Below are positions 1-64,000 of a stretch of DNA of 64,000 bases, piece after piece. This DNA comes from Octopus vulgaris. Taxonomy: Eukaryota. Each line of letters starts with the position of its first letter. The stretch's first letter is position 1. The translations under genes were made by a program, and so were the position numbers. The notes beneath the pieces are model-generated. The model did not search any database. It saw only the letters and a list, made by a program, of their open reading frames with translations, and had not been told where the DNA came from. Where the stretch lies: NCBI GenBank assembly GCA_951406725.2, contig OX597823.1, positions 84,134,001-84,198,000 on the forward strand. The letters are read 5' to 3'.

Positions 1-572
1 CATAAACATAGGCTAAACTATAATAGAGGGTCAAGAACAGGTGTCTTGCTGCAAGGGAGATGTATGGTTATCCTAGTTGGAAGAGGAGGAGGAGGATGGG
101 GATGAGGATGTGCCAGGGTGTACCCTCAAGTTACAGGAAGGTGAATATAAGACAATTGGTGTGGGTGGGTAAGTTAGTTTGTGAGAGGTGAGTGGCAAGT
201 GGATAGAGGGGAAATGCAGTGAGTTGTAAATGTAGATACAGGTATGGTTGATTGTAAACATCAGTTGGAGAGGAAGGTAGAAGAATTAGGTGTTGGTCAG
301 GGAGGTAATAAGTGGCAACAAAGGTGATGTGAAGTGAGTAATATGTGAGAGAGTGAGTGAGATGCATACAGTGCTTTAAGATTGTAAAGTACAATTTGCG
401 AGCAGTTTAGCTGTTATATCTAGTAGACGGAATGACCCTGTAAAAGCTTCCTTGAAATCTCTGTTTATTCATTATGTAAATTCCGTAATGACATTTTTTT
501 TGCCCACCTCACAAAATTCAAAATTATTTCCTCTTTAAATGATTTCTTTTTCATATTTATTTCTTACAACAG

Positions 573-669
573 AAACCTTCTAACGAGAAGGTTTATCTGT
601 CGGGCTATGCTGTTGAACTCGCAATAAAAAGCACAGAATACAAAGCAAAAGATGATACGAAAGTTGAAG
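573..669 (+). CDS. UGGT1: UGGT exon 1 in window
   Basis: acaacAG|KPSNEKVYLSGYAVELAIKSTEYKAKDDTKVE|GTAAGT; ends phase 1. Confidence 0.95.
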
Positions 670-780
670 GTAAGTCAAATGGTTTCCATTATTATCAGAT
701 TTAGTATGGCAATGAGCTGGTAGAATTGTTAACATGCCTGGTGTAAAATGCTTGGCAGCATTTTGTTTACTGTATGAGTT

Positions 781-1092
781 TGTGGAGGCACATGGCCTAG
801 TGGTTAGAGCTGCGGACTCGCAGTCGAGGGATCGCGGGTTCGAATCTCAGACTGGGCCATGTGTGTGTTTATGAGTGAAGCGCCTAAGCTCCATGTGGCT
901 CCGGCAGAAGGTAATAGTGAACTTTTGCTGACTCTTTCGCCACAACTTTCTCTCACTCTTTCCTCCTGCATCTTGCAGCTCACCTGCGACAGACCGGCGT
1001 CCCGTCCAGGTGGGGAACCTATACACCAAGGAAACCGGGAAATTGGCCCTTATGAGCCAGGCGTGGCTTGAGAAGGAACAAACAAAACAAAC
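781..1092 (+). mobile_element. tRNA-derived V-domain SINE inserted in a Meta-SINE
   Basis: A-box TGGCCTAGTGG, B-box GGTTCGAATC, V-like CCTGCGAC..CCCGTCCAGG..GAAACCGG, AAAC tail, TGAGTT duplicated at the flanks; two more copies in the window. Confidence 0.75.
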
Positions 1093-1762
1093 TGAGTTCA
1101 ATTTCCACTAAGGTTGAGATTGCCCTGTGTTGATAAAACAAATGCTGGTGGAGTATTGGAGTCGATGTAATCAACTCGCCATCTTCCACCACCGAAAAAA
1201 GGGAGAAGAATTTCAGGCATTGTACCTGTAGTGGAAAGGATTATCAGCAGCTTTAGTAATGGGATAAGCTGGCATAATCGTTTATTGGACAAGATGCTCA
1301 GTGGCATTTCTTCAAACTCATTTCCTTCTGAGTTCAGATTTCACCAAAGTTGACTTTGCTTTCCATCCCACTAGAGTCAATAAAACAAGTACCAGTCACG
1401 CACTGGGGTCAGTGTCATCAACTTGCCCTCTTCCCTACCAAAGCTAAAAAGAATTATCATCGCTTTAATAGGGCAGCAAACTGGTAGATCCGTTAGTGCA
1501 TTGGACAAAATCTATAGCAATATTTCCTCTGATTCTTTATTTTCTGAATTCCAGTTGCACTGGGTTCAACTTAGCTTTTCATCCCCCTCGCAGTCATAAT
1601 TTTACATTTGATTGGTTACCAACCCCGTGGTTTCCAACCACATGGTTTCTGGTTCAAGCTCACTGCATGGCACTTAGGATATGTGTCTTCTACTATAGCC
1701 CCTGTTTAACCAAAGCTTTATGTGTGGATTTAGTGGGGACAGAAACTGAAAGAAACCTGTCT

Positions 1763-1801
<39 letters not shown>

Positions 1802-2012
1802 ATCATCATCATTTAACATCTGTTGTCCATGCTGGCATGGATTGGACAGTTTGACCAGTTTGCATTTAAAAGGGTTCGTGAGCTTCTTTTTTTTTTTTTT
1901 GCATTTATAAAAGCTTTATATTTTCTTTATGAAATCTTGTACGTTTCAAGATTCTAGTATTTCTTTATGCATTTTATTTTAGTTACATATTTTAAATATT
2001 CATGTGTTTTAG

Positions 2013-2088
2013 ATGAAAAGGCTAAAGCATCTGAAGAAAATGCTAACTGGGAAGAAGAACTGAAAGGTTTTAACTTCAAAATGCTCTC
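2013..2088 (+). CDS. UGGT1: UGGT exon 2
   Basis: ttttAG|DEKAKASEENANWEEELKGFNFKMLS|GTAAGT; phase 1 to 2. Confidence 0.88.
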
Positions 2089-2136
2089 GTAAGTATTTTA
2101 CACAGGTTTATTTTTTATCAACAAAGACTTTTGTCC

Positions 2137-2169
2137 ACCCTCATAGCTCAGTTGGTAGAGCATCAGACT
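2137..2169 (+). pseudogene. 5' half of a tRNA-Lys-like sequence fused to an RTE tail
   Basis: ACCCTCA-TA-GCTC-AGTTGGTA-GAGC-A-TCAGA-CT corresponds to tRNA positions 1-33; no anticodon or T arm. Confidence 0.7.
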
Positions 2170-2500
2170 GCGTGATCGTTACCGCGTTGCCTTACTAGCG
2201 CTTGTGCTGGTGGTACGCGAAACATTCGAGCGAGGTCGTCGCCAGTGCTGCTGGACTGGCTCCTGTGCGGGTGGCACGTAAAAAGCACCATTTGTGCATG
2301 GCTGTTGCCAGTACCACCAAACTGGCCCTCGTGCCGGTGACACGTAAAAGCACCCACTACACTCTTGGAGTGGTTGGTGTTAGGAAGGGCATCCAGCTGT
2401 AGAAACTCTGCCTGATCAGATTGGAGTCTGGTTCGCCAGACCTCAGTCAAATCGTCCAACCCATGCTAGCATGGAAAGCGAACGTTAAATGATGACGATG
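2170..2500 (+). mobile_element. RTE-type LINE 3' end, (GAT)n tail
   Basis: AAAAGCACCCACTACACTC..GAGTGGTTGG..AGGAAGGGCATCCAGCTGTAGAAAC..CCAACCCATGCTAGCATGG; about 20 homologous copies in the window. Confidence 0.75.
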
Positions 2501-2804
2501 AAAGAAAAGAATGTTTATTATTATATAATGGTCAATTATTCCTGCAATCGTTTATTTGGCATATTCTTTAATATCTCCATAACATAACTTAACCCAATTA
2601 TTATATTTTCATTGAAATTCACTGATTTTATTTCAGTTAGTTTTGAAAATAACAAAGAATTTAATAAAATTTAGTAGAATTTATAAATTTTGATGCAAGG
2701 TAGAATTTAGATCTTTAAATCAGGGTGTCTTTTTTGTAGAACCAGGGGCAGTCTCGGGAGGTTTGGCATCAGACAGGATAGTATGGTGTGTCCACTTTCT
2801 TTTA

Positions 2805-3034
2805 TTCTTTCATTTGTTTCAGTCATTTGACTGCGACCATGCTGGAGCACCGCCTTTAGTTGGGCAAATTGACCCCATGACTTATTCTTTGTAAACCTAG
2901 TATTTATTCTATTAGTCTCTCTTGCCGAACCACTAAGTGACGGGGATGTAAACACACCAGCATCAGTCATCAAGCGATGTTGGGGGAACAAACATAGACA
3001 CACAAACTTACACACACACTCACATGCATGCACG

Positions 3035-3073
<39 letters not shown>

Positions 3074-3237
3074 TATGGGCTTCCTTCAGTTTCCGTCCAC
3101 CAAATCCACTCACAAGGCTTTGGTTGGCCCGAGGCTATAGTAGAAGACACTTGCCCATGGTGCCATGCAATGGGATTGAACCTGGAACCATGTGGTTGGT
3201 AAGCAAGCTACTTATCACACAGCCACTCCTACGCCTA
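2805..3237 (-). mobile_element. tRNA-head CORE-type SINE (family A)
   Basis: A/B-box head, GGCACC(T/A)TGGGCAAGTGTCTT core, central TA/CA microsatellite; more than 12 copies in the window. Confidence 0.75.
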
Positions 3238-3574
3238 TTTGTATTTAGCATTTAGTCTTTGGCTCATTGTGGAATTGTATCTTTGTTGTGTGTATTGAAT
3301 GGTTGTCAGTCTAATGGAACTTGCTTTATTTCTCATAGTATAGATTTGGTATTGTTTATTAAGAATACATTTGTTAATTTTCCATTTGTTTGTATTGTAA
3401 AATTGATATAAAAGGCTGGGGAAAATTAGCTTATTTTGAATAAAAGATGTCAAGTTGAGCAAATACTAACTGGGGAACATTGGGAATCTTGCTGGATTTG
3501 GTAGACAGAAACTGAAAGAAGTTCCTCGTCTGTGTGTGTTTTCTTTTACCTTTGGCAATGAGATTCATAGAAGC

Positions 3575-4140
3575 ATTAACTGTGAGGCTGAACTCGTGAA
3601 AAGACTTGGACTCATTGGACAGGGGTGTTTGGGGCTGCCAGTATCTGTGCAGGAGGACAAAGGTCTTTAGGTCTATGATCCTCCCTTCCTGCTCTAGAGT
3701 TGTGAGACTTGGACAGTCCGGAGACCTTAGGGGGTCACCCGAACTCCTTTGGTACCAGGATGCTTCACAAGATTATGGGTTACTATTAGTCAGATTTCGC
3801 ATCCAACTGGCAATTCTACTCAGCAACTAGGATGCCTCCTATCACTTATATGATTCAGAAGGACCAACTCAGACTGGTTGGCCATGTTTCTTGATTTTCT
3901 GTGTGAGTCCCTACTTACCATGATCTCTTCACTGAGGATCTGGCTGGGTTGACAACTTGTGTTAGTCCATCATATGGTCTTGGCAGATGAGGAAGTATTT
4001 TATGAAGATGGGGACTGACTGGAACTCTGCTTGACAGACAAGTCACCTAAGTGGACCCAGGAATATACCAACAAACGGTGAATGCAGCAACATGCTCCAG
4101 TGGTGCATGTCCCTATGCATGACCTGACTGTCATACAAAT
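3575..4140 (+). mobile_element. Decayed RTE-like LINE ORF fragment
   Basis: Disrupted frame includes QLRLVGHVS, resembling the RTE LR.FGHV.R motif; boundaries approximate. Confidence 0.45.
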
Positions 4141-4308
4141 GATGCTATTCATTTCCAGTCTCCCATGAAAGACATGTTTGGCCATGGGGAAATATTAACT
4201 TTGCTTGGAAACAAGTGAAGGTTGGTGACAGGAAGGGCACCCAGCTGTAGAAAAACCTGCCCCAACAACAAATTCCGTCTGACCCATGCAAGCATGGAAA
4301 TGTAGATA

Positions 4309-4660
4309 CTCTTTTACTTGCTTCAGTCATTTGACTATGGCCATGCTGGAGCACCACCTTTAGTTGAGCAAATCAACCTCAGGATTTATTCTTTGTAAGC
4401 CTAGTACTTATTCTATCTGTCTCTATTGCCAAACCACTAAGTTACAGGAACGTAAACACACCGGCATCATTGTCAAGTGATCTTGGGGGGGGGGAGCAAA
4501 TACAGACACACATACATATATACGATGGGCTTCTTTCAGTTTCCGTCTACCAAATCCACTCACAAGGCTTTGGTTGGCCCGAGGCTATAGTAGAAGACAC
4601 TTGCCCAAGGTGCCATGCAGTGGGACTGAACCTGGAACCATGTGGTTGGTAAGCAAGCTG
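4309..4660 (-). mobile_element. CORE-type SINE family A
   Basis: Homologous to 13088-13520. Confidence 0.75.
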
Positions 4661-4796
4661 TCTACTTTTATTTCATATAACTTTAGTGATGACAGGATTG
4701 CTGGTGAATGAAGCTCCATGTATTTTAAAGAATCCTCTGATGATAATAAGTTGAATCAATATAGATTTCCTTCTTTGGTATTTTGATTTATTTCAG

Positions 4797-4897
4797 ACAG
4801 CTCTATCCTGATTTAATACCTCAGCTAAGGGAATTTCATGACTACCTCTTAGATACAGCCACAGAACTCACACCTATGAAAGTCTGGCAGTTACAAG
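4797..4897 (+). CDS. UGGT1: UGGT exon 3
   Basis: tttcAG|QLYPDLIPQLREFHDYLLDTATELTPMKVWQLQ|GT; phase 2 to 1. Confidence 0.93.
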
Positions 4898-4974
4898 GTT
4901 TGTTCTTTTATACTTTTGCATGTTTAACTGATGACGTTTCACATTTTAATTTCATACAGCTGTTTTGTGCATTA

Positions 4975-5201
4975 TTAACCCTTTAGTGTTCGCATTATTC
5001 TGCCAAAATTAATCCTTTTTTATCCACATTGCCTTGAACTAATCAGGCATTATCTTGGTGCTATGAGATTTTGATGAGGTAGCTGTTAATTTTTAAAACG
5101 ACATTGTAGGGTTGGTGTGAGAGACCAGATCTGGCCAGTTTGAACATAAGACAGGCAGAATACTTTTGGCCGGATGGCCGGTTTAAATGCTAAAGGGTTA
5201 A
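4975..5201. mobile_element. piggyBac-like MITE
   Basis: TTAA-CCCTTTAG...GCTAAAGGG-TTAA termini; related copies near 6626-7053, 8557-8781, 16188-16414, 24686-24901, 41409-41912, 55976-56203. Confidence 0.75.
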
Positions 5202-5726
5202 ATATGTTTATTGTTTGAAACGAAATTTTAAAATAAAATTCTCTAGCAATTAATTTAGATTGTGTTCCAAATATGGCATAGTTTTAGGTTAATTTTAAAT
5301 ATATTATATATCAATACAATGCTATTATGATCCCTATTTTATTAATGTTTGTGTAATGAAGACCTTGTTTGTAGTAAAAATAAATAGGCACAGGAGTGGC
5401 TGTGTGGTAAGTGGCTTGCTTACCAGCCACATAGTTCTGAGTTCAGTCCCACTGCGTGGCACTTTGGGCAAGTGTCTTCTACTGTAGCCTCGAGCCGACC
5501 AAAGCCTTGTGAGTGGATTTGGTAGAATAAATAACCATTACATTTGATAGAGCAGTCTGAATGCTAAAGGGTTAACTTGGAATTTTTAATGAATGGTTTT
5601 AATTTAGATCATTTTAAATTAACTTTGTATCATGGCACCAGTGTCAGTTTAGGATGGGTTGGTATCAAAGGGGTTTATGAGAAATAATCAGGCAGTTCAC
5701 TGTTCCTCTTGATTCCTTCATTCCAG

Positions 5727-5826
5727 ACCTTAGTTTACAAGCTGCTCAAAAAGCCATATTAACGCCACCCAAAGATGCTCTGAGTGTCCTGCAGACCATC
5801 AGTCAAAATTTCCCAGTTCAAGCAAG
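5727..5826 (+). CDS. UGGT1: UGGT exon 4
   Basis: DLSLQAAQKAILTPPKDALSVLQTISQNFPVQAR; phase 1 to 2. Confidence 0.93.
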
Positions 5827-6784
5827 GTTTGTCATTTTGTTTTTTGGTTGCATGTTTAAACTTTTTTTTTCTTTCTGTAAATTTTAAACTGTAGTATAAA
5901 ATATGAATTGCAATATAAAATATATAAATATAATAAACGATGGTATAACGCTCATATAATAGACATTACTATTTTTATCTCTCAAATTCCACTTCAGTTA
6001 CTCTCATTCACCTTTGTGGAATGCATGGCTGCCACATATCTCCTCAACCACAACCAACTGCTTTTGGTTCCTCTGTCATAGTTTAACTTCTTAGCATTTA
6101 GCATAAAGCCACTTTCCTCTCAACTATGCTTTCACTCTGTTGAGCATAATTGTTGCCAGTGCCGCCTGACTGGCTCCCATGTCGGTGGCACATAAAAATG
6201 CCTCATTCAAGCGTGGTCGATGCCAGTATCATCTGACTGGCCCTTGTGTCGGTGATACGTAAAAAGCACCCACTACACTCTCAGAGTGGTTGGCATTAGG
6301 AAGGGCATCCAGCTGTAGAAACCTTGCCAGACCAGACTGGAACTTAGTACAGCCTCCTGGCTTACCACTCCTCAGTCAAACCGTCCAACCCATGCCAGCA
6401 TGGAAAGCGAACATTAAACAATGATGATGATGTTGATGAAGGGATGTGAGTTGCATGGTATCTTCACTAGTCCTGATGTCACAATAAAAGCACTCTTTAC
6501 ACTCTGCATGTATTGAGTAGTTGGCATTAGGAAGACATCCAGCTGTAGAACCCATACCAAAACAGACGTTGGAGATTGACACAGTCCTTCAACTCATCAA
6601 ATCCTGCCAGCATGGAAGATGAACCTCGACCCTTTAGCATTCAGGTTACTCTGTCAAATGTAATGCTTATTTATTCACATTGTTTTGTTTTAATCATTTA
6701 TTTTCTTTTACTTTTGAGATTTTGATGTGATTTTATCTTAAGAATAACATTGTATGCATTTTGTATGTGTATGTGTGTATATAT

Positions 6785-6955
6785 TGGCACATAAAAAGCA
6801 CCTATTACCCTCTTGGAGTGGTTGGCGTAGGAAGGGCATCCAGCAGTAGAAACATTGCCAGATCGGATAGGAGCCTGGTGTAGCCTCCTGGCTTGCCAGT
6901 CCTCAGTCAAACTGTCTAGTCCATGCTAGCATGGAAAGCAGATGTTAAATGATGA
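6785..6955 (+). mobile_element. RTE 3' end inside a piggyBac-like MITE
   Basis: Homologous to 2340-2500. Confidence 0.7.
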
Positions 6956-7053
6956 TTGTAGGGTAGGTGTGAGGGGCCAGATCTGGCCAGTTTAAATATA
7001 AAAAAGGTAGAATATTTGGGCCAGATACAGCCACTTTACATGCTAAAGGGTTG

Positions 7054-7055
<2 letters not shown>

Positions 7056-7093
<38 letters not shown>

Positions 7094-7285
7094 GTTTAAT
7101 GTCCGCTTTCCATGCTAGCATGGGTTGGGCCATTTGACTGAGGGCTGGCGAACCAGATGGTTGCACCAGGCTCCAATCTGATCTGGCAGAGTTTCTACAG
7201 CTGGATGCCCTTCCTAACGCCAACCACTCCAAGAGTGTAGTGGGTGCTTTTACGTGTCACCAGCACGGGGGCCAGTCAGGCAGTA
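7056..7285 (-). mobile_element. RTE 3' end
   Basis: (CAT)n followed by the reverse complement of the RTE tail. Confidence 0.75.
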
Positions 7286-7938
7286 ATAAACTAGCTTGAC
7301 CCATGAAGATTCCACCTTTTATAAATTTTTTTTTTTTTTCAAATCTGATACATAGGTTTTATAGATGTTTGTAACATTGTTTTGTTACCTTAACGATTAT
7401 GATTACGATTTATGTCTTCCATTCCCTAATCATGATAGCTTAAACACTACCATATGAACTTGCTGCTTCACTGTGTTTCGTTGTTAAGGTTGTTTAAAGC
7501 ATAACACCCAACAATGTTGCAGCAAGCAGCAGAATAATTTTATAGATACATCTATCCTTATTTGTGGAGACACATGATTTAGTGGTTCGGGTATTGGGGT
7601 CGTGATCATATGTTTGTGGTTTTAGTTCCTAACCCTCTATTCTCATTTATCACTGATTCATTTGTCAGTGATCTAGGATAACATGATATGCTGCTAATTG
7701 TTATGCTTATCACTAATTAATCTCTGACAATTAGGGTTGATGATCAAAGATTCTACCTAGATAGCAAAGTTGGAGTTCTTAAAACTTTTCCCATTTTCAC
7801 TGAATCATTTCACATCTTTTTTTTTTTTTTTTTTCGAACCAAACACCTGTGATGAATGTAAATGGAAGTATTTTATTATTTGTTTTTTTTTTTTTTTCTA
7901 ATAAGTAATAATTATTTTTAAACAAACTTTTCTTTCAG

Positions 7939-7999
7939 ATCTCTTGTTAGGACATCAGTGTCAAGCGATTTACGCAAGGAAATTTTGAAAAACCAAAAG
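7939..7999 (+). CDS. UGGT1: UGGT exon 5
   Basis: SLVRTSVSSDLRKEILKNQK; phase 2 to 0. Confidence 0.9.
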
Positions 8000-8336
8000 G
8001 TAAATTTCAGAGAAGCCAGTTGCTGGTTTATATTTTTGTGACTCTGAATCATTACAATGTTTGTTTCAATTAGGAACAGTATATTAACTGACTCTTGTTG
8101 ATTACCTATCATTTAGTATTTCTAAGCACACAAAAGCATTTTTCTTTCCTTTTACTTCTATAGTTAAATGATTTTTTTTAACAAAAATTCATTTATAAAC
8201 TTGACCGGCATTTAGGTGAAGTAAAAATTTATATTGTGACATCTTACGAATGTATGTATAAGCTGTTGGTTATTTTAACTTTAGTGATTATTTCTAGCAG
8301 ATTCTATGTTTTTACTGTAATTTCTTCATTCCACAG

Positions 8337-8492
8337 CATTTTGAAAATTACCACAATTTGTCCCCTGGTGAATGTGCCTTGTTTTTGAATGGAATTTCCA
8401 TTGATGTTGAGGTCTATGATATTTACACCATCTTGGACTTAATGCGTTCAGAAGCTGCTGTTATGGAAGGACTCTTCTCTCTTGGAGTCAGG
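8337..8492 (+). CDS. UGGT1: UGGT exon 6
   Basis: HFENYHNLSPGECALFLNGISIDVEVYDIYTILDLMRSEAAVMEGLFSLGVR; phase 0 to 0. Confidence 0.93.
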
Positions 8493-8858
8493 GTATGCAT
8501 TTAATTTGTTATTTATTAGGGTATTGTTTGCCTCAGTTGTTTTTTTTTTTTTTCAATAACCCTTTAGCATTTAAACTGACCATATCTGGTTCCAAATATT
8601 CTACTTAGTTTATGTTCAAACTGGCCAGATCTGGCTTTTCTACCCTATAAAGTCATACAATAAATAAAAAAATTGCGTTTGCAAAATCTCAAAGCTGTGA
8701 AATTACGTTTGATTAATTCAAAACAAATATAAACAAACAACCATAACCTTTGACTGGGTAACCTGAACAATAAAAGGTTAAACCACTCACACGAGGAGAA
8801 AAAGGGTTTTTGTTATGGCACTTTATTTCTTTGTGTGAAGGCACATGGCTTAGTGGTT

Positions 8859-9232
8859 ACTCTTTTACTTGTTTCAGTCATTTGACTGCGGCCATGCTGG
8901 AGCACCGCCTTTAGTCGAGCAAATCGACTCCAGGACTTATTCTTTGTAAGCCTAGTACTTATTCTATCGGTCTCTTTTCACCGAACCGCTAAGTTACGGG
9001 GACCTAAACACACCAGCATTGGTTGTCAAGCGATGTTGGGGGGACAAACACAGACACACAAACATATATACATACGACGGGCTTCTTTCAATTTCCATCT
9101 ACCAAATCCACTCACAAGGCTTTGGTCGGCCCGAGGCTATAGTAGAAGACACTTGCCCGAGGTGCCACACAGTGGGACTGAACCTGGAACCATGTGGTTG
9201 GTAAGCAAGGTACTTACCACACAGCCGCTCCT
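8859..9232 (-). mobile_element. CORE-type SINE family A, near full length
   Basis: Reverse complement of 13088-13520. Confidence 0.8.
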
Positions 9233-9234
9233 GC

Positions 9235-9545
9235 TGTGGATTAGAGTATTCAGCTTATGATCCTAAGTTCATAAGTTCAATTCCTAGTGGTGTGCTGTGC
9301 CTTTAAACGAAATGCTTTATTTCATGTTGTTTCAGTTCCATTCAGTTGGCCAAAATGAGTTGTACCTGTAATTCAAAGGGGCCAGCTTTGTCACATTCTG
9401 TGTCTGACTGAATGTCTCTGAGAACTACACTAAGGGTACACATGTCTGTGGAAAGCTCAGCCACCTGCAGGTTGAAATTCACAAGCAAGCTTTTCCATTG
9501 CTTGGATAGCTGGGATCCTTATTGTTGCAACCAACGGAGTGGCAA
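9235..9545 (+). mobile_element. Second CORE-type SINE family
   Basis: Homologous to 44445-44775 (AAAATGAGTTGTACCTG..CTGAGAACTA..AAGGGTAC..CTCAGCCAC). Confidence 0.6.
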
Positions 9546-10242
9546 TTATTTTTTTGTGGCTTCTGAGACTGATTTAAAGCTGGGAGGAAGTTATCTTTGA
9601 TGGAAGTAAGTATTGGGGTTGATGACAAGCATTTGTGCCTTTAAATGATGGGTGCTCCATTATGGCCATTATAATTACTTGAAGATGGTGATTGGACAGC
9701 AAAATTGACAGAACATCAAACAAAATGCCTTCTAATATTTAGTTAGGTGCTTTTATGTACTGTGTTCAAATTCTGGCCAGGTCCACTTTGCCTTTTGTCC
9801 CTCTGAGGTCAAGAAAATAAAATATCTAGACAAAACAGCACCTCTGGCCCATGCCGAAGGCACGTAAAAAGCACCCACTACACTCTTGGAGTGGTTGGCA
9901 TTACGAAGGGCATCCGGCTGTAGAAACACTGCCAGATCAGATTAGGGCCTGGTGCAGCCTCCTGTGTTCCCAGACCCCAGTCGAACCGTCCAACCCATGC
10001 CAGCATGGAAAGCAGACGTTAAATGATGATGATGATGATGAAAGTATTGAGAGGGCAAGAGTCGATGTAATCAACCACACTTTTCATGAAAGTGCTCCAG
10101 CATGGCCACAGCTTAATGACTCATAGCCATAAAAGGATAAGTTGACATATTTCAGTATTTTAAAGTTTACAGTGTTTCTGTGAAATCCATTTTGTTTGCT
10201 TTTAAATTTACATTTTAATTAATTTCTTAATTTTTCTTTTAG

Positions 10243-10329
10243 GAGGAAAGTTTAAATAAACTGGTGAAACTGGATTTAAAAAACAGCGGTGATGATTATG
10301 TCTTGGATTTCCGGCATCCTTCCGTCATG
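10243..10329 (+). CDS. UGGT1: UGGT exon 7
   Basis: EESLNKLVKLDLKNSGDDYVLDFRHPSVM; phase 0 to 0. Confidence 0.9.
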
Positions 10330-10446
10330 GTAAGGCACCATCTCAGTTTCTATTTAGTGATGTTCCATTGTTGAATTCTCTCTATTTATCTTTATTTGTG
10401 TCTTTGTTTCCCTTATGAAATAATACTAATAAAGCTGAGTTCTAAT

Positions 10447-10875
10447 TGTGGAGTGTACCTGTGGAAAGGGTAGTCCCAGGAAGACCAGGATTGAAGTGGT
10501 AAGAAAAGATCTTCAGACGTTAGGCCTCACTGAGGAAATGACAAAGGACTGGAAGATGTAGCAATCTGCTGTACTCAATAAGACACGTCAAGCTAAGAAA
10601 AATCACTGTCTTCCACATATACAGGCATGTCCCCCAGGTACTGCAGGTGCCACTTAAAAAGCACCTGTGCCGGTGCTATGTAAACGCACCTGTGCTGGTG
10701 GAATGTAAAAAGCACCCACCACACTAAGCGTAGTTGGTATTAGGAAGGGCATCCAGCTGTTGAAACCATGCCACAACAGACAATTGGAGTCTGGATAACT
10801 CCCTGCTACCCAGCTCCATGTCAAACCATCCAACCCATGCCAGCATTGAAAGCGGACATTAAATGATGAGGATGA
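10447..10875 (+). mobile_element. RTE LINE 3' fragment with ORF C-terminus
   Basis: GKGSPRKTRIEVVRKDLQTLGLTEEMTKD, like RTE GRP.KTW..VV..DL, followed by the shared tail; links the abundant tail to an RTE ORF. Confidence 0.75.
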
Positions 10876-11077
10876 TATATATGTGGCAGGATTGGTAATA
10901 TGGATGGTGTGTGAGTCTTCAATCATGAACATATTTTTTTTTCCATGTTTCCCTGAATTTTTTGATTCTTGTTATTTTCAATGAAAATTTTTTGTAAGGT
11001 CTGAAAAATCCTTGATGTTATTTTCTGATGACGATGATGATGCTGATTTTTTTCTCTCTTTCTCTCTCTTTTTCCAG

Positions 11078-11197
11078 TATGTAAATGATTTGGAAAAGGA
11101 CGTAAAATACCGGCGCTGGCCTAACAGCATTCAAGAAATGTTGAGACCCACTTTTCCTGGAATGTTAAGGCACATTGCTAAGAATATTTTCCATATG
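11078..11197 (+). CDS. UGGT1: UGGT exon 8
   Basis: YVNDLEKDVKYRRWPNSIQEMLRPTFPGMLRHIAKNIFHM; phase 0 to 0. Confidence 0.95.
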
Positions 11198-11894
11198 GTA
11201 TGTAGTACTCTTTCTGTCCATTTACTGATTTCAAGCTTTGAACCACGGCCATGCTGGAGCACTGCCTGCAAGCCTTTTCATTTGTTATGTCAGTCTCAGT
11301 ACCTAGCTTATTCTTCTCGATTTATATATAATATATAATGCACCTGTTGTAGTCAGTGCTCAGGTGCACGACGATTGATCAGAAAAAGTAATCAAAAGTG
11401 CATGAACAGTATGTAGAATATGCATGGGAAGTGAACCGTGAAAAAGTATTTAAAAAAACAAGAAACAAATAGCTAAGTATAGATTAGTGTAAAGAACTAT
11501 AAGCCCAGATGAAATAAATATGGCAAGTTACTTTTATTCTTTTTCTAGCAATCCCTTAATACATACACATACACACATGCACAATCATATCATTTTTAAC
11601 CCCTACTTCTCTTCCCTGTTTGCATGGGTGAGATGGAATTGAGGCATATTTTTTACATTTTACTTGCCCTTCTTGTCATCAACCCTCACTTGTCTCCAAG
11701 CAACATGTTATTTTCACAGAAAATTATAAATAAATGGCTTCGCTTGTTTGATGGTAACGCCTGTGTATTACTATCATGCAATATCAAGGAAAGGGAAAAT
11801 ATCAAGGAAAGCACACACACACACACATAAATTTATTCTTAAACATTCAGTGTCCTCCTTGGGTGCTGCAAAAATTGACAGAATTACACAGAGA

Positions 11895-12220
11895 CTCCCT
11901 TTGGTCACAAATGACCATGGTATTGCACCTAGAAAGTTACCCTCTGAGGTACAAGTCCGGGCAAGGTTGTTTATGGAATACCAGTAGTCACCTGTGCATA
12001 CCGGCCTCCCCTCTCCATGCCACCGATGTCATCCAAGGAAAAGGCAAAGGCCAATACAGCTTGGCACCTGTGATGTCACAACTCATTTCTGCAGATGAGT
12101 GAACTGGAGCAACGTGAAATAAAGTGTTTTGCTCAAGAACACAACACGCAGCTCAGTCCTGGATTCGAACTCACAACCTCACAGTCATAAGCTCGACGCT
12201 CTTAACACTGAGCCATGTGC
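11895..12220 (-). mobile_element. tRNA-head CORE-type SINE, third family
   Basis: Minus strand TGGCTCAGTG..GTTCGAATCC then GTGTTCTTGAGCAAAACACTT core. Confidence 0.65.
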
Positions 12221-12348
12221 TTTTACAGAATTACTAGAGGTTTAGCATCAACCCAACCATGACCCTTTACCTGATTATAAAACAGTAAAATGCAACAACA
12301 ACTGAAATTAATACAGTTCCATATTTTAGAGATGAAGAATTTTGTACA

Positions 12349-12447
12349 TTATTTACATTATTTACATTTGACAGATATTTGTCCTCATCTTGTTTGCAAC
12401 AAACAAGATGAGGACAAATATCTGTCAAATGTAAATAATGTAAATAA
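12349..12447. repeat. Perfect inverted repeat, 48-bp arms, 3-nt loop
   Basis: 12349-12396 is the exact reverse complement of 12400-12447. Confidence 0.95.
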
Positions 12448-12502
12448 CAACTGAAATTTTTGTGGCATTTATAATATCCTGTGTTTGTCTTCGTCCTTGC
12501 AG

Positions 12503-12588
12503 GTGTTTGTGCTCGATCCGTCTAAGTCCTCCAGCCGAGACTTGTTGAAGATAGCTGAAGCGTTCTTTGTCCACAGTGCACCCGTCAG
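12503..12588 (+). CDS. UGGT1: UGGT exon 9
   Basis: VFVLDPSKSSSRDLLKIAEAFFVHSAPVR; phase 0 to 2. Confidence 0.92.
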
Positions 12589-13049
12589 GTTGGTATTTGT
12601 AAAATGTTACTGCTTATTTATTGTCAACCTTCTCTTGAGCTACAATCACTCTACAGGGTTGCTGTTTAGTTTATCTTGAACTTCAAGGCTTTTTATATTA
12701 GTCACATTAAGCTTATGTATGCTAGCGTACTGCACTGTGTGTGTGTTTTAGTGTGTATATATGTGAAGGTGTGTGGCCTAGTTGTTAGGATGTTGCACTC
12801 GTGATCACTAGATCATGAGTTCAATTCCCAGACTGAGCAGCCCCTTGTGTTCTTGAGCAAAGCACTTCATTTAACATTGCTCTTATTCACTCATCTGCAA
12901 ATGGCTAACCCTGAGACAGAATAGCTACTGATCAGGTGGAATGTTAGCTTGCTTTCCTAGCTAGCAGGGTGACATCATTTGAAAGATAAAGCAGAGGGCA
13001 TTGTGATCAGTGATGTATGACAATATCTGAAAATCTGGTCGATTGTGTG

Positions 13050-13087
<38 letters not shown>

Positions 13088-13090
<3 letters not shown>

Positions 13091-13520
13091 CGCAGGAGTG
13101 ACTGTGTGGTAAGTAGCTTCCTTACCAACCACATATTTCTTGGTTTAGTCCCACTGCGTGGCACCTTGGGCAAATATCTTCTACTATAGCCTCAGGCCGA
13201 CCAAAGCCTTGTGAGTGGATTTGGTAGACAGAAACTGAAAGAAGCCCGTCATATATATATATATATGTATGTATGTATATATGTGTGAGTGTGTATATGC
13301 TTTTGTGTGTCTGTATTTGTCTCCCCCACCACATTGCTTGACAACCAGTGCTGGCGTGTTTACGTCCCCGTATCTTAGCGGTTCGGCCAAAGAAACCGAT
13401 AGAATATGTACTAGGCTTACAAAGAATAAGTCCTGGGGTCGATCCACTCGACTAAAGGTGGTGCTCCAGCATGGCCGCAATCAAATGACTGAAACAAGTA
13501 AAAGAGAGAGTAAAAGAGTA
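13088..13520 (+). mobile_element. CORE-type SINE family A, full length
   Basis: AGGCGCAGGAGTG head to GAAACAAGTAAAAGAG tail; other copies near 14923-15300, 27045-27436, 29130-29500, 36615-36912, 49598-49995, 63578-63955. Confidence 0.8.
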
Positions 13521-13622
13521 TTGTATGAATATTAGAAACCCAGTTGTGATTACAAAATGAATGATGGTTATTTTTCTATTGTCAAGGATGTATTCTCACC
13601 TTTAGTATTGTTACATTTGAAG

Positions 13623-13758
13623 GATTGGACTTGTTTTTGCTGTGAATACGAGTAAAGAGGCAAACGGTTATTCTGATTCTGGTGTTGCTATTGCAAGAGC
13701 TTTCCAGTACATCAAGATTGACCAGGATGCAGCTGCAGCTCTGTCATTCATCACAGAC
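13623..13758 (+). CDS. UGGT1: UGGT exon 10
   Basis: IGLVFAVNTSKEANGYSDSGVAIARAFQYIKIDQDAAAALSFITD; weak gaAG acceptor, GTAAGT donor; phase 2 to 0. Confidence 0.9.
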
Positions 13759-14003
13759 GTAAGTAGCTTCTTTCTATCCTCTGTTGTTTTTTAACCCTTT
13801 TGTTACCAAAAATCCTTAAGACCTCTCCCGATGTTGTTATACAAACATTGTGTATTAAAGTGATCTAAATTAAAATTCTCCAAAGATTCATGATAATTTA
13901 AGTTCCAAACATCAGCCTAATACCAACAAAGTTGTTTTACTAAATTATTATTCAGTTCTATATTAAAGAGATGAGGAATTATGTACATTATTTATATTTA
14001 TAT

Positions 14004-14416
14004 CTTACAAACAATAACTCTGAGCACCTTTTCAAACTCCATCCCTTACAAACAATAACTCTGAGCACCTTTTCAAACTCCATCTGTCTAACACCCGTGG
14101 ACGTCTTTACAAAGTCAGAAAACAGCACAGCTCCCATGACTTTCGGAAACATTTTTTCACGCTAAGAGTTGCTGAAGCATGGAACAAACTGCCGGCATCA
14201 GTTGTTAGTTGTCAGAGCACTGCATCCTTCAAAACTTTCATGCTTCCTGAGATTTGCCAACACTGCACCTGATCCCCCCCCCCCCCGCTCCATACACACG
14301 CAAGCATGCATCTGACTCCTACACTGTTCGCTTTCCAGACATTTGTACATTACTGCATGTACTTTATATGCACTTTTGACAAGTTGTGGTGCACGTGAGC
14401 ACTGTATGCAATAATT

Positions 14417-14447
<31 letters not shown>
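14004..14447 (+). mobile_element. CR1-clade LINE 3' fragment
   Basis: NTRGRLYKV..RKHFFTLRVAEAWNKLPASVVSCQSTASFK* (CR1 TRGH..FF..RV...WN.LP..VV...S...FK), 3' UTR and (ATT)n tail. Confidence 0.85.
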
Positions 14448-15710
14448 TTGACAGATATCAAATGTAAATAATGTAAATTATTATTTTCAAAATTTATGGA
14501 CATGAAGACTGCATTTCAACAGAAATTCTGTAACAAAAGGCTTAAAATAACAAGAAACATTGTCATTACGGACAACAAAATTATAATCACCATGAAGTTA
14601 TGCTGGTTGGAGAGCAGTACCTCACACTTAGTTGTCTGACTTGCTAAAAATAACAACCACATTTCCCTCAGATTACACCTCGTTTTTGAAAAATAGAAGG
14701 ATGCATTGAATAATGTGTCTTGAGATGTTGTCTGAAAATAAAATGGGATGGTCATGGCGGGCATGACTGCTTGAGCAGCATTTAATTTTGTATTATTCTG
14801 TAATTGTTTTACTTTTGGGCCATCCTGTGACTAAGATTCTCTTTATCAGTCATGAGCAAACTGTGGCCTGTGGGCCATTCCAAATGGCACACCAATGGAA
14901 AATTATCTTCAATCTTTTTTAAAGGAGTGGCTGTGTGGTAAGTAGGTTGCTTACCAACCACATGGTTCCGGGTTCATTCCCACTGTGTGGCACCTTGGGC
15001 AAGTGTCTTCTACTATAGCCTTGGGCTGACAAAAGCCTTGTGAGTGGATTTGGTAGACGGAAACTAAAAGCCTGTCGTATATATGTATGTATATATATAT
15101 ATATATATATAATGTTTGTGTGTGTATATCTTTGTGTGTCTGTGTCTACGTCCCCGTAAGTTAGCGGTTCAGCAAAAGAGACCTATAGAATAAGTACTAG
15201 ATTTCCAAAGAATAAGTCCTGGGGTCGATTTGCTCAACTAAAGGTGGTGCTCCAACATGGCCGCAGTCAAATGACTGAAACAATTAAGAGAGAAAAAGAG
15301 AGTGTGGCCCACCTGATGATGCGCTATGATTATGCAACCTGCTTCTTGAAAAAAGATTGCCCATACCTGCTTTATGTAGACATTTGATACCTTAAAAATA
15401 GCAGCCAGGTCTCTCAGCAATTAAGCCTTACAGTCTTTATAAAACATGCAGGATATTGTAGTCCTAGATACACTGTTACACTTTCCTGTTAACACACACA
15501 CACACACACACACGCGTGCATGTGCATGCACATAGACTGCCTCATGCATGCACACACACTTCTTCACACCTCCACACACACCTCACATGTCTCACATAAA
15601 CCTCAAACCCTTCCTCACTCACCATACACACACACCTCACTTAAACCCCCACCCCTCCCAAGTACGCTTGTAATCTGTTTGATCCAATTATTTTTTTTTT
15701 ACCTTCACAG

Positions 15711-15836
15711 CTCTATGACAAACAAAAAGACGACCTGACCTCTAAGTTCATCTCCACAGAATTTGCAAGCCGCTTCAATGATGAAGATTTGAATAAAGTT
15801 TTTGGAGATGACGATGATTATGACGACCTACGTAAA
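15711..15836 (+). CDS. UGGT1: UGGT exon 11
   Basis: LYDKQKDDLTSKFISTEFASRFNDEDLNKVFGDDDDYDDLRK; phase 0 to 0. Confidence 0.9.
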
Positions 15837-16749
15837 GTAAGTTGGTTTATATGCACACATCATTTATTTTTTTTTAATGTCTGTTTTTCCATGCTGGCAT
15901 GGGTCAGATGTGGACTAAGGTGAGGCAGCATATATGGCTGGAAGTCTTTCTTACTGCCAACCATTATCTATTTCTTTTTTGGATTTGGTTTGCAAGATTC
16001 TTTATGTGAGTTTGTGTGTTGAAGCATATTCTGTTGTCTGGGGAGAGTCATTTTCTTTTAGTACCTTATAATGTAACACACTCACCAGTAAAATTTCCAC
16101 TTATTTCTTATTTTTATTTTCCTAAAATTTTCGTTGCGTCTTGCAACCTTTTCAATAGTCTTGACTATTATCTATTTTTCCATTTATTCCTTTAGCATTC
16201 AGATTACTCTACCAAATCTAATACTCATTTATTCACAGTTTTTATTTTAATTAATGATGCATTATCTCATAGCTTTGAAGTTTCAGTGATGTGATTACTT
16301 ATTTTTGGAATCACATTGCAGGGTAGGTGTGAGAAGTTGAATCTGGCTACGTTGAAGATAAAACTGGTTGACTATTTGGGCCAGATATAACCAGTTTAAA
16401 TGCTAGGAGGTTAAGGAACCTATTTATTTCACTGGTCTTTGAAAGTGTAGAGACATAGGATGCAATGACAACGAGGAAATGTAAACATCATGTCACCTTG
16501 TTGCATAGATTGTGACAAGTGAAGCTATGTATCGTCAACACTCAGTGAGCATACATGCACACATACACACTCAGACAAACACAATCCACACACACATGCA
16601 TACACACACGACAAATTTTCATAGATTTTTCTGTCTACCATTTCCACTCCCCAAGGCTGGGGGCTAAAGTAGAAGGCTGAACCTGAGATCATATGGTTAC
16701 AAACTGAACTTCATAACCACACAGGCCTGCCTTTGTATACCAAAACATT

Positions 16750-17325
16750 CATCATCATCATCCTTTAATGTCCGTTTTCCATGCTGGCATGGGTTGGACG
16801 GTTCGACAGGGGTTTGGGAAGTCAGGAGGTTGCACCAGACCCCAATCTGATCTGGCAGTGTTTCTACAGCTGGATGCCCTACCCAGCGCCAACTACTCTG
16901 AGAGTATAGTAGGTGCTTTTTACGTTCCACTGGCACAGGGGCCAGAGGGGACTGGCAATGACCATGCTTGGTTGGTGTTTTCTATGTGCTACCAGCATGG
17001 AAGCCAGTCAAAGCGGCACTGGCATCGACCACGTTCGGATGGTGCTTTTTACGTGCTACCAGCACTGGGCTTACAACTACAATTTCCATTTGATTTGATT
17101 TTGATATTGCTGATGTTGATGTACTTGACTCAGTAGGTCTCCTCATGCTTGGCATGTTGCCCTATGATCCAAGGTACTTTTGAGTGGGCTGGTTATGCGA
17201 TACTGGTGTAGGTTACTGCTGTGGACCCACTTTATTTGCCAGGTCTTCTCAGTCACAGCATACCTTCTGAGGCCTCGGTCTTTTGTCATTGCCTCTGTGA
17301 GGCCCAAGGTCATTGCCGAAATTCG
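16750..17325 (-). mobile_element. RTE LINE 3' fragment
   Basis: Minus frame LGLTEAMTKDRGLRRYAVTEKT then the shared tail. Confidence 0.75.
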
Positions 17326-17509
17326 AAAGAGCACACACACACACACACTCTCTCTCCCTGTCTCATGCTCTCATATACATGTACACACTATATCAAATGT
17401 TGACCAGGTTGAAACAGCCATGTTGTACCCAGTCAGAGTAATTACTTAATTTGCATTAATGCAATTTTTCGGCATTTGTACTTATTCCATTTTCCATTTA
17501 ATTCTCCAG

Positions 17510-17674
17510 TCAGCAGATGACTTTTTAGGCCGTTCCGGTTTAAGCGATTTCCCTCAGGTTTTACTTAATGGAATTCCATTGAAGAAAAAATACCTCAATG
17601 CCGATATGCTTGAAGAAGCTGTGGTCACTGAAATTCTCCAGGGTACCCATGAAGTCCAACGAGCTGTCTATCAT
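17510..17674 (+). CDS. UGGT1: UGGT exon 12
   Basis: SADDFLGRSGLSDFPQVLLNGIPLKKKYLNADMLEEAVVTEILQGTHEVQRAVYH; phase 0 to 0. Confidence 0.93.
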
Positions 17675-17924
17675 GTAAGTAATTGTTTCCCATTGGCTTT
17701 TCATTGCTTATTGTTTAACTCTTTAGCATTCATATTATTCTGTCAAATGTAATTCTTATTTAGGATCTTTACCTTTTGACCAACAGATTTAAAAAATAAT
17801 TTTTTGTAACTAAACACTTTCAAACTTCAGACACTGGTAGAATGTGTCATATAAAACATCTTTTACTCTTAGCATTTTTAAGAAAAACTTATATTTACAA
17901 AGTTATTTCACGTTAAATTTGTCC

Positions 17925-18310
17925 TATTTCGGTAATTTCAACCAATGAATGACGTATATTCAGCTGAATAAAATTACAAGAACTTCCGGCAGTGTATATT
18001 TCATTTGTCACTGGTATTTATGACAACCCTAACCCTAAAACCCTAAAACCCTAAACCCCTAACCCTAAAACCCTAACCCCCTAACCCTAACACCCTAACC
18101 CTAAAACCCTAACCCCCTAACCCTAAAACCCTAACCCTAAAACCCAACCCCTTAACCCTAAAATCTTAAAACCAGTACAAATGCACAAGCGATGTCATAA
18201 CTAACAGTGACAAACGAAAAATACACTGCCGATAGTTGTTGTTGACAAACAATGGCAGTAATTTTATTCAGCTGAATACATGTCATTGATTGGTTGAAAT
18301 TACCGAAATA
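17925..18310. mobile_element. Foldback/MITE-like element with degenerate telomeric core
   Basis: 53-bp inverted arms 17925-17977 and 18258-18310, inner inverted arms, (CCCTAA/CCCTAAAA)n at 18025-18163. Confidence 0.7.
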
Positions 18311-18630
18311 CAAGTCTCCCAGCACCACTTAACAACTGGTGTTGATGTGTTTACATCCCCCATAACTTAGCAGTTAGGCAAAAAAGCACTGATAAAATAA
18401 GTACCAGCCTTAAAAGAGAAATAAGTACTGGGATTGATTCATTTGACTTGAATTCTTGAAGCATGGGCTGCAGTCTAATGACTGAAACCAGTAAAAAACA
18501 AAAGGTGGTGGTGGTGGCGGTGGTATTTATAATACTTTCATAAAAAGTTTCCATTTCTTGATCTTATGAATGTTTGTATTGTTTTTGATGCTTTTGATCT
18601 GTTTTTTTTTGTCTGTTTTTGTTTATTTAG

Positions 18631-18754
18631 GGTGAATTGTCCGACAGCAATAATATATTGGATTGGCTGATGGAGAAGGACAATGTGTTGCCACGTATCA
18701 ACTCACGGATTTTGTCTGCACCTCTGATGTATTTAGACCTCACTGAGAGTGCTG
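18631..18754 (+). CDS. UGGT1: UGGT exon 13
   Basis: GELSDSNNILDWLMEKDNVLPRINSRILSAPLMYLDLTESA; donor G|GTTGGT chosen to match the phase of the next exon. Confidence 0.88.
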
Positions 18755-18787
18755 GTTGGTAGAGTGCTTCCTCTCATTCGTATGATG

Positions 18788-18833
<46 letters not shown>

Positions 18834-18849
18834 TAGTAGTAGTTTCAGA

Positions 18850-19525
18850 TTTTGGTACAAGGCCAGCAAATTTGGGGAAAGGGGAAATTCAGTTACATCA
18901 ACCCCAGTGCACAACTGGTACTTATTTATTCAACCTCTGAAAGGATGAAAGGCAAAGTTGACCTCGGCTGAATCTGAACTCAGAACATAAAGAGCTGGAA
19001 CTAATGATGTGCATTTTGCCCAGTGTGCTACCAACTCTGTCATCTTGTCTTCTTAGTAGTAGTAGTAGTAGTTGTTTTTTTCTTTTTTTTTGCCACAAGG
19101 GCAGTAGTTTTGGGAGAGGGGATGAGTTGGTTACATCGACCCCCATTGTTCAACTGGTAATTATTTTACTGAACCCGAAAGAGTGAAAGACAAAATTGAC
19201 CTTGGCAGAATTTGGACTCAGAACACAGCAACAGGCGAAATACCACTAAGTATTTCATCCAGCATGCTAACGATTCAGCCAGCTCACCACCTTAATAATG
19301 ATAATAATAATCTTTTCTACTCTAGGCATGAGGCCAGAAATTTTGGGGGAGGAGGCCAGTTGATTAGATTGACCCCAGTATGCAACTGGCACTTAATTTA
19401 TCAACCCCAAAAGGATGAAAAGCAAAGTCGACCTTGACAGAATTTGAACTCAGAATGTAAAGACAGACAAAATACCGCTAAGCATTTTGCCTCGTGTGCT
19501 AATTTTTCTGCCAGCTTGCTGCCTT
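18850..19525 (-). mobile_element. Three decayed Meta-domain SINEs separated by (AAT)/(AGT) runs
   Basis: Repeated AAAGGATGAAAGGCAAAGT.GACC..GGCAGAATTTGAACTCAGAA. Confidence 0.65.
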
Positions 19526-19657
19526 AATATTGAGGGTGATGATAATAATAATAATAAATGCCCTGATGCAGTACCAGACAGCGTCTCTCATGGCTCCTGA
19601 TCTTAACTGATTGGAAGTGTTATCATGTACATTGTTTTGTCTTGGTATAAAAGATGG

Positions 19658-19696
<39 letters not shown>

Positions 19697-19917
19697 AATG
19701 AAGCTCATTACCTAATTGTACTCTTGTCATATAATCTTTTACTATGCTTTGTACTTAACTAATCCTTTTTTCTGAAGCATGTGTATATTGAGTTCTAACA
19801 CCAGACTATTAATACTGCTGTGCCTAAGCAATATATATATATATATATATTCCATATTTTGCTCAAATATATGTGTAGCTCTGTTAGTGTATGTGTGTGT
19901 GTGTGTGTCTATATATG

Positions 19918-19951
<34 letters not shown>

Positions 19952-20243
19952 AACAGAGCTATACATATATTTGAGCAAAATATGGAATCTTATGAATCAT
20001 TGGTGGTCTGCAGCAGCAGCAATTAGTCCAAAGAGGTCACTAAGTCTAGCTGCTTTGTAATACATACTAACAGTACTCCACATATACTGATTACTTTATA
20101 CCAATACTCTGTAAAAAAAAACTCTCCTAAATTGGTTTCCTATTACCAATTCCATTTAGAATAATTTTTGTTTCTCAAAGTATTTTACGATTAATTTTTT
20201 TTTTTTTCATTTAATTTTCATTTTTTCCTTCTTTAATTCAAAG

Positions 20244-20342
20244 CCAAGGATGTTTTCCATGATGCTGATCTTTTTGGTGCCTTGTCTAACAAAGAAATGT
20301 CTTCTCAAATGGCAAAGAACATCTTCTATATGTCCAGGAAAG
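20244..20342 (+). CDS. UGGT1: UGGT exon 14
   Basis: AKDVFHDADLFGALSNKEMSSQMAKNIFYMSRK; aAG acceptor; phase 1 to 1. Confidence 0.85.
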
Positions 20343-20604
20343 GTAAATTATCTTCATATATATATATATATATACTTATAAACAAGGGCAAAAAAAAAAA
20401 TTATTTCTATGCCAATATGCTGATAACAGACTTTAAATCGTCAATTTCCACATTTCAGAATACATTCACGATAAATAGACTTTTCTTTTCTTTTTCTTTT
20501 TTTCTTTTGCCCTTGTTTATAAAATTTTAACCTTTAAAGGTATTTTAATATGCTGTCACTTTTGATGAAATTTTTTCTGAAAATGATATTATCCTATATT
20601 AGTA

Positions 20605-20649
<45 letters not shown>

Positions 20650-21409
20650 TACATATATGTTAAAGCATTGCTCTTGTTTCTTGTACACATTATGCTAAAT
20701 GTTGTCAATTTGATTTCTGAACTGAGAAACTTTCAGTGATATTACTTTCCTCATTACCACAAAGAAACTGCTGTGGGGGACAGCAATTGTTTCTCGGAGT
20801 AGAAAAGCTGTTTAGATCAAATGGAAATTGTAGTTGTGACCCCCATGCCAATGGCACGTAAAAAGCACTATCCAAATGTGGCCGATGCCAGTGCCGCCTT
20901 GACTGGGTTCCGTACTGGTGGCACTTAAAAAACACCATCCTATTGTGGTCGATGCCAATTCCTCTGACCCCTGTGCTGGCGGCACGTAAAAAGCACCCAC
21001 TACACTCTCGGAGTGGTTGGTATTAGGTAGGGCATCCAGGTATAGAAATACTGCCAGATCAAATTGGGGCCTGGTACAGCCTCCTGGTTTCCCAGACACC
21101 AGTCAAACCGTCCAACACATGTCAGCATGGAAAACGGAGTTAAATGATGATGATGATATATATATATATATATATATACAAGCGAAAAATGTGTGGTGTT
21201 GTGTGTGTGTGTAGATGCACACATATCTGCTGCTCTTTCCTTCCTTCTCTGTTTCTTTTCTTTCTTTTCTATGTGTCCTTCCTTTCTTTCTCTTCCTTCT
21301 CTTTCTGCGAGATTTAGCTACTATTTCTGGCAGATCAAACAGCTAAATAGAGGCTATTTTCTATATTGTTTATTCATTTAATCTGTTGAAAACATACCTT
21401 CATCTCCAC

Positions 21410-21780
21410 TCCACTGCCATTGACAACATCACCACCAGCACCATTACCCACCATCCGAGCATCATCAATGCCACCAGAACCACTATCAACAGCATCTCGA
21501 GTTAGAGTAGCACTCCGAACCCCACCAGTGCCACTACCAAAAGCACCTCCAACACCACTATCAACAGTACTTCCAGTCCCACCACCACCACCATCTCTGC
21601 CAGCACCAAAACCATCATCATAACCACCACTTCTACCATCACCATCACCAACAGCAGCAAAACCACCACCATCACTACCTCCACCTACCAGTATCACTAT
21701 TAGCACCCAGCCACATCAGTGCCAGCATTATCATCATCACTAACACAATTAGGTCCTCCACCGCCATCATTAATACCAAA
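21410..21780. repeat. Degenerate (CCA/CAT)n low-complexity tract
   Basis: ACC/ATC triplets; the Pro- and Gly-rich ORFs here are artefacts. Confidence 0.8.
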
Positions 21781-21828
21781 TAACGAGTATTTTAGTTTTT
21801 AACTTTGCGTTATTTTTTTTCGCTACAG

Positions 21829-21926
21829 ATGAATCCGTCAATCTTCGCCCTATATCAATATGGATTGTCACAGATTTGGAAACGGTTAAAGGGAGACAAC
21901 TTGTTTTTACGGCAATTAAAACTCTG
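21829..21926 (+). CDS. UGGT1: UGGT exon 15
   Basis: DESVNLRPISIWIVTDLETVKGRQLVFTAIKTL; phase 1 to 0. Confidence 0.92.
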
Positions 21927-22835
21927 GTATGTATGAAATTTCCACTGAAGTCAACGTTTTACCATTTCTTTTCTTTCCCTTTAACAATAAAAAACAGTTA
22001 CAAAATTCCTTTTTCAATATTTTCTGTGTATTTTAAGGCTGCGTTTGTTTTATTTTTGCTCCTGAGTTCTGCTTTTTTTTTAATACCATTTGGGTGTTAG
22101 ATTTAATCTAACATTTGGTGTAATATCACCACCTGACCCTTTGAATGTCCACTTTGATGACAGCATTTCGGCCAGGTTCCCAATCTGAGGATACTTTTGT
22201 CATTCCCTTTTACCAGTCTTGGAGATCTCATGAAAAGTTTTTGGCACTGTCTTCCTATCTGAATAAAAAGAAAACAATAAAATCACAAAAATGCTTAGCT
22301 TTTAATTATTCTCATCGTTCGTTTGTTTAACGTCTGCTTTCCATGCTAGCATGGGTTGGACGATTTGACTGAGGTCTGGCTAACCAGATGGCTGCACCAA
22401 GCTCCAATCTGATCTGGTGGAGTTTCTACTGCTGGAAACCCTTCCTAATGCCAACTACTCTGAGAGTGTAGTGGGTGCTTTTACATGCCACCGGCATGAG
22501 GGCCAGTCAGGCGGTACTGGCAATGGCCACGCTCAAATAGTGCTTTTTATGTGCCACCTGCACAGGAGCCAGTCCAGTGGCACTGGCAACAACCTCTCTT
22601 GAATATTTTTTCACATACCACCAACACAAGTGCCAGTAAAACAATTAGCAGTTGGCAGTTACTGATATGATATAAAACTCTACTCCTTCAATGGGTACCC
22701 TCCACAATTAGAGATCAGCACTTCTTCATGCAGCTGTCCTCATCCATATACATCACATGACCACATTTGATGCTTCTTATACCCAGCTTTCCTCTTAAAT
22801 CATTTCCACTCTGCCATGCATGCACACTGACATAA

Positions 22836-23287
22836 AAGGCGGTGAGCTGGCAGAATTATTAGCACACTGGGCGAAATGCTTAGCAGTATTTTGTCTGCCG
22901 TCACATTCTGAGTTCAGATTCCGCCGAGGTCAACTTTGCCTTTCATCCTTTCGGGGTCGATAAATTAAGTACCAGTTACGCACTGGGGTCAATGTAATTG
23001 ACTTAATCCGTTTGTCTGTCCTTGTTTGTCCCCTCTATGTTTAGCCCCTTGTGGGCAATAAAGAAATAATATTTATTAGCACACTGGGCAAAATGCTTTG
23101 CAGTATTTCTTCTGCCGTTACGTTCTGAGTTCAAATTCTGCCGAGGTCAACTTTGCCTTTCATCCTTTCAGAGTCAATAAATTAAGTACCAGTTATGCAC
23201 TGCGGTCAATATAATCAACTTAATCCCTTTGTATGTCCTTGTTTCTCCCCTCTATGTTTAGCCCCTTGTGGGCAATAATGAAATAAG
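22836..23287 (+). mobile_element. Tandem dimer of Meta-domain SINE
   Basis: Two copies of GCCTTTCATCCTTTC.G.GTC.ATAAATTAAGTACCAG with GAGTTCA.ATTC B-box; similar dimers at 41455-41805 (-) and 54183-54575 (+). Confidence 0.75.
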
Positions 23288-23520
23288 AACATGCTAGCTT
23301 CATTTCTTTCAAACCTTTGCATGTCCACCTGGGAAGATTTTCTTGAGGGGACCAAAATCTCAGTCTTTGCAATACTGAGTTGCAACACTCATCAATAAAA
23401 CCCATTTGATTTTATAAGGTTTGACAAAATGTTAGTTTTTATCTTCCATTCTTAATAATATCTTTTGTGTGTTTTCCACAATATCCTTACCAATTTGGTA
23501 TTTTCTGTGCTTTTTTTCAG

Positions 23521-23724
23521 AGATTTTCTAGTAGCTTGAGGGTTGGAATAGTTTTTAATCCCAGTGATTCCAAAGCAAAAAATGCCATGAACAAAGCCAT
23601 TCATGTTGCTTTGACGACACTGAGTGGAAACATGCTCCGGAATTTTGTCACGAAACTTGTCAAAGAAGAAAACATAAATGAACTGAATGATGGGACCAAA
23701 ACCTTAAGGGATCTTGAAGTTAGC
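23521..23724 (+). CDS. UGGT1: UGGT exon 16
   Basis: RFSSSLRVGIVFNPSDSK...NFVTKLVKEENINELNDGTKTLRDLEVS; phase 0 to 0. Confidence 0.92.
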
Positions 23725-23859
23725 GTGAGTATTGTTTGGTATTATACTTTAACGATGATGTTCATCTGGAGCAGTGTCGATGGCCAAGACAATAAGGCAT
23801 GACAGCCACCCCTCCACTCTTTCGAAGAGAGATCTAATTGTCATTGGTTCTGTTTGTAG

Positions 23860-23991
23860 GGTATGGATATTGACCAGTACATGGCTACACTGGAGAGACA
23901 AGACGACACCTTTCTCAAAGTCCATCACATGTTTGTCGAAAGAGTTCTCTCTCTACCGCCTGGATCACATGCAATTATAGGAAATGGAAAG
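23860..23991 (+). CDS. UGGT1: UGGT exon 17
   Basis: GMDIDQYMATLERQDDTFLKVHHMFVERVLSLPPGSHAIIGNGK; phase 0 to 0. Confidence 0.92.
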
Positions 23992-25118
23992 GTAGAGTAA
24001 ATATTAAATATTTCCTTTTTTTTGTTTGTTTACTGACTCGCTTCAGTACTTGAAGTTTTGTACTGAGGGCAGTTGGGCAGTTTCATTGTTGATTAACCCT
24101 AGATCAATCTTGATTGTGTAGACATGATTTTCAGACATTCCAACGTTAATCCTCTATCTTTTGTCATTGTCGTCATTTAACATCTGGTTTCCATGCTGGC
24201 ATGATTCGGCCAGTTTGACAGAATCTGGTGAGTCAAAGAATTACATTATGCTCTAATGTTTATTTTACGGTTTCTACAGTGCACGGTCCTCCTTAAAACC
24301 AGCCACAAAGTGCACTGGTTCAGTCCCACTGCATGGCACCTTGGGCAAATGTCTTCTGCTATAGCCTCAGGGCGACCAAAGCCTTGTGAGTGGATTTGGT
24401 AGATGGAAACTGACAGAAGACTGTCATATACATATATGTGTAGGGCATGGCTGTGTGGTTAGGGAGCTTGCTTCCTAGCTACATGGTTTCGGGTTCAGTC
24501 CCACTGCGTGGCACTTTGGGTAGGTGTCTTCCACCATAGCCCCGAGCTGACCAGAGCTTCGTGATTGAATTCGGTAGGTGGAAGTTACTGCCGTGTGTGT
24601 ATGTGTGCGTGTAGGTGCTTGTGCCTCTCCGAAACAGAGAGAGGGAATAACCATCTCATTTATAGTTCAATGTAGCCTCCTTTATTTAACCTTTTAACAT
24701 TCAGATCATTCCTTCAGATGTGCTACTTGCTTATTCACACTGCTTTGAGTTAATGGTAGATTTGAGATTTCAATGATGTGATTGCTTATATTTAGAATGA
24801 CATTGTAGGCTAAGTATGATAAGCCAGATCTGGCCAGTTTTTAATGTAAAACAGGTAGAATATTTGGACAGGCAAAGCCAGTTTAAATGCTAAAGGGTTA
24901 AGTAATAATGTGTACGGGAAACTTAGCTGCTATTTCTTGCAGATCAAGAAACCTAGAGCTTCTCTCAACAGTTTCATTGTTAAAAAAAAAGCTGTGGCTA
25001 AAATAGGGAAGTTTGATTTTAGTTCAGTCCATTTGTGTATGTTTGTGAAAAAAAGAAAGTGTTCAGATTCCTTATTTAGTGAGGTTTTTTTTTTCTTTTT
25101 TGCTGTTTTGCTTACCAG

Positions 25119-25249
25119 GTTATTGGTCCACTAAAAGACGATGAGGTGTTCATACAGGAGGATTTCTCATTGTTTGAGAAACATCTGATGCAAACAAGTG
25201 CAAAGAAAATTCAAGCTCATGTTGAATCTGCTAATGCTAATAGCGACAA
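25119..25249 (+). CDS. UGGT1: UGGT exon 18
   Basis: VIGPLKDDEVFIQEDFSLFEKHLMQTSAKKIQAHVESANANSD; phase 0 to 2. Confidence 0.92.
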
Positions 25250-25266
25250 GTAAGTTTTATTATTGA

Positions 25267-25647
25267 CTAGCCCGGCGTTGCTCGGGTTTGTAAGGGAAAT
25301 AACTATATAAGCATTTTTAGAGATGTAACGTATAATAGCCATCTCAATATGGCTAACCACAAAGGTGGGTGGTGTTACTGTAGCTTTTTACGTTCTGAGA
25401 TTTAATAATAAATTTTTAGAGAGTTACTTCCCTTATATATGCAAAAAATGCATTAAAAACTGGGAAAAATTGATGGTAAATTTTTTTTTAAATCGTAGAC
25501 TCATCGAAGACGTGTACTAATACCCAGAAGGGCTCGATATGAATCACGACTATAAGATACCCGGTTTTGGTTAAACTGCACCGCAAAATGTGGGAGTCTA
25601 AATCGTAGGAGACAGACAGCACACAACCTCTCTTTTATATATAAAGA
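25267..25647 (-). mobile_element. Non-autonomous Helitron
   Basis: Minus strand A|TCTTTATATATAAAAG...CCCGAGCAACGCCGGG CTAG|T: 5' TC, 3' hairpin plus CTAG, A/T target. Confidence 0.8.
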
Positions 25648-25715
25648 TATATTTATTTTTCTATAACAGATTCGCCGAGGTGTGGCAGGGCCTGGACCTT
25701 GTGCTGAATCATATT

Positions 25716-26470
25716 ACACTACAGAAGCCCAAATATTAGGTTGCACAGCACTTACAAAACCCAGAAGAATGGGTCACATAATGATACAGGACCCAGAATA
25801 GGTGTTGCTCTATATTAATGTACCCAGAAGAACTGGTCTTACACATTGGTAAAGTACCCAGAAAAATAGATCTTACTCTATAGATCTTACTCCAGTGGTT
25901 CCCAAAGTGGGCAGTATTAACCCCTTGGGGGCAGTGGAAAGTTCCATTGGTGTATTGAAGAAAATTGGGTGATAGTGGGGTAGCGATTCATTTAAAAATT
26001 GGGATGATAATGGAGGTAGCGATTCATCTAAAAATTGGAACGGTAATGGGGTAGCAATTCATGTAAAAATTAGGATAATAATGGGGTGGCAATTCATGTA
26101 AAAATTGGGACAATAGTGGGGTGGTGATTCATGTAAAAACAACAAAATAATGGGTTCATTAAGTTATATTTGTGAAATACAGCTGCTTTGAATTTGCTTC
26201 AGAAAGGGGTCTACGTTTGTAGTGGTTGATTGAGGTAGTGGGGGCAGGATGGGGGGGGGCTAAGAATGTGGCCTGAGTGTTAAGGGGGTGACAGCCCAAA
26301 AAAGTTTGGGAACCACTGCTCTATACTAAAGTGCCCTGAAGAATACGTCTTACTCTATAATAAAGTACCCAGAAAAATAGGTCTTACTCTGTGCTAAAGT
26401 ACCCAGGTGAATATGTTTTACTCTATACTAAAGTACTCAGAAGGACTGGTCACACAGCACTAAAGAACCT
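25716..26470. repeat. Degenerate ~34-bp minisatellite interrupted by a hAT MITE
   Basis: Unit approximately TACCCAGAAGAATAGGTCTTACTCTATACTAAAG on both sides of 25893-26318. Confidence 0.7.
25893..26318. mobile_element. hAT (Charlie-like) MITE with internal ~35-bp repeats
   Basis: TIR CAGTGGTTCCCAAA / TTTGGGAACCACTG; five AAAATT.G..GG.GTRGYRATTCAT units. Confidence 0.75.
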
Positions 26471-27547
26471 AGCAGGGTTAGTGCAACACTACAGAAAATA
26501 ACAACACCAGCTAGGTAACAGTAGGCGCAATGCCCCTATTAGCATGGCCTTCATTAATAAGAACCTGCTACGAATAGTTTGCTTCATAAATAAAGGTATT
26601 TACTGTATTTACTCATGTATTATCCCCCCTAATTTAGTGTTAAATCTTGGTACAAAGCTTTTTGTGGCTGTGTGGTAAGAAGCTTGCTTCCCAACCTCAT
26701 GGCTTCAGGTTCAGTTCCACTGTGTGGCATCTAGGGTAAATGTTTTCTACTATAGCCTTGGCCTGGCCAAAACCTTGTAAGTGGATTTGGTAGACAGAAG
26801 TTGAGAGAAACGTGTCATATATATATCAATGCTTGATGACTTACGTTGGTTTGTTTACCTATAACTTAACGGTTCAGCAGAGGAGACGAATAGAATAAGT
26901 GCTAGGCTTTAAAAGGAAAAAGTTCTGGTGTTGTTTTGTTCGACTACAGCCTTATCAAGGCAGTGCCACAGCATGGCCACAATCACACAACTGAAACAAA
27001 CAAGCAAGCTATCTCACTCCAGTTTTACAGTTAAAATGTAGTATAGGTGCAGGAGTGGCTGTGTGATAAGCAGCTTGCTTACCAACCACATGGTTCCGGG
27101 TTCAGTCCCACTGCATGGCACCTTGGGCAAGTGTCTTCTACTATAGCCACGGGCTGACCAAAGCTTTGTGAGTGGATTTGGTAGACAGAAACTGAAAGAA
27201 GCCTGTTGTATATATGTGTGTGTCTGTGTTTGTCCCCCCAACATCACTTGACAACCGATGCTGGTGTGTTTACGTCCCTGTAACTTAGCTGTTCAGCAAA
27301 GGAGACCGATAGAATAAGTACTAGGTCTACAAAGAATAAGTCCTGGAGTCGATTTGCTCGACTAAAGGCGGTGCTCCAGCATGGCTGCAGTCAAATGACT
27401 GAAACAAGTAAAAGAGTAAAAAAGAGAGTAAAGAGTATAAAAAAATGCACTTAGACACGAGTAATTGCACACATGCATACACACACATATTTCTGATTTT
27501 GTTGTCCCTCTTAATAGTATTTCTTTGCATGTCTTGTTGTCTTTCAG

Positions 27548-27643
27548 GGCTAGTGACCTCGTGATGAAGATCGCCTCCTTACTGTCCGCAAAAACACTAA
27601 GTGAAAGCCGTAAAGACATCAACTATCATACTGATGGTCACAG
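27548..27643 (+). CDS. UGGT1: UGGT exon 19
   Basis: ASDLVMKIASLLSAKTLSESRKDINYHTDGH; phase 2 to 2. Confidence 0.92.
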
Positions 27644-28605
27644 GTAAATAGTAAAAAATAAAAATAAAGAAAAAGCTATTTATGTATCATATTTAATGCA
27701 TACACTCTTGACAGGCCAGTTAACTGTAGTACTTGTCCTGAGATAACATCTCTCTTGTATGTTCGTAAAGGTCAGAGGAAAACGAAAATCCATCCCAGTA
27801 GCAGAGAACGCCAGATGCATTTTGGCCTTTTTGGACCTTTTCCAACTACATTCTCAGACAAGAATTCACTGCCTCTGGTATTGTAAAAAGTAACTGAAAC
27901 ATTCACAGATGTTGCCTGTAGTCATCCAGCTGAATAAATTTCCAATATACACAAGGGAGGCAATATACTGAATTAATAGAGGGCAGCGAGCTGGCTGAAT
28001 CATAGCTCCAATCTGATCTGGCAAGGTTACTACAACTGGATGCCCTTCCCACCGGCACAGGAGCCAGTCAGGCAGCACTGGCAACCACATTCAAATGGTG
28101 CTTTTTACATGCCACCGGCACAGGAGCCAGTCATGGGGCACTGACATTGACCATTTTCAGACGATGCTTTTTACATGCCACCAGCACAGGGAGCTAGTCA
28201 GGTGGCACTAGCATCAACCCTCGCTTAAATTGTGCTTATTATGTGCCACCAACACGAGTGCCAGTTAGGCGGCACTGGTATCAGCCACAGCTATAATTTC
28301 TATTTTGTTTTCGATTTTATTTGACCCAGGTCTTCTCAAGCAAAGCATATCGCTTGAGAAGACCTTCACTATGGCAGTATATGTTACCTATTGTTATCAC
28401 ACTTTCTTGCAATTCTCCATTAGAGGCAGCATCTGTGTGTCTTTCCTCCTACAAGTCTCATGTTACAATGTTATTCCACCTCACTGTTACTATGTCTCTC
28501 TCTCTCTCTCTCTGCCATCCACACACACTTCCTCTTTCACCGTTCTTCATTTTGTGGCTCTGATCACACTCATCTCCCATTTTCTCCGAAATATATTCCC
28601 TGCAG

Positions 28606-28708
28606 CGTCATCAAAATACCTGCTGACCCGAATGCACCCTCATTTGAAGTTGAAGTCATCATGGACCCTGTATCAAGAGAGGCTCAGAAGCTTATTCCTA
28701 TTTTAATT
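28606..28708 (+). CDS. UGGT1: UGGT exon 20
   Basis: VIKIPADPNAPSFEVEVIMDPVSREAQKLIPILI; phase 2 to 0. Confidence 0.93.
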
Positions 28709-29327
28709 GTAAGTAACTGATTTAACTCTATGACCCCCACAATAACATTTTTTCTCCTTTCCTGTACATGTCTGTCGGGCAACCACAGATTTAGATTCTA
28801 CTTTTTTTTTTTGCGATCACACAACTGGAATGCTCTGAACAGAATAATAGAATCAGACGCTAGATTCATTTATAACAGAATTAAAGAATTCCAATTTCAC
28901 ACTTCCCATGTCACCACTTCCGCTTGTTATTTATTCCAACATCAAACGAGATTAAACAAACCTACTTTCACCTTGCAAAGTTCTTTAAGTTTTGGTTTGT
29001 TTATTCACAAATGATTTGATCTTAAGGAAGGGCCTGGGTCTAAGACCCTTACAGGCTGTTGGAGATCAATGAGATTGGTGGGTTTAACACTGTTGTTCAT
29101 CTCCTCTTATCTCCACCTGCAATAGAATTCTTTTACTTGTTTCAGTCAGTTGACTAGAGCCATGCTGGAGCACTGTCTTTAGTCGAGCAAATCGAACCCA
29201 GGACTTAGTCATTGTAAGCTTAGTACTTATTCTATCGGTTACTTTTGCCGAACCGCTAAGTTACAGGGACATAAATGCACCAGCATCAGTTATCAAGTGA
29301 AGTTGGGGTACAAACACACACACACAC

Positions 29328-29361
<34 letters not shown>

Positions 29362-29940
29362 CAGGCTTCTTTCAGTTTCCGTCTACCAAATCCATTCACA
29401 AGGCTGTAGTAGAAGACACATGCCCAAGGTGCCACACAGTGGGACTGAACCCGGAACCATGTGGTTGGTAAGCAAGTTTCTTACCATACAGCCACTCCTG
29501 TGCACTATCAAGATATATTTGCCTCTATAGTATGAATCTATGTTATTTGACATACCATCTGTGCTATGTTGGAAGAAGGTATTAATTTTGTTTTTTTCCT
29601 TCTAGATTGATTGCTTTCACCACAACTAGGATCAATCTACCCCAGTGGTTCCCAAAATTTTTCAGGCTGCTGTCCACTTGACACCCAGGCCACATTCCTA
29701 GCACTCTCATCCCATCTACCCATCACAAGCATAGACTTCTTTCTGAAGCAAATTCAAAGCAACTGTATTTCACAAATAAACCTTAACCTAATGAACCCTT
29801 CATTTTGATGTTTTTTACATGAATCGCCACCCCATTATCAACCTACTTTATTTCAATGCCCATTATTAACTTGCTGTTATTAGAGTAATTTTTGATTCTT
29901 CAAACTGTTGTTTCAAGACTTTATTCTTTCCGATTTCTAG

Positions 29941-30020
29941 ACCCTTCAGAGTGTTGCCAACATGAATATCAAGATTTATATGAACTGCAAAGACAAGCTG
30001 TCAGAACTGCCCCTTACAAA
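29941..30020 (+). CDS. UGGT1: UGGT exon 21
   Basis: TLQSVANMNIKIYMNCKDKLSELPLT; phase 0 to 2. Confidence 0.93.
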
Positions 30021-30409
30021 GTAAGTGCTTTAGGTGTTTTTTTATATTCTGTCTCAAGGTAAATATTGTAGTTAATGGCATAGAAGATGAACAGGCATAT
30101 TAGGTGTATCCCAAATTCAACTGGGAAAAAATATTTTAGTGCATTACAGCATGTAATAGAGGCCCAATTTCACATAGAGGACCCAGGGTGATTTATTTAT
30201 TCTTTTACTTGTTTCAGTCATTTGACTGCGGCCATGCTTGGGCACTGCCTTTACTCAAATGAATCAACCCCAGGATTTATTCTTCGTAAGCCTAGTGCTT
30301 ATTCTATTGGTCTCTTTTGCTGAACAGCTAAGTTACGGGTGACATAAACACACCAACAAAGGTTGTCAAGCGATGGTGGTGTGGCAAACATAGAAATACA
30401 AACATATAT

Positions 30410-30717
30410 TCTTTGTTCCTTCTCGAGCCATGCCTGGCTCATAAGATAAGGGCTGGTTTCCTGGTTTCCTTGGCATACAGGTTCCCTACTTGGATGGAAC
30501 ACTGGTCCGTCGCAGGTGAGCTGCAAGATGCAGGAGGAAAGAGTGAGAGAAAGTTGTGGCGAAAGAGTCAGCAGAAGTTCACCATTACCTTCTGTTGGAG
30601 CCGCGTAGAGCTTAGGTGTTTTGCTCATAAACACACACATTGCCCGGTCTGAGATTCGAACATGCGATCCCTCGACCGCGAGTCCGCTGCTCTAATCACT
30701 AGGCCATGTGCCTCCAC
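30410..30717 (-). mobile_element. V-domain SINE copy nested in a CORE-SINE
   Basis: Reverse complement of 781-1092; 12-bp TSD ACAAACATATAT at 30398-30409 and 30718-30729. Confidence 0.8.
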
Positions 30718-31828
30718 ACAAACATATATATATATATACATATATATACGACAGGCTTCTTTCAGTTTCCATCTACCAAATCCACTCACAAGGCTTTGGT
30801 CGGCCTGAAGCTGTAGTAGAAGACATTTGCCCAAGGTGCCATGCAGTGGGACTGAACCACGTGGTTGGGAAGCAAGCGTCTTACCATGTAGTCAAGACTG
30901 CACCTATTTATTATTTTTTTTGTGACATCATCATCATCATCATGTCTATAAAAAAAAGAACTAAAAGAAAAATTGTGCATCTTATATGCCATGAAATATG
31001 GTAAATGTTATGATGTTAGCAGCAAAACATTGGTTTCACTGTACTTTCCAATATACAGTGGCAAAGGATTTGTTTAGTAAACCTGCAAGATGGTTTGCCC
31101 ATATTGGAGGTTAGGGCTGGTTTCCTGGTTTCTCTGGTTTACATATTTCTCCCTGGATGGGACGCTAGCTCATTGCAGAGTTGCTCCTTTTTACCAGCTG
31201 AGTGGTCTTGGAGCAATATAAAATGCAGTGTTTTGATCAAAAACGCAACAGATGGACATTGGTACTTATTTTTTAAGTCTTGCAGGTGGCACGTAGAAAA
31301 CACCAACTGATCGTGGCCACTGCCAGCCTCCCCTGGCACCTATGCCGGTGGCACATAAAAAGCACCCACTACACTCACGGAGTGGTTGGCGTTAGGAAAG
31401 GCATCCAGCTGTAGAAACACTGCCAGATCAGACTGGAGCCTAGTGCAGCCTCCTGGCTTCCCAGACCCTAGTCAAACCGTCCAACCCATGCTAGCATGGA
31501 AAGCGGACGTTAAACGATGATGATGGTACTTTTTCTCCTGGTCACTTTTGCCAAACTGCTAAGTTATAGGGATGTAAACAAGCCAACACCTGTTGTCAGT
31601 TGCTATGGGGAGGGCAGAAATACATGCACAAACATACACATAAGTGTGTTCGATGGCTTCTACACAGTTTTCCATCTACCAGATTCACTCATAAAGCACT
31701 GGTCGTCCCAGGGCTATAACAGAAGTCATTCGCTTGAGGTGACACAGGGTGGGACTGAACCTGAAGTCTCATAGTTGCAAAGCAAGCTTCTTAACCACAC
31801 AGCCATGGTGGAAAACTTTTATTATATA

Positions 31829-32215
31829 CTAGCAGTATCGCCCGGCATTGCTCGGGTTTGTTTCGACCCTTTAGAATTGAAATTTTTGTAAAATAAAAAT
31901 TTTGCATTATGTAGCTTGTTATTCTCTTTAAATGAACATTTTTCTGGTTGAAATATACCGTAAAATGGCGACACAGCAGTCAAAAATCGTAAAAATAGGG
32001 ATTTTCATGGAAAAAAAGCACCTTTTTGATGTAAATAATTTTTGGTGTTAATATGGTCCGATTTGAATTTGTTCTACGGAAGGAAGAGCAAGCCTTCTTC
32101 TATCATACTCTCAATTTTGGTCAACTTGCGCCACAGGGTCTCGGAGGAGATAGTGTTAGTTGAAGGCTACCAAACCTGCCATACAAAGACAACTTCAGCT
32201 TTGTCTATATAGAGA
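31829..32215 (-). mobile_element. Non-autonomous Helitron, different body
   Basis: A|TCTCTATATAG...CCCGAGCAATGCCGGG..CTAG|T. Confidence 0.75.
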
Positions 32216-32323
32216 TTTTCATTTTCAACATAATTTGTCTTTTATTCATGGAAGATAATAAAATTGTAATTAATTGTCAATCCTTTTGCTAAACTGGAAA
32301 CATTTGATTTTGTTCCAATCCAG

Positions 32324-32513
32324 CTTCTACCGCTATGTACTGGATCCTGAATTGAAGTTCAGTGTTGATGGAAATGCCATCTCTGTTCCTTATGCTAAAT
32401 TTGAAAGCTTACCCCAAAAGTCGTTGCTCACCCTCAACATGCACCCGCCAGAGAGCTGGTTGGTAGAAGCAGTGAAATCACCCTACGACTTGGATAACAT
32501 CATGTTAGAAGAG
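32324..32513 (+). CDS. UGGT1: UGGT exon 22
   Basis: FYRYVLDPELKF...LLTLNMHPPESWLVEAVKSPYDLDNIMLEE; phase 2 to 0. Confidence 0.96.
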
Positions 32514-33215
32514 GTACGTAGTCATATGTTACACATCTCTATCTGTCTGTTTATCTATCTTTCTCCATCCTTTTTCCTTTCTCTCTCTCTCCATCCCTTT
32601 CCCTCACTCTCTATACATATATACACACACTCATATTAACATTTATATACATTTGCTTATTTATTTAACTATTATTGTTAACCTGAAGAGTGGCTATGCT
32701 ATAATCTTAAATTGGATTGTTTTTCGATTAAATTAAAATTTAATTGTAATTCGAATTTAAATTATAGCCATGAAACGTATGTAATTTTTTTTTACTTATT
32801 ATATATTGTTTATTCATTTTTGTACTTTTTGTGATCGAGTTATATGTTTTAAAAAATATATTTTATTTTTTATTTATGATTTCGTTTATGTCTATCATTG
32901 TTTGAATTGCATAATAGTGGTTTTTCTCTAATTTATATATTATATATATATACATATATAAGATGCAGCTACATGTGGACTGTTAGCAATATTTTTTTTT
33001 TTGCACATTCCTCTGTCTCCTGTTTCTGAATAAGAGCTTTGCTCAAAACGTAAAACAACCATTCTTTCTTTCCTTCTCTGAGCGTCTTAGTAATACTTTG
33101 CATGTACCATATCCTTGTGTTGTTTTTTCCGCTTGGCTTTTTTCCTCTGTTTTTCTTAATGTGAGTGTATGTATATATGTATCTGTATTTTACGTTATTG
33201 ATTTCTATTATGCAG

Positions 33216-33267
33216 GCCAGTAATGGAGTATCAGCTGAATTTGAACTAGAATACCTCTTGCTTGAAG
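33216..33267 (+). CDS. UGGT1: UGGT exon 23
   Basis: ASNGVSAEFELEYLLLE; phase 0 to 1. Confidence 0.94.
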
Positions 33268-33448
33268 GTAAGCGACAAATTATATTCATATTTATTTATT
33301 TTTTTAATATGTATTTAACAAGAGTGTGCAGATGGCTAAGACAATAGTTTAGTAAGTTGGCTGTTCATAACACATTTGATTTCCAATGTGCATTTTCACT
33401 TATTTTCCTTCTTACTTCCCCCTGTATGTTTATATATATATATATATA

Positions 33449-33932
33449 TCTTTATATATAAAAGTGAAGTTGTGTGTCTGTCTCCTACGATTTAGATTCC
33501 TAACTACTTCCACATTTTGCGGTGCAGTTTAACCAAAACCGGGTATCTTATAGTCGTGATTAATATTGAGCCCTTCTGGGTATTAGCACGCGTCTACGAT
33601 GAGTCTACGATTTAAAAAAAAATTTACCATCATTTTTTCCATTTGTAATGCAGTACTTATTCTATCGGTCTCTTTTGCCGAACTGCTAAGTAACGGGGAC
33701 ATAAACACACCAGCATCGGTTATCAAGCAATGCTAGGGGGACAAACACAGACACACAAACATATATATATATATACATATATACGACAGGCTTCTTTCAG
33801 TTTCCTATTTTTGGGCTATAACTCTCTAAAAATGCTTATATAGTTGATTTCACTTGCCCAAGGTGCCCACAGTGGGACTGAACCCGGAACCATGTGGTTG
33901 GTAAGTATAGCTATTACCACACAGCCACTCCC
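33449..33932 (+). mobile_element. Helitron 5' part interleaved with CORE-SINE pieces
   Basis: 33449-33652 is the reverse complement of the 25440-25647 region; followed by alternating SINE/Helitron/SINE segments. Confidence 0.7.
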
Positions 33933-33974
33933 AATGTTATATGGAAAAAATTCTCATTAAAGATGAAAGGAAGA

Positions 33975-34340
33975 ATCTATATGAGTTGTGTGAGAGCTGT
34001 ATTGGAGTAAGACATGGTGTCTGAGGAGAGAAAGAGATGGGGTGATGCTGTTTGATACGAGGACTGAAGATTTGATGGGGATGCTGGGGCTGGAGGAATA
34101 GGTGGAATGGTTGGAGTATGGGCATGTGTTGAGGAGGGTGATTGCATTTGAGGTAAATGGAGCGCGAAAGCAAGATAGACTAAAGAAAAGGTGGAGGAGG
34201 AGATTGAGAGGGTTGGTTTGGAAAAGGATGCCCAAAACCAGGTGAGAGGATATGAGGGCTGTTGCTATGGCACTGAGGTAGATCCGGTCACCCCTGTTAT
34301 CGGGGATAAAACCTGGATTTAAAACACTGGAGGAGGAGGA
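33975..34340 (+). mobile_element. Old RTE-like LINE 3' fragment
   Basis: YGHVLRRVIAFEVNGARKQDRLKKRWRR resembles RTE GHV.R...GRPK..W. Confidence 0.55.
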
Positions 34341-34488
34341 TGATAATATATGTAAAATATAGGCTTGTACATTGTATGTGTGCATTAAAAACAGGAAATC
34401 TTTATCAAATTTCCTTTTTGCAGGTATCTTTTGTAATATATAAGTATATTTCTTTTTTTTTTTTTTTTGTTATTTTTTTCTCACCTAG

Positions 34489-34595
34489 GACATTGTCATG
34501 ATTCCAGCAGTGGCCAACCACCCCGTGGACTACAGTTTACTCTCGGTGCCAATAACTCTGCTTCCCTTGTCGATACTATTGTTATGGCAAATTTG
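34489..34595 (+). CDS. UGGT1: UGGT exon 24
   Basis: GHCHDSSSGQPPRGLQFTLGANNSASLVDTIVMANL; phase 1 to 0. Confidence 0.96.
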
Positions 34596-35094
34596 GTATG
34601 TTCTCGACAAATATTCTCATCATTTGAAAAATATTGAAAAAATAAAGTAAAAATTAGTTTTTGTATATTTTCAGTTTAATTTAATTAAATTGAAATTCTC
34701 ATTTTACTGCATTAAAAATTCAAAGCAATCTTTTTTTTGGTGGTGGTCCTTTTTTAGTTTATTTATATATTTATTTTTTAGTTTTTTTCCCTATTTCGTT
34801 ATGGTTTCTAATTTTAAATCTGCTAAAATTATTCTTTTGTAAACTGGATAGACGAAAGGAGAGTTATTGAATAATGATAATAATCCTTAGGCACAAAGCC
34901 TGAAATTTTAAGAGAAGGGGCTAATTAATTACATTACCCCTGGGCTCAACTGGTACTTATTTCATTGATCCCATCCCCAAAAGGATGAAAGGCAAAGCTT
35001 CATCTTGGCAGAATTTGAACTCTGAACATAAAGACGGATGAAATGCTGTTGAGCATTTTGTCCCATGTGCTAATGAGTCTGCTTCATAATACCT

Positions 35095-35312
35095 TAATAA
35101 TAATAATAATAATAATAATAGTAATAGTAATAATAGTAATAACAATAATAATAATAATAGTAATAATAGTAATAATAATAGTAATAATAATAATAATAGT
35201 AATAATAATAATAGTAATAATAGTAATAGTAATAATAATAATAGTAATAATAATAATAATAATAGTAATAATAATAATAGTAATAATAATAATAGCAATA
35301 ATAGTAATAATA

Positions 35313-35351
<39 letters not shown>

Positions 35352-35383
35352 GTAATAATAATAATAATAGTAATAGTAATAAT
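35095..35383. repeat. (TAA/TAG)n microsatellite, ~96 triplets
   Basis: Seen directly; explains the poly-Leu and poly-Ile ORFs. Confidence 0.97.
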
Positions 35384-35853
35384 TGTTTCAAATTTTGACA
35401 CAAGGCCAGCGATTTTGTGAGCTGGGTGGTCGAGTACATTAAAACAAGTACTTGCCTGGTACTTACTTCTATTTAATGGTCTCAATATAAATATACTATA
35501 TTGCATAGCTGCATTTCATCTGTCTTTATGTTCAGAGTTCAAATTCCGCCAGGGTCAGTTTTACCTTTCATCCTTTCAGGGATCAATGAAATAAATACCA
35601 GTTGAGCTTTGTGGCGGGGGTCAATGTAATTGATTAGCCCCATCTCCTAAAATTTCAGGACATCCCTTGTGAAATTCCTTCGATCATAAGTCTATCTAGT
35701 GAGGGCTGAAAATTAAAAAACCACCTAGAAATTAAAAAACTTTGCTTCTAAATTCATTTTTACATCCTATTTTTAAATGACAATTTTTCTTTGTACAATT
35801 TTTCCTATAAATCAGTTGCATTCATACATTTTTCTTTTCTCTTAATTTAATAG

Positions 35854-35939
35854 GGATACTTTCAGTTGAAGGCTTATCCTGGAGTTTGGCTTTTAAAGCT
35901 GAGAGAGGGGCGGTCTTTAGATATTTATGAAATCTTAAG
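35854..35939 (+). CDS. UGGT1: UGGT exon 25
   Basis: GYFQLKAYPGVWLLKLREGRSLDIYEIL; phase 0 to 2. Confidence 0.96.
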
Positions 35940-36090
35940 GTGAGTGTAATATTAACACTATTTCTTATTCTTTGAAGCATTAAATATACTGCAGGTGTGG
36001 CAAAGTGGTTAAGAAGTTTCCTTCCCAACCATGCCATCTTGGGTTCAATCCTGTTGCTAATATAGGAACGGATCTACCCAGAGCTATATT

Positions 36091-36303
36091 CTTTTCTACT
36101 CTAGGCACAAGGCCTGACATATTTGGGGAGGGGCCAGTCGATTACATTGACCCCAGTGCATAACTGGTACTTAATTTACCGACCCCGAAAGGATGAAAGG
36201 CAAAGTCAACCTCGGCAGAATTTGAACTCAGAACATAACGCCAGACGAAATACCATTAAGCATTTTGCCCGGCGTGCTAACGTTTCTGCCAGCTCGCCAC
36301 CTT
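36091..36303 (-). mobile_element. Meta-domain SINE with 18-bp TSD
   Basis: TCTACCCAGAGCTATATT at 36073-36090 and 36304-36321. Confidence 0.85.
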
Positions 36304-37787
36304 TCTACCCAGAGCTATATTAGCTCTGGGTAGATCCAAGCCTCATGAGTTGATTCAGAAGAAGGAAACTGAGAGTCGTGTGATACATAATTGTGTGGTA
36401 AGAAGCTTGCTTCCCAACCACATAGTTCCAGGTTCAATCCCATTGCATGGCATCTTAGGCAAATGTCTTCAGCTATAGCCCTGGGCCAATTAAAGCTATG
36501 TGGGTGGATTTGGTAGACGGAATCTGAAAGAAGTTCATGTGTGTACTATACTCACCAATACACACAATGGGCTTCAGTCCCTTCCTTCTTGCCACAAGGC
36601 TACATGGTATTCTTATACTTTGTAAGCCCAGTACTTATTCTATCGGTCTCTTTTGCCGAACCGCTAAGTGACGGGGACGTAAACACACCAGCATCGGTTG
36701 TCAAGCAATGCTAGAGGGACAAACACAGACACACAAACATATACATACACATATATACATATATATACATATATATGACAGGTTTCTTTCAGTTTCCGTA
36801 TACCAAATCCACTCACAAGGCATTGGTTTGCCCAAGGTGCCACGCAGTGGGACTGAACCCAGAACCATGTGGTTGGTAGGCAAGCTACTTACCACACAGC
36901 CACTCCTGCGCCTATTATTTACTATAAATTGTCATAAGTCTTGATATTCTCTTTGAACTGGTCTCTGATATTATTCTGCCACCATTTTCAACATAGGGAC
37001 CTCGAATCAAGTCACGTGACAAACAAGTACAAAGAACTTCGAAAATAAGTAAATGCAGAACAATCTGTTGACGAATTCATCGCTTATAAATTAATGAAGT
37101 TGCCTCCCTTGAATTTGTTTTTAAAAAATACTTCCAAATAGGTGCAATCGTGACTGTATGGTAAGAAGTTCGATTTCCAACGACCTGGTTCTGAGTTCAG
37201 TCCCACTGCGTGGAACCAAGGACAAGTGTCTTCTATTGTAACTTTGGGCCGACCAAAGTTTTCTGAGTGTATTTGGTAGACAAAATTTGAAAGAAGCAAG
37301 TCGTGTGTGTGTCCTTCGTGTTTGTCCCCCGACACTTAATGACTGGTGTTGGTTTGTTTATGTCCCTGTAATGTAGCAGATCGGCAAAAAAGAGCCGATT
37401 GGAATAAGTACGAGGCTTAGTGTAAAAGAAAGAATAATAGGGTCGATTTGTTCGACTAAATCTATCGTGGTAGTGCTCCAGGATGGTCACAGTTTAATGA
37501 CTGAATAATGATAATAATCCTTAGGCACAAAGCCTGAAATTTTAAGAGAAGGGGCTAATTAATTACGTTGACCCCTTTATCTTTTCATCCCTTTAAAGTC
37601 GTGTAAACATATACCAGTAACATCTCCGTGTAGATGTATGCTCTGCTGTTTGTGACAGGGTCATTACCTTGGCTCCAATTTCATGAAACAGATGAGAGAT
37701 AAATCTTCCCCTGGATAGGATATCAACCTATAGGAAGAAGCATTACTTCACATTACCTGCTACATGTGTTCTATCTAAAAAATAGGG

Positions 37788-38758
37788 CAGTGGTTCTCAA
37801 CCGTGTTTTACCCACATACCCTTATGACTACTATTATATTCTAGTGGACCCCCATAGCCATTCAATATCTAAAAACTAATTTTATATCTACTTCTTTCAA
37901 AATTCCTATTTTGTTCTTCACTTCGAGCGTGATCGTTATCAGCGTCGCCTTACTGGCACTTGTTCCGGTGGCATGTAAAAAAACATTTGAGCGAGGTCGT
38001 TGCCAGTGCCGCTGGACTGGCTCCTGTGCAGGTGGCATGTAAAAAGACACTGTTTGAGCGTGGCCATTGCCAGTACCACCTGACTGGCATGTAAAAGCAC
38101 CCACTACACTCTCGGAGTGGTTGGCATTAGGAAGGGCATCCAGCTGTAGAAACTCTGCCAGATCAAGATTGGAGTCTGGTGCAGCCATCTAGTACACCAG
38201 TCCTCAGTCAAATCGTCCAACCCATGCTAGCATGGAAAGTGGATGTTAAACGATGATGATGTCCATTTACTTGTATAGGTTGAACGATGTAAAACATTAG
38301 ACAAAGAAAACTCAGTTTTTTTCAATAGATACATTTAAATCAAAACTTTGCTTGGACCCATAAAATACAGTTGTGGATCCCCAATTTACTATTTTGCCAA
38401 TGTTGTTGTTTTGTTTCTTCTCGAGCCATGCCTGGCTCATAAGGGCCGGTTTCCTTGGCGTATAGGTTTCCCACCTGGATGGGACGCCGGTCCATCGTAG
38501 GTGAGCTGCAAGATGCAGGAGGAAAGAGTGAGAGAAAGTTGTAGCGAAAGAGTCAGTAGAAGTTCGCCATTACATTCTGCTGGAGCCACATGGAGCTTGG
38601 GTGTTTCGCTCATAAACACACACATTGCCCAATCTGGGATTTGAACCTGCGATCCTTTGACCGCAAATCTGCTGCTCTAATCATTAGGCCATGTGCCTCC
38701 ACATTTTACTAATATGGACCCCAAAAAATCTTATATAGGCCCTGGCTGTAAACCACCG
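37788..38758. mobile_element. hAT-like MITE holding an RTE tail (~37920-38262) and a V-SINE
   Basis: CAGTGGTTCTCAA ... AAACCACCG termini; similar element at 40283-40884. Confidence 0.55.
38401..38702 (-). mobile_element. V-domain SINE copy nested in a hAT-like MITE
   Basis: Third homologous copy. Confidence 0.75.
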
Positions 38759-39103
38759 TTAGGGGCACTTGAACTCACTAGTAGTATTGCTGACAGGGGG
38801 CTAAACATAGAGGGGACAGACAAGGACAGACAAAGGGATTAAGTCGATTACATCGATCCCAGTGCATAACTGGTACTTATTTAATCAACCCTGAAAGAAT
38901 GAAAAACAAAGTGGACCTTGGTGGAATTTGAACTCAGAATGTAACAGCAGACGAAATATCATTAAGCATTTCGCCCAGCATGGTAATGCTTCTGCCAGCT
39001 CGCTGCCCTTCTCGTCAGTAATGTCCCGGTTGTGATTCTGTGCATGGAACCTCCCTTTTTGTTCTAATAGATAAATAAAATGGACAATCTGTTTTCTTTA
39101 CAG

Positions 39104-39188
39104 CCATGAGATGACAGACACTCCAGCCGGAGCCAAAGATCTTGTTGTTGCTATCAACAGTTTCAAGAGTAAAACTATTCGCATTAAG
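39104..39188 (+). CDS. UGGT1: UGGT exon 26
   Basis: HEMTDTPAGAKDLVVAINSFKSKTIRIK; phase 2 to 0. Confidence 0.93.
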
Positions 39189-42015
39189 GTGAGTGTGAAG
39201 TGTTAGCTTTCACCGTGCAAGGTTTCCTATGTGCATGGTTGCATTTGAAATGTTCTTTTCCATCCTTCCGTCTCTCTCTCTCTGTCTCTTCCTCTATCCA
39301 CCCCTCAACCATTGCTGTGTGATTATCAAGTGGTGCTGGTATGGCTATGTGGTTAAGAAGCTTGCTTCCAAACCATGTGGTCTTGGGTTCATTCTTACTG
39401 TGTGGCACCCACCTTGGGCAAGTGTCTTCCACTACACCCATCAAGCTGGCCAAAGGTTTGTGAGTGGATTTGATTGATGGAGACTGAATGAAGCTTGTCA
39501 TGTGTGTGTGTGTGTGTGTGTGTGTGCATGTTCCTTTGTCTTGACGTCTCATACATGATAGTTGTAAATGAGCATCACCCTCATACAAGCAGTGTCATTC
39601 GTTTCCAGTCTTCTGTCTAAAACATGTCTGGCCATGGGGAAATATTACCTTGCTTGGAAACAAGTTAGGGTCGGTGACAGGAAGGGTATCCAGCTGTATA
39701 AAAGCTACCTCGATGAATTCTGTCTGAACCATGCAGGCATGGAAAAGTAGATGTTAAAACTGTTATGATGATGATAACGGTGATGATTCAGTAAATTTGC
39801 TAAGCTTCAGATTTCCTACGGTGAGATACCCTTCTGTCACCAACTCTCACCTATGTCTGGAAATAAATGATATTGCTAGTATGACAGTGATGCCCATTGC
39901 TAATATTATGCAATGTCCAGAGGAGACAGGCGCCACACTAATTGATTCAAAACGACTTTCCTACTACCATTTTTACATTATCATCATCATCATCATCGTT
40001 TTATGTCCACTTTCCAAACTTACCTTTAATTTCCAACTCCGTTCATCCACCTTTCCCTCCACTCAACTCTTATTTTATTGTGTTATTCTTTGAAGCTGAA
40101 AAGTGATATAAGGGTAATGCAGTGAACTTTTCAGGTACGAAGTGAGTAGGAATGAGTGAGATTGGGGTGCCATTAGTGGAGTGGAGGGCAAGAAAGGAAT
40201 CTCATAGTGTGGCAACAACAGAATAATATTTATTGAAGGATACATAATAAGGTTTTAGATTCTATTTAGGAATTGGTTTGAGCAGTGGTTGGCCTCAACT
40301 GGGGTTCATATGACCCTTCGGGGTCCATATAACATTTTTGATGTTAAAGTTTATCTGCAATAAATTGGTTATATTTCTACTTTATACAAAATATTTTAAC
40401 AATTTTTTTCTTGTACAATTCCTGACTGAGATACCTGGTGCCTTAATTGACGTAGGACCGAGATACCTGGTGCCTTGCTGTACTCCAGAAGACCTATCCT
40501 CATCAGCAGAAGTGTGAAGAGGATTGGATTGCTAGAGTCCTGTGCCGGTGCCACGTTAAAAGCACTCATGCTGATGCCACATGTTGGCAATCATGTCAGT
40601 GCCATGTTAGAGGCACCCAGGACACACTGTGAAGTGGTTGGTAAAGTGGTTGTAAAATAGAAGGCCATCCGGCCATAGGAACCAAGCCGAATCAGACTGG
40701 AACTTGGTGTAGCTCTCTGTCTTGACCAGCTCAAACTGACCAGCCCATTTCAGCATGAAAATGAACACTAAAAGATGATGATGATGAATAGGATGTTTTT
40801 AAACTTCAAATGGGTATGAGGGTCCTGAAGAGTAAAATAGGAACTGCAGGGTTCCATAGGTAAATAAATGTCTAAGAACCACTGGATTTGAGGGTGGCTC
40901 TAACCAATTAGACTTGTTCTTGACAACTGCATAATTCTAATTTTCACACAAGGCCAGGAATTTTGAGGGGAGGGGGCAAATCAATTATGTTGACTCCAGT
41001 ACTTGATGTGTATTTATTTTATTGACCTGGAAAGGATGAAAGGCAAAGGTGGTGACCTCAACAGAATTCGAACTCAGAATGTAAGGAGTTGGAAGAAATA
41101 CCACAAAGCATTTTTTTTTTCTGATGCTCTACCAGTTTTGTCAGCTTGTTGCTTTATCTCACTACATAATGCTTTCTTCTTTTGGCACAAGGCCTGAAAT
41201 TTGGAAGGGAGGGGGCTTGTTGATTATATCGACCCCCAGTTCTCAACTGGAACTTATTTTGGTGACCCTGAAAGGATGAAAGACAAAGTCAACCTTGGGG
41301 TAAAGATGAATGAAACACCACTAGACATTCTGTGCAGTATGCTAATGATTTTGCCAGCTCTCTCACCTTGTTAACTCACCGCATAATGATGATGTCTTGG
41401 TGTTGATTTAACCCTGTCGCATTTAAACTTACCAGCCAAAATATTCTTATTTCTTTATTACCCTGAAGGGGCTAAACATAGAGGGGACAAACAAGGACAG
41501 ACAGAGGGATTAAGTCGATTACATCGACCCCTGTACACTTAATTTATCGACCCCGAAAGGATGAAAGCAAAGTTGACCTCGACGGAATTTGAACTCAGAA
41601 TGTAACGGCAGACGAAATACCTATTTCTTTACTACTCAAAAGGGGCTAAACACAGAGAGGACAAACAAGAACAGACAAACGGATTAAGTCGATTACATCG
41701 ACGCCAGTGCTTAACTGGTACTTATTTAATCGACCCCGAAAGGATGAAAGGCAAAGTCGACCTCGGTGGAATTTGAACTCAGAACGTAACGGCAGACGAA
41801 ATACCCTACAATGTCATTCTGAAAGTAAACAATGACATCGTCAAGATCTCAAAGCTACAAGGTCAGGCATGATTAATTCAAAACAATTTGACAGGGTAAT
41901 CTGAATGGTAAACGGCGAAAAATATACTAAACGTTGAGGAACAAAAGGAAAGAGCTGGTCATTTTTGTATATTCGTATGAGAAACAGATTTAAAGTCGTC
42001 TTAACATATATATTG

Positions 42016-42259
42016 ATTGGAGGAAGCTTTGAAAAGTAACCAGAAATAATTATATTGTGAAGAAAAATATTTAATGAATGGCTAACGTTTTCGCTGCTTT
42101 AAGTTGAATTTTATATGGAGTTATTTCCCTTTATATCTTCAAGTAATTTTAATACTTAAATGCTTTGATTGGACGGTTTTCTGGGTTTATTAACGTTTTT
42201 ACGATTCCAGACCTCTACCAAAAAGCTGACCAATTTGTTCTATGATCCCCCTCGATTGG
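42016..42259. promoter_or_regulatory. Intronic cluster of four CCAAT boxes, candidate internal promoter
   Basis: ATTGG at 42016, 42168, 42255 and CCAAT at 42230, in non-repeat sequence that retains CpGs. Confidence 0.35.
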
Positions 42260-43319
42260 CTGTTGAAATTATTGTTATTACTTGTAAGGTGCTAGCTTGA
42301 CTTGAAGAGACGTGGAAAGTTTATTTTTATTTTACGTATGGATACGGAGCTGTGCGTTAAGATGTTTTCTTCCCAATCACATGGTTTTGCGTTCAGTCTC
42401 ACAGTCTGGCACCTTGGACAACTGTTTTCTAATGTAGCCTTCGTTTGAGCAAAGCCTTGTGAGTGGATTTGTTTGAGGAAAACTGAAAGAAGCCCATTGT
42501 ATATATACATGATATATATATATCATCATCATCATCATCATCATCGTTTAACGTCCGCTTTCCATGCTAGCATGGGTTGGACGATTTTGACTGAGGGCTG
42601 GCGAACCAGATGTCTGCACCAGGCACCAATCTTGATCTGGCAGAGTTTCTACAGCTGGATGCCCTTCCTAACGTCAACCACTCCGAGAGTGTAGTGTGTG
42701 CTTTTTACATGCCATATATATATATATATGTATATATGCATGTATATACAAGCAAAACGCCCTCCCCTCCAATGGACGGTGCTGAGTTGTGAAACATTTA
42801 AACCAAATATTCTTAAACCTAAAGACGGTGCTCCACTAAAGGCGGTGCTCCAGCATGGCCGCAGTCAAATGACTGAAACAAGTAAAAGAGTAAACCAACT
42901 TGTCCGCCGTCCCATAGGCCTCCCTTTGAGAAACACTGATTTAACCTAAATTTGAGACACCAGCAAATGAAGAAATAAGATAGACTTTATTTTCTATTCC
43001 AAAGAAAAACGGCTTTATCGATTGCATTCTCACCTGGAATCGATTTTTGTAATATTTTCAAGACTTATACATGCCCTGATACCGTTGGTATCTACATATC
43101 AAATTTGAGTACAATCGGATGGAAGATGCCCGAGATCCTAGAAGACACACACACGCAGACAGAATGGATTTTATATAATATATATATATGTGTAGGTTTA
43201 AAAAATTGTAATAGAAGATGATGGAATGACCAGGCTTTAATCCAAATCACAGTTGTTTCTGTGGCTTACTAACAGCTGTTAGTTACTGACTGTTTCAAAT
43301 ATTACTCATGTTATTATAG

Positions 43320-43370
43320 AAATATTAAACAAATATGATGCAGCAAAGCTATGTACTTGCACATCATCAG
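43320..43370 (+). other. Candidate cryptic/alternative exon
   Basis: TACTGAC branch point 43284-43290, AG 43318-43319, donor CAG|GTGAGT; ATG 43335 in frame with exon 27. Confidence 0.4.
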
Positions 43371-44188
43371 GTGAGTGCTTTTGAAAGCACTGTAGGATCA
43401 CATTTAGTTTCTCATTGTACATACACGAATAAATTTCCTCATGTATATCCAATAAAAGGAGTGTTCCTACTCTGATAGCATATGGCAGGTGATATCTGTA
43501 GAGGGGCTTTGAAGTGCACGTTATAAGGTTATAACCCTAAACGATATGAAAAGCACCGTTCGAGCATGATCATGACCAGCATCGCCTCACTGGCATTTGT
43601 GCCGGTGGCACGTGAAAAAATATTTGAGCAAGGTCGTTGCCAGTGCCGCTGGATTGGCTCCTGTGCAGGTGGCATGTAAGAAACACCATTTGAGCGTGGT
43701 CGTTGCCAGAACCGCCTGACTGACCCTTGTGCTGGTGGCACATAAAAGCACAAACTACACTCTCGGAGTGGTTGGCGTTAGGAAGGGCATCCAGCTGTTG
43801 AAACTCTGCCAGATCAGATTGGAGCTTGGTGCAGCCATCTGGTTCGCCAGACCTCAGTCAAATCGTCCAACCCATACCAGCATGAAAAGCGGACGTTAAA
43901 CAATGATGATGATGTGTCCATGTTTGTGTGTGCCTCTCTATCTTCCAATATTCTGCAAAATCATGTCTGGCCATAAGGAAAATATCTTGCTCGGAAACAG
44001 GAAGGGCATTTGGCTCTAAAAAATGTGCCTCATAATTCTGTCTGACCCACGCAAACATGGAAAAGTGGATGTTAAAATGATGAGGATAATGATGATACAT
44101 AATTTCTGAAGTGAATATTGTTGCATTTCTGCTTTTTTAAAATTTTTTTTTTTTATTTATGTGGTGTTTTTGTTCTTTTAAAATTTAG

Positions 44189-44274
44189 GTTGGCAAAAAA
44201 TCAGATAAGGTCAATGAAGAACTTCTCAAAGATGATGAAGATGAGAGCATGGGTATATGGGATTCTATATCAAG
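44189..44274 (+). CDS. UGGT1: UGGT exon 27 (linker, GC donor)
   Basis: VGKKSDKVNEELLKDDEDESMGIWDSIS; donor AAG|GCAAGT is the only site giving the phase 2 that exon 28 needs. Confidence 0.88.
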
Positions 44275-45961
44275 GCAAGTATCTATAAATTTAACCTTTT
44301 GGAATTTAAAAATTTAGTTTTTGATGTCCTTCAATTATACATGTCTCCTCTCTTTGAAAGATTTATTTTGTCAAAGCAAGAACAACAGAGATGTATTTGT
44401 CCTTATATAGTCTTGTCTCTCAATATGTTCTTATGTTCAAGAGCAAAGGTGTGTGGCATTATGGTTAGGGTATGCGGCTCTTGATCAAAAGGTTGTGAAT
44501 TCAATACCTGGTCACATGTCTTTTATGTCTTTTGAGTAAGACTATTTATTTCATGTTGCTCCAGTTCACTCGGTTGGCAAAAATGAGTTGTACCTGTTTT
44601 TCAAAGGGCCGGTCTTGTCACACTGGCATCTTGAATCTCCCTGAGAACTATGTTAAGGGTACATGTGTCTGTGGAATGCTCAGCCACTTGTATATTAATT
44701 TCACAAGCAGGCTATTCTGTTGATTGGATCAACCGGAATTCCCATCGTCATAACTGACAGAATACCAGTTGTATTCAAGAGTCAGCATGAATACAAAAAG
44801 TACCGGTGGCACATAAAACACACCATTCAAACGTGATCATTGCCAGCGTCGCTTTACCGGCATATGTGCTGGTGGCACGTGACAAACAACATTCAAGCGT
44901 TGTCATTGCTAGTGCCGCCAGACTGGCTCCCATGCAAGTAGCATGTAAAAATCACCTTTTTGGCATGATTGTTACCAGAACGGCCTGACTGGCCCTTGTG
45001 CCTGTGGCACGTAAGAGCACCCACTTCACTCTTGGAGTAGTTGGCATTAGGAAGGGCATCCAGCTGTAGAAACTTTGCCAGATCAGATTGAGCCTGGTTC
45101 AGTCTGCTGGTTCACCAGTCCTCAGTCAAACCGTCCAACCCATGCCAGCATGGAAAGCGGACGTTAAACGATGATGATGATAGACTGTGGCCATGCTGTG
45201 GCATTATTGTTTTTAAAGCTTTACAGTCAGTCATATTGATCCCCAAACCTTGCTACTTGTTTTATTGTTCTTGAAAGTAACAGAAGGCAGAAGTTAACCT
45301 TGGAGTAAAGGGACATAGCTAATAATGCAATGTACTTTTGTTCAGTTTCATTCTCTCTTGCCAATTCATACAGTATGTCTGTCTGTCTATCATTCATTAT
45401 CCAAATTTCTGCATTTTTCACATTGTGTTAACATCCACTTTTCCATGCTGACATGAGTTGAACGGAATTTGCAGACTTTGATTTTGTACAGCTTGATGCT
45501 CTTCCTCTCACCAACCCTCAACAAATAAGGGGACACTTGTTTGTAACTATCATGCAGTGCCAGATCAAAGGAATACACAGTTGTGCTCTCACAAACACAC
45601 ACACACACACACACATCTTTGATGGGCTTCTTTCAGTTTCCATCTACCAAATCCACTCACAAAGCTTTGGTTGGCCTGAGGCTGTAGAAAAAGACAGTTT
45701 TGTAAGGATCCAGGCTGCAAAACTGATCCTATAATCATCTGGTTGGGAAGTAAACTTCTTAACATCTGTTTTTATATAAATGGGAGTAACTCAATACATA
45801 AAGTAGAGTATATACTTTTTTGATTTTCATGTCATTGCACATAGCAGAGTGCACCAGCCTGAAACTCAAGGTGTCTGAGTCACTGTTGTTTCAGAGATAC
45901 ACTTTAAAACCTGGATGAATAGAACACATGTACAAATTGCTCATATAAATATATACATTTA

Positions 45962-46013
<52 letters not shown>

Positions 46014-46015
<2 letters not shown>

Positions 46016-48349
46016 CATCATCATCATCATCATCATCGTTTAACGTCCGCCTTCCGCGCTAGCACGGGTTGGACGGTTTGACCGGGTCTGGGAAGCCAGG
46101 GGCCGCTCCAGTCTGAATCTGGCAGAGTTTCTACGGCTGGATGCCCTTCCTAACGCCAACCACTCCGTGAGTGGATTGGGTGCTTTTTACGTGCCACCTG
46201 CACAGGGGCCGGAGGGTCCGGCATCGTCACGATCGGTTCGAGCATTTTAACGTGTCAGCGGCACGGGGGCAACGAGGTCCGGGGTACTTTGGGGATCGGG
46301 GTACTTTGGGGATCCAGGGTACTTTGGGGATCCGGGGTACTTAGAATGGGTAGGGGGTATGTGGAATTGCTGCAGAAAGCAGCCCGGGTCTTTGTAGTCA
46401 CAGCATTTATCGTCACTGAGTAACGTAATTAGGTAGAGGAAAGAAATACAGATATTCTAAGAGTTGAGTTGGGGAGGGGGGGTCCAGTTGAGGCGGGTAA
46501 TATAGGGGAGCAACCAGTGGGAAGGTTGGGGTAAGGAGGAACGATGGCAGGAAGGGTTGGTGTAGGTTCCTAAGAAATAAAAACGTAGGATATTACGAGG
46601 CGGGAGGGTACTAAAGGGGATGGTCGGAATGAGGCAGTGTCAGGAGGAAGCGTAAGATCGGTGGGCAGTTGATGAGCTATGGCGCTAGCAGGGCAGTTGA
46701 TGAGCTATGGCGCTAGCAGCTTGTCTTTTCACAGTGAAAGCATATGAGGAGAAGGGGTAGTGGGGGGAGGAGGGAGTAGGGCGTACCCGGTGTAGATGAG
46801 TAAGGCGTATCCGGTGTAGATGGTGAGAACTGGGTATAATGGTATTGGTGGTGGCGGTGAGAACAGTGTTCACCGGTATTGGTGGTGGGGGTGAGAACAA
46901 TGTTCATCGGTATTGGTGGTGGGGGTGGGGGGGCGGGCGCACCACCACTGGCGGAAAGATGGGAAGAGATGGGATTACGGCTTGAGGCAGCCTAATGGTT
47001 AAATTTTGTAGAGAGAGATAGGAAAGATAAATCAAGTTATGGCGAAGGCTTGAAAGTAGTCTAAAAAGGTTAAATTTTCGTAACAGTGTATGAATAAACG
47101 TAGTAACAACAAATAAAAAGAGTAAGATAAATTTTTAAGAACTTGCTGCGGGCATCGACCAGGAGTTGAAATTGAAGAAGAAAGTAAGTTGAATTGGCGG
47201 AAAGATGGGAAGAGATGGGATTACGGCTTGAGGCAGCCTAATGGTTAAATTTTGTAGAGAGAGAGATAGGAAAGATAAATCAAGTTATGGCGAAGGCTTG
47301 AAAGTAGTCTAAAAAGGTTAAATTTTCGTAACAGTGTATGAATAAACGTAGTAACAACAAATAAAAAGAGTAAGATAAATTTTTAAGAACTTGCTGCGGG
47401 CATCGACCAGGAGTTGAAATTGAAGAAGAAAGTAAGTTGAATTGGCGGAAAGATGGGAAGAGATGGGATTACGGCTTGAGGCAGCCTAATGGTTAAATTT
47501 TGTAGAGAGAGAGATAGGAAAGATAAATCAAGTTATGGCGAAGGCTTGAAAGTAGTCTAAAAAGGTTAAATTTTCGTAACAGTGTATGAATAAACGTAGT
47601 AACAACAAATAAAAAGAGTAAGATAAATTTTTAAGAACTTGCTGCGGGCATCAACCAGGAGTTGAAATTGAAGAAGAAAGTAAGTTGAATTGGCGGAAAG
47701 ATGGGAAGAGATGGGATTACGGCTTGAGGCAGCCTAATGGTTAAATTTTGTAGAGAGAGAGATAGGAAAGATAAATCAAGTTATGGCGAAGGCTTGAAAG
47801 TAGTCTAAAAAGGTTAAATTTTCGTAACAGTGTATGAATAAACGTAGTAACAACAAATAAAAGAGTAAGATAAATTTTTAAGAACTTGCTGCGGGCATCG
47901 ACCAGGAGTTGAAATTGAAGAAGAAAGTAAGTTGAATTGGCGGAAAGATGGGAAGAGATGGGATTACGGCTTGAGGCAGCCTAATGGTTAAATTTTGTAG
48001 AGAGAGAGATAGGAAAGATAAATCAAGTTATGGCGAAGGCTTGAAAGTAGTCTAAAAAGGTTAAATTTTCGTAACAGTGTATGAATAAACGTAGTAACAA
48101 CAAATAAAAAGAGTAAGATAAATTTTTAAGAAATTGCTGCGGGCATCGACCAGGAGTTGAAATTGAAGAAGAAAGTAAGTTGAATTGGCGGAAAGATGGG
48201 AAGAGATGGGATTACGGCTTGAGGTAGCCTAATGGTTAAATTTTGTAGAGAGAGAGATAGGAAAGATAAATCAAGTTATGGCGAAGGCTTGAAAGTAGTC
48301 TAAAAAGGTTAAATTTTCGTAACAGTGTATGAATAAACGTAGTAACAAC
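46014..48349 (-). mobile_element. Composite non-autonomous retroelement: monomer array + unique body + RTE 3' end
   Basis: RTE tail 46014-~46410, body 46411-46948, array 46949-48349; (TA)n on both flanks. Confidence 0.6.
46949..48349. repeat. Tandem array, ~5.7 copies of a 246-248 bp unit
   Basis: TGGCGGAAAGATGGG starts at 46949, 47195, 47443, 47691, 47938, 48186; only a few differences between copies. Confidence 0.97.
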
Positions 48350-48359
48350 TACGTTTATT

Positions 48360-48392
<33 letters not shown>

Positions 48393-48393
48393 G

Positions 48394-48427
<34 letters not shown>

Positions 48428-48932
48428 CACACACACACATATACATATATATGTGCAGGCATTGCTGTGTGGTTAAGAGGCTCACATTGCAACCATGTCG
48501 GTTTCAGGTTCAGTCTCACTTCACAGCACCATGGGCAAGTGTCTTCTATTTTAGCTCTGGGCTGACCTATGCCTTGTGTGTGAATTTAGTAGATGGAAAT
48601 TGCAGGGAAACCTGTTTGTATACATACATACATACATATCTATCTATCTATCTACATATGCATGTATGTTTGTATGTGTATACGTGCATCTTGTTTTAAC
48701 ATTGTAAATGAATATCCTTCACTTCCATTATTCTGTGAAAATATTTCTGACCATGGGGAATTACAATATTGCAAGTGAGGGTTGGCAACATGAAATGTAT
48801 CCAGCCATAGAGAATGTGCTCCAACAAATTTCATCTGACTCATGCAGGCATGGATAAGTGGAAGTAAAAACAATGATAATGACATATTATCTCATTCACT
48901 CTCTGTATATATATATATTTACACACACACAC

Positions 48933-48972
<40 letters not shown>

Positions 48973-49009
48973 GAATGTATAATCTTATATCATTGATTTC
49001 TATTTTCAG

Positions 49010-49108
49010 TTCTTTTGGTGGAGGCAAGAAGGAGAAGAAAGAAGATAAAGATTCCACATTAAATATCTTTTCCTTGGCATCAGGTCATCTGTATGAACGT
49101 TTCTTACG
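49010..49108 (+). CDS. UGGT1: UGGT exon 28 (start of GT24 domain)
   Basis: SFGGGKKEKKEDKDSTLNIFSLASGHLYERFLR; phase 2 to 2. Confidence 0.96.
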
Positions 49109-49297
49109 GTCAGTATGATTATTGTTTCCATTTTCCCTTTACTAGTTTCCAACCTCTTTCAATCATTGCCCTTCCGCGGGCACCACTGTTGCATGTTTTA
49201 GTTCAATATATCACCAGCCATTAGTTTATCTAATACAGAAAGCTACCATATTCAATTGCATAAAAGAAACTAGGAAGTGTCTCCAAAAGCAAGGATA

Positions 49298-50045
49298 ACA
49301 AGAGTACTCAGAGAGGGCAAAGCTTTGCCAAGGCAACACTGTCTTCTCAACGATTAGCCAGAGATGATTTTTAAAATGAGAATATCTGAAATAAAATTGA
49401 TTGCTGTCATAAATGGGAAGATTAAAAATGAACCTGACCGCTCTCAGAAATTAAGTAAAAAAAAAAAGAAAACAGAAAAATAATACAGAAAGCTTGTCCG
49501 GTACCGGATCGATCCCAAAATTTAATTAGTTTGTGCCAGTTACGAGGCTAAACATGCCTGAGATATCTTCTCCACGGACAGACGAACAAACACAATTACT
49601 CTTTACTCTTTTATTTGTTTCAGTCATTTGACTGTGGGCATGTTGGAGCACCGCCTTTAGTTGAGCAAATCGACCCCAAGACTTATTCTTTGTAAGCTTA
49701 GTACTTATTCTATTGGTCTCTTTTGCCGAACCGCTAAGTTACGGGGACATAAGCACATCAGCATTGATTGTCAAGCGATGTTGGAGTGACAAACACACAC
49801 ACACACACATATATATATATACATACACATATATACAACAGGCTTCTTTCAGTTTCTGCCTACCAAATCCACTCACAAGGCTTTGGTCAGCCCGAGGCTA
49901 TAGTAGAAAACACTTGCCCAAGGTGCCACGCATTGGGACTGAACCTGGAACCATTTGGTTTGTAAGCAAGCTACTTACCACACAGCCACTCCTACGTCTA
50001 GTATTGAAAACAATACTTCTGCCTTCACTAAGATGGAGGTAAAAA
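49298..50045. mobile_element. Helentron/DINE-like element with nested CORE-SINE
   Basis: ACAAGAGTACTCAGAGAG start, GACAGAC tract, terminal hairpin ACTTCTGCCTT.ACT.AAGATGGAGGT then A-run. Confidence 0.5.
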
Positions 50046-50173
50046 TCTTTGCTTTATTGCAAGGCAAATTCCCTCTCTAGTTCTACTTAAAAGCAAAATT
50101 GAAGATCCTATGTTTACTCTTTATATTAGTCAGACTGGTCTCCTTATCTTGATTGTTTCTTTCAGTATATTCC

Positions 50174-50449
50174 AACTGTTGTATGTTCCGGCCATCTTCG
50201 GGTGTCTTTTGTTGAATTCAGTTGTTGTTGTATTGGAATTTCGAATCTAATCCTTTATTTGATCCATGGGGGTACACAGTTCTCATTCCACTCTCAGTGT
50301 TTCATGACATTTTTTTGCTTTAGTTGAATTATGTGAATTCACCTTATTGCCTCACCTGGCAGAGCTTCTAGGTGACTGCACTGCATTAACCAACATCTTT
50401 ACTGAGTTCAAAGCAAGACACCTGAAGAAGGCTGGCATGCACAACAGTT
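50174..50449. repeat. Element with ~35-bp imperfect terminal inverted repeats
   Basis: AACTGTTGTATGTTCCGGCCATCTTCGGGTGTCTT versus AAGACACCTGAAGAAGGCTGGCATGCACAACAGTT. Confidence 0.65.
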
Positions 50450-50778
50450 TTCTTTCGGTTTTCTTCTTCCACATCCACTCACAAGGGGCCTGTAATTATA
50501 GTAGAGGGCACTTGCCCAAGGTGTCATGTAGGGGTACTGAACCCAGATCCATGTAGTTGGGAAGCAGACTTCTTACCATTCAGCCACACCTGGGCCTATC
50601 TGTTATCTTCTGCTTGGTTCAGTTATTAGACTATGGCCATGCTGGGGCATCATCTTGAAGAATTTAAAGTCCAGTATTTATTCTATCAGTCTTTCTTGCT
50701 GTACTGCTAAGTTACAGCTATGTAAACACCAACACCAGCTACCGAGCAGTGATGCAAGACAAACACAATCAGTGACGC

Positions 50779-51390
50779 GTAAAAAGCACCATTCGAGCAT
50801 GGCCAATGCCAGTGCTGCCTGACTGGCACCTGTGCTGGTGGCACATATAAAGTGTCATTTGAGTGTGACTGATGCTAGTGCTGCTTGATTAGCACTCGTA
50901 CCAGTGGCATGTGAAAGACACCTTTGAGCATGGCTAATACCAGTGCCGCTTGACTGGCACCCGTGCTGGTGGCACACAAAAGGCGCTATTCGAGCATAGA
51001 TGATGCTAGTGCTGCCTGACTGGCAACTATGCTGGTGGCACATATAAAGCATCATTTGAGTGTGATTGATGCTAGTGCCGCCTGACTGGCACCTGTGCTG
51101 GTGGCATGTAAAAGGTACCATTTGAGCATGGCCAATGCCAGTGCCATCTGACTGGCACCCAAGCTGGTGGCACACAAAAGGCACTATTCGAGTATGGATG
51201 ATGCCAGTGCTGCCTGGCTGGCTCCTGTGCTGGTGGTTGGCATTAGGAAGGGCATCTTGCTGTAGAAACCTTGCCAAATCACATGGAGCCTGGTGCAGCC
51301 TCCCGACTTGCCAGTCCTCAGTCAAACTGTCCAACCCATGCCAGCATAGAAAGCAGGCATTAAACAACGACAACAACGATGATGATGATA
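50779..51390 (+). mobile_element. RTE 3' end with seven ~66-bp tandem units
   Basis: Units start near 50782, 50849, 50914, 50979, 51046, 51111, 51177. Confidence 0.8.
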
Positions 51391-52121
51391 TAAACAGAAG
51401 AGATCCAGAGATCCTCAGTATAAATGACACTTCGTAGTGCTCAAAAGATTCAAACTTAGACTTGCATGTCTTTAAAGGGGATCAATTCCACAGGGTAAAG
51501 AATGGCTATAAGACGGATCTTGTTGGACAGATATGAAGGCAATTATGTGGATAAAGAAATTAAATATAATAAATATGATATTCTTCCTTTGAATTTCTCT
51601 GCGCACCCACTACACTCATAGAGTGGTTGGTGTTAGGAAGAGCATCCAGCTGTAGAAACATTGCCAGATAAGACTGGAGCCTGGTGCAGCCTTCTGGCTT
51701 CCCAGATTCCCGGTCGAACCGTCCAACCCATGCTAGCATGGAGAACGGACGTTAAACGATGATGATGATGATGATGAAATGTAAGATCTTCTCTATGCTG
51801 ATGACAGAGGCTCATCTTATCCAAGGTTGATTGCTTCATTTACGACCTCATATTGTAATGAACTGCATCTACTAACATTATAATGGATCACCAAGCTCCC
51901 AGAAACAGTTGTTGGACTTATAACACCTTTCTTTCACCCCTTTAATTTTGTCTGTCGTTTGTACTCTCTGTAAATTGGATCTATTAATATAAATATCTAT
52001 ATATTTATATTTAAATATTCATCATTTAAAAGTCTCCACTTTTTGCTTTCTCTCGTTTTGCATGTATATATTTATATATGTATATTTTGCATTGCATACC
52101 CAGACTATTATTTTCCATACA

Positions 52122-52198
<77 letters not shown>

Positions 52199-52399
52199 CA
52201 TAATCATTTAGTGTCCGCTCTCCATGCTAGCATGGGTTGGATGGTTCAACTGGGGTCTGGGAGGTCAGAAGGCTGCACCAGGCCCAGTCTGATCTGGCAA
52301 TGTTTCTACAGCGGGATGCCCTTCCTAACGCCAACCACTCCGTGAGTGTAGTGGGTGCTTATTACGTGCCACCGGCACATATATATATATGTATGTATT

Positions 52400-52860
52400 C
52401 CTTTGAGTGTTGGACTTCATGGAGGCAAAGTGACTGAGTTCCTTTCAAGCATTGGGCCTCACGGAGGCAAAGCAGCTTGAGTTCCTCTCAAGCATTGGGC
52501 CTCACTGAGGCAAAGTGGCTGAGTTCTTTTAGAGTGTTGGGCCTCATGGAGGCAAAGTGGCCAAGATTTTTTCGAGCACTGGGCTTCACAGAGGTATTGA
52601 CTAAGACCTTTGTCACGCTTGAGAAGACCTGTCAAGCCGAGCAAAATTGCAGTCATGGCAGATACTGGTATCATGCAAATGGCACCTGTGCCAGTGGTGT
52701 GTAAAAGCACCTATTATATTCTCAGAGTGGTTGGTATTAAGAAGGGCATCCAGCCATAGAAAACCATGCCAAATAAGACTGGAGTCTAGTAGAGCCTTCA
52801 AGCTTACCAATCCTGGTCAAACCGTCCAACCCATGGCCAACGGATGCTAAATGATGATGG
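52400..52860 (+). mobile_element. RTE 3' fragment with ~42-bp tandem repeat
   Basis: About five TTGGGCCTCA.GGAGGCAAAG units (LGLTEAK), then the tail. Confidence 0.7.
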
Positions 52861-55039
52861 TGATATATTTTCATCACAGGCTCCTTTCAGTTTCTGCCAA
52901 CCAAATGCACTCACAAGGCTTTGGTTGGGGACTGAGTCTATTACAAAAGACTCTTGCCCAAAATGCCACACAGTGGGATTGAACCCCAAACCATGTGATT
53001 GGAAAGCAAACTGCTTACTGCACAGCCACACCTGTGCCAACGTACGAATGTATTTGACAAAAAAAATTTTTTCACTCTTACCCATTTAGACATTAAATTA
53101 ACTCATACTGCTTCAAGGAAAACATGTCAAATGTATGTAATAATAATAATAACAACAATAATAGTAATTATCAGCCACAGGGGCATAGATGAGGGGGAAT
53201 AATAATATATTGATTTCTGTTTAATAAGATGAAGTTGAAGGCATCTTTCGTATAGTTTTAAAGTCATATTTGTGTATCTTACGAGGATTAACAATGTTTC
53301 GTTGTTTTGTGGTTGTTGTTTTTTTACAAAGAATTTAAAATATAATTATAAAGCATTGTGTTCATTCCAAATTTACAAAAAAAAAATTAAAAAATAATCA
53401 TTTATTGTTGTTGTTATTATTATCATTATTATTAGCAATTTTAGTCCAAGTCAGCTTGGGGAAAAATTGTACGGAAAACTTAAAATGTTGATTATAATTT
53501 TTACCATTCCAGAATGCAATTACAAAAATATATTATCTGTAAATATAAAAACTGAAAATATTAACCATAATAATAATAATGATAATAATGATAATAATAA
53601 TAATAAATGAAACATTGTGACAAAGTCATTATCTGTATAGTCTGCTTTTGTTTCTTTTTTTTTTCTCTCTCCCTTATCTCCTTTTTTTGTCTTTGTCTTT
53701 CCCTCTTTCTTCACTGTCCTTCTTATTCTTTGCCTTCGGCTCTTATTGTTAGCGTTGTTTGTTGCTATGCAGTGTTTTTTGAGCTGATATTGTACTGAAC
53801 GAATAATGGTCTTCACTTGCAGCTTGTATTGTAAAGTGGTTTTCGAATTAGATAACAAACTAAATGTGGTGAAATATTACATACACACAAACACATATGT
53901 ATAGGCACACAGGGGCACATTTATTTATAAATAAATATATATGTATATATATACACACACACACACTTATATACATATATACACACACATTCATTCACAT
54001 ATGTACATACATACACCTGTCTATCTATAAAAATTCAATTTCTCGTATTTTGTTTTGTTTATAATTTCTCACTTGTCTCTGTAATTAGTTGATAGTCTGT
54101 CCAGTTATTTATTTTCTTTCACCTGAGCTAATATTGTTGCTATGTGACAATAGGCGCAGGTGTGGCTGTGTGGTAAGAAGTTGGCAGAAATGTTAGCACA
54201 CCGGGCGAAATGCTTAGCGGTATTTCGTCTGCCATTCTGAGTTCAAATTCCACTGAGGTCGACTTTGCCTTTCATCCTTTCGGGGTTGATAAATTAAGTA
54301 CCAGTTACGCACTGGGGTCAATGTAATCGACTTAATACCTATGTCTGTCCTTGTTTGTCCCCTCTATGTTTAGCCCCTTGTGAGTAATAAAGAAATAGGT
54401 ATTTCATCTGCCGTTACATTCTGAGTTCAAATTCTGCCAAGGTCGACTTTGCCTTTCATCCTTTCGGGGTCAATAAATTAAGTACCAGTTACGCACTGGG
54501 GGCTCGATGTAATTGATTTAATCTGTTTGTTTGTCCTCTCTATTTTTAGCCCCTTGTGGGCAATAAAGAAATAAGAAGTTCAATGTTCAAGCTTTGTATT
54601 AAAAAACAATATTTAACCAATGGTAGTCAGTTTGTTGATCAAAAGTTTTCTCCATTTTCTGCTCATGTTAAATGTGATTCCTGATAAACTCTCATTTATT
54701 CTGTTATTACCTGTATCCTATGTGCATAGTATGCTTGTATACCCACGCCTAAGATTAACATAGGTAATTTACAGCAGTAGTTATAACGGATTTTCTTATC
54801 CCTTAGATACTCCAACAGCTAACTCTACTTATCTATCTGTCTATCTATCTATCTATATATATATATATATATATATATACATACATATATATATAGGATT
54901 AATGTAAACATACAGAGGTACTTCATTAGAACACAGTCTGGATTGTAACCCTTTATATTCACTCTGTTTGCAGAACGTAGCAATGAGCGAAATACCACTA
55001 AGCATTTTGTCCGGCATGCTAATGATAATAATAATAATA

Positions 55040-55350
55040 ATTCAAATGCTCTGCTGCAGTACGAGGCAGTGTCCCTCATGCCTTTTGATCTTAACTGATT
55101 TGAAGTGTTATCATGTACATGTTTTGTCTTGGTATAAAAGATGGGCTCCAGCAAATACTCTGCTCAATACCACAGTGTTTTGTTAATCATCCTTAAACAA
55201 CTCTAATTCAGGGACATTTTGAGTGGTATGGGTTACTCAACTTTCTCATGTACTCTTATCAGACAGGTAGTCATGATGTGTGTATTGGGCTTTGTATATT
55301 TGTACCCCGGTGTCACTTTGATGACAGGCATTACTCTGTCACTCAATAAT
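55040..55350 (-). repeat. Unclassified interspersed repeat with ATT tail
   Basis: Homologous to 19555-19660. Confidence 0.6.
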
Positions 55351-55975
55351 AATAATAATAATAATAATAACAGTAATAATAATAATAATAATAATGGTTT
55401 CAAATTTTGGCACAAGGCTAGCAATTTTTTTTTTTTTGGTGGGGGGGTAAGTCGATTACATCGGCCCCAGTACTCTACAGGTACTTACTTTATCAACTCT
55501 GAAATTGATGCATGGCAAAATTGACCTCAGTGTAATTTGAACTCAGAATGCAGAGCATTTTGTCCTTTGTGCTAATGAAATAATAGTAGTAATATTAATA
55601 ATCCTCTCTACTAAAGGGACAAGGCCTGGAATTTTCAGGAAGGGGACTAGTTGATTACATCGACCCCAGTGTTTCACTGGTACTTAATTTATCAACCCTG
55701 AGAAGATGAAAGGCAAAGTCGACCTTGGCAGAATTTGAACTCTGAATGTAGTGACAGACAAAATACTGCTAAGCCTTTCGCCCAGCATGCTAATGATTTT
55801 GCTGGTTTGCCGCCTTTATAATAATAATAATAGCATGAGCTATTATTATTATAATAATATATATATATATATATGTAAATAATGCAGTAATCTTTAATGT
55901 GAGAATAGGACATAATTATTTCATTGTTATTACTGAGAGTATAAGACAACTGAACAATGGCCCACAGTTCATAGG

Positions 55976-56203
55976 TTAACCCTTTAGCATTCAGATTAAT
56001 CTAACAAATGTAATGCTTATTGATTTACATTATTTTGAATTCATCATGCACTATCACATAGTTTCAAGATTTCGATGATGTGACTGTTTATTCTTAGAAT
56101 GACATTGTAGGATAGGTGTGAGAGGCCAGATCTGACTGATTTGAAGATAAAACAGGTAGAATATTTTGGCCGGATATAGCCGGTTTGAATGCTAAAGGGT
56201 TAA
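55976..56203. mobile_element. piggyBac-like MITE, intact termini
   Basis: TTAA-CCCTTTAGCATTCA...TGAATGCTAAAGGG-TTAA. Confidence 0.8.
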
Positions 56204-56711
56204 ACAGTTTCCACTAAGTATAAACTACTGCCATTTCCTCATCTCAGTTCATGGGATAAAGAAATACTTGTTCTACTTAATTGCAGAGAAATAAACACAA
56301 TTCCAAAATAGTGAGAAAGATTGTCCTCAATTTAACAGCTACATATCTCTCTCTTGAAATATTTTCTTTTCTTTGAAATGGACTCTACATGTTTTAAATC
56401 ATAAATCTTAGGTCACACTCAACACAACAGTGTATGCTCTAACATCATTTTCCCTACTAAAACAGGGTTAATCTTGTAGGATTGATGACAGGATTCTCTG
56501 ATATGCCCTATCCTCTACATCTTTCCTCATTAACACCCTTGCTCAGATTTCCTCCTCCACCATCTTTCTCTCTGTCTTTCTTGGTTTTCCTTTCCATCTT
56601 CATCCCTCCACATTTAGTTTCACCATTCCTCTCACCCAGTCACTTTTATGCTTCCTTAGCACATAACATCTTCTCCCCATTTCTCCTCATAGCATCCTTC
56701 ACTATTTCTAG

Positions 56712-57458
56712 CCGGTGGCACGTAAAAAGCACCAACTGATCGTGGCCGTTGCCAGCCTCCCTTGGCACGTAAAAAGCACCCACTACACTCACGGAGTGGT
56801 TGGCATTAGAAAGGGCATCCAGCTGTAGAAACACTGCCAGATCAGACTGGAGCCTGGTGCAGCCTCCTGGCTTCCCAGACCCCGGTCGAACCGTCCAACC
56901 CATGCTAGCATGGAAAACGGACGTTAAACGATGATGATGATGATATACAAGGCGAGCTGGCAGAATTGTTAGCATGCCAGACGAAATGCTTAACGGTATT
57001 TTGTCTGCCGCTTCGCTCTGAGTTCAAATTCTGCCAAGGTTGACTTTGCATTTCACCCTTTCAGGGTCGATAAATTAAGTACCAGTTACGCACTGGGGTC
57101 GATGTAATCGACTTAATCTCTTTGTCTATCCTTGTTTGTCCCCTCTATGTTTAGCCCCTTGTGTGCAATATGGAAACAAATAATAATAATAGCACCATTT
57201 GAGTGTGGCCGATGCTAGTGCTGGTGGCATGTAAAATGCACCATTCGAGTGCCACATGTCATGTCTCCATGCTGGCGGCACATATAAAGTACCCACTACG
57301 CTCCCAGAGTGGTTGGCATTAGGAAGGGTAACCAGCTGTAGAAACCTTGCCATATCAGATTGGAGCCTATGCAGCCTCCTGGTTTACCAGTCCTCAGTCA
57401 AACCGTCCAACTTATGCCAGTATGGAAAGTGGATGTTAAATGATGATGATGATGATGA
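56712..57458 (+). mobile_element. Stack of RTE tail, Meta-SINE, RTE tail
   Basis: Consecutive family matches at about 56712-56945, 56949-57180, 57190-57458. Confidence 0.7.
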
Positions 57459-58879
57459 ATAATATTGGCTTGAAATGCTAAGTATTTCAAAACCTTGCAT
57501 TTCTTTAATAACTTTTTTTGTTTGTATTTACTGTCTCGCTTTATACCAACATGGAGTTCTTCACCAATGTCTTGTCGATTCTAGTGACTCTACACTTACT
57601 TACTGTATAGTTAAGGCATTAATTAAAGATTAAAAGACATTTCAATTTTAATGGATAAATACATTAATGAAGGGGAAACTTAATTCATCGTCATAATTAA
57701 TATGTATTCTCATTACCATAATTATTCTGCCAGTCTTTAATTGGATGCAAGGGTGTCATCTATGTTTAAGAATACGTCCAAATGAGAAACTCATCTAAAA
57801 ATCTATTAAATTAATAATCTTAATTATTCACCATCTTCCTATTCGTTATCATCGTTAACGTGATCGCTGTTGTTGTTGTTGTATTTAGATTATATCTAGT
57901 AGAAGATTGATTAATTTGCTAAGTAGCATAGTAATTAATTTGACTAGTTCATTCTGGTAAGAATTGGCTATCTTGTATTCTAATTTGAATATCAGCCTCA
58001 GCCATAGATGTTTTGCTTTCTTGGTCATCTTCCTATTTGCAGATTTTTTTGTTTCTCTTTTGTTGTTGTATGTCCCTTACAGGTACCTCCCCCACCCACA
58101 CCCTTGCCTTTAACCCCTTAAGTAGGTAGGCAAATCGATTCATCTAGTATTATGCAATGCACTTTAATAAGTGATTATACTAAATAACAACTGCATTTGT
58201 ACCAAACAGGAAGAACATTTATGTATGATAAAAGAAGTATTAGTTTAAAATAGCAATCTGTGTCTCAAACTTAAAGCAAATGCATCCTGAGGACGAATAC
58301 CACCGTTAATTAGGCTTGCCATGCTTTAACCATTGCACATAGGTTGCAATTTTAATTTTGAGAATTTTTTCATGCTTTTCATTTTTTTTTTCTTTGTTTT
58401 TACTGTTTTAAATTTGAAATTGAAACTGATAAAGTGAATACTTCTGTACTTCAAAATCTGCTGGTGGGATACTAATGTGAGAAACAATTTAAAAACTAGA
58501 ATTGAAACTTTGGGTTCAACTCCAGCAGAAATTGGTTCAACTTCAACTTTCCGATTAATCTGTCAATTGTAATGCCTATTTATTCACAATGTTTTGAATT
58601 AATTGTCATTGTTTAGTTTTAGAACGATGTTGCCGGGAAGGTGTGAGAGGCCAGACCTGTACAGTTTCAACATAAAACAATATTTTTGTTGGTTATGGCC
58701 AGTTTGAATGCTAAAGGGTTGGCTATAGAAAGGGCATATAGTCATATAATACTGCCTTCAAGGGGTTCTTCTCCAACTTAAGTCAACATGGAAAATGGTG
58801 AACATAAAGATGATGAATATCACCATGATCATGCTGCTGCTGTGTGTTGTGGGTGGCAGGGATGGCTTTCATGACTTTC

Positions 58880-59208
58880 CATCATCATCATCATCATCAA
58901 CATCGTTTAACATCTGCTTTCCATTCTAGCATGGGTTGGACAATTTGACTGAGGACTGGTGAACCAGATGGCTGCACCAGGCTTCAATCTTGATCTGGCA
59001 GAGTTTCTACAGCTGGATGCCCTTCCTAACGCCAACCACTCCGAGAGTGTAGTGGTTGCTTTTACGTGCCAGTCAGGCAGTACTGGCAACGACCTCGCTC
59101 GAATCTTTTACACATGCCACCGGCACAGGTGCCAGTAAGGTGATGCTGGTAACGATCATGCTTGAATGGTGCCTTTTACATGCCACCATTCGAGCGTGAT
59201 CGTTACCA
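58880..59208 (-). mobile_element. RTE 3' end with fold-back at the 5' truncation
   Basis: Tail reverse complement plus a 25-bp inverted repeat at 59147-59208. Confidence 0.75.
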
Positions 59209-59457
59209 TGGTGTAAATATTGCAGTTGTAATACTTAGTCTCAGATCAAGTAACTCAATAAACCAAGACAATGGCAGAAATTTAAAAACAAACAAATAAA
59301 AAGATATAAAAGTCTTTAACCCTTTCATTACTGTATTTATTTTGAGATGTTTTGTGTTTCTTTCAATTAATAATTGTTTCTTTAGCAGACAGGATTATCA
59401 TTTATTTATTTATTTATTTTTCATAAAAATCACTTTTTCCTTTTTAATTCTTTTCAG

Positions 59458-59542
59458 TATCATGATGCTAAGTGTTCTTAAAAATACCAAATCTAAAGTG
59501 AAATTTTGGTTTTTGAAAAACTATCTTTCACCAACTTTTAAA
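59458..59542 (+). CDS. UGGT1: UGGT exon 29 (GT24)
   Basis: [28 protein letters not shown]; phase 2 to 0. Confidence 0.96.
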
Positions 59543-59799
59543 GTAAGTTTAAACTTGTGTAATACTTTACCCTACATGTTATAATTTATGAACAAACCCT
59601 CAGCTCTTTTGTTCTTTTCTTTGTATTTTTTCATGTAAGACTACAGCTTGTGTTTCTGTTGAACACAAACTTGTAGACAAATGGAATTTGTAATGTTTTA
59701 ACACAAGTTGTTTCAAGAAAGATTTCAATTTTTCAGACTGTTAATTTGGTCTTTAGATGTGAAACATGATTTTTTATATATGTCTATATGAAAAGTTCC

Positions 59800-60014
59800 T
59801 GGTGCTGAAAAGTTCCTGGTCTTCAGGGTATTGCGAAAGGCCTGGTTGGAGGTTCAACCTTCCAAGTTCTTTTACAGGGCTTAGGAAAACTGAAGGCCCA
59901 CAGCAATAAGTTTATGAATCTGTGAAGGGGAATAAGCTAACTATATTTGTAATTAACTGATTCTCCCATATTTTCTTTTACCCAAAGATGGGAACTTTTC
60001 GGCACCCTCTTGTA
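59800..60014. mobile_element. Mariner-like MITE remnant
   Basis: GGTGCTGAAAAGTTCC ... GGAACTTTTCGGCACC..TA inverted termini. Confidence 0.5.
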
Positions 60015-60163
60015 TTATCCTGTGTGTCTTTCTTTTCTGATAAGGTATGGTGTGGTTTGAGAAAGATTTGGTTGGCTGCTATTTCTAACAAGTCAAGCAA
60101 ATGCAAACAAATAAATGACTAAATGAATGAATAAAAGTTTCTACCTTTTTTTTTTCTTTGCAG

Positions 60164-60273
60164 GATTTCATTCCTCACATGGCCAAGGAATACCAGTTTG
60201 AGTATGAACTAGTACAATACAAATGGCCACGGTGGCTAAACCAACAGAAAGAGAAACAGAGGATCATCTGGGG
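60164..60273 (+). CDS. UGGT1: UGGT exon 30 (GT24)
   Basis: [37 protein letters not shown]; phase 0 to 2; the next exon (YKILFLD) is not in the window. Confidence 0.96.
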
Positions 60274-61115
60274 GTGAGTTACAGCTTTTTCCATAAAGTT
60301 TCAAACAAACAAGCAATGGCACTAACATAACTTTGTGATGATGAAGCTTGCTTCATAGTCATGTGGTGTCAGGGTTCAGTCCTTGAGTGGCACCTTAAAG
60401 TTATATGGATCTGAGTCAAACTGTTCTTGATTTCAAAGTGGGTGCTGTATTAGCCAACAGTAGCAGCAGCCGTCCAAGAATTTGGACCTGGAGATCTCCA
60501 TTTCCAGCGACTTCAAGGGCCACCTCCCAGTGGTGTTGGGCGTCAACGAAGAGCCCTCGACTACAACAAGACGACCGAAATTTTTTTTTTTCAAGGTCTG
60601 GGGTCGCCCACCCCTAAGTCCTAGACCATCACCTAATCACCCTTACCCGTCTTGTTGCTTAACAACAACAACAACAACAGCAGCAGCAATGCTGGTTGAT
60701 TATCTCTTCGCTAGCAATATTAACAAGAGTGCTTATATGCACCACAAAGCCATACGAGAGGTTCTCTCTTGGTAACTATCACCGTATTCTGTGTTCTAGC
60801 ACAACATCCCATTTTAAGTTGGGACAAATATTATTTTTATATGTTTCTTAAATGCTTCTTTGTTTCATTTCCTGCATAAGATGAACAAAAGAATTTGAGC
60901 CTAGTGGCTTATAATCATCATCATCATCATATAAACGCTTAATGATGGCTGGCACAGGTTTGAATCTAAGATAAAGATCAAGAAATTATTGAGAAGGTCA
61001 TGTACAGTCATCCAGTTTGTATTTCAGGCATGTATATAGAAAAGGGTAGGAATTTATTTGACAGAAACTGTGTTGAAGCCCATGATATGAGTATATATAT
61101 ATATGTATGTATGTA

Positions 61116-61158
<43 letters not shown>

Positions 61159-61879
61159 AGAATTCACAAAAGATGAAGACAGGTGGTGTAGACAAAAACC
61201 AGATGTATTAGTTTAACGCTCGGGAAGTAAAAAAGTCTTTAGTGTTTCGAGCCTATGCTCTTCCAAAGAAAGGACCACAGAAAGAAACAAGGAGAGAAAA
61301 TAAAGAATGTGTAGTGGCTAGCGATCTATCATGGCGAATATATATATGTATATCTGCATGTGTTATATATATATTCATATTTGGTGGTGCACTGACTGAA
61401 TCAAAATGCTGAACGCCATTGCTTCTGACTCAGTACATTTTAGGTTCAAATTCTGCTTAGGTCATCTTTACCTTTCATTCTTTTAGGGTTGAGGAAAGTA
61501 AGTGCCAGTCAAGTACGGGAGTCAATGTAATCGATTAACCCCCTCCCCAACATTTCAGGCGTTGTGCCTGTAGTAGAAAGCATATTACATATATTCATGT
61601 GTATGTGTGTATTTGTGGTTGTGTCCCTCCACCACTGCTTGACAACCAATGCTGGTTTGTTTACATCCTTGTCATTTAGCTGTTTGATGGAAGTTAGTAA
61701 CAGAATAAGCACCAGGTTTTTAAAAAAATAATAAGGGCAGGGCTTGATTTGTTTGAGTAAAACTATTTCAAGATGGTGCCCCAGCATGGCCACAGTCCAA
61801 TAAGTGAAACAAGTAAAAGACAAATGATATTATAGATGGCCAAAGCCAAAGAAAAACACAAATAAAATATTTTGTTTTG

Positions 61880-62250
61880 CTCTTGCTATTGTTATTCTTT
61901 TTGCTGTCATTCCTGATATTATTCCTGTTACTGTTGTTATTCCTAATGTTATTCTTGATGTTATACTTGTTATTATTTGTGTTGATGTTATTCCTGTTGC
62001 TGTCATTCCCGATATTATTCCAGTTATTGTTATTCTAGATCTTATAACCATTATTGTTTTTGTTGGCATTATTCTTGCTGCTGTTATTCCTTTTGTTATT
62101 CTTGACGTTATTCATGTTGTTATTCTTACTATTCTGTTTTTGCTGTTATTCGTGTTGTTGTTGTTGTTGATGTTCCTGATGTTATTCTTATTGTCATTAT
62201 TTCTGTTGTTCTTCCTGTTGTTTCTATCCTTATTCCTGATGACGATGATG
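61880..62250. repeat. Degenerate (GTT/ATT/CTT)n low-complexity tract
   Basis: Repeating GTTATTC(C/T)T motif. Confidence 0.8.
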
Positions 62251-64000
62251 ACAAATGTGAAGTAACGTAATTAAATGCCACAAAACAGTTGGTCCATCCC
62301 TTTTCTGATTCTTGTGACGCACTTCACTGAACTTATACCTTTACATCACATCTACCAGATTCTATGAAGCCTGTGAAGTCAACCATGTTAACATCTGAAC
62401 TCAGAAATTAAACACTCAAATTATAATGAGCCGTTAAGACTGGTGCTCCACCAGTTATGCCATCCCTGCCTCCACACTTTGTGTGCTAAGATTATGGCTT
62501 CAGATTTTGGCCCAAGGCTAGCAATTTTAGGGGTGAGAGTAAGGCATTTATATGGACCCTAAGGCACAACTGATACTTATTTTATTGACCTTGTTAGGAT
62601 ACAAGGCTAAGTCAACCTTGGCATAATTTGAACTCAGAATGTAGAAAGAAAGAAAGAGAGAGCTTACTAAATGCTACTCTGCTCCCTCCCAATGCTTTAT
62701 TTTGTACGTTAAGACAACACTTTCAAATTTTAGTGCAAAGCCAGCAATTTTAGGGGTTAATAAGTTGTTTACTTGATTCTTGTGCACAGTTGGTACTTAT
62801 TTTATCGACCTTGAAAGGATTAAAGGAAAAGTCGACCTTGGCAGAATTTGACTCAGAACATAGAGCTGGGAGAAATGTCACTAAATGTTTTGAGCTGATG
62901 GGCGAACGACTCTGCTGGTTCACTGCTGTGAGTGTGTTAAAATATTGAATTTTAGCATAAATGTACACAAGGCCATGAATATGAGATTTTGGGAATGGCT
63001 GATTCAATCAATTGGTACTTTATTTCATCAACCCTAGAAAGATAAAGAGCAAACCTGACTTGGACTGGATTTGAACTCAGAATGTAAAGAGCAACTGCGC
63101 GCTCGTGAGAGAGAGAGAGAAGGAGAGATGTTACTAAATGCCTGGCAGCATTTAGTAATGTTCACCTCTCTGTCACTTTTGTATGATAAAATAATGTAAG
63201 ACAAGTCTCTGATAAGACCATTCCACCACCTTAATTCCAAGAATAAAGATAACTATAATCTGTTAGTTGAAGTCTTCGTTTTATCAGCCGAGATCTTTGG
63301 GAGGCCACATAATTCTGTCGTCTTTCTGCAGGACAATAGCTATATTATAAAGAATTATGAATTAATAATGGTACAAGAAGTACTAATTAAGTTAGTTATT
63401 TCAAAACGGTAATTCTATGTTGTCTAAGTTGACAGTTTTGTTTAGCCTCAAGTTGGCTTTGATTCAAGCAGATTTATAATAATGAGACATTCCAGCCATG
63501 GCTATAGTGTTGGTTTTTTTTCTTTTTTCTGTTTTAATATTTTTGTTGGGGTTTTCAGTTTTATTCAGGACTACATTAGGTGCAGGGATGGCTGTGTGGT
63601 AAGACGCTTGCTTCCCAACTACATGGTTCTGGGTTCAGTCCCACTATGTGGCATCTTTGCCTCGTGTCTTCTACTATAGCCTCAGGCTAACCAAAGCCTC
63701 GTGAGTGGATTTGGTTGATGGAAACTGAAAGAAGCTCATCATGTGTGTGTGTGTGTGTGTGTGTGTGCCTGTGCCTTTCTGTCTGTGTTTGTGACCCCGT
63801 AACTTAGCAGTTTGACAAATAAGTACCTGGTTTCAAAAAGAAGTGGTGGTGGTGGTGGTGGTGGTGGGGTGGGCTCTAGTCATTCATCTAATAGTTTGAG
63901 GCGGTGCCCCAGCATGGTCACAGCCTGTTGACTGAAACAAGTAAAAGATAAAAGATATCCAGTCTCTCCTTCCTATTTCAAAACAATCAGGTGTGAGGGA

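Follow-up and report, generated by a model that had tools for sequence, protein, structure and literature searches.

An ORF-less derivative of an RTE-type LINE with 5' monomer arrays from the Octopus vulgaris genome

The element described here lies on the minus strand of the window, a stretch of 64,000 nucleotides of Octopus vulgaris contig OX597823.1 that was analysed as a whole. Almost certainly it arose by internal deletion from an autonomous RTE-type LINE that has a single ORF and resides in the same genome. In the overall explanation, to which we assign a probability of roughly 0.8, the derivative keeps the 5' monomers, the 5' UTR and the 3' end of its parent without the ORF, was likely copied in trans into (TA)n, and carries monomers that likely serve as a repeated promoter. 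The element belongs to a known kind, the bipartite non-autonomous RTEs, and carries a monomer array in the style of mouse L1, a feature that literature searches did not find described for RTE.

The features of the element and its host intron are as follows, with positions counted from the first letter of the window.

44189..44274, plus strand: UGGT exon 5' of the host intron, with the GC donor at 44275
45943-46015, no strand assigned: (TA)n target tract, 3' side (TRF; target tract taken as 45943..46013)
46014..46037, minus strand: (GAT)8 tail, read from the sequence
46038..46254, minus strand: RTE 3' UTR, by comparison with parent copies
46255..46406, minus strand: final ~50 codons of the parent ORF to the stop, including the 18-bp x3.7 repeat, by comparison with parent copies
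46406..46407, minus strand: deletion junction, where 3151-3153 bp of the parent ORF are gone, by comparison with parent copies
46407..46948, minus strand: C-rich "tether", the unique 5' UTR of the parent LINE, ending 3 nt before the ATG, with 34-, 24- and 28-bp duplications; ~98% identity to parent copies over the compared part
46949..48349, minus strand: array of 5.7 monomers of 247-248 bp, the 5'-most unit partial (TRF)
48350..48359, minus strand: 10 nt at the 5' junction that repeat, inverted, the bases with which the element begins, snap-back-like, within a 12-bp perfect hairpin at 48332-48359
48356-48452, no strand assigned: (TA)n target tract, 5' side (TRF; target tract taken as 48360..48452)
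49010..49108, plus strand: UGGT exon 3' of the host intron

In the 64-kb window, TRF reports the monomer array at 46949-48349 (5.7 copies of 248 bp, 99% matches), an exact 28-bp pair at 46663-46719, a 24-bp pair at 46774-46822, 34-bp units at 46841-46927 and the 18-bp repeat, in 3.7 copies, at 46278-46342. The array, the body duplications, the 18-bp repeat, the (GAT)n and the (TA)n flanks are all located by TRF and by reading where the first-pass annotation had placed them. Its statement that the element has no protein ORF also holds, as no ORF of 100 aa or more is found inside the element. The same annotation took NAVTTKT for the last codons of an RTE ORF, followed by the 18-bp repeat. The ORF end is present, but the N is created by the deletion junction and the parent reads YAVTTKT. 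The repeat is likewise present, but in full-length parents such as L064 it is still within the ORF, the stop of which maps to 46255-46257.

The 5' end of the window copy is at approximately 48359. The 10-nt fold-back at this end is seen at one of 93 junctions examined, that of the window copy itself. Any target-site duplication (TSD) of this copy is masked by the (TA)n tract. With 99% identity to the nearest copy in body and tail, the window copy is very young. Its 3' part is 97.9% identical to L064 over 377 bp, and its monomer is ~95% identical to those of parent copies, compared with ~98% for the tether. Elsewhere in the window, short remnants of the 3' end of a related, older RTE ORF are present at 17239-17307, 22760-22832 and 10469-10549 (77-81%), and a degenerate (AACCCTAA)n telomere-like tract occupies 18025-18173.

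A search of the genome with the monomer gave 193 matches from 39 of 213 candidates, and 33 other loci were fetched from the 150 matches listed. The monomers are followed by the body in 33/33 of these loci and the tail is present in 32/33. Dispersed copies with the parts in the same order, which the first-pass annotation had named as support for its proposal, are thus present outside the window. Two of the fetched loci, L061 and L063, contain a 3.15-kb ORF exactly at the seamless junction of the window copy. The deletion, of 3151-3153 bp, begins 3 nt ahead of the ATG and leaves the last ~50 codons of the ORF in place. The junction 25-mer has 172 exact occurrences genome-wide (reversed control, 0), and the matching uncut junction of one parent sub-lineage has 55 occurrences in the genome. 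There is no microhomology at the deletion ends. Splicing was rejected as the cause of the deletion, as the ends are not GT-AG on either strand. In the subfamily formed by copies L056-L060, ~190 bp of the tether are tandemly duplicated. The first copy of this duplication keeps the parent ATG context and so marks the parent sub-lineage in which the deletion arose.

SVA is a non-coding, trans-mobilised element with an internal, length-variable repeat, and it is built from unrelated sources. The element of the window had been read as a composite of this type. In such an origin, unrelated pieces, a satellite and a C-rich body, would have been fused to an RTE 3' tail. RTE tails are indeed reused in this genome: the last ~190 bp of the RTE 3' UTR have 70-87% identity with ~20 other short repeats in the window. 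However, all 5' parts are found, in order, on autonomous copies, and the junction cuts cleanly through a single LINE. Every part, including the monomers, belongs to one autonomous RTE-type LINE, and a composite origin can for practical purposes be set aside. The likeness to SVA is that both are non-coding with a length-variable repeat and that the present element, too, is very likely mobilised in trans; the difference is that the parts of the present element all come from one LINE.

The parent LINE was sampled by searching with the 5' portion of its ORF, which scored 40 of 1568 candidates; 39 new copies were fetched. L082 and L084 (inverted) and L090 and L099 (which run off the fetched DNA) were excluded from the parent set. 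In 31 of the 39 ORF-selected copies, monomer sequence precedes this same tether; the other 8 are truncated within it. Endonuclease, reverse transcriptase (RT) and C-terminus are in one frame in 23/41 copies (the 39 plus L061 and L063), in 5 of these from the first Met. The Pfam domains of the ORF are RVT_1 and Exo_endo_phos, with a weak PHD finger below the cut-off. In L064, residues 818-861 form a PHD-like finger just past the RT domain, and this finger is common to many unnamed homologues. Among the 120 listed homologues of the parent, which bear no clade names, EN-RT-PHD proteins 600-1100 aa long predominate. The tail of the parent is (GAT)n, a microsatellite 3' tail, which is described as an RTE feature in the accessible text of PMC9115989 and PMC13295347. 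The putative assignment to RTE is anatomical: a single ORF with these domains, and a (GAT)n tail.

Two other identities of the parent were rejected. The L1 clade has ORF1 and ORF2 and an A-rich tail, in contrast to the single ORF and (GAT)n tail seen here. For RTE-2_OV, none of the five published primers matches any of four parent copies within 5 substitutions. When the letters of the supplementary VCF of PMC9115989 were compared with the parent ORF, with respect to kinship with an O. bimaculoides RTE, equal top scores were obtained at unrelated offsets, which is uninformative as to kinship.

Parent copies vary in several respects. The end of the ORF crosses the 18-bp repeat and its length differs between subfamilies. 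The first ~40 codons are found in three different frames, owing to indels in poly-C runs; these differences could be sequencing error or real. Inverted segments are present at the 5' end of L082 and in the 3' end of the ORF of L084. Identity to L063 is 98.7-100% in the ORF (median 99.4, n=39) and 78-98% in the monomers (median 91, n=24).

Marks of retrotransposition were scored on the first 100 of the 172 junction copies. Monomer sequence is present in 71/100 copies, and the remaining 29/100 are 5'-truncated in the tether. The tail was called in 98/100 copies and the 5' ends are variable. In 72/94 copies a (TA)3 motif is found upstream, no more than 20 bp from the 5' end, and in 72/98 downstream, no more than 20 bp from the 3' end, compared with 273/2650 background windows. 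Informative TSDs are found in 12/91 copies, compared with 1-3 in three shuffled pairings, and most TSDs are hidden in TA. The constant order of parts, the variable monomer number and the RTE 3' end that had been noted for this element recur in the 33 fetched loci and the 100 junction copies. With 172 exact junctions, dispersed loci and no ORF, the earlier proposal of a young, dispersed, non-autonomous family stands. Mobilisation in trans by the protein of the parent is very likely, given the shared 3' end and the intact parent copies. Transcripts of the element would be copied by the parent's EN-RT protein, with target-primed reverse transcription from the 3' UTR and (GAT)n at (TA)n.

In a tree of 109 copies, which omits L048 as a duplicate and copies with too little tether, 4/88 branches are starred and the support for the deleted family having a single origin is weak (84/0). 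L042 and L048 (C16:20.65 and 20.38 Mb) are ~97% alike in both flanks and represent one insertion duplicated with its surroundings. At L051 (C7:26.46 Mb), an 850-bp inverted repeat (96%) is centred on the element.

Monomer and body sequence are also found in contigs of four DNA-type runs with four organism labels, where summed contig depth does not give copy number. In the matches listed from these four runs, none bridges the deletion junction. In run X6 (organism C), the summed depth of monomer contigs is some tens of times that of the tether, compared with less than 10 times in X2 and X4; depth is again no copy number, and the contrast is a weak hint of longer or free arrays in organism C.

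The monomer subfamilies span 246-349 bp. The 56 copies with a full unit fall into period classes of 324-340 bp (22 copies), 311-320 bp (18), 245-249 bp (7), 301-309 bp (5) and 267-282 bp (4). The 248-bp unit corresponds to the 333-bp unit of the parent minus 85 bp. It is found in the window and at 11 other loci, all of them deleted copies, and in 0/41 parent copies. Because this unit is found only in the deleted lineage, that lineage would have source copies of its own. The genome contains 1476 exact monomer anchors (~1,500 monomers) and 164 exact array-tether junctions, so that the total is at least 164. When the first 100 listed anchors were matched by eye, 15 of their 16 clusters adjoin a known tether or copy, and the 16th probably does so as well. 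No free monomer satellite is present among these 16 clusters.

Array length ranges from less than 1 to more than 120 units across copies. Extended fetches gave 24, 28, 34 and 40 units in deleted copies and ~40 and 41 units in parent copies; an intact LINE thus carries as many as 41, and L099 has an intact ORF with a Met start. The array of L119 has at least 122 units (39.6 kb) and ends at an assembly gap, with noisy outer units. The array lengths are two-humped: with L040 omitted, the 2-4 kb class contains 2 arrays where 16.5 are expected under an exponential (n=70). Block patterns occur within arrays, such as 317 x8 followed by 333 x3, or an alternation of 334 and 144. The parent copies L078, L081 and L090 contain higher-order arrays that mix full units with 144- or 155-bp sub-units. 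From G000:C1:134551429 onward, ~15 kb upstream of a parent junction at 134566640, there is an array of ~390-bp units, probably another very long array.

The array in the window, or the very long arrays elsewhere, might be assembly artefacts. The near identity of units would fit this, as would the gap and noisy outer units of L119 and a gap in L126. Against it, the window units are not uniform and differ from each other at several sites; dozens of loci have arrays, their periods are specific to the subfamily and their ends are clean and flanked by TA; and a contig under another organism label contains a 246-bp tandem return. We regard an artefact as improbable for these arrays.

Two pairs of related copies bear on how arrays change. 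L040 (G000:C11:54528000-54537900) and L039 (C11:55423000-55432900) are 0.9 Mb apart and have a common 5' junction and 790 bp of common upstream flank. L040 ends at the tail and sits in a TA minisatellite with a duplicated unit. Judged by these sequences, L040 is a 5' transduction or a DNA-level copy of L039. It has 20 units and L039 has 19. A C>T change is present in 17 interior units of L040 and in no other locus tested, while the outer unit and two inner units keep the source base. This pattern, a variant filling the interior between two unchanged ends, speaks for exchange at the locus rather than growth at the 5' end. In the second pair, L119 (C2:127.45-127.49 Mb) and L120 (C2:127.86 Mb) are 99.6-99.8% alike over at least 20 kb of 3' flank and have at least 122 and 21 units, respectively. 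This pair may be a segmental or a false duplication. Both the length of L119 and the pair itself may be assembly artefacts, because of the gap at the end and the noisy outer units.

A general homogenisation test gave p=0.62 (n=33) and has no power, since the copies are nearly identical (median nearest-neighbour distance 0). Locus-private fixed variants are found in only 3/48 arrays. The case for renewal at the locus is made by the two pairs, one of them doubtful, and the block structure, because the general test is without power and private variants are few. With this basis, renewal of arrays at the inserted locus is probable. Outer units would be lost at each copying, and the shortened arrays would regrow at the locus among interior units through unequal exchange, conversion or slippage, in some cases becoming as large as satellites.

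A promoter role of the monomers is rather probable, by analogy, with Pol II transcription predicted to start from them. The CpG o/e values are 1.35 and 1.18, compared with 0.40 in the window. The 333-bp unit contains 5 CCAT-core motifs where 0.7 are expected, the motif having been chosen after the sequence was seen; we take these cores to be YY1-like. The YY1 label for the CCAT core is from PMC6454616. The 5' ends of copies fall unevenly around the unit, with an excess in one half (n=91; Rayleigh p=0.003). Candidate positions for a start inside the unit are ~297-331 and ~60-110. In a test for a sharp peak, the best 30-bp window gave p=0.08, and the parent copies alone also gave p=0.08. L040 and six arrays that run off the fetched DNA or into N were omitted from the 5'-end test. 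No TATA box or TCAKTY initiator was found in the monomer. The segment absent from the 248-bp unit contains 17/91 of the 5' ends, and the 248-bp form spread nonetheless.

The same ancestry is compatible with monomers that are a passenger tandem repeat without a promoter role. Transcripts would then come from the tether or from host read-through, and the arrays would grow by tandem instability. The 790 bp of L039 upstream flank in L040 imply a template that began upstream of the entire array. The weak clustering of 5' ends, the lack of TATA or Inr in the unit, its AT-rich composition (36% GC) and the continued spread of the 248-bp lineage after the 85-bp loss point the same way. However, the monomers have the same place and orientation in all subfamilies, parent and derivative, no free arrays occur in the 16 clusters checked, and CpG o/e is high. 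The monomers also change much faster than the ORF (the median identities to L063 given above, 91% and 99.4%), as do L1 5' UTRs (PMC5381506). A passenger role is accordingly a serious but unlikely alternative to the promoter role preferred here.

Tandem units of 250-350 bp are also a feature of retrozymes, in which self-cleaving tandem RNAs are copied by rolling circle, and HDV-like ribozymes are frequent at RTE 5' ends (PMC5786205). A ribozyme search, suggested by the first-pass annotation, gave nothing to support this. For the element, Rfam returned no ribozyme family up to E=10; the matches of the scan are all far below gathering scores and nearly all on TA tracts. The units contain no hammerhead core. 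A home-made descriptor of HDV-like ribozymes, which had no positive control, gave no match. The sense strand is 9-10% G and its fold is weak (-20.7 kcal/mol for 248 nt). A ribozyme array is very improbable.

The host gene is UGGT, on the plus strand (PF06427 and PF18404 exons). The host intron, 44275-49009, opens AG|GCAAGT and ends AG, with the element inside it in the opposite orientation. A monomer promoter may, as the first-pass annotation proposed, fire antisense to UGGT. The reading frame agrees with the earlier description of this as a GC-AG intron. The GC donor at 44275 appears to be required, because the GC join keeps the frame and a GT four bases on would shift it into a stop. Downstream of this donor, the UGGT sense strand contains 12 AATAAA motifs within the element (window 46576-48337, plus strand) and 0 elsewhere in the intron.

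The class of bipartite non-autonomous RTEs has been described and is recurrent (Kojima 2018, PMC5786205). RTE-N2_Lch, RTESINE1/2, WALLSI3 and Bov-A (PMC5786205) resemble the present element in that they consist of 5' and 3' LINE parts after internal deletion, have no ORF and depend on a parent. The bipartite RTEs for which that paper's accessible text gives a length are a few hundred bp long, in contrast to the 0-40 kb monomer array and own monomer subfamilies found here. The words "tandem" and "monomer" do not occur in the accessible text of PMC5786205, and no use of "monomer" was found in that of PMC9115989 and PMC13282606. RTE-2_OV of Octopus vulgaris (Petrosino 2022, PMC9115989) is also a young, single-ORF RTE of ~1100 aa; its 3' UTR is mostly microsatellite, and monomers are not reported in the accessible text. 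R2 SIDEs, RIME, NARTc and Persaeus (PMC3414825, PMC6740152, PMC5786205) are likewise short, internally deleted non-LTR derivatives. They belong to other clades, and R2 uses a 5' ribozyme and co-transcription, whereas no ribozyme was found in the element. No description of monomer arrays in RTE or octopus LINEs was found in literature whose coverage left most subscription papers and Repbase outside.

The analogy with mouse L1 monomers, drawn from the window alone, fits the anatomy of tandem 5' monomers and a tether, followed by the ORF in the parent. The A module of Dictyostelium TRE5-A is also tandem. It has promoter activity (PMC5911963). Arrays of 5' monomers with a tether are present in mouse and rat L1 (Zhou and Smith 2019, PMC6454616; Boissinot and Sookdeo 2016, PMC5381506). 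In the accessible text of PMC6454616, the monomer structure is described as special to L1Md and one array of 50 units is cited. Mouse L1Md and the present family have in common tandem 5' units a few hundred bp long, an outermost unit that is incomplete, a unique tether preceding the ORF, a fast-changing 5' region, CpG-rich units and occasional very long arrays. The family differs from L1Md in its single-ORF, RTE-like LINE, (GAT)n tail, TA targets, AT-rich units and putative promoter. It also has no sharp truncation site, reaches at least 122 units compared with the 50 cited, and bears the array on a non-coding derivative too.

Tentatively, and at slightly less than even odds, an RTE lineage may have independently evolved the mouse-L1 design of a tandem monomer promoter, renewed by exchange of interior units where the copy is inserted. 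Arrays rebuilt in this way would reach tens of kilobases, a LINE promoter would thereby seed satellites, and a protein-less derivative would evolve promoter units of its own, separately from its parent. Annotation would probably mask arrays of this kind as tandem repeats and sever them from their LINE. The family also shows a way in which the 5' end of a LINE can lead to arrays the size of satellites; in plants, satellites arise from retrotransposon tandem repeats (PMC7004042). How L1 monomers are kept up despite truncation-prone copying is an unresolved question in PMC6454616, with extension at second-strand priming set against unequal crossing-over. A very young family outside L1, with ~1,500 monomers on at least 164 array-tether junctions, bears on this question. 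If the proposed renewal is true, the pairs of related copies in this genome would allow the renewal of monomer arrays to be measured directly.
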